Assembly: GCA_001662655.1 (NCBI GenBank)
Contig: KV460213.1
Direction: 5' to 3' (one strand)
DNA: 64,000 nt
Source of the DNA: Pseudogymnoascus verrucosus
Taxonomy: Eukaryota
This document shows, in pieces, positions 1 to 64,000 of the stretch (positions are counted from its first letter, which is position 1; every line of letters begins with the position of its first letter). A model generated the notes under the pieces. It saw only the letters and a program-made list of their open reading frames with translations. It searched no databases and had not been told where the DNA came from. Position numbers and translations under genes: made by a program.

Positions 1-905
1 TACCATACACATACCATACTCTACTCCTACTATTACTCCTCCATCCCACGCTGCGTACGCCTGCTCATGACTAGCCAGTAGTCCACTTATATTATATCAT
101 CCCACTTCGTTCTCTCTTCCGTCTGTAATCTTCCCAACTCCACAAACGTCCTCTCCAACAATACCTTATTGAACCACTCACTATATATCCCCCGAGTCCC
201 GAGTTTCTCTAAACAATTATTTTTTGTGTTACTATTTAATACGCCCGTTCGATTTCCAAACGTCGCTCCCTAGTCTCTCTCTACCCTCACTCTTGAAGGT
301 GCAATCTCGCCTGCTAATAACCTCAACCCGCCACCACCACTGCATTCTGGATTTGCCACCATCCGATCTGATTACCCTTCTTCAACTTGTTCGCTTTCTG
401 GTCGATTATCGCCAGCCGTTGCAGTTTAATAAAGATTCGAGGGCATTATTCTTCAAAGGAGCCAACTGATCTGAACGAGCGGGTCGTTTCAGCGGCGACA
501 GTTCGGCTCTCACTCTCATCAAGCGCTGCTTGCTGGTTTTTGAGAACAGCGCAGCCGAAACCAGAACCGTTTGCGAGGCAGTAAAGCGACTCCTGGTTCA
601 GACATCACTGCTTTAGTATCTTGTCGCCCTCTAATCAATTCTACAAGTCCTCCACCTGGACCGTACGGCGACTCGTGCACAGTCCACCACCAACGTCCGT
701 GGACCTGATAGACGCCGTTGTTATCAGTTTCTGCCACCCACCTTTCAGACATTACTTGTCATCCGGTTACTCTTTGGTCTTCCGTCATAGATCGCAATCT
801 ACCGTTTCTAAAGGCAGACCTGCTCGGACAGAGATAGCCTTCGTCCGCGCGTTGTTCGGCGCAACAGTTGCTACACTACTCTACCTTTCCCAACCCTTCC
901 TGGCA

Positions 906-1998
906 ATGAATCTCTCGAATCTGGTGCACGGGAGGAAGGTGAGACAACCGATGGCTGTGGATTATCTCTCAGAGGAGCAATTTGAGCAGCAAAGGTTCCA
1001 GGCACAGAAGTATCCAGAGTACTACGACGGCAGCTTCGCAGGATCATACGCACAACCAGCACAGTTATACTCATACGTCCAAGTCCCTCAACCGCCGCCG
1101 TCTCCTCCGATGGAGGAAATCGCAAAATGCTCTCTCCCTTCAATATCAAGCCTTCTTGGAATCGCAGACAACAATCCCTCTCAGCAACAAGAACAGTCTC
1201 GTCCAAGTAAGTCCTCAGTTCTCCTCCCTTGACCCCCCATCTAACGCATCACAAGTGTCCCAACATACGTCCGATAGTCGTAAGAACTCCGCACACTACA
1301 CATCATCCAGCGCAGCGACGACGCCGCGACAGTCGCTCCCACTTACTCCACCCACGCACCCTGACTCGGCGCCCGAAAGCCGCCATTCCCCGTCCTCATC
1401 CATCTCATCCACCTCGCAATACAGCTGTGCGTCGACACCCGCAGCGTACAGCTTTCAACCCGGACCCGCTGGCAACGTAGGATTTAACCCAGAGCGAGAG
1501 GGGTTTTCAGGCGCAGAACCGCGGAGAGCTTCCGTGCCTATGTCGCAGCCGCAGTATGGTATTCAATCTTCGTACCCTATGGCACCAGCACAGCAAATGA
1601 ACGGTTACTATCCTCCTCCTATGTCTGGAAATGCTCCTCTTCCAAATGGAGTATACTATCAACAACGGCCACTTCTCAACGTACGTCAAATCCCCCTCAG
1701 TTCTATTATCCCTATACTAATCCAACAACAGTACACAACCCCCCCCTCCACAAACCCCTGGCAACACCACCACTACATCGCCCCCTCCTCCTCCTGCTTC
1801 CCTCTCCCGCAAGACCGCTACATCTGCCCAACCTGCAACAAAGCCTTCTCGCGCCCCTCCAGCCTCAAGATCCACAGCCACAGCCACACGGGCGAGAAGC
1901 CCTTCCGCTGTCCCGTCCGCGGATGTGGCAAGAAGTTTAGCGTGCGGAGTAACATGAAGCGCCACGAGCGGGGGTGCCATGGCGGTGGTATTTGCTGA
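906..1998 (+). CDS. mtfA: C2H2 zinc-finger transcription factor, MtfA-like (3 exons; introns 1207-1255 and 1681-1731)
   Basis: Two C-terminal C2H2 fingers (RYICPTCNKAFSRPSSLKIHSHSHTGEKPFRC...CGKKFSVRSNMKRHERGCH), preceded by NPWQHHHYI, plus an N-terminal LPSISSLL motif. Intron 1 (GTAAGT..CTAAC..AAG) joins ORFs 621..1232 and 982..1998 in the correct phase. Alternative ATG at 951. Confidence 0.85.
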
Positions 1999-4900
1999 TG
2001 GCTGATGGCTGAGACATGCGACGGAGACGGGAATGGGGGGATGCGAAGCGATCAATCATCTTTTTCTATCTATCTGACATATTATTGTTATTCGGAACGG
2101 CGAAACGGGGGCTTGGGCAGGGGGGAGGCGTTTGAGAAGTGGGTCGCACTGTTGGATTGAACTTTTTGGGGAAGAAGCGGTGTTTCTGTTGAAAAACGGG
2201 GCGAAGATGATATAACTGCAAAGAAATTGGGAGTTTTACTTGATGGCGAAAGAATGGGCTATTACGGTGGGGGGGTTATTTTTAGTGACTACGAACGAAC
2301 GAGACTTTGGGTTTTTCTCACGAGAAAGCGTTCATACGATAACGAGCGCCCAGGGCGGCATTTTTCTCTCGATTCAGCGATGTGACGAGCAACAGATACA
2401 GATACACACGGGGGGGCTCAAGGGGTAGCTACCAAAGCAACACAACACACAAAATTTAATCACTCACAAGAAATGCAAACATATCCCATTTCCACATACA
2501 TACATAAAGTCTCTATTTTTATGCCATTTTGCTGGTTGAGACCGACTCGACTCCCCCGTTCCCTATTCCCCTGCGCTATCTCCATGCCCAAGTCCTTAAG
2601 ATCGGCCAGCTATAATACATGTAATACGGAGCCCGGCCGGGTGTTTCTGTACTCCCCTCCCCCACTCACCTCCCCTGCCCTAGGCGGAGGAAGTTCGGAA
2701 TCCGAGACTACCATCGCTGTAACGATCATAGCGAGGAATCTGATATCATAACACAACGTACCTACCCATGCCCCCTTACGAACCCAAACCCAGGATCCGC
2801 GAAAGCCGCCAGAGATGCCGCGTCCTCTGCCGTGGAAATGGGAAGGGGGCCCAGCATGGGGCATGAGGGGCGCTCGGTGGAAGTGGTGGCGAGAGAGAGT
2901 AGCAAGCTAGATGGAATGAAGCCCTTCCCAAACGCTTGCTCGACGGGCAATACGTCACCCCTAGGTACAGACAGACAGATACTGTGTCGGCGAATTACCG
3001 AATTATTAGTCGAAGCTAGCTAGTTAAACGCATAGGGACTAAAAGTCTTCAGTCAGAAAAAAGCCTACAGTTGAGACAAGACAACGCCTCGCGGGTCTCG
3101 CTTGGGTACTACTGTCTGTGGAGGAACGAACCCCTCACTCACTCACACCACTTGTAAATGCCATGACCGTGGCAGGCGAGAAACCGCTGGCAGCCAGAGA
3201 GACATGACATGACCTGTAAGGGAGCACGGCGCTGAAACGGGGAGGCGTACGCATCTGCCCGTCACCTCCCTCCCTCTCTGTCTCGCTGTCCCTTACTTCC
3301 CAGGCTGGCTCCTGGCCGCTGATGGAACACCCCCGGCCCTCAAGCGACAGCGATTACGACTACGATGGTGGGCTGACTACAGCGGATATTCTGTTGAAGC
3401 GAGTGATGTAGCACCAACTACTCGACATATACTGGGAATAGGACCGGAAGCAACTCGCCAGTCGCCCCGTCCCCCACAGTGCTGGAGGAGGGCCACTTAG
3501 AAGGCCTTTGGGGGGGGGGGGTATGGTAGCATTGGACGAGGAGCAGACAGGCAGGTAGGGAGGAACTCCGTTAATCAACAGGATTGCAGCAAAGGCGCTC
3601 CACTAATGGCCGTTGAGAGCCCACATTGCTGATTCTAGCCACTGTGTCGGCGTCGTCGGGGTTGGTAGGTAGCCACCCACCAAGCCAAACCACCACTGGC
3701 AATCCTAGCGATTGGGACGTGTCGGTTTTGGTGGTAGCTGGATTGGATGGGGCGTATGTATGTGCCGACGAGGGGGTGGTGATAGGTGTTGTCGATCGGT
3801 AGGCCCACTGCTCGCCTGCTGCTTGCTTGATTGATTACAACAGGGCAGGGCAGGACATGGGAGAAGTCAGTGTAACGCGAGACAACACAGACAGGATGCA
3901 CCTTGCAGGCGGCGCTGTCCTTCCCTCCCGCGACATGTTCCTCGGTGTCTTGTATTGTTGGTGATGGCCTCCTGCGTCTACGACTCATTGGTCCCTCGGG
4001 GTTCGATATCACAAATACCGCTTGCTGCTTTCCTTGCTTTTGTCGCCCAGCTCGACGAGTTGGTTGCTGCGGCGATATTTTTACATGCGTGCACACACGC
4101 ACAATCCTCCTCCGGCAGGGTACATACATACATAACGCCGCCGTCTGTCTGTCTGTCTGTATCTTTGAGAAGAGGCGAGCAGGGAGGGCCCTGTTGCGCT
4201 GCAACTGCAGCAGATCAAAGATCTGCGGACTTGGGAACCAGTATCGGTGTGCCGAAGGGAGGGTGGCTAGCTGCCGTTGCGACCCTTCGCGGTGGCAGGT
4301 CGCAGGTAGCAGCAAGCTTGACTCCATTTTTGGCCTTTTGATGGGGCGGCGTTGCTGGTTCGCCCCCCCGCGGAACATGGTCCACATTGTGGTGTGTGGG
4401 ATTGTGGTGGCGGGATGGGATGGGGGTGTCTCTCCTAGAATAGAAGTCGAGGATGGGGGGGGGGGTGGAGGTGGTTGTTGGGTCGGGATATTTCCCTCAT
4501 AGTTTTGACAATCCCAGTTATGTTTATGTTGCGGCTTGCTCGATTGGTACACTCGAACGGTGGCCCGGGACTTGCTTGCCTAAATTAAGAGGGATTGGTT
4601 TGAAGGGATTGAAAAGGAAGTCCCTCTCTCTCAACTTTGGAGGATGCTAACCCTAATCCCATGGCATCACTCACAGCACACCATCAATATAGCACAATTG
4701 ATGAGCACACATCGGTGGCAACAGGACACAATATCCAAGATATTGAAAGGAAAAACACCACATCTGACCCACCATTTGCACTTTATGCACCGCTCATCAA
4801 AGGCATTAGCACTGAGCATATCCCCTCCCAACCCTAACTTGAAAAACGCACCCATCAGCGCCGTCAGATCAGCAAGGCACTCCGCAAATGTCTCGTCCAC

Positions 4901-7900
4901 CGCTGCGTGCCGGACGGCAGCATCCTACCCGTCGCTGGACATATGCACATCTAGGCAAAGAGCATAGGAGGATCCTCATCAAGGCCTGTCTTGTCTTGCC
5001 TTGCCTGTAAAAAGCCGCTCTGGATGGTGGAATGCTTGTGACGTATCAGAAAGTTCCATCGCACAAAAAATGCACAGCGGCAGGGTAGCTTCCTCCTTGC
5101 CCTTTTTTGCCCACAACGCCACTTGGCTTTTTTTTTTCTCTCCTCCCGTCCGTTGTGCTTCAGGTACTGTTGCTTGTCCTGGTCCTCCTGCGACGCCCTG
5201 ACTCTGCGATGCCCTGCCCAGCTCAACCCCCACGAATTTGCAGGTCCTAGCATAATTCCATGGATCTGGATGGCGATGAATAGAGAGTACTCTATCCATC
5301 CCCCCCGACCAAAAACGGAGCAAAGAACCCTCACCCATCCCCTACCCTACCACCCCCCTAAAAAACGTGTGTGATGTCGTCTCCCTCACAAGTACCAGTA
5401 CCTCCCCACCCGTCCCCCTAGTCGTCCGCGGATCATCTACCTGCAGCGCAGATCCGCATCTCGACCAATGATACGCCGGCGCGGGAGCGTGCCAGATAAG
5501 ATCGTCCCCGTTAAGCACGTGAGATGCACATTGCCCTCGTCCCTCTGGCCCCCGTGTGGGACGCTGTGGGGCGCAGCGGGGGAGGTAGCGTTGGCCCCGA
5601 AGGCATGGGCGATGTGAGCCGCTCATTTCGGAGGAGGCGTGTCAAGGAGGTGGTGTGGATGAGGAGGGGGGGATGATGGGGGGTACTGGTACTTTGGCCC
5701 GTTATTCTACCCTACTGCACTGGGTGCTTGTAGTGGGATGTGGTGTATTGAACTGTACATGCTACTAATGCAGTGTTGATAGTGTTAGTAAGGAGGCTAG
5801 GCTCGACGAGGTTCAGTGCACCGGAGAGGCCGTAGAGTGGCTTTGCTTAGGCAGGAATCACAGGAATCATGATTTGGGCAGAGAAGAGACAGAGAAGACT
5901 GTGCATACTTATAATTATCATACGTATTGTGCTGTTGCTATATGTACTATTCTGTTCTTGATTTACTGCCGCCGTGCAAATTATCACCGTATGTAGAAAC
6001 GGGAAGTACACGTTATTTTGTGATTTCCTGCAAGTCTCACACAGCTGTCTCACCGTAAAGTATCAGATACCCCAACTTGCTTCTTTCCATCCATAGTTTA
6101 CCGTACTATACTACTACGTAGACCGTATTTTGTCTTCTCTCTAGTTGTACCCTCTACCCGTTCTTGAGATGAAAGGCCCGTCCTAAGGTCCGTCCCGTGG
6201 AGCCGCTAACAGACCCGGTGCGCCACAATGTCTCACTGTGTCACAGACTTAAGACAAGGTTGATGGGGGGGCTTTTTAGGGGGCCTCCTAGGGGACCTCA
6301 CCCCGTCAGAAAAATAACGGAGTGTCGACGCTGTGTTAGGATAACTATCACAGCAAAACAGCTCTGCTCTGTTTCCCTGTTTCCCTACACCGACATATGT
6401 CCACAACGCCGCTCCGACGCTATAATTGCCTCAAAGAGGTAATGGATTACATAGCTAAATTACTCCTTGTCTCTACATCCTATACCCTACAGGTAGAGCT
6501 CCACTGCTAGTGCTGTGGAGAGCTTACACGCATGCTATCCCTAGCTCTAGCTCTCTCTGAACAGCTTCAGTCTCACTTAGCTCCTATTCCAGTCAACCGG
6601 GTGTATGCCGTCACGTCCGCTGTGCTCCATACTTCCTTCCAACTCCTAGGGCCCCTTCAGTCACATTGAGATTTCTGGCCCCCGCCAAGAGCAACAACAG
6701 GGTTCTCTCCTGGGGACGGAGAGTCACCCTTGTTTTGAGGCTACAAAGGCAACGTGGGCGATCCTCATCGACAAAATGTGTTTCATGACAGTCCCGACAG
6801 GGCGTTTAGCTGCAGTAGAGAGGTAAGGGGGAGGTACTCTAATTTACTCTCTTTATTACCTCAGCGGACAATATTAATGTATGCACTAGGAAATTGTTTT
6901 GTAGGATTGATTGACCTTTCTGGGTTCTCCTCTTAGCCTATATCATAATATGATATGTTATCGCCGCAATCCCTACCCGAAACGGTAGCGTTTCCCTTCG
7001 CCAAATTGACCTCAGAGAGCGGAATTAATTGCAATTAACGATGAGGGCAACTATGAACAATTTCAAGTCTTCAAGACATATGTATGCATGGTGCTTCCGG
7101 TCCAGTTTGAGCAGAATGCAGTAATGCTCTGCGCTGCGTCCAAAAGGGGGAAGCACATACATTCTTAGTACAAGCCATGGCGGCCCAGACCCTCTGATGA
7201 TCAGCAGCCATGCACCATCCCTTGCCCATAGCTTTGCGGAAGCTCAGACTCCCTTCTGTCATACCATTCTGTCGGCAACACAGCTTCGTCCAGCTTACCG
7301 CACAGTAGCTCCTGCCCAGGGTGCAATTATGGGGTTTGTACTAGAGCACGAACCGCCTTCGCTTTCGTTGGGACGATGTTTCCGCGTCGAAAGCTGGGAC
7401 TGGGGACACACCATCACGCCTCTACTACCAATTGGATTACGCCTGCGTTTCACGAATGTGCTGAACGATGGGATGGAATGTGATAGTTTGTTGGTATGTA
7501 TGTCACATGTCATTTATATTGCTTTTCTACTGTCACTTGAATCGTATGTAGGGGAGGAAGACATGGGGTCCACAGTCTGCGTATGCATGCTATCCCGTTG
7601 TGCGACTCCCCGGGATTGTCAAACTTGAAACCCGCGAGGCGCTGAATGGCTGTGTTAGCCACAGGATATCGGCGCTTGCAGGTTATCACTATTTCTGCAC
7701 AATGCTTGAATGTGTTCGGGGGACAGCGGGCGGGAGCTTGCTTGCTTGACATGCAGCCCAGGCCGATACAAGCCAGCTCCCCCCAGTTTAGAGTCGGCGC
7801 CTCATCAGTGGGCAAGCGTCAAACGTGGCCGGACGGCGCTCCAAGATGTTCCGCACAGTAGGCCTCCCGCTTCCTGTGTGCCATTCAAGTTTCAATCACA

Positions 7901-9775
7901 AAAGACATGTCTCAAATGCTACTGTGACGAGGCCGAGGCAGTGGGATTATCCAGACGATGGACGTGCCCGGCTATCTCTCCTCGCGCTCTGACTTAACAA
8001 GCTCTGATATAGAGGAACTCAGTCAGGATATTCTCTGTAGCGCGAACTAACAACCGTTATTAGAGGTACCTCCTCGCCACGCTTTCTACCGGCGCTGAGC
8101 ACGTTGTGAGAGGGTCCGTGGCGCTAGGGCGACGACTTAGTGAGTTAGTGATGAGAGTAATATTGACAATATGTGCTTGTGGCACCACTATGCACAGGAG
8201 TCATTAATGTCGGGTTATAACGCAGATACTATTATCCCACCTCTTGGTCGGCTATCGAAATCTAGCCTCCAAACAAGACCCCCCCTCGAGGGCGCCTCTC
8301 CAAGCGGCGCCAACTGCAACAGGCAGTATCGCCGCCCTGATCGCAAAATACTCCGCAATCATCTGCTGTGCACACGCACTGCTGGATCGGGCGGCAAGAA
8401 ACCAGTACCACGGCACTAGGTACCTGCCCATCGCTCAACGGGGCAGCACACAGCAAAGAACCCACCAACCCACCCATCCTCCCACCCAGAACTGCGCGCT
8501 GGCACCGCCCCGCGCCCCGATGGCGTCCATCCAGATCCTCAGTGGCGGCCTCGCGTTGTGGGGTGGCGAGACATAACACACGCTGCCATGTAACGGCCGC
8601 GGCCCTATACCGGGCTTGTCGAAACGACATCCCCATCACCATAGCGTGCCCTTCGGGAGAACCTGCCTGCTTTTTTCCCACCTCTCTCTGCCTGCCTGTT
8701 CTGTTATGTTATGTTCTGACCCCTTGGTGGAGTCAGCGGCGGCATGACAGGACGACTGTTCCGGTTCGGCTGCACGCTTTGGCAGCATTCTGATTTGTGC
8801 ACTCGTATTGGGGTGGGTGTATGGAGGATTTGCGGCGGGGGGCCCGGATTCGAATGCATAGCGAGAAGTGGTGGCTGGATTGGGAGGGGGGCAGGGGTTG
8901 CGTTGCCCTTCTTCCTTGTTGTTGGGGAGTTGGGGGGGGGGCGGGTTTACGTAGGACAGTTGGAAGTGGGCAGGAGGGGGAGGGGTCCTAAGGAGGGTGT
9001 GGGATCGATGGACGAGAACTGGGGGCCCCCGTTTGAATACTGAGAAGGGGACAGATTTGGCACGGAGTGTAGCAATTTTTTTTGTTGTTGAGTAAGGGGC
9101 TTCGGAGGAGGTTTTGCGGTGAGTAGTCTTGTGTAAAGAATTCACCGTGGGTTTGGTTCTCCTGGCCAAATTTTCCGTAGACTTGGCCTACTGGTGCTAT
9201 GGGCGAGGTAAGGGTTGAGCTTGGGATACGGATGGAAAAACAACGCATATTTGCTGTATTTTTTCAGGCTTGGGCTTGTAGCTGACGGCTCTGAGTACTG
9301 AGCTGGATTGCTGAATATTACTCTGATTCAATCATGCTTTGAATAACAGTATCCCTTTGAACTCTGTGTGCTTTGATGTTAATAATCTTGTAACTCTTTG
9401 CGATTGTGGCTCTGTATTGCTCTGACGTATGCCTCTATATACTGTTCTTTTGTCGAACTGTGTCCGCGATGCCCCTGCGATGCCCAGATCCCCTCATTTT
9501 TCCACTCTTTCCCAAGGCATATCGTCATCGAGCAACTATTCACACCCAGGAGCGCTCAAGTTCATCAACTAAAACACATCGCAAGACATTAAATAGCCCA
9601 GGAGGTGATAGTAATGACCAGCTCTGGAGTTCTTCTTTGTTCTCAGATAAGTTATATTGGAGATTGAAGCAGTTAAATAGTATAGATTCATTAATTATTA
9701 CTGAACAACGATAGATACAAACGTCGCTCCGAAAGCCTTCTCTCGAATACCTCCTCCATATCACTTCCATAAAAC

Positions 9776-10849
9776 CTATATCTCCAACTTCTCAACTCCC
9801 ACAAGCTCTGCCTCTGCATTCAAAGCATCAATCTCAGCCTGTACGAATGGAATCCCACCAGCCAACCTCTTCTCCATCGTCTCCTGCTCGATCTCTCCCG
9901 GAAAGAAAATCCTATCCACACCCGCCATCTTCTCACTCCCAACGACCTTCTGATACAGCGTATCCATCCTCTCCTTAAACGCCTCCAAATCCATAAACAA
10001 ATCCGGCTTAATCGCCACAAGAAAATGTCCCACATCCGCCGGCTTCGACGGATCATACGGCCCCGTCACACCTCCCGCAAACGCACTCCCCGACAAAACC
10101 CCAGAGAACACATCCATCATCACAGCCAACCCACTCCCCTTCGGGCCCCCCATCGGTAGCATAACACCCTTCAACGCCTCCGCCGGGTCCTCCGTCGGCC
10201 TCCCCTCCCCATCCAGCGCCCAGTCCCCCGGAATCTTCTCACCCCGCCTCAGCGCCTTATAAATCTTCCCCCTTGCCGCAACACTGGGCGCCATATCTAG
10301 AATAAACGGCTTCGTCTTACCCGCTGGCGCACCTGCCGCAATGGGACTCACACCCATCAACTTCTCGCGCCCGCCCCAGGCCGGTAGCGCCGGCGACGAG
10401 TTCGTGAAGACCAACGACATCAACCCGGCGTCGAGAGCTTGCTGCACTAGCCACGCGGACATACCGAAGTGGTTGGAGTGGCTGATCGATACCATGCCGA
10501 TACCATACACCTTCGCTGCCTCGATGGCGACTTCCATACCCTGGTGGGCGGAGACGAAACCAAATGCGTTTTTTCCGTCGATGTGTGCGGCGACGGGGGT
10601 GGTTTGGGTTAGGACTGGCTCGGCGGTGGGGGAGAGGACGCCGCTCCGGATACGGGCGAGGTAGGAGGGGAGACGTTGGGTGCCGTGCGTGTCGATGCCG
10701 CGGAGGTCGGCAAGGACGAGGGCTTTGGCGATGATGGCTGCGTGCGCGGGGGAGACAGAGTTGGCTTCTAGGAGCCTCTGGGTGAAGGATGTGAGGGAGG
10801 TGGGTTGGATGTTGGTCATGCTTTGTTGGGGCTCTGGTGCTGAGGCCAT
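9776..10849 (-). CDS. Ldh_2-family (malate/L-lactate/L-sulfolactate/ureidoglycolate-type) dehydrogenase, intronless
   Basis: Family motifs ADLRGIDTHG, SNHFG, FILDMA, LPMGGPKGSGLA and a C-terminal FPGE. ATG at 10849. Confidence 0.9.
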   Translation of the reverse strand: MASAPEPQQSMTNIQPTSLTSFTQRLLEANSVSPAHAAIIAKALVLADLRGIDTHGTQRLPSYLARIRSGVLSPTAEPVLTQTTPVAAHIDGKNAFGFVSAHQGMEVAIEAAKVYGIGMVSISHSNHFGMSAWLVQQALDAGLMSLVFTNSSPALPAWGGREKLMGVSPIAAGAPAGKTKPFILDMAPSVAARGKIYKALRRGEKIPGDWALDGEGRPTEDPAEALKGVMLPMGGPKGSGLAVMMDVFSGVLSGSAFAGGVTGPYDPSKPADVGHFLVAIKPDLFMDLEAFKERMDTLYQKVVGSEKMAGVDRIFFPGEIEQETMEKRLAGGIPFVQAEIDALNAEAELVGVEKLEI

Positions 10850-12119
10850 GATGGCGGGGTGGTGGTGGATTGAGGTGAGTGGATTTTCTTTTAGCACACC
10901 GTTGATTGAGAGGGTTGGAGAGGCGGGGAGAAGTCTAATGGAAGCACAATTGTAAGTTCTGGTGATATTGAGGAAGTTTGGCTTGGAGAAGCTTTATTGT
11001 TGGGAATGGGAAGCTTTATGACGGTTGATGTGCGGGGCAGACAAGAGTTAGATCCCCCACATATGGTTAGTAGTCTCTCTTCTCCTCCGATATACGGACG
11101 CAAGCTCACGGTGCAGAGTAGCTCATACTAAAATATTAGAGAAATTAAATTTATTTCATGAGCTCCTTCATTGGCCGTTTACGGCAGTTTCAAAGTTCTA
11201 CGTGAGATATAATTTGTGGGATGGCTAGAAGAGTGCGGCAGAAAAACGGACATGGGGAAACTTTGGAGAGTGCGGGGAATTGGGGTCTTCACCCCCGCAA
11301 GACCAATGATCCAGCAGATCACCGATATTCTAGATGTGTCCCGTCTGGCTCCTTCACGGCATATTATACACCACCAGAAGCTGCAAATACGGTGCCCGCC
11401 GAGTTATATTATCTCGTTGGACATGAATCCGAGGTTTTGGGTGCCAAGGGGTCAACATATGCAGCTGAACGGACGACTCTACTGTGCCGAACCCAGCCCA
11501 GACTCACATCGGGAAGCTATAGCTTGCGGAAACATCAATGTACGTATGTATGCGAGCTATAGCTATGGCTATATCACTAGGTCTGTTTTCGAGGCTGGCC
11601 GTTTGGTGGCTGTGGTGCGAACGTCTGATGCGGCTGTAACCCCAATTCCCTGGCGCGGACAGCGTATTGATGCACATATCAATGACGGCCGACAATAGGC
11701 ACAAGCAGGAGGCTGATACAGTAGACCAACGGTAATATATTGCTTCTATTTGACGAGATATAAGGACTGTATCGAACACTTCGAACTACTCTGTCAGGTG
11801 AAATTCAAGAGCAGTAGATACGGAACGCATGTTTTGTCTCCCGTCCGACAACGAAGAGTCCTAATGAAAGGACCTTCACATCTCGCATCGCCATAGAAGA
11901 CGCGGTGCTACACAATGGTCAAACGGTATAATTTCGAAAAAGAAGAAGAGGAAATCCCCAGCCGAAGCGAACTTTGAAGATATTGCTGCATAGTGGGGCA
12001 TCTTGCTTATGTAATGCCGCTAAAATCGTGGATTCCTCATCCGAAAAACTTCGTTGCCTACAACTCCTCCCACAAACTTTTGTTTCTTCCTTTCTCTTTT
12101 CTTTCAATATCCAAAAACC

Positions 12120-13973
12120 ATGGAATCCCTCGCTGGTACAAGCTGGGATGTCGTGATTGAGGGGACGGGACTGCAGCAGTCTCTACTGGCACTGTGAGTG
12201 CCTCTGGCCTAGCTTTGCTTTGCTTTGCTCGTGTCATGTCTGACTGACGCAGCCTTTGAAGGGCTCTGTCGCGATCGGACAAGAAGGTGCTTCACGTCGA
12301 TGGAAATAACTACTATGGTGGCTCCGAAGCTGCCTTCAGCTTACAGGAAGCAGAGGCTTGGGCGGTGAGCTTAGCAGGTACGTTATGATGCTGAAGATTA
12401 CTTGAAGCTCGGTCCACTAATGCTAGTTTAGCTACCCCTGTCGCGCCATTCTCAAAGGTGTCATTGCGGAAAGCAGAAACGAGCACGTCGAGTGCGAAGA
12501 AGCTGTCCCCTTCACGGGCGTACACTCTTACACTCTCGCCGCAGATCATATATGCCAGATCCAAGCTCGTCTCGCAGCTGGTATCTTCACAAGTCTACCG
12601 ACAACTGGAGTTCCAGGCTGTGGGGAACTGGTGGTTATATGAAAATACCTCTGGTGTCTTCCCGGCTGCGCATGAAGCTGGAACGCTGAAGCGCATGCCG
12701 AATGGTCGAGAAGATATCTTCTCGGACAGGAGCATTGACGTCAGAGCCAAGCGCGGACTGATGAAGTTCATCAAGTTCGTGGTTGACTTTGAGAACCAGA
12801 CAGGTGTATGGGAGACCCATGCTGATACTCCCTTCGTGGAGTTTCTGTCGTCACAGTTCCAGCTGCCTCCATCTATGCAGACATATCTTGTTGCCTTGAC
12901 TCTGTCATTGGAACCCCCGGGAGTTACATCTGTTCGATATGCCCTGCCTAGGATTGCGAGACATCTTACGTCAATTGGTGTATTTGGACCTGGCTTTGGG
13001 GCAGTAGTCCCAAAATGGGGTGGGGGTGCAGAGATAGCACAGGTTGGATGCAGAGCTGGCGCTGTTGGGGGCGCTGTCTATGTTCTGGGCACCGGCGTTT
13101 CTGACGCCGACACTGGGTCGACCGCGGTTAGCCTCAAATTGACAAATGATGAGGCTGTTCAGTCAGAGTACTACATCTCTTCGCAAGATAAGGCCATCAA
13201 AGAAATAAACTCGGACACCCCGACGGTTTCCAAGCTCGTCGCCATCGTTTCCTCCGACCTATCGTCTCTCTTCGTTTCAACCGTGGAAGGCGCCCCGATA
13301 GCAGCGGTTGCAGTCGTCGCCTTCCCGGCCGATGCGGTCGTTGTTGATGGTCAAAGCTCGACGCACCCGATATTTATCATGGTGCATTCGAGTGACTCTG
13401 GGGAGTGCCCTCAAGGACAGTGTAAGCTCAACTCTTTTTCATTTTGTTACTATGCAAGCATTCTATGATGATTCAACCTCGAATACTTATCTACATTGTC
13501 TGATACCCCTTGAAGATACAACCTCTGACAGTCTGATGAATGCTTCTCATTTACATTTTAACTATGCTCCTCGTTACAGAAGACATGCTAACATGAATTG
13601 ATTTTAAGATGTGCTATACGCCAGTACCACCAATATTCGGAACCCGAAAGGGCGCTTGGAAGCAGCTCTGTCAAAGCTTTTAAAATCCGCGGATGCTCCA
13701 CGTGCAGACGCGGAAGGTTCGGAGCAGGATGCTGTTCTCTTCGAGATGTATTATGAACAGTCCCGTTCCTCAACTTCAAACCTGGCGTCTAGCACTTCAT
13801 GTGCCTTGCCGTCTTCATCATTGGACTTGTCATTTGACGACTCTATATTGGATGACGTCGAGGACGCATGGCGTCGTATTATGGGGAGTCCTGAAACGGA
13901 ATCTCCATATATGGTGTTCGAGACTCGAGAGCAATTGGATGATGATGATGATAATGGCATGGATGGACTATAA
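12120..13973 (+). CDS. MRS6: Rab escort protein / Rab geranylgeranyltransferase component A (GDI/REP family), 4 exons
   Basis: Exon 1 reads MESLAGTSWDVVIEGTGLQQSLLAL, then ALSRSDKKVLHVDGNNYYGG; also REDIF, PKWGGGAEIAQVGCRAGAVGGAVY and GECPQGQ/YVLYAST. Introns 12194-12261, about 12378-12426, and 13422-13608. Acidic C-terminus. Confidence 0.88.
13456..13545 (+). ncRNA. snR62: Intronic box C/D snoRNA, snR62/U34(SNORD34)-like, with a second guide
   Basis: Box C ATGATGA 13465-13471, D' CTGA 13500-13503, C' TGAAGA 13511-13516, D CTGA 13533-13536. An 8-bp terminal stem pairs AAGCATTC (13456-13463) with GAATGCTT (13538-13545). The D' guide CTTATCTACATTGT is complementary to LSU rRNA ACAAUGUAGAUAAG (rRNA sequence recalled). 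It lies in an unusually long 187-nt intron. Confidence 0.88.
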
Positions 13974-15381
13974 TGACACCTGCAGAGGGGGCGCGTTAGG
14001 AGTTTGCTACATACCCATGAATGAAATATATGCTATTTTTCGAACCTCCTGCCGATCTGCCGTAGTACCTGACAGCCACCACGAGGCAATTGTGTGCCAG
14101 AAAGCGCTTTCGGGGATGATGGGCGTCTATAACTTGAAGCCCAGACCAAAAGACCAAATCGTGAAGCTTCTGCCAAGCTGCCACTATCGATATCGCCCAA
14201 AGAGGCATAGTCAGGCCCTCTCAACCGAAGGGTAGTACGGGCCGTGATTGATCGGACGGAATTGAGCCAGGCGAATCAGCGACGCCGTGTAAGCGCCTCA
14301 TGCATGAAGGAAAGACGGCCACCACCGAATAGCTCCATGCAATTGGTGGTGATGGATGTGATCATCACCGTCGTCACAGTTGTTTGTGGTGACTGAGGGG
14401 AAGATCCATGTTGCCAGATCGTAGTATGATCTGTGCTGGTCAGGCAATGGACTAAGGCGACCCCCAGGCGGCCCCCAGTGGCCCTCCGCATTGTCTTGCG
14501 GTATTGCGCTGCATCCCCTCCCGCTTCGTCTTCAACTCCTCGGAAAAGACATCTGCTCTTGCGCTGTCCTTGCCTTTCACCTAGCACTGCTAGAAGGTAA
14601 AGGTTCCCCAGGTGCGCCGGCACTGAGTTAGCTTGCATATATCTACGCGCCAGTCCTCCCGCAGCCAGAGTTTGCTGGCACTCCAGTCACACACGGAGGC
14701 TTCGGCATCCTACTCTGGAGGAGAGCCCAAGCACTCGATCAAGCTCAGTTGCATGGGAGCGGGACAATTTTTCAATATTCAGCCACTCACAACCGCCGAG
14801 CTGCACGGCTGTCCCAAGGCAACTGGTCTGTCTATCGATCGCATTGGCTCGATCAGCAACGTAGCTTGTGAAGTCACATCTCCCCAGTCCCACATCAACC
14901 CACCAAACAGACTGGGCGGCTGCAGCGATCACGGCCTATACAGTAGTGCAGGAACCTCCCTTGCTTCCGAACGACTAGTTCGGAATCTGGTGATACATTG
15001 GGAACGACGAAAGAAGAATACTTTATCCAGGTCGCATCTCGCTTTCCCCTCTGCTGCTCTCTCATTTTTACGTGTCTAACTTTTTGTCTGCTTTTGGGGA
15101 TTTAAACGGTTGTGTCTACACTCGCTATTTAATACTCACTTGAGGAATCTGGCATTTCTCTCAGAGGTCTCGCCGCTTACTCCCAATACGAATCGATATA
15201 CCCTGTTCTTGCGATTGAGCCTGGGCCACCTCCCGCCCGACCTTCCATGAAGCGCAGCGACCAGATTAAAGCGACATCAACCAGCTGGGTCAGAGGACCG
15301 AATAACGAGCCACAGACTCTGTGCGCCTCACGAACCTGAACACCGACGAAGCCGCCTCCGAAGTGCACCGTCAGCTACAGG

Positions 15382-18033
15382 ATGTCGACATTTATAGGGA
15401 AAGGGGTGGAGGGTGCGTCAAATACGGTTGCGGAATTAGCAAGGAGAGTAAACATACCAACGACGGAGTCCAGTCTACCGGGCCAGATCGAAGCAAACAC
15501 TGTCGATCCGTGGACGGAGGCTGGAAAATATGCGCTGGGCTGGACATACTTTTGCGCGGTGATGGTGTTTCTGGTTTCTGCAACGCGTGTATACCACTGG
15601 TGGACAGACAAGATGAGACAGGCGCTGTACAAAACAGAGGTGCAAAAGCACATGCTGGCCTATTCGCCAGAGTCGGAATATGCCATGAGCAATATGGAAA
15701 CAAGTAACACGGTTGATCAGCTCTTCCCGCGCGAGATTGAGAAGCCAATTCGACCGGACTATCAATCGTCTGCCTCTTCGATAAACTTCATCAATGATAC
15801 GCTGGCGTTATTTCGATGGATCTTTTATCGCCCGATTCCAGAAATCAACTATTATAAGAAGAAGCGCCTTAGCTTTCCCTCCTTGGCAGTGGTGGGCATA
15901 ATATTTATCGCATTGGCCTTCGTTGCTCTCTACTGCTTCCTACCACAGCCACTGTACTGGCAAAGCATGGCTTTCGGCTCCCCTCCCGTTGCTATCCGAG
16001 CCGGGATGCTGGCTGTGGCCATGACTCCATGGATTGTGGCTTCATCCATGAAAGCGAATCTGATAACGATGTTAACGGGTATTAGCCACGAGAGGCTAAA
16101 TGTGTTGCATAGATGGGGCGGATATCTATGCTTGTTCCTCGCACTCGTGCACACAGTGCCGTTTTACATGCAGGCAGCCAGCGATAGCAAGGGCTATGAA
16201 CAGTTCCAACTCCTGTTTCCAAATACCAGTGGATACATCTTCGGAACGGGAATCGCCTGTCTCGCACCTCTAGGATGGCTTTGCATCGGGTCCCTGCCAT
16301 TTCTGCGCAGCATGGCGTACGAGTTATTCCTCGTTCTCCACATACCAGTCTCAGTAGCCTATGTCGGCTTGCTATTCTGGCATTGCCGCAACTTTCTCAC
16401 GTCTTGGAGTTATCTCTACGCCACCGTTGCGATCTGGGCACTCTCTTATTTCATCCGAGCGTTCAATTTGAACTGGATGAACCCGAGGAGGCTATCATTC
16501 CTCGTCGGCGATGAAGCGGCTGTCCAACTGATGGCTGAGAATGCGATCAAGGTCACTATACCCACGCAGATGAAGTGGCGCCCAGGCCAATTCGTATACC
16601 TGCGAATGCCCGGAATCTCCGTTTTCGACAACCATCCATTCACAATTTCGTCTCTGTGCAGTGAAGATTTCCCCTCTGATTACGGCGAGTTGTACCGAGA
16701 TTGCACTGTAGTTTTCCGTCCATTCGGTGGTTTTACTCGCAAAGTGCTCGAGACGGCAACCGAGAAGGGCCCGTTCCAGACGTATCGAGCATACCTTGAT
16801 GGGCCATACGGTGGAATGCAAAGAGAGCTTGCAGCTTTTGAGACGGTCGTTTTGATTGGAGGCGGAAGTGGTATTACAGCAATTGTCTCACAGCTCTTGA
16901 ATCTCATCAAAAGAATGAGAGATGGAAAGGCGGTGACCCTTAAGATCGAAGTTATCTGGGCGTTGAAGAGGCTTGAGGCGATGGATTGGTTCCGAGAGGA
17001 ACTTCGCATCTGCCGCGAGTTTGCACCGCCGGACACAGTAACTTGCCAGTTTTTCGTGACTGCCGCTGTAAGGCAGAGCAGGATACAAGGGTTCAGCGAG
17101 CGCGCGCCAAGGCCTCTCAGTAATATGTTCCACGACAAGCTAGACGGCTTTGTGGCGGGTATTGCGTCGAAGAGGAATTCGGCGCTGATCCGAGACGAGG
17201 CACAGGGTGATCCAGAGAGAGAACGAGAATTGAGAGAGGAAGACCAGGATGCTATTACGGCCTTACCGCGCCAAAAACACCTACAGCCGACCGTCTTCCC
17301 ACCACCTCCAAAACAAAGTTACAATGGCGCCCCAGCCGATCCGGGCTCTGCACGAAGGGCATCACTTAGAGCCCTAGAAGGCCGCAGAGAAAGCTCGGAC
17401 GATGACCACTCCGCCACACGAAACTACCTCTCGCCGAACTCATCAAGGCTCAGCAGCAACCGCGAATTCCACTTCCCCCCTCCATCTCCCGGCCGCAATG
17501 CACCACACTTCCAATACGCCCCGCCATCTCCCAATAGGGCCTCTTTCTCTCCCCAGCTATCCGATGGGCCCCAATCACACCAATCAACCCCCTCGCAAGG
17601 CTCTGGCGCCTTCCCTCCCCCACCACCACCCGCACACGTCCGCACCGGCAAATCCCTCGACCTCTCTATCACCATCCCCTCAACCGGCGCACCCGCCCCC
17701 TCTGCAGCTGCAGACTTCGACTTCGGCTTCCCGAGCACACCAACCGAGTTCCAGAAGAACTTGATGCGCTTCGCCTTCGTGAACCCGCTCAAGAAGAAGG
17801 AGGGTTGGTCGACTGAGTATGGTCGCCCGGACTTGGCGTATATGCTCAAGGAGATGGCGACGGGTGGTGCGGATGGACGTGGTATCCTGGGGAGAAGGAC
17901 GTGCGTGTTTGTGTGTGGACCGCCGGCTATGCGTATTGATGTCGCGAATGCGGTGGCGGGGCTGCAGGCGGATATCTGGGGAGATGATAGTAAGGATGAG
18001 ATTTTCTTGCATACGGAGAATTATGCGATATAG
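15382..18033 (+). CDS. Ferric reductase-like transmembrane protein (FRE/NOX family), intronless, 883 aa
   Basis: Heme-ligand histidines in LHRWGG..LALVH and FLVLH..LLFWH; FAD motif HPFTISS; DGPYGG; NADPH motifs GGGSGIT and FVCGPP; C-terminal LHTENY. Confidence 0.92.
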   Translation: MSTFIGKGVEGASNTVAELARRVNIPTTESSLPGQIEANTVDPWTEAGKYALGWTYFCAVMVFLVSATRVYHWWTDKMRQALYKTEVQKHMLAYSPESEYAMSNMETSNTVDQLFPREIEKPIRPDYQSSASSINFINDTLALFRWIFYRPIPEINYYKKKRLSFPSLAVVGIIFIALAFVALYCFLPQPLYWQSMAFGSPPVAIRAGMLAVAMTPWIVASSMKANLITMLTGISHERLNVLHRWGGYLCLFLALVHTVPFYMQAASDSKGYEQFQLLFPNTSGYIFGTGIACLAPLGWLCIGSLPFLRSMAYELFLVLHIPVSVAYVGLLFWHCRNFLTSWSYLYATVAIWALSYFIRAFNLNWMNPRRLSFLVGDEAAVQLMAENAIKVTIPTQMKWRPGQFVYLRMPGISVFDNHPFTISSLCSEDFPSDYGELYRDCTVVFRPFGGFTRKVLETATEKGPFQTYRAYLDGPYGGMQRELAAFETVVLIGGGSGITAIVSQLLNLIKRMRDGKAVTLKIEVIWALKRLEAMDWFREELRICREFAPPDTVTCQFFVTAAVRQSRIQGFSERAPRPLSNMFHDKLDGFVAGIASKRNSALIRDEAQGDPERERELREEDQDAITALPRQKHLQPTVFPPPPKQSYNGAPADPGSARRASLRALEGRRESSDDDHSATRNYLSPNSSRLSSNREFHFPPPSPGRNAPHFQYAPPSPNRASFSPQLSDGPQSHQSTPSQGSGAFPPPPPPAHVRTGKSLDLSITIPSTGAPAPSAAADFDFGFPSTPTEFQKNLMRFAFVNPLKKKEGWSTEYGRPDLAYMLKEMATGGADGRGILGRRTCVFVCGPPAMRIDVANAVAGLQADIWGDDSKDEIFLHTENYAI

Positions 18034-18273
18034 GCTTCTTGGGAATGGGATTGTATCTTAGCAAGGCGCATGGGGGGGTTTGACGCATGACATGATGCGA
18101 AGGGGTTTTGATATATTTATTTTATACCATAGTGACTTATACAGTCGTCTCATTTGAAACTAATTGAATACTCCAACATCCAATATTATACAATCGTGAA
18201 CTTAACGGATGGTATCCGCAGCAAAACACCACATCCTAATATCTAGTTCAATATCCCTTCTCCCTCCTACCCC

Positions 18274-18585
18274 TTACTCAGGCTTCGCCTCCTGTTGTTG
18301 TCCCGGCCGATCCACCTCCTCAGCATGTTCAAACACACCACCCATCCCATTCTCCTCCCTCTTCACCCTCCCCTCCCTATCCCACCCCTGCATTCCCCAT
18401 CCCTTCTCTTTCAGACCCCTCTGGCGCTCCACCTCAAACGTATCATGACGCTTATTCTTAGAGCTCCAGAGGAAGGAGAAAAGCGCTGTAACGATGATGA
18501 ACACCGCGATGAAGCCGACCATGATTCCAATCTCCTGCCTGTTATTCGCGTGCAACATCGGCAGCTTGGGGGTTTCGGCGACCAT
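18274..18585 (-). CDS. Small single-pass membrane protein of unknown function (103 aa)
   Basis: ATG start in good context (AAAATG), one clear hydrophobic helix (IGIMVGFIAVFIIVTALFSFLW) followed by a basic stop-transfer segment (SSKNKRH) and a charged tail. Confidence 0.65.
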   Translation of the reverse strand: MVAETPKLPMLHANNRQEIGIMVGFIAVFIIVTALFSFLWSSKNKRHDTFEVERQRGLKEKGWGMQGWDREGRVKREENGMGGVFEHAEEVDRPGQQQEAKPE

Positions 18586-19158
18586 TTTCGCGGATGGGTG
18601 TGTGTGTGTTATTGCGTCTCGCGACGTTGAAATCCGGGGTTGATTTGCGGGGTATTGGGGTATTTGTGGGTAACTCGTGGTGGTTTTGTATGTGTTTTTG
18701 GAGTGAAATATCGGGGTTCACGATGAAGACCCTTTATGGAGTGATGTGAGAGTGGTGTGAGAAGCTGGATTTTCTGGCCCTGGGTTGTCATTGCGTCATA
18801 GATCGTTCCCCTTTACCCCTCGAGTGGCTGTTTTCCTTAGTGTAATGTGGGGGAGGGGATTGTGGGGAAGGGGGTAATGACGTAGTGTCCATTGGGGGAT
18901 TTTGAACTAGTGTGGTCGACCGTTGCGGACACTACTCGCGCCGTACAGCCTAGTGGTATAGTGCAACCAGTTACAGAGGTTATAACGGCATATAGACTCT
19001 TAGTGTTGCTGTCTCTGTTCTTGTATCGTCTTCGTCTATACGGAGTATAGAGAGTACATCATGGCACTAGCCAACAAGGTGCTGTACAAGACTAATTTTT
19101 GATATCCAAGTGTCTCTATAGTTCATAGCATCACCGGTTTTTCTATTTACACGTCCCC

Positions 19159-22100
19159 TTATTCCACTACTTCCATCCCCGCGAGAGAGGCCTTACTCAC
19201 CAAAGTAAGCGGATGCTCCGGCCCCAGCACACGCGTCCTCCCCTCAAACGCCGCCTCCAGGACCCGCTGAGCTTTTCCCACATTCTTCTCTCCCTGCCTC
19301 TTCAGAAAAGTCCCATAATTGTGCAGCGTAAGCAGCGTGTCCGGGTGCTCGTTTCCCAACTCCTTTCTATGATTATCCAGCACTTCCTCAAATATCGCGA
19401 AAGCGCGGCTTGCTTTCTCTGGTCCAGAATCTCCATAGACCCGCGCCAGACCCTCTTTCGCTCGGAAGATGAAGTGATGGTCTGGCCGCAGGACAGACTT
19501 GCGCGATTGAAGCACCACATTATATTCTGCCTCGGATTCGGCGTTCTTGTGTAGATCCTCATGTGTCCGCGCCAGAATCTCAAGCGCGTCGATTAGGTAC
19601 GGCCGCTTGGAGCGGGTGCATTCTTTGATCGGGTCAAAGCCCATCATGGAGGGATCGATGGCACGCAGCGCCATGCCCTCTGCATCCTCGAAGCGGCCTT
19701 GATACACCCAAACCATCGCTAAGTTCATCGCGACCCCTCTGGTGATTTCGTGGGTGTCATCATACTTCTCCTTACATCTCTCCAGAATGTTAATGAGCAG
19801 TCTTTCGGCCTCGTGGTAGCGGCCGAGATCGAAATACGCGATGGCTAGGTTTTGCTGGCTTTGTATCAACTGGGGATGATATTCATGTAGGCTTTGGTCG
19901 CGCTTCTGCATGTCGCAGACCTCTTGAAGGCATTCGGCTGACTTGACATACAGTCCTTGCATTCGATATATCACTGCCAGGCCCTCTTTCGCGTAGGACA
20001 GTTCTGTTTCCGTTTCCATTGCGCGTCCCATACTTTGTATGACCTTATTATACTGCTCCTCCGCAGTAGCATATTGGGCCTGAGTTCCAGCTAGCATTGC
20101 CATGTTTGTGCGCAACTGAAGAGTAACAGGGGCATCTGGACCCATAATGGCAGTCCAACCCGTCAGCGCTCGATCAAAGTGTTTCTGGGCCGCCTCGTAG
20201 TTGTCCAGCTCGCGCTCCGCATCTCCCAAGTCCTTTAATGACACGAGGAGATTATATTCATCCAGCTCCAACCCTTCCTCATATGCCCTCTCCCGATCAA
20301 ATACAGCTATATTGTACATGTTTACCGCCTCGGCCGCCTCGTAGGTGTCGTAAAAGTAGTCGCCTGCTAGATGGCAAATATACGCAAACTGTGGTACTCG
20401 GTAGCGCCCCAGCACGTCGAGACGCGCCAGTGCGGTGATATGCGGTACACACATCGCTCGGTTCAACAAAAATTGTTCGGATTTTGGTTCTAGCTGTTCG
20501 GTCATCGCTGCGTAGAGAATATCTGATGCGAGGGTAAACCAGGTTAATTCCGTGTCAGGAGCTACCCCAAGGCTCTGAATGAGGAAGCAGATAAGATCAT
20601 GCATGGTGTATGACAGTCCAGTCGTATGATCTCCTTCTACTGCCTGCTCTAGCAAAGATGCTTTTTTGAGCTGATAAAGTTCCTCTTGTCGTCTCGTCGT
20701 ATCTCCAAGCAAATTCCTGACATTTCGACACAATAGGGGCTTTTGGATAGCAGGGGTGGCTCTTGTTTGTCGTCTGAAACAACTCCAAATGGATTTTTTT
20801 CGTGTTCCCATTGAAGGAGTAGCTATTTCTTCGTACTTGAATGATGAGAACAGCCGAATGGGTATATTATCGGGGCACAAAAATGACAGTAGCCGCAGGA
20901 GATCCGCTCGGTCATGACATGATTCCTCCAGCTCTGAGAATGCAACATTAAAGAGTTTTGCCAAAGGGCGTATCGAAGTATCTATAGCACTGTAGCGGTG
21001 GCCCAGAACCTAAAGTACCGTCAGCATTCCAGCATCAGAGTATACCTCTCGCGTCTTCTTTTACCTTCATCTTGCCATCTTTATTGCTCAGTACCTCCAA
21101 GAGACCTTCCAGATGTCGACCATCTCTTTTCTGGTAAGAGGCCGCCTGGGCAATGGCGATGGGTAAGTTACCGAGAAGGTGAAGGATTTCTCTTGCTAGA
21201 TCTTTCGTCTCTTCCTTTGTCTCGATTGTGGGCGGTAATGCACAGCTTTTAAGAAATAAATTCAAAGAGTCCGATTCCTCCATTTTTTCCAGAGGAATGC
21301 ACCTCTGGATTCGTCCCGAATCTGTGGTTTTTAGATTTGCAAGATCCTCTTCATTTGTAGTAATCAGTATCCTACCCGCCGGCGCATCCGTTGGGAGGTG
21401 TTCAAAGAAAGAGACAGCATGGGATGTGAAATTGTCGATTACAAGTAACCACCCTTTCCCTCCACTTTCCGCCCTTTCTTCCAACCACCTGCAAGTTTTG
21501 GAAATAGCATCCGGATCGCCAGAGGAGAGGCCAAGAGTCCCAATAAAGCTCGCACGTGCGCTCTCAAAGCTATCTCCATCAACCCAGATAACATCGTCTC
21601 TTTTCCGTTTGCTCCTACGGATATAGGCAAGTGCAACTTGGGTCTTGCCCATCCCATGCATCCCGTAGATGGCTACTGTGATTGGGGAATCATCCTCTTC
21701 ATCTTCGTCCTTAAAAGCGGCGTCTATGAGACCAAGCTCTTTCTCCCTACCACTAAAGTATTTCGAAAGAGTTCGGCGAGGATAGCCACCTTTCCTATGT
21801 GGAATTAGCTGAGTTCAAGAAATATATGCCTTCTGTTCCCACCTTTGTAACACCTTTCCTGTGACTCGAGGGTTAGAATATTGAGTTGAAATAAAGGCTC
21901 TAGAATGGGAGTTACCTTCTCCCCGAAGTCCACCGAGGCTAACTGTAACCACAACATTAGCTTCAATTCTGCCCATGTATTAGGCTACAAGCCTAATAAT
22001 TAGGCCACCCACTACCTCTAAAGTCGCTTTGTTTTGCCAATTGATAAAAGGACTTAATTGCTTCGCTGATTTTAATGAAATTAGTATCGTGCGCACTATC

Positions 22101-23054
22101 AAATTTATTCATTCCGCTGTGGTCTGTCTCCAAAGCACATCCATCACTGCTGTCGGCCAAGCAAGCCGACTCTTGCGGCACAATCTAAAACTCTTAGCAC
22201 TTTATCATAGGTGATTCTCAGACCTAAAATGTTTACCATCACCTTGGTCTTACTGTCAGGTACAGTTTCATAGAAACAAATCACTTTGCAGTGCTTATAA
22301 CGGGCATGCATGCTACTCTGCAGCTCGAATAGTGTACTAGATCCTTTCTCTAACTCTTGTATAATGGACAGGTTAACCATGGCCAAGTCTATAGACTTCA
22401 CAATTGTTAAGATCTTATTTGCTGCTGTCGCGGCCGTGGTCCCGGTGTGCGGTGTGCCGAGATATATGATACCAACCACGGACTCACACAGGAGAGAGTA
22501 CTTGTCTGTATCAAGTGCTGCAGTGACGAGAGCCTACAAATATTAGAAAGTCAAACGCTTTATACTACCATCGATGACTTGCCTTCTTTATAATTATGCC
22601 GCCAAAGCTATGGCCGATGAGAATAAGTGGTCGCGCCTTGTTCTGAATCGAAACGACAAGGTGATCAGAAATTGCAACCCTGAGAGCGTTTTCAAACTCA
22701 CTTTGCTCCTATGCAAATCAAGAGACCTCAGCAGACTGCTGCCACATTGATACAGATTGTACTGTGGTACACGCCCAACATAATGCGTGTTGCAACCCCA
22801 TGCTGAGATACGGGCACCTGGCACTACTTTGGGAAGGAGATCCTGAAGCCAGTTGGTGCCATTACGCATCCAAGTCCAGTACGGGTGTGATCCCAGTCCT
22901 TGGACGGCAACAATACTGAATTGACTGTGTTAGCTAGAACTCGGTAGACCAGCCGCGGAATTAGATATATATACTCAACGATTGGCTCCGAGTATGTTGC
23001 CGTTCCTTCGGCGAGGATTGCCATACCATAGTCGGTTTCAGCCGCGGGGTCCAT
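19159..23054 (-). CDS. Fungal NLR (STAND) protein: N-terminal alpha/beta-hydrolase (SesB/PGAP1-like), NB-ARC, TPR repeats; 9 exons
   Basis: Spliced reading gives DIVAVQGLG, WLQDLLP, LIGHSFGG (nucleophile elbow), YLGTPH, CFYET, DHSGMNKF; then FSGRE, P-loop GMHGMGKT, Walker B WLLVIDN, GRILITT, GNLPIAI, MHD; then TPRs with HPDTL/HPLTL-type motifs. Introns 22916-22974, 22643-22701, 22534-22582 (GC-AG), 22185-22236, about 21943-22011/22014, 21859-21915, 21795-21842 and 21010-21064 all keep frame. Confidence 0.9.
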
Positions 23055-23265
23055 TGCAGCAAATGGCAGGCAATATTTACAACAATCATTCGCTTCTGCT
23101 ATAAATTATACTATAATGCCATTTCAGGAAAATATGTATGGCTAAAATTCACGAGATATTAGAGAGATTGGAGCTATCTAAGGATAGAAAGATAGGTCCC
23201 AAAGTGGAATGGCGCGGATCCTTCCACGGTCCAAGCACGCACATGACAATAAAAACAACCAATAT

Positions 23266-23299
23266 GTCGCGAGACCAGAGAGGTCGCGAGACCAGAGAG
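23266..23299. repeat. Perfect tandem duplication of 17 bp (GTCGCGAGACCAGAGAG x2)
   Basis: Read directly: copies at 23266-23282 and 23283-23299, in the divergent intergenic region between the NLR and the small gene. Confidence 0.9.
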
Positions 23300-23540
23300 G
23301 AATGGAGCCTCTAACTCGATTCAGTCGGGGAGAAAAACCAATATAGAATCAATGTTTATTTTATCAGTATGCATCTCAGGCCCGCAAAGAATAAATCCGA
23401 TGAACTAACTAGTTGTTAGAAGTTTTTAAGGTCTCCGTGAACCACTTGCTCTGGGAAAGGAACGGGATGGTAAAACTATGTATTGCTCCAGGGAAGTGGA
23501 AGGAACAGACGTCAGTGAGGCTGGGGCAATACTCTACGAG

Positions 23541-23548
23541 TATAAATA
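23541..23548 (+). promoter_or_regulatory. TATA box candidate for the small gene at 23723
   Basis: TATAAATA about 180 nt upstream of the ATG, followed by a CT-rich stretch (23610-23690) typical of fungal core promoters. Confidence 0.55.
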
Positions 23549-23722
23549 CACTAAAGCTGAGCTGGGGTCTGCACATCCATAGATAGCACTAAAGTATATT
23601 AATATCCAGCCTCGCCCACTCCCCTCTCACAGCTCTCTTCCTTTCCTCTAGTCGATACCTTGTCCCATACCTATCATCCCTCTCTTTCACGACGACAGCA
23701 AGAACCAGAAACGGCAGCAACC

Positions 23723-24034
23723 ATGGGGAACAGCAACAGTTCCCAGTACGACGTACGCAGCCCCGTCCCGTCCCGTCCTGCCCCGTCCCGTCGTCTAACC
23801 ATTGCTAAAACTTTTCCGCGCCCACAGGACCGCGAAACACAGGAGTTCCACAGCCTGCCCAAGTCCAGGACACGCGGCGTGCGCACCGACCAGCGCACCC
23901 CATACACCCAGCAGCAAAACATGGGGTACAGAGCGCAAGATCAGAATGGAGGGCGCCAGCAACGCGGGTACAACCAGCAGCAGTATAGCGGAAACCGGGC
24001 TCGGGATGACAGGGACGACGATCCGTGCTGTTGA
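23723..24034 (+). CDS. Small Q/N/G/Y-rich, probably lipidated protein (78 aa spliced; intron 23753-23827)
   Basis: Kozak-like CAACCATGG; intron GTACGC..CTAAC..CAG. Product: MGNSNSSQYD/DRETQEF...YTQQQNMGYRAQDQNGGRQQRGYNQQQYSGNRARDDRDDDPCC, followed by stacked stops TGA TAA TGA. Confidence 0.75.
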   Translation: MGNSNSSQYDVRSPVPSRPAPSRRLTIAKTFPRPQDRETQEFHSLPKSRTRGVRTDQRTPYTQQQNMGYRAQDQNGGRQQRGYNQQQYSGNRARDDRDDDPCC

Positions 24035-24827
24035 TAATGAAGAGTTTTGCTCTATTGGCAAAGATGACCCTGTGCGGGATCATTTCATGGAAGTTAATCT
24101 TAGCGTTGCTGAACTGCGCATGGCAACTATTTTTAGATCACTACCGGCGCCTGTAGTTTCCTTCTCTGTATCCAGCTCACTACCAAGCTTTAACTCGTCT
24201 GCGCTAAAATGAAAATACCTCGAAAGTGACGCAAAGTTTCAAAATACCTTGTGCGCTTTCCAATTACGCCAAGCTCTAGAAGTGGCCCTCTATTTCCCCT
24301 AACCGCTAAGGCGGATATCAGGCCAGGGTCTCGCGGCCTACAGCCTATCATTAAACACATACAACCGCTGTAAAAACAGAGCCGAGGTCTTTAATGTCTA
24401 ATAATGGATTTAACAAGGGGATTCATGCATGCTAAGTTGTATCATCACATTGTTAGGAGTCGTGTGCATATGTTGGTGTTTCAGTAGATATCAAAAGACC
24501 CAAGGTGATTTGCGAACTAGACAGCTGCAGGGTTTGGCAGCGGCTACGTGGGGACTGTTCTAGTTTTAGTTACTATTGTTGCGAGAGATGATAGATGAAA
24601 TGATATCAAATGTTTTTTTTTTTCAATAATGTGTTCGGCCCTTTTCCATTGGGCATTGAGTGAGTGTGTAGAATTGAATAATATATTCTAGAGCCAAAAG
24701 CAAACCCTTCTATTCGACCAAAATATATTCCTCATGGAAGCCGATGAACAAACCGAGCTATATGGTCACACATCCCAAAATTTCAACTCATTTTCCAGCC
24801 ATTGAAGCAATACATTGCCAGGAAGTC

Positions 24828-27800
24828 TCACACAGCAAAATCCACGCTCCCTTCAAACATAGCCACAAAGTCCATGTCAAACTCTCCCAACCAGTCCGGC
24901 CTGAGCACCTCCTTCTTCACTGGAATTTCCACCCCCATCTCTTCTCCTGTCTCGTCGTGGACTTCAGTCTCAGCGTTAGTCCCAGAGGAGGCAAAGTGGC
25001 TTTGCTCATCTGAGAGTACATCATCCACCCGCACCCTTTTCTCAGGCAGCTGCAATAGATCTGTGGACCCTCCTCGCTTCAAAACCATCCCCTCGGTCGT
25101 ACTCACTCGGTTACTGCTCGCCGTATATTTGTCATAGTCGAGAACAGCATCCACGAAGCTAGACGTCGCTTCAAGCATTGGCTCTGCTTCGGGAATTTGC
25201 TCTCCCCCAGGCAGTTGTTCGGCTTCATAAACCAAACTGTCCGGGATATCGTCCCCAAAATCTCCAAATGGAGTCCCTGAATCTGCCAAATCGGCCATAT
25301 ACCCAGGGTATGTATCATCAGCAGATGCATCGCCCTGCTCCAGAAGCCATGGTGGAGAAGGGAGATCGTCCCCACTCAAACCATCCCCATCAGTATTTTC
25401 TTTTGGGCCACTCTTCTCCAGGAATGCGTCATACGGCCTTGTGCCATTTCCGTATTGTGCCAGCGGTTTCTTGTTTCTCAGCATCTGAACTGGTTCCGAA
25501 TTAGACACGTTCGAGTGCAGAGCATGCAGCTTTCTATAGTCCCTTGGAGCGAACTTCTCATAACGAGGAGGTGGCCTGTTTTCTGAAAGGTCGATAATCT
25601 CCATGTCGTCAAACTGATAGTCATTCTTATCAAATTCCTTGAGAGCCAGTTGTTGGGTCATTGACTTATTTACAGATTTTGACACCTCTGCATCAGCAGT
25701 TTCTTCTGGCGTTTTCTTCGTCTCTTTGCTAGCATCTTGCTTTATCTTCTTCTGCAACTTGCGTGGCTTGTCCAGCCCTTCATGGCAACACTTGTGCTTG
25801 CAAGTTTTACCGTTCTTCAGTGCATTTCCCCCTCCACATATATGATTGCATGTCCATTTACCATTAGCCATCTGAACTGGCTCGGGTCGCTCTACATTGT
25901 CATGTTCTTCAGGAGCTGTTGTTTGCTGATTCGCAATATCATCAATATCAATGAACTGGTCGGACACGGTATTGTCATCCACTGCGTGCCCAGCCGACTC
26001 CTCTGCACTCTTGACAGCAGCAAGTAAATCCTGGTCTGGAATGTCATCATCCCATTCAAAATCAGCATCGCTGTCTCCGCCACCATCATCCGTGCTGAGT
26101 ATGACCTTGGGAACAACCTTCTGTGCAGGCTGTACCACAGGAAAGAGCGAGTCAGGAATATTCGGTGCTAGAATTACAGACTGAACCGTCCCAATAATCC
26201 CATCACAGGCAAGGAAACAGCTTATTGCATCACTAGAATTCGACAACTCCGTAGAAAAGTGCACTTCGAACCCCTTCTCCAGATTCTTAATATTCCCTCG
26301 CCAAAAGTGCGCCAGGTTCCCGTTGGAGACGCCAGCCACGAAAGTCAATGAGATCTGCCGATGCCTCCAGAACGGGACCTTGTGGTTTTTCAAGTCAAGC
26401 CGCGCCCTGATCTTGACCTTGGGTAGTTGGCCTAGTTTGACAATTCTGCCCATGACCTCTACACTCAAAGTTAGGCGCGGGAATGATTTCAGGGAGTCTA
26501 GTAGCTTGTGGCCAAATGGCGGATTCCTGGTCAAAATCCGCTCAATCGTCGCGGAATCAGTTGCAATGAGCTTTGCAACGCTATTTATTCCAGCTGTAAC
26601 CATTTTCTTGACAACTGCCGGCCCAATGCTGGGAATCTGTCTTAGCTGCAATGGGAGATGTTCCCAGAATTCCGCAGATATACTTCTTGACAACTCCAAG
26701 GCGTTCTGCGTTGCCAGTGCGTCACAATCAACTGCTTTGCAGTCGACAATACATCGAACCAGTCGATGGATTCGTTCAAATACTATGGCTTTGTCGGTCT
26801 GGTACTGCCTCCTATTGAACTCCTTGTCGTTGGGAGGATCCACGCCACCAAGTTGAACTTGTATGATGAGCGAAATTTTGTGGGCAGTTGCTGAGACATT
26901 CTCCTTGACAGGGTATTTGATAAATGGCGACCTGTTGAACTCTCGGAACGCCGCCCGCTCTGTCGGTTTCATTCTCAGGTCTTTAAATTCCGAGGCTTGA
27001 GATATGATATGCAACTATCAAAATTAGTTTCCAAAACTCAAGCTTGTGAGATTCACTAACCATTTGGCCCATTCCCGCGTGTTCGGGGATGCTCAGTAGC
27101 AGCTGCATAGTCTCGAATTTTACCATATACTTTGACATTGCCTGGCCGTATTCCGTGCATATGAATCTTTGGTCAGAAGTGACGAGCTTGGTATCTTGAA
27201 GCATTTTTATATCCCGCTCACAGACCTGTTCCAGTCTCTCGTCGGGATCTCTACTTCCTGTATCACAACTGAATTTGTAGTAAGTAGGATTTTGCTTCAT
27301 GCGGACACTCATGAACGTTCCGGCAAGCCATTGCTTTGCGGAGTATAGATCACGGACAGTACCAAGGCCAATCTCCGAGTTCAGATGTTCAATGAGATTT
27401 AAGTGCAGCGTACTTTCAAGTACATCCTGACCTGATATCATCCTTTTGTAGCGGTCAATGCTAGATTGCCGCGTCATGATTATTGCAACGGCCGAGTCAT
27501 CGAATTGCGGTCTCCCAGCTCGCCCAAGCATCTGCATGACTTCAAGATCTGAATATTCCGCAAGTCCGCCATCCTGGTATCCGACCGTGCCTTTGAGAAC
27601 CACCAAGTGACAAGGAAGATTAATGCCGACAGCCAACGTTGACGTACAGCATATCACGCTGATTTGCCCATTCAGATACGATTTCTCAATCACCATTCGA
27701 TCACCTGGATCCAATCCAGCATGGTGGTAAGCAACGCCTCTGGCAATTAGATCTTGGAGATCCTTGCTGCTCACTGGTACCCTCGTTGTAGGAGAAGGCC

Positions 27801-29549
27801 AAGCACGATCGACAACACGAGAACTCGCCCACCATTCTGCAAGTTTCGCAGCAGTGTTCTCACAAGATTTCCTCGTGAAGCAGAACACTATTATCGGTTT
27901 CTTGTGTGTATATTTGGCGATAAGTGCTGGTAGTTTCCCGTCTAAATACGAGTCAAATGCAAAATCATTGATGGTGCTATCAAAGCCGTGAACATGCTTC
28001 TGGAGCTTCACTGGGCGGTACTCTTCCCCAAATGTCTCACGGTGAGCAGGAAGGTGGGTATTCGTGTGATCTTTTCCTAGCCACACTGCGATATCGTGAG
28101 AATTGGGAACTGTAGCACTCAACGCCACAAACCGAACATTGGCACCAATAGACTTCATCCGCGAAACAACAGCTTCAAGCGTTGCACCTCGGTTTTCTTT
28201 CAGAATGTGGACTTCATCAATAAGAAAGAGCTTCACGAGCTGAAGCAGCTTGATATAGTCTTTCCACTTCCTGGTAATGCTATCCCATTTCTCAGGTGTC
28301 GTAACAATGATCGTTGCACTACCAACCTTTCGCACCTCTACTGCGTCGGTATCGCCAGTCAATTCAGCCGTGGCGATGTTCAGATTTCCAAACTTCACTC
28401 CCCAATCTCGGGCCCTCTCAGAGCACAGTGATTTCGTAGGAGCCTGGTAGACAATTTTGAACTGTCCAGATGAATGTGACTCAATGAGCCTCACAATAGC
28501 AAGTTCAAGGATTGCAGTTTTGCCACCACCAGTAGGGGCAGAGACGACAAGATTATCATCGCTCTTATAAGCCGCGGGGAAAACTTTCGATTGCACGGCA
28601 TTGAAAAGTGGGAATGGAAAGACAGACCGAACCCTGTCAGGGAGCTCACGCGTTGATACCAACTGGATGCCATTTATCATGGGAGGGGCATGAGAAAGTT
28701 CAAAAGCGCCTCTAGGATCTAGCGTTTCGTGCGGTGGACTCTCTTCGTATACGGATTGGGGCTCCGGAGATCTTGCCCGTTGACTTGCACGAGCTTCTCG
28801 GCGGCTAACAATCCGTCTGGTTGGGCTGGATCCTGGGAGGTTCGGAGAAGGGCTTCGGTATCCGGGTGGAGTAAAGCTCTGTCCAGCTGTAAAAGTTAGT
28901 CTACTACCATGCATCAGGGTTGCCTGCAAAAGAATCACTCACACAAAATGAAAGGCGGAGATGGCTGTTGTCTCCGCGGTTGAAGTTGGCTGAATCGATT
29001 ATCTGCATAATGGAACGTAGATGTATCGTTAAGTGATCTTGGTGGTTGGGTTGTCCTCATACTTGGAGGCTGTGTGCGGAGATTTGCCAGTGTTGAAGCC
29101 CGATTTGCAACTCGATAAGCTCCGTTTGGATTGCCATAAGTATGAAAAGTATCGCCGCCCGCAACGGTAGACCCATGAGCAGCCAGCAAACTTCTCGGTG
29201 TGAGCGAGATTCGTGGAGCTCCAGTGCCATGTTGCTGTACGGCATCAGATTGCAAGCCTTGTCTATCTGTGCATCCACACAATTAGATCTGTGATATGCA
29301 CTGGAGAACTCAAAGGAGCTTACCAAAGGGATCATATTGAGGAGGTCGTGGAATCTGTTCCTGAGGAGGTCTAAAAGAAAAAACGTCCTGGAGACTGCTG
29401 TTATTGCTGAAGTGACGGCTGAATGTTGGCTGAGCTGGAGGTAAAGTATTCGCACGAGAAAATGGAATCATAGGATACACATCATCCTGAACATTTGCAC
29501 TGGCATTATCGATGATCCTCTGCATCCGTGGATCCATCGGGAACCCCAT
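24828..29549 (-). CDS. MER3: Meiotic DExH helicase Mer3/HFM1 with Sec63 domain (introns 29267-29323, 28887-28942, 27015-27060)
   Basis: FNAVQS, APTGGGKT, TPEKWDSITRKW, DEVH, SAT, TSTLAVGINLP and QMLGRAGRPQFD; Sec63 region; C-terminal CNH-C..CKHKCC zinc motif. Start is 29549 or 29537. Confidence 0.92.
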
Positions 29550-30327
29550 AATGAGGCAGGAGAGAAAGAAAGACTTAGAGGAGCAGCATTGGAACGAGAG
29601 GCACTTCAGAGATGAACATATATGAGAGGATATTAGGAGAGTGATAATCACTTGAGGCTAACTTATCGATTGGAGATGATTTGAATGGCAGAGATTGAAA
29701 ACTGAGAATATACGGACTCAACTGTGAGATGTGGACAATTGCGAGGTTGAAATATTGAAATCGGTGGGGGTTGGACGGATTGGGACAAGGGGCTCTCGCC
29801 AGTTGCTCCAGCTGTATTGGGAGGTGGCAGTGTCTGGCACAACCAACAACACTTCAGATGGCACACGGCAAAATGCTGGTCTCCTTTGGTGCATTTTTCT
29901 CAGGTGAATAAATCTCAACACTTACATATGGTTGTTGGTAATAAGCTGGAAACAAATAAACCTTTTGCCCAGATTCAAACAAGAGGGTATTGTGAAAGTT
30001 GCAAGAAGAGACAGGGTAATACTCAAACAAATATATTTCTATAAACTCCATCCAACATGGAACGGAAATATATCTCACATCCGGCCCACCTCAGCTAATT
30101 TCCAAAGCTTCGTCTAACTGGCCTCGCAGTCTTCGCTGCCCAAGATCCCTTCCTTCCATGCAAAATGCTTCCCTCCAGTCTAACCACCTACCCCACCCTC
30201 CTGACGCCTGGTATCACGCCGTGCCGTCGTTCGGCATTTCCATTTCGAATCCTGCCCAGTTTTGTTTTTACCCTTCCTTGCCTATTTGATTTACATGCCC
30301 ATATATGCAGCGAGAGAAATTGACCGT

Positions 30328-31976
30328 TCAGTCTTCTCGCTTGCCTTTCCAGGCGCCCGTCCTCGGTTGGCCGATTGGCGAACTTGGGCGGCTCGTGCTC
30401 AAGCCCGCTTTGTTCGTGTTCATCAAGTCTAATGGGGTAAGAAGGTTCTTCTTGTCTTCGGCGGGAGTGTAGCCGTTGTCAATCGTCGTCTTCTCGTAGG
30501 TTGCAATGTTGATAGGCGGTGGGCGAGAGCGGCCCTTGTCATTAAGGCTGTAGAGGTATGTTGCAAAGATGACAACTGCAGTGCCAATGAGAAACTATAA
30601 TAGGTCAGAACCTCCTCTCTCCCAAATAGTTTCTGAACCTGTTCAAGGGTAGTCGAGACTCACATTGGATGTAACCTTAAAGTCGAAGAACCAAACGCTG
30701 AACAAAAAGCTCAAAATAATGCTGATACTCGTCGCGAAGTTCTTCGCAATGTTATCCGCGTAGTTAATGCACATTGCTACCAAAACACCACCAAGCGCCT
30801 GGAACGCAATCGCCGTCCAAACCACAGAATTGTAGCCCGCGAAAAATCCGTTCTTTGCAATTTCGCCGCCGTCTTTGTACACAACTCCAATGAGGAGGGC
30901 AGGGAAAAGGGAGTAGAATGAGAGCTGAACATTGCGTGTCCAGACTGTGATGGATGCCGAGCTATCTTTCAAGACCTTCTCGAAATATACGCCTGTCAAA
31001 CCCGAAATAACGGAGGCAGTTAGGACGGCGATGCAGCCAAGGGAGTAATTCATGGCTGCCTTTTCATGGCCAAGATCCTTGTCGATGCCCTCATAAGTAG
31101 CAGAGCGCTTTGTTAGCGCCGAAAGACTTCTCTTCGATACTTCATCTGCGACATGATGGGCCGCCTGTCCAACCTCGTGGAATGACCGCGGAAACGCGAA
31201 TTTCGACGCATCCTCAAAGATGGTGGCGTAAGAGACCTTATCGGAAGATGGAAGCTGCACAATGACAACACCGATAGTGAGTAATACAAGAGCAGTCCAT
31301 TTCCGCCCAGAAAGTGTGCGTCGAAGCATGGTTACGCTGAAAAGGGCAGTGGTAAGAATCTAGAACGCACGGATTGGTTAGTTTGTTGTATTTATCTCAG
31401 GGGATGAGGGGGCAGACCTTTAGTTGATACAAAATTTGAAAGTGAACAGCATCCAAATTGCTCACTGCAATATATTGGAGAGAATTCTGAAGGGTATATA
31501 ACGACGCCGGGATCGCTAGCTTCCAGCCATCTCCGGAAAACACAGAGTTGTAAAGTTGTTCAAATAGTGCCGTAGCAGGTGTCGATGGGGGCATTGTCCG
31601 CGAAATGTCGTATAATGCTATGGTTAAGCTGACGGATAGTTTGAGTACTTCGTTCAAGAGGACCGCTGTGGATGTGAAGTATCGGTGCCCACCAACAACG
31701 GGCATGATGCGGGAGTAGTGCATAATCTGGTTTTTATCAGCCGCCATCCCATGTTCTCACAATCGCGGTATGCAAGTTCGGTAATTCATAGTGGGTAGCA
31801 GGTGTCATGGAGACGTACGAGAATGAGGGCGGAGTTTTGGAAGGTGAGCTGCAGACACCGTGGTTAGTATGACTTCATCATTGTTCTTGGGAAAAAGAGC
31901 TCACGGTGATCAGGGAAACATGTTTCATTGGCACCCCATAGAATGTCGCACTCTGCGACTTCTCCCCCGGTGCCAT
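30328..31976 (-). CDS. Golgi UDP-galactose / nucleotide-sugar transporter (SLC35A, Gms1-like), multi-exon
   Basis: Spliced MAPGEKSQSATFYGVPMKHVSLIT/LTFQNSALIL/IMHYSR; TSTAVLLNEVLK, LYTLQNSLQY, FQILYQLK, GVYFEKVLK, YADNIAKNFATSISI; last exon ends ...KRED* at 30328. Confidence 0.9.
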
Positions 31977-33337
31977 GGTGAGTTTCTTTTCAAGTAAATC
32001 CCAAGGTTGGGTTGAGCTTCGTCGATGCGCCCAGGAGTCTCTTTGTCAATCGGCTGCCCGTGAACCGACCAAGCGCAACACAGCTGCAAGCCTCTTTTTC
32101 TTCACAGCAAAGCAAAAAATATGCAGCGACGTCAGAGTCAGTGATGAGAGTTCCACCAAAATCCACTTGTAGACGGCAGAGGAAGAGTTGAAGAAGCGTT
32201 GTGCAGCGGCCGTGAAACCGCAGAGACAATGAAGGGCAAAGGGCCGCACAGGGCGCAGTTCTGGAACTGTGGAGAAATCGTGACAGCGCGACAAAACGCA
32301 CTCACACACCAAAACAGGGTTAGTTTCCAGGGGTCGGGTGTGGGAGCTCACTTGGCGCCACAGCAATACATGGGGTTTAGCGCCGTTTCCCCGGCTGTTA
32401 CGAAGATCTGGGCGAGATCGCGAGGGACGTACCGCACAGTTGAGTATCCCACATGTGACATTTTGGCTGCCGCTGTCTATTACGGTGGCTTTGAGTGTTA
32501 CATGTAACAACAAACTGCTGAATAAATTCGATCACACAGTTCTATATATATCAGATTAAGGACTTAAATGAGCCAGCCACTCATCAGTCAATCTAGGAGA
32601 ATTTTATTTTTATTTTACCGGCTATAAATGGTCCCCCTTCCGACATTGAGGTGGCACAAGTACTACACAACCCAACTACCCACAGTCATGTAAGGATGCA
32701 GCACTCCGCGAGCTCATCGATAGCTCAAAGATCTCGGGCTTTGCAAACGGGAGATATAGTGCATAGGAGATATGACTGATCTTTTTCCTGTCAGGAAGTG
32801 GCGGTCTGGTCGGGAGACAGGAGAGCCCCTTCCTCCCGTTGACGATGCAGCTCCTGACTCGACGTGGTAAATCCAGACCGTACGCGAGTATGCGAGGAGG
32901 TGGAGAGCACCATCATAACACCCAATCATTCACTGCACATCATATCTAGTTTGGTAATCCGACGGCAATAGTGCGTTTGATTGATCGCACGATCGCATTT
33001 CTTTGCTGTCGATATCCTTCAAGTGAGGGGTGGCAAATTCAAATGTTACAAGTCACAGTACAATGTTGGCACAAACAAGATGGTTATTATCGGTATGAGG
33101 GTTGTATTTCTACCATATGTACTGGGGTAGTAGTACTACCATTAAGCTCTCCTATTCCGCGACCAGTACAAGTTTCCAGTCCCATATCATTATTACCAAG
33201 ACTCCTTTTCATATGCCTCCCAAGTACCTGTGTATACCCATCATGCGCCATCGCGATGCTAAAAAGAAAACAAAAAAAGAAAAAACGTATCATTAAAATC
33301 ATCATCCAAGGGTAGTGCCCCTGAACTCCCCAGCTAT

Positions 33338-34558
33338 CTAGTTGCGGCTGCCTAGAAAGCGGGAGATAATGTTCTGGCTGCGGCCGATTCCCATGCTCAT
33401 ACCCATGCGGGCACGGCGGGAGGACTGCTGAGTTGCTTGCTCAATATCGTACATGGTGGTGATATCCGGTTGGACTTTGCCGTGGGTGGGAGCGGCGATG
33501 TAGACTTGCTCAGGGCTCATCGTAGGAGCGACTGGCAGGTAGTAGTCATCAGACTGGCTGGGGAACATATCCACTTTGAGATCTTCCTGGAAGGAGTTGA
33601 TGGATGGAATCCGTGATATCGGGGTGTTTGATCGGCTGCGGCTGGACTCGCGAGATGAGTGCCCGGAGTAGCATCCCATGCTGTACGAGCCGGTGGTATC
33701 GGCGGTGCCGCTGCGGGAGAGATCGGGGATATCCGATGCAGATGGTGTGCGACGCTTGAGGAACTCGGCCTTGTATGCCTTTGCCGAGTTGTACATGGCT
33801 CTTGGCTGTGCCACTGTTGGCTCACTTGCCTCGGTGCGAACACTGAAGTCGTCCAGGGCAGGGCGTGCGATTCTCAGAGTGTTGCGCTCCGCCTCACGTT
33901 GAGCCAGGTACTCGCGATGGCGGATCTTGATCTGTCTATCTTCTTCGATGGCATTGCGGATGGGAGCCAAGAAGGGCTCAAAGTGGCCCTCAAGCTCGGC
34001 GAGACCAAAGTTGAGATCCCAATCCAAAAGGTAAAGGAGCTGTCTCTCCATGAGATTGACCTCATTCCTGGAAAAGCCGAATTGGGAGAAATCTTGATAC
34101 GACGTCGAAGGTACCGAGGTATATCCGGCCCAATGTTTGTTCTTTGGCGAGGAGTCGTTGAGGAATTTGGCAGAGAGGATGAGGCACGCGAGGAAGATGC
34201 GGTGAGTCGTGCATCGTAAACCCTTGGCAACGGGTGGGAGCTTCTTCTTGAGACGGTGAAGGTACAAAAGAGTGGTCATCAATGTCGGGACTTGGACGTT
34301 TGAGTGAATAACGAGGGAAGTGATGAACTGTTCAAGAGATGGGATCTTGAGGTCGGCAGCCGATAATGTTGGTGGCGGCGTCGTTGGTGGTGTGGGGGTT
34401 TGTTGAAGATGAACCTGTTCTGTGGTGGGGAAAGTCTCGCACTGAATGACTGCTTGGGCCATCTCGGCGAGGTATGAAATCATATCCTCTGTAACTGGAG
34501 TACAGACGAAGTGCTCGAGGGCAGCAGCCTGGTGTTGGTGACAGCGTGTGGAATCCAT
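33338..34558 (-). CDS. Pho85-type G1 cyclin (Pcl1/Pcl2 family, PclA-like), intronless
   Basis: Cyclin box SNVQVPTLMTTLLYLHRLK..CTTHRIFLACLILSAKFLNDSSPKNKHWA..EVNLMERQLLYLLDWDL; Ser/Pro-rich tail. Confidence 0.92.
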   Translation of the reverse strand: MDSTRCHQHQAAALEHFVCTPVTEDMISYLAEMAQAVIQCETFPTTEQVHLQQTPTPPTTPPPTLSAADLKIPSLEQFITSLVIHSNVQVPTLMTTLLYLHRLKKKLPPVAKGLRCTTHRIFLACLILSAKFLNDSSPKNKHWAGYTSVPSTSYQDFSQFGFSRNEVNLMERQLLYLLDWDLNFGLAELEGHFEPFLAPIRNAIEEDRQIKIRHREYLAQREAERNTLRIARPALDDFSVRTEASEPTVAQPRAMYNSAKAYKAEFLKRRTPSASDIPDLSRSGTADTTGSYSMGCYSGHSSRESSRSRSNTPISRIPSINSFQEDLKVDMFPSQSDDYYLPVAPTMSPEQVYIAAPTHGKVQPDITTMYDIEQATQQSSRRARMGMSMGIGRSQNIISRFLGSRN

Positions 34559-37500
34559 TGCGAGATGTTGGTAGATGATTCGTGAAAATGCTGGTACTTT
34601 GAATGCTGAAAGTGAGAAAATGAAGTTCAAAGCTAACCAGAAAATGTCGGTGTGCGAAAAAGAGGAAAGTATCTACTGAAGAAATAAATCCACAGAAGAT
34701 ATAAGATGAGGCTTAGTATTGATGGGTACTTCAATACACAGCCAGGTGATTGTTGAGCGTGCGAATGGAATTAACAATTGGGAGTTCCTATTGTCTATTG
34801 GCGACAATTGCTATTGTCGTTTTGGCGGTGGGTGGTGGGGTGGTGCGCAAGGCTGAGGCTAACAAGAAGGCTGACCGCTGGATTTCGAGAAGGACCGAGA
34901 CCTGGGGTTGACGAATAACAACGAACTGTTTTGGCTGCGCAAATGAAAAGGCGTAATCTGACCAGCAGAATAAAATTAAGGATTATAGATTTCTCGAAGG
35001 AGTTCGAATAACAAGGCTTATGAGAGTATCGTTCAAAAAAGGAAAGGAAAAAAAAGGAATCCAACACCGGGCTAGAGATGACGAGGCAGGATATCCCAAC
35101 AGGCGGAAATGAGCGACCTTAAAAGCCTGGAGGCTTCTCAGTGCAGCTGGAGTTTGGCCTTGTTGGTGCTGAAGAACGCCTGCGTCAAACGGCGATGTGC
35201 AGGGGTTGATAGGGCGAGGCAGTGCTAAATCGGGAACCGAGGGCGCGAAGCGGGCTCCTCTTTTGGCGCTCAGCGGCAACACAAACACGACCCTGTTTGA
35301 AAGGCCACCGGTACGGAGACCCAAAACTGGAGCGCGGCAAATGAAATGAGCTCGCAAGGATGTCGTGACTGGCGATGAAGAGCGGGTATCGCGTTGGTGG
35401 CGCGGGGTTAGATGTTGTGGGAGCTGGGTGAGGTTGACGGCGTTGTGAGGCTTCGTTGGGGTATGTTCTGTAGTTCTGCTTGGCTGCGGCGAAGGATGGA
35501 TGATACAATGCAGTGACAGGCTTCGAGCACAGTTTCGATCAACGAGGGCGCTTGGGTATGATTCTGTGGGGTTTTCGTGTGTTTGAGCTTCAACAGTGAC
35601 TGTTGGTCTGGTATATCGTCTGTGAATGTCGATACACCCGTCGTGGTCAATCCTTTCAATGATGGTGGTGAGAAACGAGCAAGGTCTTACTGTCGTCGTG
35701 ACAAGACTTCAAGCATACAGCAATGAGAAAGCGATCGAGGACGACGAGGTGGGCTACGTGGTTATACTTATTCGGAAAGACCATAAGAAGGGCATTGTAT
35801 TCTGTCACCTGTTTCAATTTTACAACACCCATTATTCCATTCTTTTTCAGACATCCTGCACCCCTGGCAACGCCAACAAGGTGCCAACCCGAACTATGAA
35901 GTCTAACGACTGCCTTGTGCAGACTCGTAAGGACCTACGCCAGCTCCGTTCCCATGGTTGGCCCAGGACTCTTCGCGGCCTCTCTCGCGTGGTCCGGCAC
36001 GGAACAGGCCTGTGGGATCTCAAGAATCGGGAATAGCATGTACTCGCCTCACCAATATTAACTGACATGTACTCAGAACCACTGAATTCGGCTTGGCTCC
36101 CAGCTTCTCTCTCCTTGCTACCTAATGTCGATCATAAAATTGCAATGTATGACAACCTTGGTCCTAAGACACTATACGGCCATCTGACTGGCACACTCGG
36201 GGGCATTCAAACTACACGGGCGCAAATTACGGCTCTTCATCTACTTCACTCACATGCTTTACCTGTATCGTGACTGGATCACAGCGGACCAACAGAGCAG
36301 TGGACTGTGCCGTTTCAGAATCTAGGGGGCGCCATAAGCTGACCAGCAGGCCACCAGCTGAACGGGCATCGGACGACGACGAAAGAGTCTCGTCCAAATA
36401 ATAGGCCGTTACGGTAAGCAGAGACCTTGTCCCGCTTCGAGGTAACAATGCTGTCAAAATGTCTTACATGGCTACCTAAAGGAGCCACGCCCACGAGAGA
36501 CAGTGGAGTAGCTGGCAATAGAGTATTCCGGAGTGGCTCAGAAAGTGACGCCTCAGACCGTGGCGTAAAGTATACAAATACGCGTCGTCGATCTTTGGTC
36601 ATTTCATGCATTGTTGGCAGGAGAAGGGACAGATATTCAGCTTCGGAAGCTCAAAAGACAATGCGCCATCTCATCTCCGAACTCTTCCAGCTCGTCATGC
36701 GAGAGGAGGGCATAAAATTGCGCATTTTGTTTGCCAAATTATGAATGTTTCAAGCAAGGCTATTTACTATATCGGCCATATACCTGTGATCGCCTTCGAC
36801 ATGAGTGATGTACATGAGATCTGCCGCGTTGCGATCTCACCAAAACACGATCGCAGGGCTGTTGATTCGACACGCACCTCTATTAGGAATGCTGAAACAA
36901 GCTGGTAAACACAATGTGTTGACATGGGAAATTGGTAGGCCAGTCGCACACCGGTTTGGACAACCATCCGGATAACATGGCACGAAGATTCGCTGATAGC
37001 ATAAGCTTAACCGGATGCCAGCACACAGAAGTTATGCGCGGGCGTGTCCTGCATAGCCCTGAATTGTGACATCTCAGCCAACCCCTTTTTTGTACAGGGC
37101 GCTACGATGCATCATCTCTCCCTTTTTACCTGCAGTGGCCTAACAGAAATCAGGAGTAAGGTGCATAAGTCTTGCTGTCCCATAAAGGAGGCTTCAGGCA
37201 AGGAGGTTTCCCGAGGAGCAACTATTGAAAACCCAAGAAATAGTTTGCATACCGCGTAATCGGACAGTGAACCCCAGACCCCCAAACGAGGCTATGTCCA
37301 CCGCGGATCCGCCGTTCAAGCCACCCGCGTCGTCCCCGCCACACCAATATTTGATTCGCTAGCCTCGTCCCGTGCTGAAACAGCCACCCAACCAATCGTC
37401 CATCCCGAGCCTGTCGCTGCGCTCACGACTTCCCACGCTCGTGACGGCTATATGCCAGCTGGACAGCCGCATGATATACCCAGCTGTGCTGGCCACGAGT

Positions 37501-38654
37501 TGTGGTGTGGCCGAGGTGTGCTGCGGCGAGGCAACTTTAGGGGGTCAAGACCCTAACCCTCGAACGCTTCATGTGAAGAACGTGCTCGTCCGAGGATGCT
37601 CGTGATCGTCAACCCCTGGTCGCGCAATGCAATACTCGAGCACAATCAACGCGCAGATGTTGCACGGAGTACAATCATCCCTTAATCTCCAGACGCTTTG
37701 GAGGGGCAGTGCACCGTCTACACCACTTATCCGTTATCGCCAGGTACAAGCGCGCATCGTCCCATGATAGGCTCATTCGAGGCGAGCGCTAAGCGCCCGA
37801 ATCCTACAGCCCCTCGTTTGACGCTACCCCTCCACGCGTACATCAAGCGCCTACCTCCCCTCCACGATCTCAGCGCTTCGAGCATCCCTTATTTTCCAGT
37901 TTATTCTTGTAGAGACAGGCGAGCGTCTTCTCAAACGGCGCTGCGCTTGGGCAGGGTGGGGGCGCTTGATAGTGCCGCATGAACGAGTATTTATAGATTC
38001 GGCGCCAAGATTGGACTGTATCACAATGCAACCGTGGTTCTGGAATGTAGGCGGGTGTTTGGAAACAGACTGAGCTCTCTATGCAGAGGGTTTCAGCGTC
38101 GTCTGTTTACATCCAGGGAATGGTGATGACTAACTTACACGAGCTCTTAAAGGATATCACTCTGGTATATCGTGAATGACAGCGAAAACCAAAGCCTGAG
38201 GACCACGCAGGATGACAATTGATGAAGGTAGGCATTTGTTAAGGGAATTTATACTCTTGGGTTCATTAATATTTGGGTTTTGTGCATTATATCATTGTCT
38301 GGTAAAGGGGGGTTGTTTGCTGGTACGTTTAAGAAATAAATTATATCAGATGTTCAAAATATTATATTTTTTTCAATTTTTAAAAGCTACTAATTATTAT
38401 TCCCTCCTAGTCCGTTGATAATATTTGAGCATCAAAATGAAGCAGCGAGCACAATAGATTATTCCGGTGCTCGAGGATGATATAGAGAAGTACTTTCGAC
38501 AGGAAAGGAGGCCTGGAATAGCACCATTTTCAGTCACTCCAAGGACTGATCTTGTCACCACACCTCTATCACCACCTCCCGTCACCCCTCTAATCACAAC
38601 ATTGCTGTCACTACACCGCTGTCACCGCCACTACCACCGCCACCGTCCTTACTT

Positions 38655-39090
38655 CTACGCACACACCAAGACTGCAAACACTCTCTTCTTTCCAATCGCT
38701 GTAACCTCAGAGACCATAGAGACCAGAAACCTTTCAATGTCGACTCCAGTAGGAGTCTCTTCTGTCCTAGACCATATTATTAGCCATGCGAGCATAGGTA
38801 AGGAAAGCTAGACATACCACTTTGTTGCTTACCTCTTCTCAAGTGAGTGGAGTTGGAAGGCCACAAAGCGGTTCATCCACAATGCTAACAAGTATTCTGT
38901 CTTTCGTGAGCCTTCTGCGTTAGTAAGAGTCTTAGACACCTTCTTCAATTTAATGCGATCCCCGAAGGAATGGTTCATGATAGCTTGGATACTGCTGGTG
39001 CCGGTGACAAAGAAGGGATTTGGACGCCTCTCAAACCCCATATCAAAGCTGTCGAAGCCATCCTCAACGTCGTTGCAGTTAGATTGTATG
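38655..39090 (-). pseudogene. Truncated or degenerate two-exon gene fragment in an AT-rich island
   Basis: Protein-like frame (..MGFERRPNPFFVTG..RKTEYLLALWMNRFVAFQLHSLEKR) joined by a canonical intron 38767-38832 (GTAAGC..GCTAAT..TAG) to TEETPTGVDIERFLVSMV.., which stops early. The upstream frame is broken. Confidence 0.4.
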
Positions 39091-39837
39091 ATTAGACGCT
39101 GTCAAATGACCCTTCACTTTAGAAATTATATTTCCATAAGAGCCTTTCGATTTGCATATTCATTTATCTCCATCTCTTGCTGTCTTGAACATTTGTATTC
39201 ATATTCATACACTATTCTCCCGCATGTTTTAAGCTAGAATGCCTGGTATTTTTAGTGTGGACACCTAATAAATATAAAATAATTACTATAAGATAGAACT
39301 TGCAGTATTTATAAACTTTATCATCTGCAGTGGTAATAGAGTTGAAAATATATATTTTGTTACCTCACGACGCACGTGTAGTTCCAAGCCCTAACGAAAG
39401 TGTGTCGTCAACCGCGGGGTAGAAAAAAATATTTATCCACAGCGTCCGTACCTTGCAGGGTTACAGTACGTATATCGCATCGCGTTATCCATTATACTGT
39501 CGCGTTTATAAAATTCTATGCCGCCGACCGAAACAACTGAAATACTCTGGCTTGGAGACATTGAACTACGTCGCGGTCGTTGATTGATGTTATCTATCCG
39601 ACCCCCACCATCCCCTCCTGACTTGTCGACTGCCTCTCAGACATCCATACCGCTCGCTAAGTCAGATATCCCGAAACTTGCATTTCTTGATCAACATCGC
39701 GGCTTCTTTCTTGTCTCTTCTGCGCGTTTCTGTTTTTGCATGCGACGATGTCAGCTACTGGAAGGCAACAACTTTAAGAGGGAATTCAAGTGCGAATCCA
39801 GCCCTTTGTGATCACCGCCATAAGAACGCCCCTCAGA

Positions 39838-41360
39838 ATGGGCGCCATATTAACGAACCGACAAGCTGAAGAGCTGTACGTTTATCTTATGGGCGATAAT
39901 AGCTGAAATCTCGATTGATGCTAACTATGTATTCACAGACACAAGTCGATCATTGCATACCTATCAGCAAATAACCTACCAAACACAGCCGCTGCCCTCA
40001 GGGAAGAATTGAGTCTCGGAGATGATGTCTACGACGCAGCTACAGCAAAGAAATATGAATCGCTGCTAGAGAAGAAGTGGACAAGCGTCGTCCGGTTACA
40101 AAAGAAGGTACGCATAGAATGAAGGGTCTCCCTACAGTCTACCACACTTGACCGCCCCTCTTGGAGATCTCTCTGACCAGCTTCCCATTGCAGATAATGG
40201 ATCTCGAATCCCGAAATATAGAACTGCAATCCGAAGTCGACAATGCGACGCCTACCTCCTTATCCAAACGGAATCAAGACCCGACAGCTTGGCTTCCAAA
40301 AACACCCCCGCGACACACATTGGAATCACACCGAGACACCGTCAACTGCGTTGCTTTCCACCCCATATTCTCCTCCATTGCCTCTGGCTCCGACGACTAT
40401 ACTATCAAGATTTGGGACTGGGAGCTTGGTGAACTAGAGACGACAATCAAGGGCCACACAAGAGCAATTCTGGACCTTGATTATGGCGGGCCAAGAGGTC
40501 GTGTGCTGCTGGCATCCTGCAGCTCTGACCTGACTATCAAGCTGTGGGACCCTGCAGATGCCTACAAGAATATCCGGACTTTGCCAGGCCATGACCACAG
40601 CGTCAGTGCCGTGCGATTCATACCGTCGGGGTCATCATCTGGGAACTTGCTCGTCAGCGCAAGCAGAGACAAAACCCTAAAGATATGGGACGTCACCACC
40701 GGTTACTGCGTGAAGACACTAAACGGCCATTCCGGCTGGATCCGCGCGGTCACCCCCTCCTCTGACGGGCGTTTCCTCCTCTCAACTGGCGACGATATGT
40801 CCGCTCGACTGTGGGACATCTCGGCCTCGAATCCAGAAAGCAAGCAGGCCATGTTCGGCCACGAGCACTACAACGAGTGCTGCGCATTGGCGCCGCCTGC
40901 CTCGTATCAAAATTTTGCCACCCTGGCTGGACTAAAGAAGCCTCCACCCGCAAGTAGCACTGCCGAGTTCATGGCTACCGGGTCGAGAGACAAGACGATT
41001 AGGCTTTGGGATGCTCGCGGGACTTGCCTCATGACGCTTGTTGGCCATGATAATTGGGTGCGGGACCTCATTTTCCACCCAGGCGGGAAATACCTCTTCT
41101 CTGTATCGGATGACAAATCGCTGCGGTGCTGGGACTTGAGCCAGCAAGGAAAGTGTGTCAAGATACTTCGGGACGTACACGAGCACTTTGTCACTTGTAT
41201 ACGATGGGCGCCGGGAATTGTTAAAGGGGAGCAAGCGACAGAGGAGCAGAATGGGGGGGCCGTTGGAACGCCGAAGAAAGCGGTGGCGCCTGAAGTTCAG
41301 ATACGATGTGTGATTGCAACGGGGGGTGTGGATTGCAAGTTGAAGATATTTGCAAACTAA
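39838..41360 (+). CDS. nudF: LIS1/NudF/Pac1 dynein regulator (LisH, coiled coil, WD40); introns 39876-39938 and 40108-40193
   Basis: [17 protein letters not shown] (LisH), [20 protein letters not shown], and WD40 repeats including [13 protein letters not shown] and GHDNWV. Confidence 0.95.
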
Positions 41361-42654
41361 GGCTGCAAAATAATTATGATATCCAGGCCTACAGCATAAT
41401 ACCAAGGAGAGGCTATACCGGAATGAGAGATGGCCAGCCCGAGCCGCGGGAGGGACTAAACGGAGATAAGAAGTGTATCGAATCAACTGTGTCCTTGCAG
41501 TGGAAAGCTACTGTGCTAGGAGAGCTTCACGGGGTGATATCACGAAGAATGTACTTGAGAAGGTGGATCAGCCAACTTTGCTTCTGTGCTCTTGGCAATC
41601 GTGGAGATGCCTGTGCCAAATAGATGCGTTCAGGACCGATATACTGGATCCCCATCCCCGGAATATACCAGATCAGGACACGCACAGCAAGCCCGCTCCA
41701 TCGAAAGCCAAGCTTAGTGCAGTTCAGGACTAAGACGATGCAGGGATGGGAACACAGATTAGGATACCAGTGGCTCAGCTCAGAATGAAGTAACGAATAG
41801 CTCGAATTCTTGATTGCTGGGATAGAGACTGTGCTTGCAGTGGCTATTGTGGAAGCAACCGTGTCTCCTTCTGTAGCGGTGGGGCAGATGTCTCTTGAGC
41901 TTCAAGAGAAGGATTAGACAACTTAGATACAATGATATGCTATAAAAAAGTTGACAAGCGTGGTTTTGGACTCTGGGTGGTTAAGTAGCTGATCTGTCGT
42001 TATGTAGTAGTCTACCCCACTACGCCTAGCTTTGCCCCTTTTGCTCTTGATATAAGAGGCATTGTTTGGGATTCTAGGCGATGATGACGATGTTCCGCTC
42101 ACTATTTAAGACGCAGTATGGCCACGTCCACAAGTTGGCCGAAAGAGTTGTGATAAAGACATTTCAAACTTGGCGGAAGCTTGACACTGGCATTGCACAA
42201 AGCCATCACAGGTGATTACGTGGGCACTAAAACTGTTGGCACTTGGACAAGAAGAGTCGGTGCTAACCTCGGTGATGAGAGAAACGCGGCGACAGCACAA
42301 GCACGGTGGCGGCAGAAGCCCGTTGACAACAGAAACACGGCGATGGGAGATACACTGGCGATACGCTAATGGACTGATCTCCACTTTTCTCCAACTCTCC
42401 TTATTATGTACTAACTAAAAGAAACGATATAGCTACAAGTTGTGTAAAGTGTTCAGGACCTAATAGTACCCATTTCCCACAAACTCCTCCATTGCGCCTC
42501 AAATAACCAAACAGCCTCACGGACCCCCTTGTTGCCTTGGGCAATTTAAATTCCCCTGGTTCCTGACCAGAGATCTTGGATAGAGCCCGCAGGGCTCAGC
42601 GGTGACGGTATCCTGCCATCGTCTCACGCTGGAAGTTATAAAAAGTATAGTGGT

Positions 42655-44114
42655 TTAGTCCCACTTGAAGACGCTGCGGACTGCGAGTTTGATGCCCTCT
42701 GGCACGTTGGTTGCGTCGTCGGGGTAGACGAGGAAGGCGAGGGCGATGATGAAGTAGAGGCCGAGTAACTTGTCAATGTTAGAAACTGCACATATGTCGA
42801 ATAATGAAGGGAATAAGGGAGAACTTACCATGGCACCTTCCAGATAATTGCTCTTTCCATCTGCGATCACGTATGAGACAACGAGGACGCTTAGGAAGAA
42901 TACAACTGTTTCGAAGGTCTCAAAGTGCAGCGTCATTGGCTGACCAATGATCCACCCCAGAACCACCAAGAACGGTGTCACGAGCAGGGCAATCTGCATA
43001 GAGCTGCCAACCGCAACACCCATAGCCAGATCCATCTTATCCTTCAGCGCCACCACAATAGCCGTGACGTGCTCGGCGGCGTTACCGACGATAGGGAGCA
43101 GGATGAGACCCACAAACGTCTTTGACACGTGAACTTTGGCAACGAGGGCATCGATGCTGTCGACGAGGTAGTCGGCACAGACGGCAACGGCGAGGGTGGT
43201 AATGATCAGAACGATGGTTGCAGCCCAAGGGCTCATCTGGGGCTCCTCGGGGTTGTGCTCCTCGTCATCCATCTCGGTGCCGGCCTCGTGCTCGGCGTTA
43301 AAAAGGTTGGCGTGGGTGCGGAGCTGGAAGGCGAGATATAGGACGTATAGAATCAGCAGGATGATGGCGGTGCCGCGGGAAAGCAAGAGCATAGTGTCTT
43401 CCGTGTTGGCGCTGGACCCGGCGATGACGGTGTAGAGCGTGGCGGGGATGATTAGGGAGGCTGAGGCAAGGATGAGCAGTGACGACATTGTGCCTGCAGC
43501 TGTCGAGTTGAACGTCTGCTCGATTCCTTGGACGGTACCGGTGCGCGTGTTGTGGATGCCGCCGGCTACGAAGCAGCAGCCGAGGACGAGGAGGACGTTG
43601 GAGAGGATGCTGCCCAGCATGCTGGACTGGACGATGCGGATTTCGCCATTGCGGAGAGCAACGATGCACACCTGGGATTGGGTCAGCATGCATATTTCGG
43701 ACATCCCTTGTGATAATTATAACGTACAATGAGTTCAACGGCATTGCCAAATGTCGCATTCATCAACCCTCCTAGCGTCTGTCCCAATTTCATAGATATT
43801 TCCTCAGTCGCGAATGAGAGAACTGCCGCCAATGGCATGATGGCAAAGAAGTTGAGCGCGAAGACTGTCACTGGATCCCATCCTGACGCACCAGCAAAGA
43901 TTCCAAGCGGCACGAAGACCAGGAGGACGTTTACGTAGTTGCTCAGCAGCGTAATCTTTGTAATCGTAAACACTGTCGCAGGGTACCGGACCAATGGATT
44001 TTCGCTCTGGTCTCCAGGCGTGGAGGACTTCGCAAAGACCGATCTCCATGTATTCTCTCTAGAAGTGTTGATATTGCCATTGAGCAGGCTGGTGCGCTCG
44101 TCTTGGGCCGGCAT
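42655..44114 (-). CDS. VCX1: Vacuolar Ca2+/H+ exchanger (CAX/VCX1 family); introns 43672-43727 and 42769-42828
   Basis: Alpha repeats [11 protein letters not shown] and [37 protein letters not shown]. The 5' end may extend through an upstream exon (acceptor near 44184). Confidence 0.9.
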
Positions 44115-45903
44115 CTCGTCGGTGGCGACTCGTCTGTCGCTGTTCGATGCTGAGCGGATGAAACGCTTGAATGCTGGAGATGCTGCAATTAAAAGTCGAC
44201 GTCAGCCACCAGTCACTTATAACAGTCCGAGAGATTATTTGTCGGGAGTTGAAAGAAATATCCCCGACTATTCCGCAAACCAGGGCGGTGCTTGGCCATT
44301 TTGCGCAGCAGCACTACCACGATAGAGTAGCGGGTAATGAGGCGCTAATCACAACCAGAACTTGAAGCTGGTGGTTGACGTCTTGGTAGAGGACCCACAC
44401 GATACTGGGAGCAAGTTTCGCAGTTGTATCATAAATCTCTCATAAACTGCTCTAATCACTTGACTAGATGGCCCTCGATAGGATAAAATAAGAGGATTAG
44501 GCCTCGTAATTCTCCATGCGGACGAAATAGCTAACGTAAGGACAAAGAGGCTTTGTTGATAGTAGTGGCCGCGAACAGGGCGAACGGACTCCCCACTGGG
44601 GAATTGCAGCCCCGCCCGCTAGCACTTCCCTTACAAAGCCAATCACAACATATCCGTAGAGTTGGGTTTGCGTAGGGGGAACTTACAGGCCATATTGGAT
44701 TCGCTGCAAGGGAACGATCGGGGTTGCGATTTAGGCTCAGTCGTTGCGCGGGGAACACCTGGGAGCTGCTGCGCCTCGTTGGTTTGCGAAGTCGTCGGAG
44801 TTTGGAGACGGGCACGGAGCGGGGTGTTTATTGATGATATATCAACGGCAGGCGCCCAAGCAATTGACTAGGCTCTGTCTGATGCGTATTGCAGAGTACC
44901 ATGGGTGTATTGGTTCAGGAGAGGGCCTGAGTCGCGACAGGGTCTTGTGGGAGAATGACGTTGCGAGAGTTGGGTTTCACCGCGTAGATGAAGCTCCGTC
45001 CCGTCAGGTATGTACTCAGAGCGGATCGGCGAATGGAGAGAGGAGTTTGCCTCAGTGGCTATGACAGCCAAGAAGTTGAAATTGAAGTTGATTGATGTCC
45101 CTCTGTCGATGTGGATCGTAATGTTAAAGGGCTTATGACGGGAGGGAGAAGAGGTAGAGTTGTAGGAGAAATGGCGACCGCGCTCAATAGACCAACAGCA
45201 AGTCTGGGTGGGGACGACTTCAGCTTGCCAGGTCCATAAAGCTTGGACGATCAGTTTGTTTGTTGCTGGGCGCTTGGAAAGTGGGGTGTCGATGGATCCA
45301 CTGCACAGTCCACTTTCCTGCCAACATCTAGGCCGCACGGCGTCTGTTACGTCGACTGTACAGTACAGTACAGATTTCCGTCGATGTGTGTGTAGTGCTG
45401 CACTTGCATAAAGCTCATACAGGCCCCTCGCAGCTTAAGCTTTCAGCTCCCCTTGTCAGTTCTGCGTTATTTCACACTGGCATAGCCACACTTGGCGTTT
45501 GTTGGCAATGGAATGTGACGGCATGGGAAGCTGGAACGCCGGATATTTCACACAGGCGTCAAACGGGCTGGGGCGTATTGGTGGAACACAACAACGCTCT
45601 CCTACAGGCACGGGGAAATGTTTTGGCATGAAAGGGACACAGACATTCACAACATGTATCACAGCAGCTCCCGGGATGAGAGACGTCTGAGGATCCGAAT
45701 CCATTTATTGGTATCTATAGTATACTTTTTGCTGTCTGTTGCTCTGTAGCACTATGTGCCACCCCCAGACAATCATATTTGATAAACTTTCCCGAACGCC
45801 GTCGCTAATGCCAAAAGCTATTGGAGTCCCTCGAATCCATCCCGCGCAGAATCGATACTCCTCTGTGATCCAATGAGCTAGGTATACCCCATAGACCATC
45901 CTT

Positions 45904-46800
45904 TCAGCCTCTCAAGTGGTCAAAATCTCTCAGCAGATGCTCCATATGAACATTAGTAGTCCGGCCACCCTTCCTCGGCGGCCTCTTCTTCTTATCCTTC
46001 GCCTTTGGTGGTGCCTTCACCCGCTTGCTTGGGTCCTCGCTGGCAGGCTTTTGACCGGCCTCGATGAGCTTCCTAACGAGGTCATCCGGATCTGCCAGTT
46101 CAATGCGGTGCCACATAGTCTCAAATTCGGGTTCAACAGGATGGCGTAGCGTAGGGTCATCGGCCCAAACCATGCGGGCGTGTCCATCTTTCTTTGTTCG
46201 GGTGACCAGCAAACGATGCTGCTTCTCCAACTCAGTGATAGCATCCTCACAATCTGGCCAGCCGTCCTTGAGCTCCTTCACTGAGACACCCTGAGCATCC
46301 GCCTTCCTCTGTAAATACGCCAGAAGCTGATCTTTCGTTCGCACATTTATGATAGGTCTGTGCTGGAACTTGCCAGAATCCCACGCCTGTACTTTCTTCT
46401 TTGGGTCCGGAATCCATTCTAGCCGTCCGTGTTTCCGAAGAATCGCAGCCAGAGTACGTTTTTGCTGATCAGGAAGGCCCATAAATGACATATACTCAAG
46501 AATTTCCTTGAAGCTTTTCGGCTCTCCCTTCTTCTTCAAAAATTCAATAATGTATGTGACTTGTGTGTATGAATCGCTGCCATAGCCGGTTTCCGACGGC
46601 TGAGAGTAGACGACTGGCAGGGTCTCGCGCTTGCGCTTCTGATCTTTAGAGCTCGGAGACGGGGTGGACTGGCTCGCTGGTGATGGAGATGGAACAGATG
46701 TAGACGTTGCTGCAATGGTGCGCTTGTTGGAGACCCTCGAGGCAGCTCCCTGCACATTGCTTTTGAATGCATTCTGCGCCTTGTCGAGGTATGAAGACAT
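45904..46800 (-). CDS. TFA2: Transcription initiation factor IIE beta subunit
   Basis: VVYSQP, QVTYIIEFLK, GVSVKELKDGWPD and C-terminal TTNVHM motifs. Confidence 0.92.
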   Translation of the reverse strand: MSSYLDKAQNAFKSNVQGAASRVSNKRTIAATSTSVPSPSPASQSTPSPSSKDQKRKRETLPVVYSQPSETGYGSDSYTQVTYIIEFLKKKGEPKSFKEILEYMSFMGLPDQQKRTLAAILRKHGRLEWIPDPKKKVQAWDSGKFQHRPIINVRTKDQLLAYLQRKADAQGVSVKELKDGWPDCEDAITELEKQHRLLVTRTKKDGHARMVWADDPTLRHPVEPEFETMWHRIELADPDDLVRKLIEAGQKPASEDPSKRVKAPPKAKDKKKRPPRKGGRTTNVHMEHLLRDFDHLRG

Positions 46801-47637
46801 CTTTGCCGTCGGATATGGAAGTGAGCGAAAGATGAATATGCCGCAATTTCGGTATGCTAACTCGTCGAGGGCGCTTTGGGCGGTTGGGACCAAGGTCTCT
46901 CAAAGCCGAGGGCTTGATGTGCCTGGGGGTGGGGGAGGTTGTTTCCGCCCAAGTTCGCTTCAGACTCTCAAGCTTGAGAAGCCAGCCTCTCTCGAATCGA
47001 AAAGTTTATAATATGCACACACGTAGGCTTATGGAAGAAGATGAAGATTCGCTGGTGACCCGTTCGTGAAGAAGATCGACGTTGACAGACGAAGTGTCAA
47101 ATCCGCCTGTTGGTAGTTGGTCTGCCGAGTTGGAACAGGGTGGAGGACTCCGATAAGAGTCAGAGTCTGCCAGATGGCGTCGTATGAAGTGTAACTGAAA
47201 GTAGTGCTCGTAATAGACGTGAGTTCTTATAGAGCCTGTCGTAAGATAGTTGTGTCGTAGAGATTGAAGCCAAAGAAGGCTGGCTAGAGCCGCCTAGAGC
47301 TGCAGCCTCGCCAAATCGCGCTAGTGGAGCTTTCGACGCAACTGTTTACCGAAGGGCATACCAGCATCACAAAGGGAACCTCACTTCGAAAGCGCAAACC
47401 TGCCCTCACCATCGACAAACAGCGATCTAAGAGTGCTGGACACTGGCATTCGGGTCGCATGATGCTGGACTAGTGACAAACTTATTTTGTCTAGGAAGCA
47501 TCCATTGGTTACTCGCCAGTCTCACGATTCAACCACCTCACCTCAGACTACCGTCTCCAAGCACCACGCGAAAAATATTCCGATATATGCTCCTGGCTTG
47601 AGGTTTTTACGTCTCCTCTGGGGGGCCTGTACTGAAT

Positions 47638-50600
47638 ATGGCGGCCGCCACGGTGGATATAGGGTTCCTCTCTGGATACCTGAACCTACCACAACCGTCA
47701 CTAACAGAGGCTCTGGACTCACCAACCACGGAGCTTGTCAACGCTGTCCTTCTTGCTGTCAGCACCAAGGCTCGTGAACACCAGGAGCTTGAAGCAGATA
47801 AACACCAGGTCGATACAGAGTTGGAAGCGGCCATACTTGGCTCAGAAGCCAGAACGAAAGACCTACAGCAAACCGCGGATAAGGCCCTGAAGGAAGCAAA
47901 TGAACTCCGAGAGAAGCTTGCCGCTGAAGGTACAATTAACCTAACAACTCTTGCGAACAGCTAGCTAACGGACTTGATAGAAACCGCACGCGTTTCACTC
48001 GACACCGAGCTTCAACAACTTAAATCCTCGTCATTCACTTCATCATCAGAAGCCGACAGCCTGCGCGCTCGCATTACCAGTCTCGAAGGCGCCAACCGCG
48101 ATACCCTCTCAATTGTGGCATCAAAGAGTGCTGCAAACGATTCACTTGCACAAGATCTCCAGAAACAACACCAGAAGGGCCTGGAGCTAAGCCAACAAGT
48201 ATCGACGTTGCAGCAATCAGTACAAAACGCAAACTCAGCTCTGTCAAGCGCTAAATTCCGCGAGCAAAATGTGCAGCAGGAACTCGAGCAGGCCAAGAGG
48301 AACAACGAATGGCTTGACAACGAACTGAAGACGAAAAGCGCAGAGTCCTTGAAACTCCGCAAGGAGAAGGGTGCACGGATCGCAGAACTACAACGACAAA
48401 ACGAAGAAGTCACCGCCAATTTGGAAGCTGCGAAGCGCACCGAGACTGCACTGCGCACTCGACTTGAGGAGGTGCAGAAGAAGGCAGAGGAGTCCCTGGC
48501 TAAGGTTCAACAGCTCCAGGAAATTGCCGCAAACACAGAAGAAGGGTTCAGACAGGAGCTAGAGAGTTCAAGGCGTCTCGCCGAGCTTCAGACGCAGCGA
48601 ACCGAGACCCAAACCAACAGATTGAACGATCTAGAGGCGCAACTGGATAAAGCAAAGGATGATTTGGCGGCAGAGGTAGCAAGGCACCAACAAGATGCTG
48701 AGGCAGACTCCCAGGAGCGAGACAGGCTAGAGCACCGTATCGCAGAGCTCGAAGCTGAAGTTGATCGACTCGAGGCTGCTGCATCTGCCACATACCCTGC
48801 CTCTGTTCCAGGAACTCCAAGACAGGGCCTCAATGGCTTATTCCGAAGTGGTTCACCAGGTGTTTTTGCAACGCCTGGCTCGACAAGGAAGTCTACCATT
48901 ACTGCAACACAAGCAATTGAAGAGCTGTACAAGGTTAAGGGTCAATTAGCGACTGAACGACGAAGAACCGAGCGCCTTACAGCTGAAATGGAGGATATGA
49001 TGCAGGGTCTTGAGGCAAAGCAGCCTGAAATCGAGGAAATGCAACATGAGCACGAACGCCTCCAACAAGAGATCGTCGAGATGTCTAAATTCGTCGACGT
49101 GACCGGCAAGGAAAGGGATAGGGCGAAGAAGGATGCAAGAAAGGCTCTCAGCGAAGCCAAGACATCCCAGGCTGAGTTGGAGATCCTCCGACAGCAGTTG
49201 CGCGATCTCAGTGTCCAAGTAAAGATGCTCCTATGCGACTTGGATGCCCAGCAAAGAGGAATGGACTCCTTAACAGGGCCAGAGCGCATGCAGTTGGAGC
49301 GTCTGGCACGCGGCGAAGTCAGTGAAGACGCCCTTCAAGGTCTCACTGACACGGACAAATTTATCAGCCAACGCCTCACAGTGTTCCGAAGTGTAAGCGA
49401 TTTACAGGATAAGAACCTCGAGCTACTGACCCTCACAAGAGAGCTCGGCGCAAAGATGGAGAGTGAGGAGGCTCTTGCCGAGAAGCACAAGGCCTCGCAA
49501 GACCATGAGATGGTGCAGCAACTGGAAAGGAAGGTCGAGCAATGTAATGACGAGATCCGTTCCCTGGTTGCCAGGTCCGAAAGCTACATCAAGGAGAGAG
49601 ATATGTTCCGACGTATGTTGCAGCACCGTGGTCAGCTACCTCCGAACTCTGACCTCGAATCTGTTTTCGGCCAATCCGTCAATGGCGAGGTCGTAACCAG
49701 TGTCGAGACTCCAAACGCGAAGGACAGTGCCAATTACGCAACTCTGTTGCGCGAACTCCAGAGCCATTTCGACCAATACCGTGAGGAGCAGTCTATTGAT
49801 CGCCGAACTATGAAAGAGCAGGCAGGAAAACTTGCGTCGGAGAAGTCTGCACTGCAGTCTGAGATTGCCAAAATCAACAGCCAACTTACACTCGCCAACG
49901 AGCGTTACGAAATGCTTCACGCTAACTACGCCATGCTCCAAAACGAAAACGGTGAGCTTCAAAAGCGCTCTCAAGTTCTTTCTGAAAGCGCAGCGAAGCA
50001 GGATCTTAGGACCCAGCAGGTTGCGGAGGACTTGATCGAGGCAAAGGGACTTGTCGAGAGTATGAGAAACGACATTGCCAATCTCAAGGCCGAGAAGAAG
50101 CTGTGGACTGAAATTCAAGGACGTCTCAACGAAGACAACAACAATCTGATGAACGAACGAAGCCAGCTTAACACTCTGCTCGCCAAACAGCAAAACCTAC
50201 AAAACGAACGCGAACTGACAGAATCCGAGTCGAGACGTAGATTGCAGACGCAACTCGAGACTCTCGAGTCGGAGCTTTCTGCGACAAAACGGAAACTGAG
50301 CGATGAAGTCGAGGACAACAAGAAGGCTCAATTACGGAAAGAATACGACACTCAACAAAGCCAGAAGCGCATCGACGAGCTTGCTACCTCATTAAGCACG
50401 ATCCGCGAGGAGTTGGTTGCAGCAAAAACCACTCGCGATCACCTTCAAACGCGCGTTGATGAGCTGACAATTGAGCTGAAGAGCGCTGAGGAGCGTGTTG
50501 AGGTCCTTCAACCGAGACCAACCCCGCGACCGGGAGCTAACGGTACAACCGCTGGTGACGAGCAGGCAGAGCAGGATGCCATCAGCAGAGAGCAAGAGTT

Positions 50601-53600
50601 GGGCATCGAAGTTTCAGAACTTAAGAGAGATCTCGAATTGGCGAAATCGGAGCTTGAGAACGCAAAGACCCAGACCGAACAATACAAGGGCATTAGCCAG
50701 TCTTCAGAAGAGGACCTCCAGAAGTTCCAAGAATCCCAAGAGGAGTATCAACAGGAGATGGACAAGATTATCGAGGAGAAGGATGCCAAGATCCGAGAAT
50801 TGCAGCAGCGTGTTGATGATCTCTCTACTGAGTTGAGCACCACGGATACTGAGCTCAACAATCTTCGCAACGAGAAGGCTGAGACCGCCCGCCGTACTGC
50901 GGAGGATAAGGCTGTATTGGAAGCGGAGATTACGCGGTTGAAGGACGAGGATGAGCGACACACTCTCGCCTTGCAGTTCCACCAGCAAGACTTGCGAGCC
51001 CAGGCGGAGATTGCGACAAAGGCACAGCAAGACTACGAAAACGAACTTGTTAAGCATGCCGATGCCGCCCGACTTCTACAGGAATTGCGCACTAGTTACA
51101 ATGTGCTGAAGTCAGAGTCAGCAGGCCTCAAATCTGAGGCAGAATCAGCAAAGGTGACTCTGAGCCAAAGTCAGGCCTCATGGGAGGAGCGACGAAACCA
51201 ATTTGAGAAGGAGCTCCAGGAGCTGCGCCGCCGGAAGGACGATATTTCTTCCCAAAACACAATTCTCTTGCAGCAGTTCGAAAGCGTTAGTGCGCAAGTC
51301 ACGGCTCTGCAACAAAGCCGCGCTGCCGCAGCTGAAAATGGCGACGCGGAAACTGCAGAGGCGACAGCGACTTCAGATAAGACAGTTGAAGGCCTCCGTG
51401 AGCTCATCACATACCTTAGACGTGACAAGGAAATCGTCGATGTACAATACGAGCTTTCCATCCAAGAATCTAAGCGCCTCAAGCAGCAATTCGACTATGC
51501 CCAATCCCAACTCGACGAAGCCAGACTCAAGTTGGATCAGGAAAGGCGTGCCCAAGCCGATGGGTCCCGCAGCAACTTGGCTCATAAAGACCTCATGGAG
51601 AAGATTAACGAGCTTAACCTCTTCCGCGAGAGTAGCATTACTCTCCGCAATGAGGCCCGACAAGCCCAAGCCCAACTGGCAGACAAGACAAAGCAAGTCG
51701 AGGAGCTTATGGAGAAGATCCAGCCCCTGGAGAACAAGGTCCGGGAGCTTGAGAATGCCAAGGAGATGCAAGATGGCGAGGTGAAGCTCTTACAAGAAGA
51801 CCGTGACCGCTGGCAGAAGAGGAACCAAGAGATCCTCTCGAAGTACGACCGTATCGACCCCGCTGAGATGGAGCAGTTGAAGGCTTCGCTGGCTTCGCTT
51901 CAGGCTGAGCGTGATGCACTTACAACCGACCAACAGCCACTTCAGGAGAAGGTGCAGACGTTGGAGGGCGAGAAGGCGCAGTGGCAGGTGTCGCGCCAGA
52001 AGCTGATCGAACAGGCGAAGGAGCGTTCGCGTGTACTTACTAAGGAGAAGAACGAGCGAGTTGCCGAACGCACTGCTGAGAGAGATGCTGCGATTCAGGA
52101 GAAGGAGGCGCTCGAACAGCAGCTGTCAACCGTCCAACAGCAACTGAACACTTCCATACAGGAGAGACAGGCTCTGGAGGAGCAGTTGACACGCATGAAA
52201 GCCGAGAGTGAAGCTAACAAGGAGGATGCCACGGCAGCACCCACTACTGATGCCACTGACAGCGCAAACCAGCCGCAGGTTGCTACTGAACAGAATGCTG
52301 CGGTTGACCAACAACTCGACGCGGTTCGCAAAGAGCTTGAGGTTGCAAGGAAAGAGAAGGAAGACGTCGAAGCACAACTTGCAAATATCCGCCAAGAACT
52401 TGAGACCGCTCGAACTGAAAGAGATCAAGCCGCAGCTAGAGCAGCTCAAGCCGAAGCAGCAAAGCCTGCACCGCAAGCCGATACTTCAATGGATAGTACA
52501 GAGGAAGGCCAGGTGGATGAAACTGCTCCATCAAAGCCCACCGACGATGAACGCAAAGCCCTTGAAGAACGCACTCTTGCTGCCGAAACCAGGCTTCAGC
52601 AACTCGAGGAGTCTGTCGAAGCTACACTCAAGCAGAGATCCGAGAAGATGAAGACAGCACTCAACAAGAAGCTCGCCGAATCAAGAGACACTACCAAGGC
52701 TGCTCTCGAAGCGGAATATGCTCTCAAACTTGAGCAAGAAAGAAAAATATGGCTCGCCGAACAAGGCGCTACTGAGCCAAAGGTGCCGGCCACTCCGAAG
52801 ACTGAAAGTGCTCCAGAGGCTGCACCGCCAGCTACTCCCTCAACACCATCGGCAAAACCTCCTACTCCAATGGGCGAACTCACCAACCTCACCGATGAAC
52901 AAGTGCGGACTCTTCTCACCACAAACGCCACACTGAAGAATATTTTCACTGGAAACATCAGGAAAAAGATTGAAGAGCAGACCAAGAAATTGAAGGAAGA
53001 GTTCGAGAAGGAGAAGGAAGAGGTTGTGAAGAAGGCTGATGAAGCAAAGACTAAGGCTGTAATCATGGAGGGCAAAAAATCAGAGCTAAAAATCAACTTG
53101 ACCAACAACAAGGTTAAGATGGCTGCAGCTAAACTGGAGGTCGTCGAGAAAGCTGCTACTGACACGCCTGACAAGCCTGTTGGCGAAGTTTGGGAGATTG
53201 CCAAGAACGCGAAGCCGCCGCCCAATGTCGTCCCTGCCCCGGCACCGACTCCAGCCGCTGGCTCTGCTATCCCTACTCCAGGTGCCAAACCTGAGGGAGC
53301 TCCAGCCGCGTCCGGCATTCGAGCACCGTCTGTTTCTGTTCCAGGAACATCGCAAGGCTCGCGTCCATCGACCCCCTCTACCCAACAACCCCAGGCAGCG
53401 CCGGCAGCTACGACTCCACAAGGCCCGGCTCAAGCCAATACTGCTCAGGCACAAGGTTCAAACATACCTGCTGTAAGTCTTACTTCTACTATATCCCGGT
53501 CTGGTCCTAAACTGACCTCTGTCCAGCCGTCTGGAATACCATCAGCACCAGGAGGGCCCCGTACTGGTCTTCCTGTACCTAGAGGCGGCGGCGCTCCACG

Positions 53601-53805
53601 CGGAAGAGGTGCGTACCAAGCGCCTCGCGGACAGAGCGGCATTGGGCGCGGGAGAGGTGGAGGTCAGAACCAAAGAGGCGGAATGAACGCTGGTGCTCCA
53701 ACATTTGCTCCAAATGCTGGAACCAAGCGACCGCATGACGATGGTGGAGGCGTAGGACAGCAGAAGCGGATGAGAGGTGGTGGTGGCGGTGGTGGTGGAC
53801 AATAA
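47638..53805 (+). CDS. MLP1: Nuclear basket coiled-coil protein Mlp1/Tpr (introns 47930-47980 and 53473-53526)
   Basis: About 2000 aa coiled coil with ISQRLTVF, KERDMFRRML, AQQDYENELVKHA, YLRRDKEIVDVQYE, LNLFRESSITLR; RGG-rich basic C-terminal tail. Confidence 0.93.
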
Positions 53806-54150
53806 GGGTGATTTGCAATGGTAATATGGAGAAGGGGGGATGGTATTTGGAAGGAAACTGGACTTGACGTGCATTTCATTTGTTGCTATGTATTATATTG
53901 TGTTGCATAGTTTACGTGGGCTGGCTGGCTATATTGAGCATTGGCTTAGGCTCAGGCGTATGAATGGGGAGGGGAAGCTTTGGTTGGGACTGAGAAAATG
54001 GAGCCCACGGTGGTGGATGGAAAATAAATACAATTAAGGACTTCAAAGCACTTCTGATCGAATTTGAGCTGAATAATCGCCCTTCTTATATATAACCTGG
54101 GTATACCGAACCTCGCCCATCCACCATACATGCACCGCCTAACATGCTGT

Positions 54151-54726
54151 TTACATGAATTTCTCAGGCTTGCTGGTCACCAGCTTCCTCAACACCTCCA
54201 CATGCCTCCTTGTACTCTTTAACTTCGCCTCATCGCTTTCAGTTTTATCAATCCTTCGCAGCCCTTCACCGAACAACACTGTGTAGTCTTCTAGAACCTC
54301 GCCAGCTGCGACTTCGCAGAACGCTCCGATACGGCAGAATTTCCCTATCTTGGCCCCAGCACCGACGCGTGTGTTCGCCTCAATGTGTGTACCGTCCCCA
54401 ACGTGAGAAGCCTCGACGACCGCACCAATGTCTATTGTGACGTTATCGCCTATGGTGACGCCCGGGAACTTGGGGTCTGCGGCTGCTTTTGGGACGGAGA
54501 GTAGGCCGATCGAGGCTCGTTCGGATATTATGCACATTGAGCCGATGGAAACGGGTCCATGAGTGGAGATAAGGCGCGCGCGGGGTTGGATAATCGAGTA
54601 GCTGCGTATTAAGATGGGCTGGGTCCCTATGAGGACGGCGATGTCGGAAATGGTTATCGATGAGGAGAAGGAGACGGGTGGCTTTGGGGCGGAAGAGCCT
54701 GGTGCAGCGGGGCGCTTGGTTGACAT
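54151..54726 (-). CDS. DCTN6: Dynactin p27-like left-handed beta-helix protein
   Basis: Hexapeptide repeats (IIQPRARL..GPVSIGSMCIISER, VTIGDNVTIDIGAVVEA, IGKFCRIG) and a short C-terminal helix. Confidence 0.75.
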   Translation of the reverse strand: MSTKRPAAPGSSAPKPPVSFSSSITISDIAVLIGTQPILIRSYSIIQPRARLISTHGPVSIGSMCIISERASIGLLSVPKAAADPKFPGVTIGDNVTIDIGAVVEASHVGDGTHIEANTRVGAGAKIGKFCRIGAFCEVAAGEVLEDYTVLFGEGLRRIDKTESDEAKLKSTRRHVEVLRKLVTSKPEKFM

Positions 54727-55284
54727 TATGGCGGGGAGAACGAGGAATCGAAGCCCTTGAGAGGTGGTATAACCGTAACAGCAGGTGCAATTCGCAGGAC
54801 CTGGGAGTTCTGAAGTATGAGAGTTGCTTGATAGCTTGCTATGTGTTCATTGTGGTAATTCGTGGGAAGGTCCTTCGTTCTCTGTGGTGGATGCTCTCGC
54901 GAGCCCCTAGAAACTGATACCGGGGGAAGTGAAGTGAGTGTTGTTGTAAATATTTTTATTGGGGAATTTCTAGTATATAGAATAAACAGGTAGGTTATTG
55001 TGTCAATGAAACAGAGAGATGTGGTTTACCTTCAATATTTTGTTCCCAAAATACTCTACAGACCGAAAGTCGACGTAGGTGACTGTAATCCTGGTAAATG
55101 TCGGTTGATGTTGTGAGGGTTGAGCGCGCTACCACCGTAGCCGCACCAGCCAATCATGGAAGCGGATTATCAATGAAGCTCGAATTCCAATCGAACCTCA
55201 ATTTGTACACCAACATCACGGATCCGCTCCTCTCACCACAACCAACGTGCAGTACGCAGTTGAGCGCAACCCATGATCAGCACG

Positions 55285-56867
55285 ATGTTGTCGCGAAACG
55301 CCACCTCACCCGCGCTCACGTCAATTGCGTCGCGAGTTCTGCCAGGAGCAGCCTCTGCGGGGGCTCGTCTTGGTGGTCCGGGTGCGTCCGCAGCACAGCA
55401 ACAAACAAGAGGATTGGCAACTGTCCAGGATGCTCCAGCACCGAAGAGGATATATGGAGGTTTGAGAGATCAGGACCGCATCTTCCAGAACTTGTACAGC
55501 CACCACGGCCCAGATCTCGCCAGCGCGAAGAAGTACGGTGATTGGCACAAGACGAAGGAGATCTTGGATAAAGGTCATGACTGGGTATGTCAATCTTGCT
55601 CCAAAGTGCTATCTGTTTGTATCCTAATGCTGTACAGATTATTTCCGAGGTCAAGGCTTCTGGTCTTAGAGGACGTGGCGGTGCCGGCTTCCCGTCAGGG
55701 TTGAAATGGTCGTTCATGAACTTCAAGGGATGGGAGAACGACAACAAGCCACGTTATCTGGTTGTCAATGCAGATGAGGGCGAGCCTGGAACCTGCAAGG
55801 ACAGAGAAATTATGCGAAAAGACCCACACAAGCTCCTCGAGGGATGTTTAGTTGCTGGCCGCGCCATGAACTGCTCCGCCGCCTACATCTACATCCGCGG
55901 CGAGTTCATTCACGAAGCTGCTGTTTTGCAGAATGCTATCCAGGAGGCCTACAAGGATGGACTGATTGGCAAGAACGCTTGCAACAGTGGATACGACTTC
56001 GATATCTACTTGCACCGCGGAATGGGCGCCTACGTTTGTGGAGAGGAGACTTCTCTTATCGAGTCCCTCGAGGGCAAGCCAGGAAAGCCTCGTCTAAAGC
56101 CCCCGTTCCCAGCATCCGTCGGACTTTTCGGATGCCCATCCACTGTCGCCAACGTCGAGACTATTGCCGTCGCACCTACGATCTGCAGAAGAGGAGGTGA
56201 TTGGTTCGCCGGATTCGGCAGAGAGCGCAACGCTGGCACCAAGCTTTTCTGTATCTCTGGTCATGTCAACAACCCTTGCACAGTCGAGGAGGAGATGTCC
56301 ATCCCTCTGCGCGAGCTGATTGACAAGCACTGTGGCGGTGTTCGTGGCGGTTGGGATAACCTCAAGGCCGTTATTCCCGGTGGCTCATCCACACCCATCC
56401 TGCCAAAATCCATCTGTGACGACCAAATAATGGACTTCGATGGCCTGAAGGACAGCCAATCTGGTCTCGGTACCGCAGCAGTCATTGTTATGGATAAGAG
56501 CACCGATGTTGTCCGTGCCATCTCCAGACTCTCGCACTTCTACCGCCACGAGTCCTGTGGCCAGTGCACCCCCTGCCGTGAGGGCAGCAAATGGACCGAG
56601 CAGATCATGCAGCGCTTCGAGAAGGGACAAGGAAGAGAGCGTGAGATTGACATGCTTCAGGAGCTTACCAAGCAAGTCGAGGGCCACACCATCTGCGCTC
56701 TTGGAGAGGCGTTCGCTTGGCCCATCCAGGGTCTCATTCGTCACTTCCGCCCCGAGCTAGAGGCACGCATGCAAAAGTTCGCGGAAGAGAACGGTGGTGC
56801 CGCCTTGGCTGGTGGATGGCAACACGACTCGAAGGCTCAGGGCAAGTTGGTGGCACCCGGCCAGTAA
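55285..56867 (+). CDS. nuo-51: NADH:ubiquinone oxidoreductase 51-kDa flavoprotein subunit (intron 55585-55637)
   Basis: Mitochondrial presequence; [41 protein letters not shown]; 4Fe-4S motif [18 protein letters not shown]. Alternative ATG at 55273. Confidence 0.97.
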
Positions 56868-57361
56868 GAAGTGGCGCGGGGTAGTTGTATATATGGACTC
56901 TCATTGCTATTGTATAGAGTTCAATTTGGCGTTTCTTTGCATTATGGTTGTAGAGTTGAGTCAGTTTAGTGGGGTACAGATAAAACTATTAAAATCATAT
57001 ATCGATTTGCATCATTGCTTGCGCCGTGAAGACAGACTTTTAGTTTTTACATTTGATTTGCTATTTGAAGTGCCTCTTCAAGCTATGTTGTACAATTGCA
57101 TTCATGATCCAGCGCCGTCTATGCCATTCCCGCTCATACTCCGATATGTATACACCAATCAACCGTGCCATCACCCTCAGATATCCAGTCTAGAGAAAGG
57201 TATACTGTCAGCGATTCATTGTACATGCAACCTCAGCCACTCCTCAATCCAGGCCGATCCCAAATGCTCTTCCAACTCCAGCCCGTCGCCTCTGAACCTC
57301 CTGGTATCAATCTCTTTCCATCATCCGCCTCCAAAATAGCACAGCTCTAGTCCGCCCTATT

Positions 57362-57685
57362 TCACTCCTTCCCTGCCTCATATTCTTCCGGCAATTCAAA
57401 CCCAACCCTCCTTGCCGTCAACTTGACCCTCTCTTCCTCATCCATATTCATCCCCGGGTTGTAGCGCTCGAGTAGCGTCGCATACTGCCTTTGTGCCTTC
57501 AGGTACTGCAGATACTGCTGCGCGTGGTCCACTGCGACGTTTTGTGGCGATCCGGACGGCGCAGATGAGAATGCTGTGCGGATGCGGTTCTGGACAGGCG
57601 ATCCCTTGAGGCGACGGGACGGGAGCTCACGGAGGAAGGAGCGGTAGAGGGCGCGGAGGTGCGCGGGGGCGACAGTGGAGGACAT
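57362..57685 (-). CDS. FMC1: Mitochondrial F1 ATP synthase assembly factor Fmc1 (LYR family)
   Basis: LYRSFLREL, and YLKAQRQYATLLERYNPG..EEERVKLTARRVG. Confidence 0.9.
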   Translation of the reverse strand: MSSTVAPAHLRALYRSFLRELPSRRLKGSPVQNRIRTAFSSAPSGSPQNVAVDHAQQYLQYLKAQRQYATLLERYNPGMNMDEEERVKLTARRVGFELPEEYEAGKE

Positions 57686-57949
57686 CGTGTGTTGGATTTA
57701 TGAGAGGATAATTGAGTTGATCGGATGTGTTGAGAGGGGTTGTTCGTGGTTTCTTGAGTCGTGGTCGTGGATGATGGAAATATTGGGTGGCTACGGCAAA
57801 ACGTCGGGAAGGCGGCGCATCGGTCGAAATTATATTACACGGCTGCAAGGCTGAGGATCTGTACATTTGCAACTGCACCACTTCCAACAATGCGAACAGA
57901 CACCGGAAACTGCGCTTAATCTACGAATTTCAATCGCCTATACTTACTA

Positions 57950-59191
57950 ATGACGGGCTCTCTGCCTATGAGATGCCTGCGGTCGGGATCAAGAAGCGTC
58001 TTTGGGCGATATGTGGCGCAGAGCGAAGCTACGAGCAATGCGGCAACCTTGGGAGTAAGAGGACTCCGAACAAGACGCCGAGTTGGGAAAACAACAACAA
58101 ATGCAGAGGAAGTGGTTGCGGATAGCCCGAAGACACCACCCGATGTAGGACCTGAGGTTATATCTTGGGACGAGATAGCCGCGAAGATTGAAGCCTTAGC
58201 AACCCAACGACTTCCGAATTCACAGTCCAAAAAGACTAAACCTCCCAAGCCAGCAGGCAATAAACAGAAGCCATCAGTGTCATCTCCAGCAGAGAAATCT
58301 TCCCCGAAACAGGCAGCAACATCACAACCGCAACAGGCGGGCCCTCCACCCAAGTCCCGCGACTACCTCAAGTTACCATCCAACTCTCTCTCCGAACACT
58401 GGGACACCCTTCCTCCCTCACAAGAGCAGCTTGTCCATGCCGAGAAATTCTTCCGCCAGAGGCCCCCGCGGCCATTCGTCTGGTCAGCCCCGAAATTCCA
58501 CTCCATGGCTTTCGGTTCCTCTCCCGAAGTCTGTTTCCTGGGTCGCTCCAACGTCGGGAAATCATCTTTACTGAATTCGCTTTTTGGCGGCAACATCGCA
58601 AACGTGAGTTCGAAGCCTGGGCGCACAAAGATGATGAACGCATTCAATGTGGGCGATAACACGGATCCATTGAAGAACCTGGTAGTGCTTGACATGCCAG
58701 GGTATGGAAAGGGGGGACACGCCGACTGGGGGAAGGAGGTGCTGAAGTATCTAGGCAAGCGGAAGGAGTTAAAGCGCGCGTTTATGCTTGTCGATGCCGA
58801 AGTGGGACTAAAGAAAACGGACGAGCAGCTCCTGGCTATCTTTAGAAAGGAGGAGATTCCTCACCAGATCGTGCTCAGCAAAGTCGACAAGCTACTATTC
58901 CCGAAGAACCGGAAACCCAGTGAGGGGGCACTAGAGAGCAGAATGCAGGTTCTAAAACGGGTGATGGAGACGACCAGACGCACCACCCAGCCAAATCCAG
59001 AGGATATGAGTGGTGCGCTGGGCGAAATCATTGGATGCTGTTCAGAGAGGCCGTTTGGCCAAGTTCTGGGTATCAATGAGGTTAGACATGCCATGCTGCA
59101 GGCAGCTGGCTTGGAGAAGAAGATGGATAGGAAGCTGATTGCCGAGACCGAAATTGTGTCCCACGACGATATCTTTGGAAAAGATCCTTGA
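57950..59191 (+). CDS. EngB/YihA-family GTPase, probably mitochondrial (Mrx8-like)
   Basis: G1 GRSNVGKSS, G2 SSKPGRT, G3 DMPGYG, G4 SKVD; Arg-rich N-terminal presequence. Confidence 0.88.
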   Translation: MTGSLPMRCLRSGSRSVFGRYVAQSEATSNAATLGVRGLRTRRRVGKTTTNAEEVVADSPKTPPDVGPEVISWDEIAAKIEALATQRLPNSQSKKTKPPKPAGNKQKPSVSSPAEKSSPKQAATSQPQQAGPPPKSRDYLKLPSNSLSEHWDTLPPSQEQLVHAEKFFRQRPPRPFVWSAPKFHSMAFGSSPEVCFLGRSNVGKSSLLNSLFGGNIANVSSKPGRTKMMNAFNVGDNTDPLKNLVVLDMPGYGKGGHADWGKEVLKYLGKRKELKRAFMLVDAEVGLKKTDEQLLAIFRKEEIPHQIVLSKVDKLLFPKNRKPSEGALESRMQVLKRVMETTRRTTQPNPEDMSGALGEIIGCCSERPFGQVLGINEVRHAMLQAAGLEKKMDRKLIAETEIVSHDDIFGKDP

Positions 59192-59783
59192 GAGATGCAG
59201 CGGGATACCTGCTGGTAGTGGACTGAAGGGGACAATGAGGTTGATGGGACACGCTGCAAGTAGTGAGCCCTCCCAGACCACCGATTGTTCCACGGCTGCT
59301 TATTCACCTCTCCGAGAGCAACGGGGCATCTAAAGGATGGTGCTACAAGCCGAACATATATGGCGAGGGCAGAATTATCGATATATGAGAGCAGCAAATA
59401 CATAGTCGGAAGGCTGGACTGAGCGAATATATGCCAGATAGCCCTGGTGTGTCTGTCAAGAGGGGAGCACGGCTGATGGATGGGATGTATAAATATGTAA
59501 CGATAGGATATATAAGTAAAGGTGCAGCAGTGTAAGAATAGCTACAAGCGTAATTTATACTTAACAAGATACATCATGTCCAGTTGGAAATGTGCACTGT
59601 CATTTATCTATCTATGGTGATGAGGTGAGAATGGACCACATCCACTGTGATTGGCATAACGATGTAGAATATTGCAAAAGAACAACATGATTGTAACCAA
59701 ACTGTACAGCACTATTCGTTATACAATTATCTTCAATCATATACATATCATACCTCTAAAAAAAAGCCAAAAAAAGAAGATTG

Positions 59784-59877
59784 AGGTCGTACCCGGGATC
59801 GAACCGGGATCTCAAGAAGACATGTGATGACTGAACATCCTCAAAATCTCACGTGCTAACCATTACACTATACAACC
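59784..59877 (-). tRNA. tRNA-Gln(TTG) with a 22-nt intron (59819-59840)
   Basis: Acceptor stem GGTTGTA/TACGACC, A box TAGTGTAATGG, anticodon TTG at 59844-59842, B box GGTTCGATCC, discriminator T, downstream oligo-T Pol III terminator. Confidence 0.93.
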
Positions 59878-60331
59878 TTGTTTAGGGGCTAATGTTCGCT
59901 AATCCGGTAAATAAGAGACACACCTTTTTCGCGCTAGTACCAACGCTAGCACTATTTAGCAATCTCCACATCTATCACTACATATGAGTTGCACACGAGG
60001 CCATTCACATTAACTCACGAGATAATGCAGTGGGTTTAGTTGTACCGCTCTGAAATGCTGATTTCTCATACATCATCAGATGCAGATGCGATGATTCCTA
60101 TCTAGACTATACTACATACAAACAATGCGTGCTCTTCGCAGCTGCCCCAGTCGAGTCAGTGCCTGGAGCAAATGCTACCTGGTCGAATAACGCAACGATG
60201 CTCTTTATAATCCCCGGTTCTCCCTGATTATTTTTTCCCTTCCATTCATTCATCCCTTTACATATGCCCATGCATCTTTATCCTCCTCCCAATATTCCAT
60301 ATTCCCAATCTACCCCATTATTCGGCCAGTC

Positions 60332-63300
60332 TCAGCGACCTCCTGCGAGGACGCCACGGTAGTACTCCACGCTCAAGTCAGCCGTGTGCTTCAAGTACTT
60401 GTCTTCCGTAAGAGGCAGTCTAAGGACTCTGCTCTGATCATGCCCCTGTATTGTGTTAGTCGGGATCCACAAAACATTAGGTTGTTGCGCGATTCTTACC
60501 TTCCCATTCTTCCCAAGCTGAACCACCACCCTCGCAACACACGCCCCGATCTCCTGAACCGCCACCTTCTCCAGGAAACCCACACTCTTCACATCCGATA
60601 GCATAGCCGGAAGACTGCCCAACAGCCTCTCCACGGCTTGCCCGTCATGCTCGCCTTGCTTCTCTCCATCCAACAAGGTTAAGTAGTCTGCATACGTTGC
60701 ACCGCCAAGGTTCCAGTCGCGAATACCACCTTCCCTCTGTTGAAAGCCGCTTAGTAGTTTGCGCAGTGTTGCATCATCCTGCTCGATGACTGCGGTTGGC
60801 GCAACGACCTTGTAGAAAGTGCGGTGCGCTTCGTCGAATGCACCGGCACGGATGAGGCATTCTACCTCGCGTTTTGGGTCCTTGAGGACGGCGCGCATGT
60901 AGAGTGCCTTTGCGTCCCAGATCCACGAAGATGGGATCTTGAACTGGTCGATAAGGGTAGTGAAAGCTGGCCCATCTTCTGCCCCGATGCGGCCGGCGTG
61001 GTGAGCGAGGTGATCCTGGACGCTCTTCGTACGAGCAGCCGGCGACGACAAGTGGAGGAGCACAAACACAGCGTCGAGCCAATGGCCGTTATTCGTAAGC
61101 TGAGCTGCGAATGACAAAGTAAGCTCATCAGCCTTTTCGTCGGCCTGTTCACCGTATGAGCACTTGCCAGACGCTGTGAGTGCCTGGCTAAGCTGCCAAG
61201 AAAATCGCATGTTCAATGGCGACAATTGCGAGTTTTCAGGGCGCAGAACAGCTTGGAGGTCTGTCTTATTGTCGGAGTACAGCTTAAGCAACCCCCAGAG
61301 GAGGTCCTCACGATCTTCTAGGTGTTGATCGTCCCAAAGCGGCGAGATGTTTTGCTCCACATACCACGCGAATGGCTTAGAAGACTCCTTGTCTTGCTGA
61401 AGATCTTCAGCGAACTTCAATACGGCATGCTCAAGTTCCTCTGTACCCGAGATGGCATACCAGAGTCTGAGGCCAAATGCTTGTCTCCAATCCAATCCAA
61501 ATCGCTTAGACATGATGAAAGAGTCAATGCGGTCTTCGATAGGCGCTCCTTTAATGCCATCACAAACACAAACATTACCAGCCAGGATCTCGTAAATAGC
61601 TCGGAGAGGTTGGTTGATCTCTGAGAGCACTCTAGCTTTGTTCCACTCGTTCAGCTGCTCCCGGATGTTCTTGCGCACAGATTCATTGCCATCAAGTAGA
61701 GCTACCAGGGTAGCGAGATGGTAATCTTTGCCAGTTAACAGATGGGTGCAAGCGTCGGGAATTCGATGCCCACTAAGAGCAGCAATCGCCTTTTCTTCAG
61801 ACGATTTCGCCATTGTGATCTGTCTTGTGGAGGCCTGTTCAACAACCTTCTCCCAGAATGCGGAAAGGTTATCCTTGCGCAAGAACTTGAATGCTGCCGG
61901 GAATCCCTTGAGGTCGTCTGGGATCTCGATCTCGTCAAACAGAATGCTTGCAAGCTCCCAAACAAGGTTTTCATGAATAGCTGCTGGGTGGCGCGAGTCT
62001 CGGTCGCGAACGAAATCACTAAATTTAAATGGCAGAGAGAGTCTGGCTTGTGGAATGCCTCCGGCTTGATCCACTTGAGCCAATTTCTTTTGGATTGAGA
62101 GAGAGTTCGGTGTCGACTCATCTGAAAACTTGGCAAATCGAATATCCTTATCTTCACCGGTAAGAACAGTCGTTTGCGAAAGAAGGCCATGCATCTCAAT
62201 GGCGTTGGTGGCTTGGTTGTCGACTGCAGATGCCGCATAAACAAGGGTTCCAGTGGGACCCCAGCTTGGCTTGACTGAATTGTGAAATTGTTGGTCGATC
62301 TCATCCATATCATCCTCATTCGGACTAGACTTGGACTTCTTCTTGTATGGCCACTCAAACCCAGTTCCTCGCGCTGGTATCTGTGCTACCTTCGCTGTCT
62401 TTGCTGGCTTTGCCGGACTTTTTGGTTCACCAAACAGTGAATGCATGAGGTCGATGCTAGTTGCGAAGCCACGGCCATCAGATACCACACGGCTCTTAAC
62501 TGGCGAAACAAGTGTCTTCTGAGGGGATCCAAAGAGAAGAGCATCCGTTTCCATGTCTCGAATCTGCTTCAGATGTTCCCGGTCCTGCTTCTGAGGGCTA
62601 ATTGTCTGCTCGAGCATGTCCATCCAGTTGTCGCCGTTCAGCTCCAATTTGCGCTTGAGTGGTGACCCAGCAGCACGCGACTCACGTAGTCGTGCTCGCA
62701 TAAGGCCTCCTGGAGCTTCACCTACATCCTCCTCAAAACTCTCCTGTGCGTAGTCACTCTCAGGCTCCGCGGTAGCGTCAGGTTGAGGGTAAGAGCCCGC
62801 CATCTCGTTACTCACAATCCTAACCAATTCATTGTCTTGGTAACTCTCGTCGTGGTCCATAGGCTCCCCGACGTCGTCGCTTGACAATGAACCCACGGAG
62901 CGCTCATCTAAAAAAGACTGGTTGTCCTGGATATCATGATCGTCCTCCATCTCATCATCATCTTCAACGACTTCAGATGCATCAAAAGCGCCTGGGAAAA
63001 CCTTGCGCTTCTTGAAGTCAAAGGTATCCTCGGGGTCTGACTCCGTAATTACGCTCTCATCGAATGTCGATTCAAAAGACTGATCGTGTTGAACGGCCCT
63101 TGGCGTTCTGGTTTGTGGGGTTGGCGTGTCTGGCGCAGCGCTGAGTGTGCTCTGGCCAAAGTCGTCTTGAGTCTCATCGCCAACCTCGGAATCGTCGTCA
63201 TCATAATCCAGACCATATGTCGTAAAGTGAGGAACTTTGAATGTCCATACACCAATAGATTTATCGTAACTCAAGAACTCAGTATCTGGAACTCTTGTGA

Positions 63301-64000
63301 GGCGCTTCAAATGTCTGTCCATTTGGGCCTTAATATGCTCAGGCGACATTTTGCGCTTGTCGAGCCTTGGCCAAGAATTCTCCATCTGGATGATCGAGGG
63401 AACATTCATGCCCTGACCCATCGGCGGCTTATTGGGGTACCCGGGAGGGTAAACAGTAGCGGCGCGAATTTGGAGGTCAACAATCGTGCCGAAAATCTTG
63501 TCGAGATCAACGTTTGACAGGTCAACAGGAGCATCGAAGTTCACAGTGGCGACTCCCCGTCGACCAACTTTGAAGTTACTGATCCTTTGACGCTGAGTTC
63601 GGTTCATGGCTTCGATCTCTGGTCTCGATGGCATCATCCAATACTCTCCTGGTACCTGATCAGGCTGGATTGCTAGGGGGAAGGGCTTCTCGCCGGTAGA
63701 TGGACTACCCTCCTCTGGGACGATGGCCAACTCCTTTCCTTTAACCTGCTCCATTTCTGGCTCGTTGGACGTTCCATTTGTCCTCGGGCCAGCACCATTC
63801 GTGCTTCGAGAGGAGCGTAGGAATCCCATCTCCTCGGCGGACGGAGTTGGTCCGACATTGGTATGAACCTGCTTCAGCGGGCTTGATGTGCTGGATGAGG
63901 GGCGACCGTTGTTTCCGTTGCCATTAGACGACTCGAAGCTCACACGCTTCTTGAGGATTCCGTTTTGCTGCTCCTTGGGCTCTTTGCTTGGGGGGCTGAA
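60332..64000 (-). CDS. NUP98: Nucleoporin Nup98-Nup96 precursor, 3' part (autoproteolytic domain and Nup96); 5' end lies beyond the window; intron 60446-60499
   Basis: YWMMPS..FKVGR..KPPMGQGMNVP..WTFKVPHFTTYGL autoproteolytic domain; Nup96 motifs VWELASILFD and LDWRQAFGLRLWY. Confidence 0.95.
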   Translation of the reverse strand, partial: FSPPSKEPKEQQNGILKKRVSFESSNGNGNNGRPSSSTSSPLKQVHTNVGPTPSAEEMGFLRSSRSTNGAGPRTNGTSNEPEMEQVKGKELAIVPEEGSPSTGEKPFPLAIQPDQVPGEYWMMPSRPEIEAMNRTQRQRISNFKVGRRGVATVNFDAPVDLSNVDLDKIFGTIVDLQIRAATVYPPGYPNKPPMGQGMNVPSIIQMENSWPRLDKRKMSPEHIKAQMDRHLKRLTRVPDTEFLSYDKSIGVWTFKVPHFTTYGLDYDDDDSEVGDETQDDFGQSTLSAAPDTPTPQTRTPRAVQHDQSFESTFDESVITESDPEDTFDFKKRKVFPGAFDASEVVEDDDEMEDDHDIQDNQSFLDERSVGSLSSDDVGEPMDHDESYQDNELVRIVSNEMAGSYPQPDATAEPESDYAQESFEEDVGEAPGGLMRARLRESRAAGSPLKRKLELNGDNWMDMLEQTISPQKQDREHLKQIRDMETDALLFGSPQKTLVSPVKSRVVSDGRGFATSIDLMHSLFGEPKSPAKPAKTAKVAQIPARGTGFEWPYKKKSKSSPNEDDMDEIDQQFHNSVKPSWGPTGTLVYAASAVDNQATNAIEMHGLLSQTTVLTGEDKDIRFAKFSDESTPNSLSIQKKLAQVDQAGGIPQARLSLPFKFSDFVRDRDSRHPAAIHENLVWELASILFDEIEIPDDLKGFPAAFKFLRKDNLSAFWEKVVEQASTRQITMAKSSEEKAIAALSGHRIPDACTHLLTGKDYHLATLVALLDGNESVRKNIREQLNEWNKARVLSEINQPLRAIYEILAGNVCVCDGIKGAPIEDRIDSFIMSKRFGLDWRQAFGLRLWYAISGTEELEHAVLKFAEDLQQDKESSKPFAWYVEQNISPLWDDQHLEDREDLLWGLLKLYSDNKTDLQAVLRPENSQLSPLNMRFSWQLSQALTASGKCSYGEQADEKADELTLSFAAQLTNNGHWLDAVFVLLHLSSPAARTKSVQDHLAHHAGRIGAEDGPAFTTLIDQFKIPSSWIWDAKALYMRAVLKDPKREVECLIRAGAFDEAHRTFYKVVAPTAVIEQDDATLRKLLSGFQQREGGIRDWNLGGATYADYLTLLDGEKQGEHDGQAVERLLGSLPAMLSDVKSVGFLEKVAVQEIGACVARVVVQLGKNGKVRIAQQPNVLWIPTNTIQGHDQSRVLRLPLTEDKYLKHTADLSVEYYRGVLAGGR

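What the first reader, a model, noticed from the sequence alone, without database searches (positions are those of the whole stretch)
19159..24034. Head-to-head pair: lipase-NB-ARC-TPR NLR and a tiny lipidated, Q/N-rich partner; candidate undescribed fungal immune module
Seen: the NLR ATG (23054, minus) and the small gene ATG (23723, plus) diverge across about 670 bp that hold a TATA box and a 17-bp duplication. The pair lies between the ferric reductase/small membrane protein genes and MER3. Established: fungal NLRs are often encoded next to their functional partner (nwd2/het-S; ses-type clusters with alpha/beta-hydrolase effectors), and plant NLRs guard RIN4, a small disordered protein acylated on C-terminal cysteines. 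Inference: this NLR already carries its own hydrolase effector, so the neighbour is not a standard downstream effector. It could be a membrane-anchored guardee or decoy read by the TPRs, or an amyloid adaptor that recruits the lipase to membranes.
Basis: partly seen in the sequence, partly recalled or inferred. Interest (0 to 1): 0.8.

Follow-up and report, generated by a model that had tools for sequence, protein, structure and literature searches.

The report
Fungal immune receptor with lipid-tagged partner
In the fungus Pseudogymnoascus an immune-receptor-type gene with a lipase-like head sits head to head with a tiny gene that has no relatives found outside the genus; both are spliced, and the small protein, predicted to carry lipid anchors at both ends, is likely a bait or self-marker that the receptor watches, although binding and cell death are untested and chance neighbourhood remains almost as likely.

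Summary
The window (Pseudogymnoascus) has an intact 9-exon, 1147-aa hydrolase/NB-ARC/TPR NLR and, 668 bp away on the other strand, a 78-aa gene (MGNSNS...DPCC). An RNA-like run shows spliced ends for both. The small protein has no Pfam family, no paralogue in this genome and no homologue found outside the genus. Wherever it could be placed (5 named strains, 3 DNA runs) the NLR lies beside it. Fused MER3 models suggest both are missing in 2 strains; 12 of 20 MER3 rows stay unresolved. In one run a block from the first TPRs through the small gene is 11-13% diverged against 4-5% flanks. Best reading (0.45): a linked NLR-plus-partner locus working like plp-1/sec-9 or Bcvic1/Bcvic2, with a dispensable, predicted doubly lipidated decoy instead of a SNARE. 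Rival (0.38): chance neighbours in a syntenic, variable interval. The amyloid-adaptor idea and RIN4 or CYSTM membership fail their tests. Binding, lipidation and death are untested. The scan had not noted this on other DNA.

The parts
19159..23054 (-). NLR gene, 9 exons (23054-22975, 22915-22702, 22642-22583, 22533-22237, 22184-22016, 21942-21916, 21858-21843, 21794-21065, 21009-19159), 1147 aa, hydrolase/NB-ARC/TPR
   Evidence: an X18 contig covers exactly exon 2 and runs on into the end of exon 1
22026..23054 (-). N-terminal alpha/beta-hydrolase (SesB-like/DUF676) domain; GHSFGG Ser110 (22607-22609), His239 as inferred catalytic His
   Evidence: triad assignment inferred from family knowledge
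20998..21772 (-). NB-ARC domain: P-loop GMHGMGKT, Walker B LVIDN, GNLP; the MHD follows at 20596-20604
20767..20802 (-). basic, aromatic, Cys-containing loop (aa 601-612, core WSCF) kept in 7 of 7 orthologue sequences; possible membrane-binding or S-acylation patch (inferred)
19162..20382 (-). TPR sensor region (TPR_12/TPR_10; kinesin-light-chain-like by sequence)
20053..20184 (-). TPR segment aa 807-850: least conserved sensor part against 03VT05, 05NY08 and 23342 (68-70%), and unalignable at 80% in run X10
23055..23722 (.). 668-bp divergent spacer; TATAAAT at 23541 and 23100; exact 17-bp tandem duplication at 23266-23299 (probably strain-level slippage)
23723..24034 (+). small gene, exons 23723-23752 and 23828-24034, 78 aa; predicted N-myristoylation (MGNSNS) and terminal Cys-Cys; low in hydrophobic residues, rich in Q/R/D
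   Evidence: splice end and unspliced read-through of the stop to 24194 in X18
18274..18585 (-). flank: 103-aa small membrane protein, kept in strains that appear to lack the pair; not part of the module
15382..18033 (+). flank: ferric reductase, 883 aa
24828..29537 (-). flank: MER3 helicase

Best explanation
An intact hydrolase/NB-ARC/TPR NLR gene and a spliced 78-aa gene lie head to head and are found together across Pseudogymnoascus strains; they likely form one non-self-sensing unit in which the small protein, predicted to be tied to the membrane by lipids at both ends, would serve as the bait or self-marker read by the TPRs. Shown: anatomy, splicing, genus-limited range, conserved termini, linkage. 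Inferred: Gly2 is myristoylated and the terminal Cys-Cys is S-acylated, which stretches a disordered loop along the plasma membrane. The TPRs (variable segment aa 807-850) would bind it. The strain's own version would leave the NB-ARC switch off, while a foreign allele after hyphal fusion, or a version cut or modified by an invader, would trigger oligomerisation and let the Ser110 hydrolase attack membrane lipids and kill the cell. Because the partner appears dispensable, it would be a decoy and not an essential guardee.
For: Linkage: adjacent locus tags in 4 named strains and one tag apart in a fifth; same order and orientation on single contigs in runs X10 and X22, and cover of both genes in X6. 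Joint absence: MER3 models of F-4513 and F-4246 run on into sequence matching window 19071 or 18809 and the membrane protein, leaving room for the pair only inside an unusually long intron. Joint deep divergence in X10: NLR 363/2884 (12.6%) and small gene 40/357 (11.2%) against the MER3 side 117/2826 (4.1%) and the left side 166/3561 (4.7%); in control X22 all are 13-14%. In 24MN13 both genes are closer to this window (98.6%, 98.7%) than MER3 is (95.5%). A second, diverged tandem copy of the small gene lies in 05NY08. Cys-Cys is kept in 7 of 7 small proteins and Gly2 in 6 of 7, the seventh lacking exon 1 in its model. Precedent: lipase-type NLRs with a linked partner; terminal Cys-Cys palmitoylation of Yck2.
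Against: All carriers are in one syntenic genus where the flanks co-occur too, so co-occurrence is not independent. Joint loss is one inferred event in two sister strains, read from gene models and not DNA. 12 of 20 MER3 rows are unresolved, and four of them have two unidentified genes in the interval. The deep block is one run and could be introgression or hitch-hiking. Type-A partners differ by at most about 17%, much less than Bcvic alleles (60% and 66% identity). A Logan contig of 8188 bp carries own-like TPRs (89-97%) with a 72%-identical type-B partner, so allele classes are not visibly matched. 0 of 10 NB-ARC paralogue loci has such a neighbour. X18 appears to be a mixture of strains, so co-expression in one cell is not shown.
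Confidence: 0.45

Rival explanations
1. Chance neighbours: an ordinary stand-alone SesB-like/NB-ARC/TPR NLR lies next to an unrelated lineage-specific small membrane-associated protein. They stay together because the genus is syntenic, were lost together by one deletion, and diverge together in X10 by linkage or introgression.
For: This NLR architecture is common and this genome has further NB-ARC-like matches, 11 besides itself on 10 loci. None of the 10 paralogue loci has such a neighbour. NLR identities between strains (79-85%) roughly follow MER3 (88-90%). No matched allele classes are visible. No shared sequence between the two proteins.
Against: The partner class looks rare: none gene-like among 8 candidates in 600 kb. 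The X10 block spans the NLR from its first TPRs through the small gene and ends close to it. No strain with the small gene alone was found. The small gene is tandemly duplicated beside the NLR in 05NY08.
Confidence: 0.38
2. Toxin-antidote pair: the NLR lipase is leaky or active by default, and the co-transcribed small protein is a membrane-tethered inhibitor; loss or dilution of the partner, for example after fusion with a strain that lacks the locus, releases killing.
For: Shared divergent spacer and apparent joint absence. Presence/absence incompatibility is known in Podospora (V/V1, passage). A second partner copy in 05NY08 fits a dosage need.
Against: The P-loop and MHD are intact in 6 of 6 orthologue models, as expected of a normally auto-inhibited receptor. 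F-103 has the NLR, and no small protein of that strain was returned by the searches (one unexamined tag lies at the expected place).
Confidence: 0.1
3. Amyloid adaptor: the Q/N core of the small protein templates an amyloid that recruits or activates the NLR at membranes.
For: 14 of 30 core residues are Q or N, with G and Y.
Against: Known amyloid-signalling pairs have a motif in place of the NLR effector and the same motif on the neighbour. This NLR starts with the hydrolase, has at most 8 Q/N in any 30 residues, and its best local match to the small protein has E = 8. The small protein is 23 of 78 charged.
Confidence: 0.04

Closest known systems
Bcvic1/Bcvic2 of Botrytis cinerea (bioRxiv 10.1101/2022.04.03.486892; passages)
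   Same: NLR with the same N-terminal Pfam family (PF05057/DUF676 serine esterase) next to a polymorphic partner gene, in a related class of fungi
   Different: Bcvic1 is NACHT-ankyrin; Bcvic2 is a syntaxin; alleles are 60% and 66% identical; the role is shown by deletion. Here NB-ARC-TPR with a 78-aa orphan and no functional data.
plp-1/sec-9 (Neurospora), het-z (Podospora), vic2 (Cryphonectria) (review PMC12881547 section 14; PMC10197012 passages; the primary paper was not held)
   Same: lipase-NB-ARC-TPR receptor with a nearby partner that it binds; guard model; death needs the lipase and the P-loop
   Different: patatin rather than alpha/beta-hydrolase; the partner is a conserved t-SNARE, whereas this one is genus-limited, without a known fold, and apparently dispensable
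SesB-like/NB-ARC/TPR fungal NLRs, e.g. Podospora Pa_2_10340 (PMC4986451 passages)
   Same: identical domain order; the NLR itself is an ordinary member
   Different: no repeat-number variation seen among 6 orthologue models; no small lipidated neighbour appeared in the passages seen
RIN4/NOI proteins (PMC3661340 passages)
   Same: small, poorly structured, C-terminal cysteines for acylation, proposed NLR guardee or decoy
   Different: no NOI motifs, not a plant protein, and a predicted second anchor at Gly2; analogy only
Yck2 C-terminal tail (PMC3145546 abstract) and CYSTM/CYSPD proteins (PMC10840359 passages)
   Same: fungal glutamine-rich disordered segment ending in palmitoylated Cys-Cys (Yck2); 60-150-aa palmitoylated proteins linked to stress and pathogen resistance (CYSTM)
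   Different: no Phe-Phe element or kinase domain; only two (type B, two or three) cysteines after an acidic stretch; no Pfam match

Membership tests
Fungal SesB-like/NB-ARC/TPR NLR | N-terminal alpha/beta-hydrolase with nucleophile elbow | tested here: met
   DUF676 at cut-off, GHSFGG at aa 108. The exon is missing in 3 of 6 public models; this is probably an annotation slip at the GC-AG intron, because the F-103 model lacks it while being 99.8% identical elsewhere.
Fungal SesB-like/NB-ARC/TPR NLR | NB-ARC with P-loop, Walker B, GLPL-like and MHD motifs | tested here: met
   sensor-1 reads ILITTN in 6 of 6 (Arg is usual there, recalled)
Fungal SesB-like/NB-ARC/TPR NLR | C-terminal TPR array | tested here: met
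Fungal SesB-like/NB-ARC/TPR NLR | lipase activity, oligomerisation, cell death | not testable with these tools
   needs experiments
NLR + linked partner incompatibility loci (plp-1/sec-9, Bcvic1/Bcvic2) | partner encoded next to the NLR | tested here: met
NLR + linked partner incompatibility loci (plp-1/sec-9, Bcvic1/Bcvic2) | partner is a SNARE or other conserved trafficking protein | tested here: not met
   no Pfam family at E<=1; homologues found only in Pseudogymnoascus records and one unnamed Logan record
NLR + linked partner incompatibility loci (plp-1/sec-9, Bcvic1/Bcvic2) | deeply diverged, co-inherited allele classes crossing species lines | tested here: inconclusive
   one deep block in X10 and excess identity in 24MN13; no population sample; an own-like TPR with a type-B partner on one Logan contig
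NLR + linked partner incompatibility loci (plp-1/sec-9, Bcvic1/Bcvic2) | physical binding and allele-specific death | not testable with these tools
   needs experiments
Amyloid-signalling NLR/effector pairs (nwd2/het-S, PP, sigma) | short amyloid motif in place of the NLR effector domain | tested here: not met
   the NLR begins with the hydrolase; 4 Q/N in the first 60 aa
Amyloid-signalling NLR/effector pairs (nwd2/het-S, PP, sigma) | same motif at the C-terminus of a neighbouring effector-domain protein | tested here: not met
   best local match E = 8; the neighbour has no effector domain; dedicated amyloid-motif profiles were not available to scan
RIN4/NOI family | NOI domain with PXFGXW and Y/FTXXF | tested here: not met
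   0 of 7 small proteins carry either motif; no Pfam hit
RIN4/NOI family | C-terminal cysteines | tested here: met
   7 of 7; acylation itself untested
CYSTM/CYSPD | 60-150 aa | tested here: met
   77-80 aa for type A
CYSTM/CYSPD | conserved cysteine-rich C-terminal motif | tested here: not met
   no Pfam family at E<=1 for P0012, P0121 or P0002; two or three Cys after an acidic stretch

The most novel reading that the evidence does not exclude
A fungal NLR with its own dedicated, dispensable decoy: a doubly lipid-anchored disordered micro-protein, encoded from the same spacer, whose cleavage, modification or foreign allele fires a lipase-armed receptor. This would be a RIN4-like bait evolved independently in fungi, where the guarded partners described in the papers seen are housekeeping proteins (SNAREs, a glycolipid-transfer protein).
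Probability: 0.25. Interest if true: 0.85.

Novelty: new variant of a known kind. Interest (0 to 1): 0.52.

Why it matters
The ligands of almost all fungal NLRs are unknown, and the role of the abundant SesB-like lipase effectors rests on indirect evidence (passages). A two-gene unit with a 78-aa candidate ligand, natural alleles, a duplicated variant and apparent null strains would make both questions directly testable in yeast. It would also test the guard/decoy model in fungi with a partner that can be deleted. If the pair proves to be chance neighbours, what remains is an ordinary NLR and an orphan small protein.

Tried and rejected
Run search: no RNA holder listed; the RNA evidence comes from one run guessed to be RNA. 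ESM Atlas: no usable hit for the small protein. Metagenome scan with the small-protein alignment: 408 pattern matches, none confirmed. The second scan with MER3 gave 2 loci from other fungi (39% and 53% identity) with no match to the pair or the other flanks, so they are not informative. Profile search of 1.84 billion representatives: 3 hits; P0122 was dropped as a repeat-rich, unrelated-looking protein. No paralogue of exon 2 in this genome at E<=10. No Rfam match in 18000-25000. The sigma-70 scan does not apply to a fungus. The unspliced 103-aa reading of the small gene and a further intron before the stop were set aside because of the X18 contigs; a minor unspliced form is not excluded. Rab-type prenylation of the terminal Cys-Cys was considered less likely than S-acylation because there is no GTPase core (recalled knowledge). 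The 103-aa membrane protein was rejected as the partner because it persists where the pair appears absent. The MER3 tree is the quick tree only, with an unsure root, so gain versus loss is not settled. Earlier scan notes: nothing for this place or sequence; 7 notes on other NLR loci did not bear on it. Literature: 8 searches listed nothing on this locus, and the locus-tag search gave 0 papers. Supplements were not opened; NLR catalogues such as those of PMC9815663 may list this receptor.
Full report
Observation. The minus strand carries a nine-exon gene from 23054 to 19159 (one GC-AG intron, two micro-exons) that gives an open 1147-aa protein, identical to public record P0005, which names VE01_02704 of Pseudogymnoascus verrucosus. 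Pfam gives DUF676 at its cut-off, NB-ARC and TPRs. GHSFGG, P-loop, Walker B and MHD are present. The plus strand carries a two-exon gene, 23723-23752 and 23828-24034, of 78 aa, identical to record P0012. The ATGs are 668 bp apart, with TATAAAT at 23541 and 23100 and an exact 17-bp duplication at 23266-23299.

Expression. No RNA holder was listed. I laid 4 of the 23 listed runs. In X18, guessed to be RNA, one contig covers exactly NLR exon 2 (22702-22915) and continues with 10 letters equal to the end of exon 1. A loose end after 23753 equals the start of small-gene exon 2 with one substitution. Another contig runs unspliced from 23940 to 24194, across the Cys-Cys-stop. The overhangs are only 10 letters and the tool did not list them as joints. 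X18 pieces range from 1 difference in 214 to 27 in 170, so it appears to be a mixture of strains. Both genes are spliced somewhere in that sample; co-expression in one cell is not shown.

The small protein. It has no Pfam family at E<=1, no Atlas hit and no paralogue in this genome. The word search gave 4 clusters and the profile search of 1.84 billion representatives gave 3 hits, one of which I dropped as spurious. All named homologues are from Pseudogymnoascus; one is an unnamed Logan record. Cys-Cys is kept in 7 of 7 sequences and Gly2 in 6 of 7. The termini are conserved and aa 22-36 vary. MGxxxS fits the N-myristoylation consensus (recalled). A terminal Cys-Cys after a glutamine-rich disordered stretch is palmitoylated in yeast Yck2, which also needs a Phe-Phe element that is absent here (abstract of PMC3145546). 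Lipidation is therefore predicted, not shown. Q+N is 19 of 78 and charged residues 23 of 78. A second, diverged type B (ends SSCCF or SSCCC, with an internal duplication) is VF21_03802 in 05NY08, directly between the type-A gene and MER3. Genes of this MG..CC kind look rare: 8 candidate starts in 600 kb against 3 in a shuffle, none gene-like by inspection, and none in 10 NB-ARC paralogue loci of 10 kb each.

Linkage. Locus tags are adjacent in the P. verrucosus record, 24MN13, 03VT05 and 05NY08, and one tag apart in 23342-1-I1. F-103 has the NLR and one unexamined tag before MER3. Runs X10 and X22 carry both genes in the same order and orientation on single contigs, and X6 covers both in fragments. 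Of 20 Pseudogymnoascus MER3 rows, 6 have an NLR protein found. In 2 (F-4513, F-4246) the MER3 model runs on into sequence matching window 19071 or 18809 and then the 103-aa membrane protein; keeping the pair would need an intron of over 1 kb for the small gene or about 5.7 kb for both, so I infer that both are absent. This comes from gene models, not DNA, and the two strains are sisters. The other 12 rows are unresolved: the NLR search covered only proteins of 1078 aa or more, and four strains have two unidentified genes between ferric reductase and MER3. No record of the small gene without the NLR was found, but the search could have missed one. Because the flanks co-occur too, this linkage alone is weak evidence.

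Divergence. In X10 the stretch 20184-23067 differs at 363 of 2884 sites (12.6%) and the small-gene piece at 40 of 357 (11.2%), while the MER3 side differs at 117 of 2826 (4.1%) and the left side, including the last third of the NLR, at 166 of 3561 (4.7%). The spacer and 20062-20183 do not align at 80%. In X22 the NLR region, small gene and MER3 differ alike (14.0%, 12.7%, 13.0%), so a faster intrinsic rate does not explain X10 (Fisher p 9e-32 and 3e-7 for X10, 0.33 and 0.93 for X22; sites are not independent). The unalignable segment is TPR aa 807-847, the same segment that is least conserved in the sensor against 03VT05, 05NY08 and 23342 (68-70%). The block thus runs from a variable TPR to the small gene, as expected if two interacting sites are inherited together. 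One introgression tract or hitch-hiking would look the same. 24MN13 shows the mirror pattern: 98.6% and 98.7% for the pair, 95.5% for MER3. Against the reading: between other strains the NLR (79-85%) roughly tracks MER3 (88-90%); type-A partners differ by at most about 17%; and a Logan contig of 8188 bp has own-like TPRs with a type-B partner.

Mechanism. Shown: intact receptor anatomy, a spliced neighbour with conserved termini, genus-limited range, and linkage. Inferred: the small protein is held on the membrane at both ends; the TPRs read it; a foreign or damaged version releases the NB-ARC switch; the oligomer's Ser110 hydrolase damages membranes. A conserved basic WSCF loop in the NLR (7 of 7 sequences) could place the receptor at the same membrane; this is a guess. 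I put this at 0.45, chance neighbourhood at 0.38, toxin-antidote at 0.10 and amyloid adaptor at 0.04. The amyloid idea fails the defining features of such pairs (passages of PMC5485727).

Known systems. The NLR is an ordinary SesB-like/NB-ARC/TPR receptor (passages of PMC4986451, PMC9815663 and PMC12258605; Atlas). The pair resembles plp-1/sec-9, a lipase-NB-ARC-TPR receptor that binds a SNARE (section 14 of PMC12881547; passages of PMC10197012 and PMC11138114; the primary paper was not held), and Bcvic1/Bcvic2, whose NLR has the same DUF676 domain (passages). It is not a member of those systems, because the partner is no SNARE. It is not a RIN4/NOI protein (passages of PMC3661340) nor a CYSTM protein (passages of PMC10840359). 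Passages of PMC13449251 show that both balancing selection and introgression shape fungal NLR regions, which is why the X10 block is ambiguous. Eight paper searches listed nothing on this locus; supplements were not opened and may catalogue the NLR.

Verdict. A real, expressed, linked pair. The receptor is of a known kind and the partner is an orphan. It is best filed as a new variant of the NLR-plus-linked-partner arrangement, with the functional link slightly more likely than chance neighbourhood and cheap to test. Interest 0.52.

Noticed in passing
window 24218-24559; G000:C11:326573-326937: A non-coding stretch of about 350 bp between the small gene and MER3 has a 70%-identical copy on another contig; run X10 has matching pieces on a separate contig. 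No Rfam match. It may be a decayed mobile element or a shared regulatory element.
   Followed up: partly
window 20767-20802 (NLR aa 601-612): A basic, Trp/Cys/Phe loop between the NB-ARC and the MHD is kept in 7 of 7 orthologue sequences; it looks like a membrane-binding or S-acylation patch. Only one paralogue aligned across it, poorly.
   Followed up: partly
proteins P0121 and P0002: Type-B small genes carry a duplication that includes sequence matching the 3' end of the intron (tblastn match from window 23798), so a second splice acceptor may allow long and short forms. An unexamined extra tag sits at the same place in 03VT05 and between the two genes in 23342-1-I1.
   Followed up: partly
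window 22583-22642: The exon holding the catalytic GHSFGG precedes a GC-AG intron and is missing from 3 of 6 public models, which would make those receptors look catalytically dead in catalogues.
   Followed up: yes
window 18615-18625, 23266-23293, 24327-24337: An 11-base motif from the 17-bp duplication recurs, with one mismatch, just upstream of the membrane-protein gene and downstream of the small gene; 4 matches in the window against 0.75 expected, but two are the duplication and the pattern was picked afterwards.
   Followed up: partly
window 21660-21690 region and NLR aa 430-435: The sensor-1 position reads ILITTN in 6 of 6 orthologue models, where Arg is usual (recalled); an acidic run precedes the P-loop.
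   Followed up: no
window 47965-53802 and 12395-13465: A 1946-codon open frame with strong A skew, coiled-coil-like by its sequence, and a GDI-family gene; neither was studied.
   Followed up: no
L028:5167-7035 (G000:C11): Frames that look like an N-myristoyltransferase gene (label recalled, not scanned) lie about 1.5 kb from the copy of the 350-bp element; probably coincidence.
   Followed up: no
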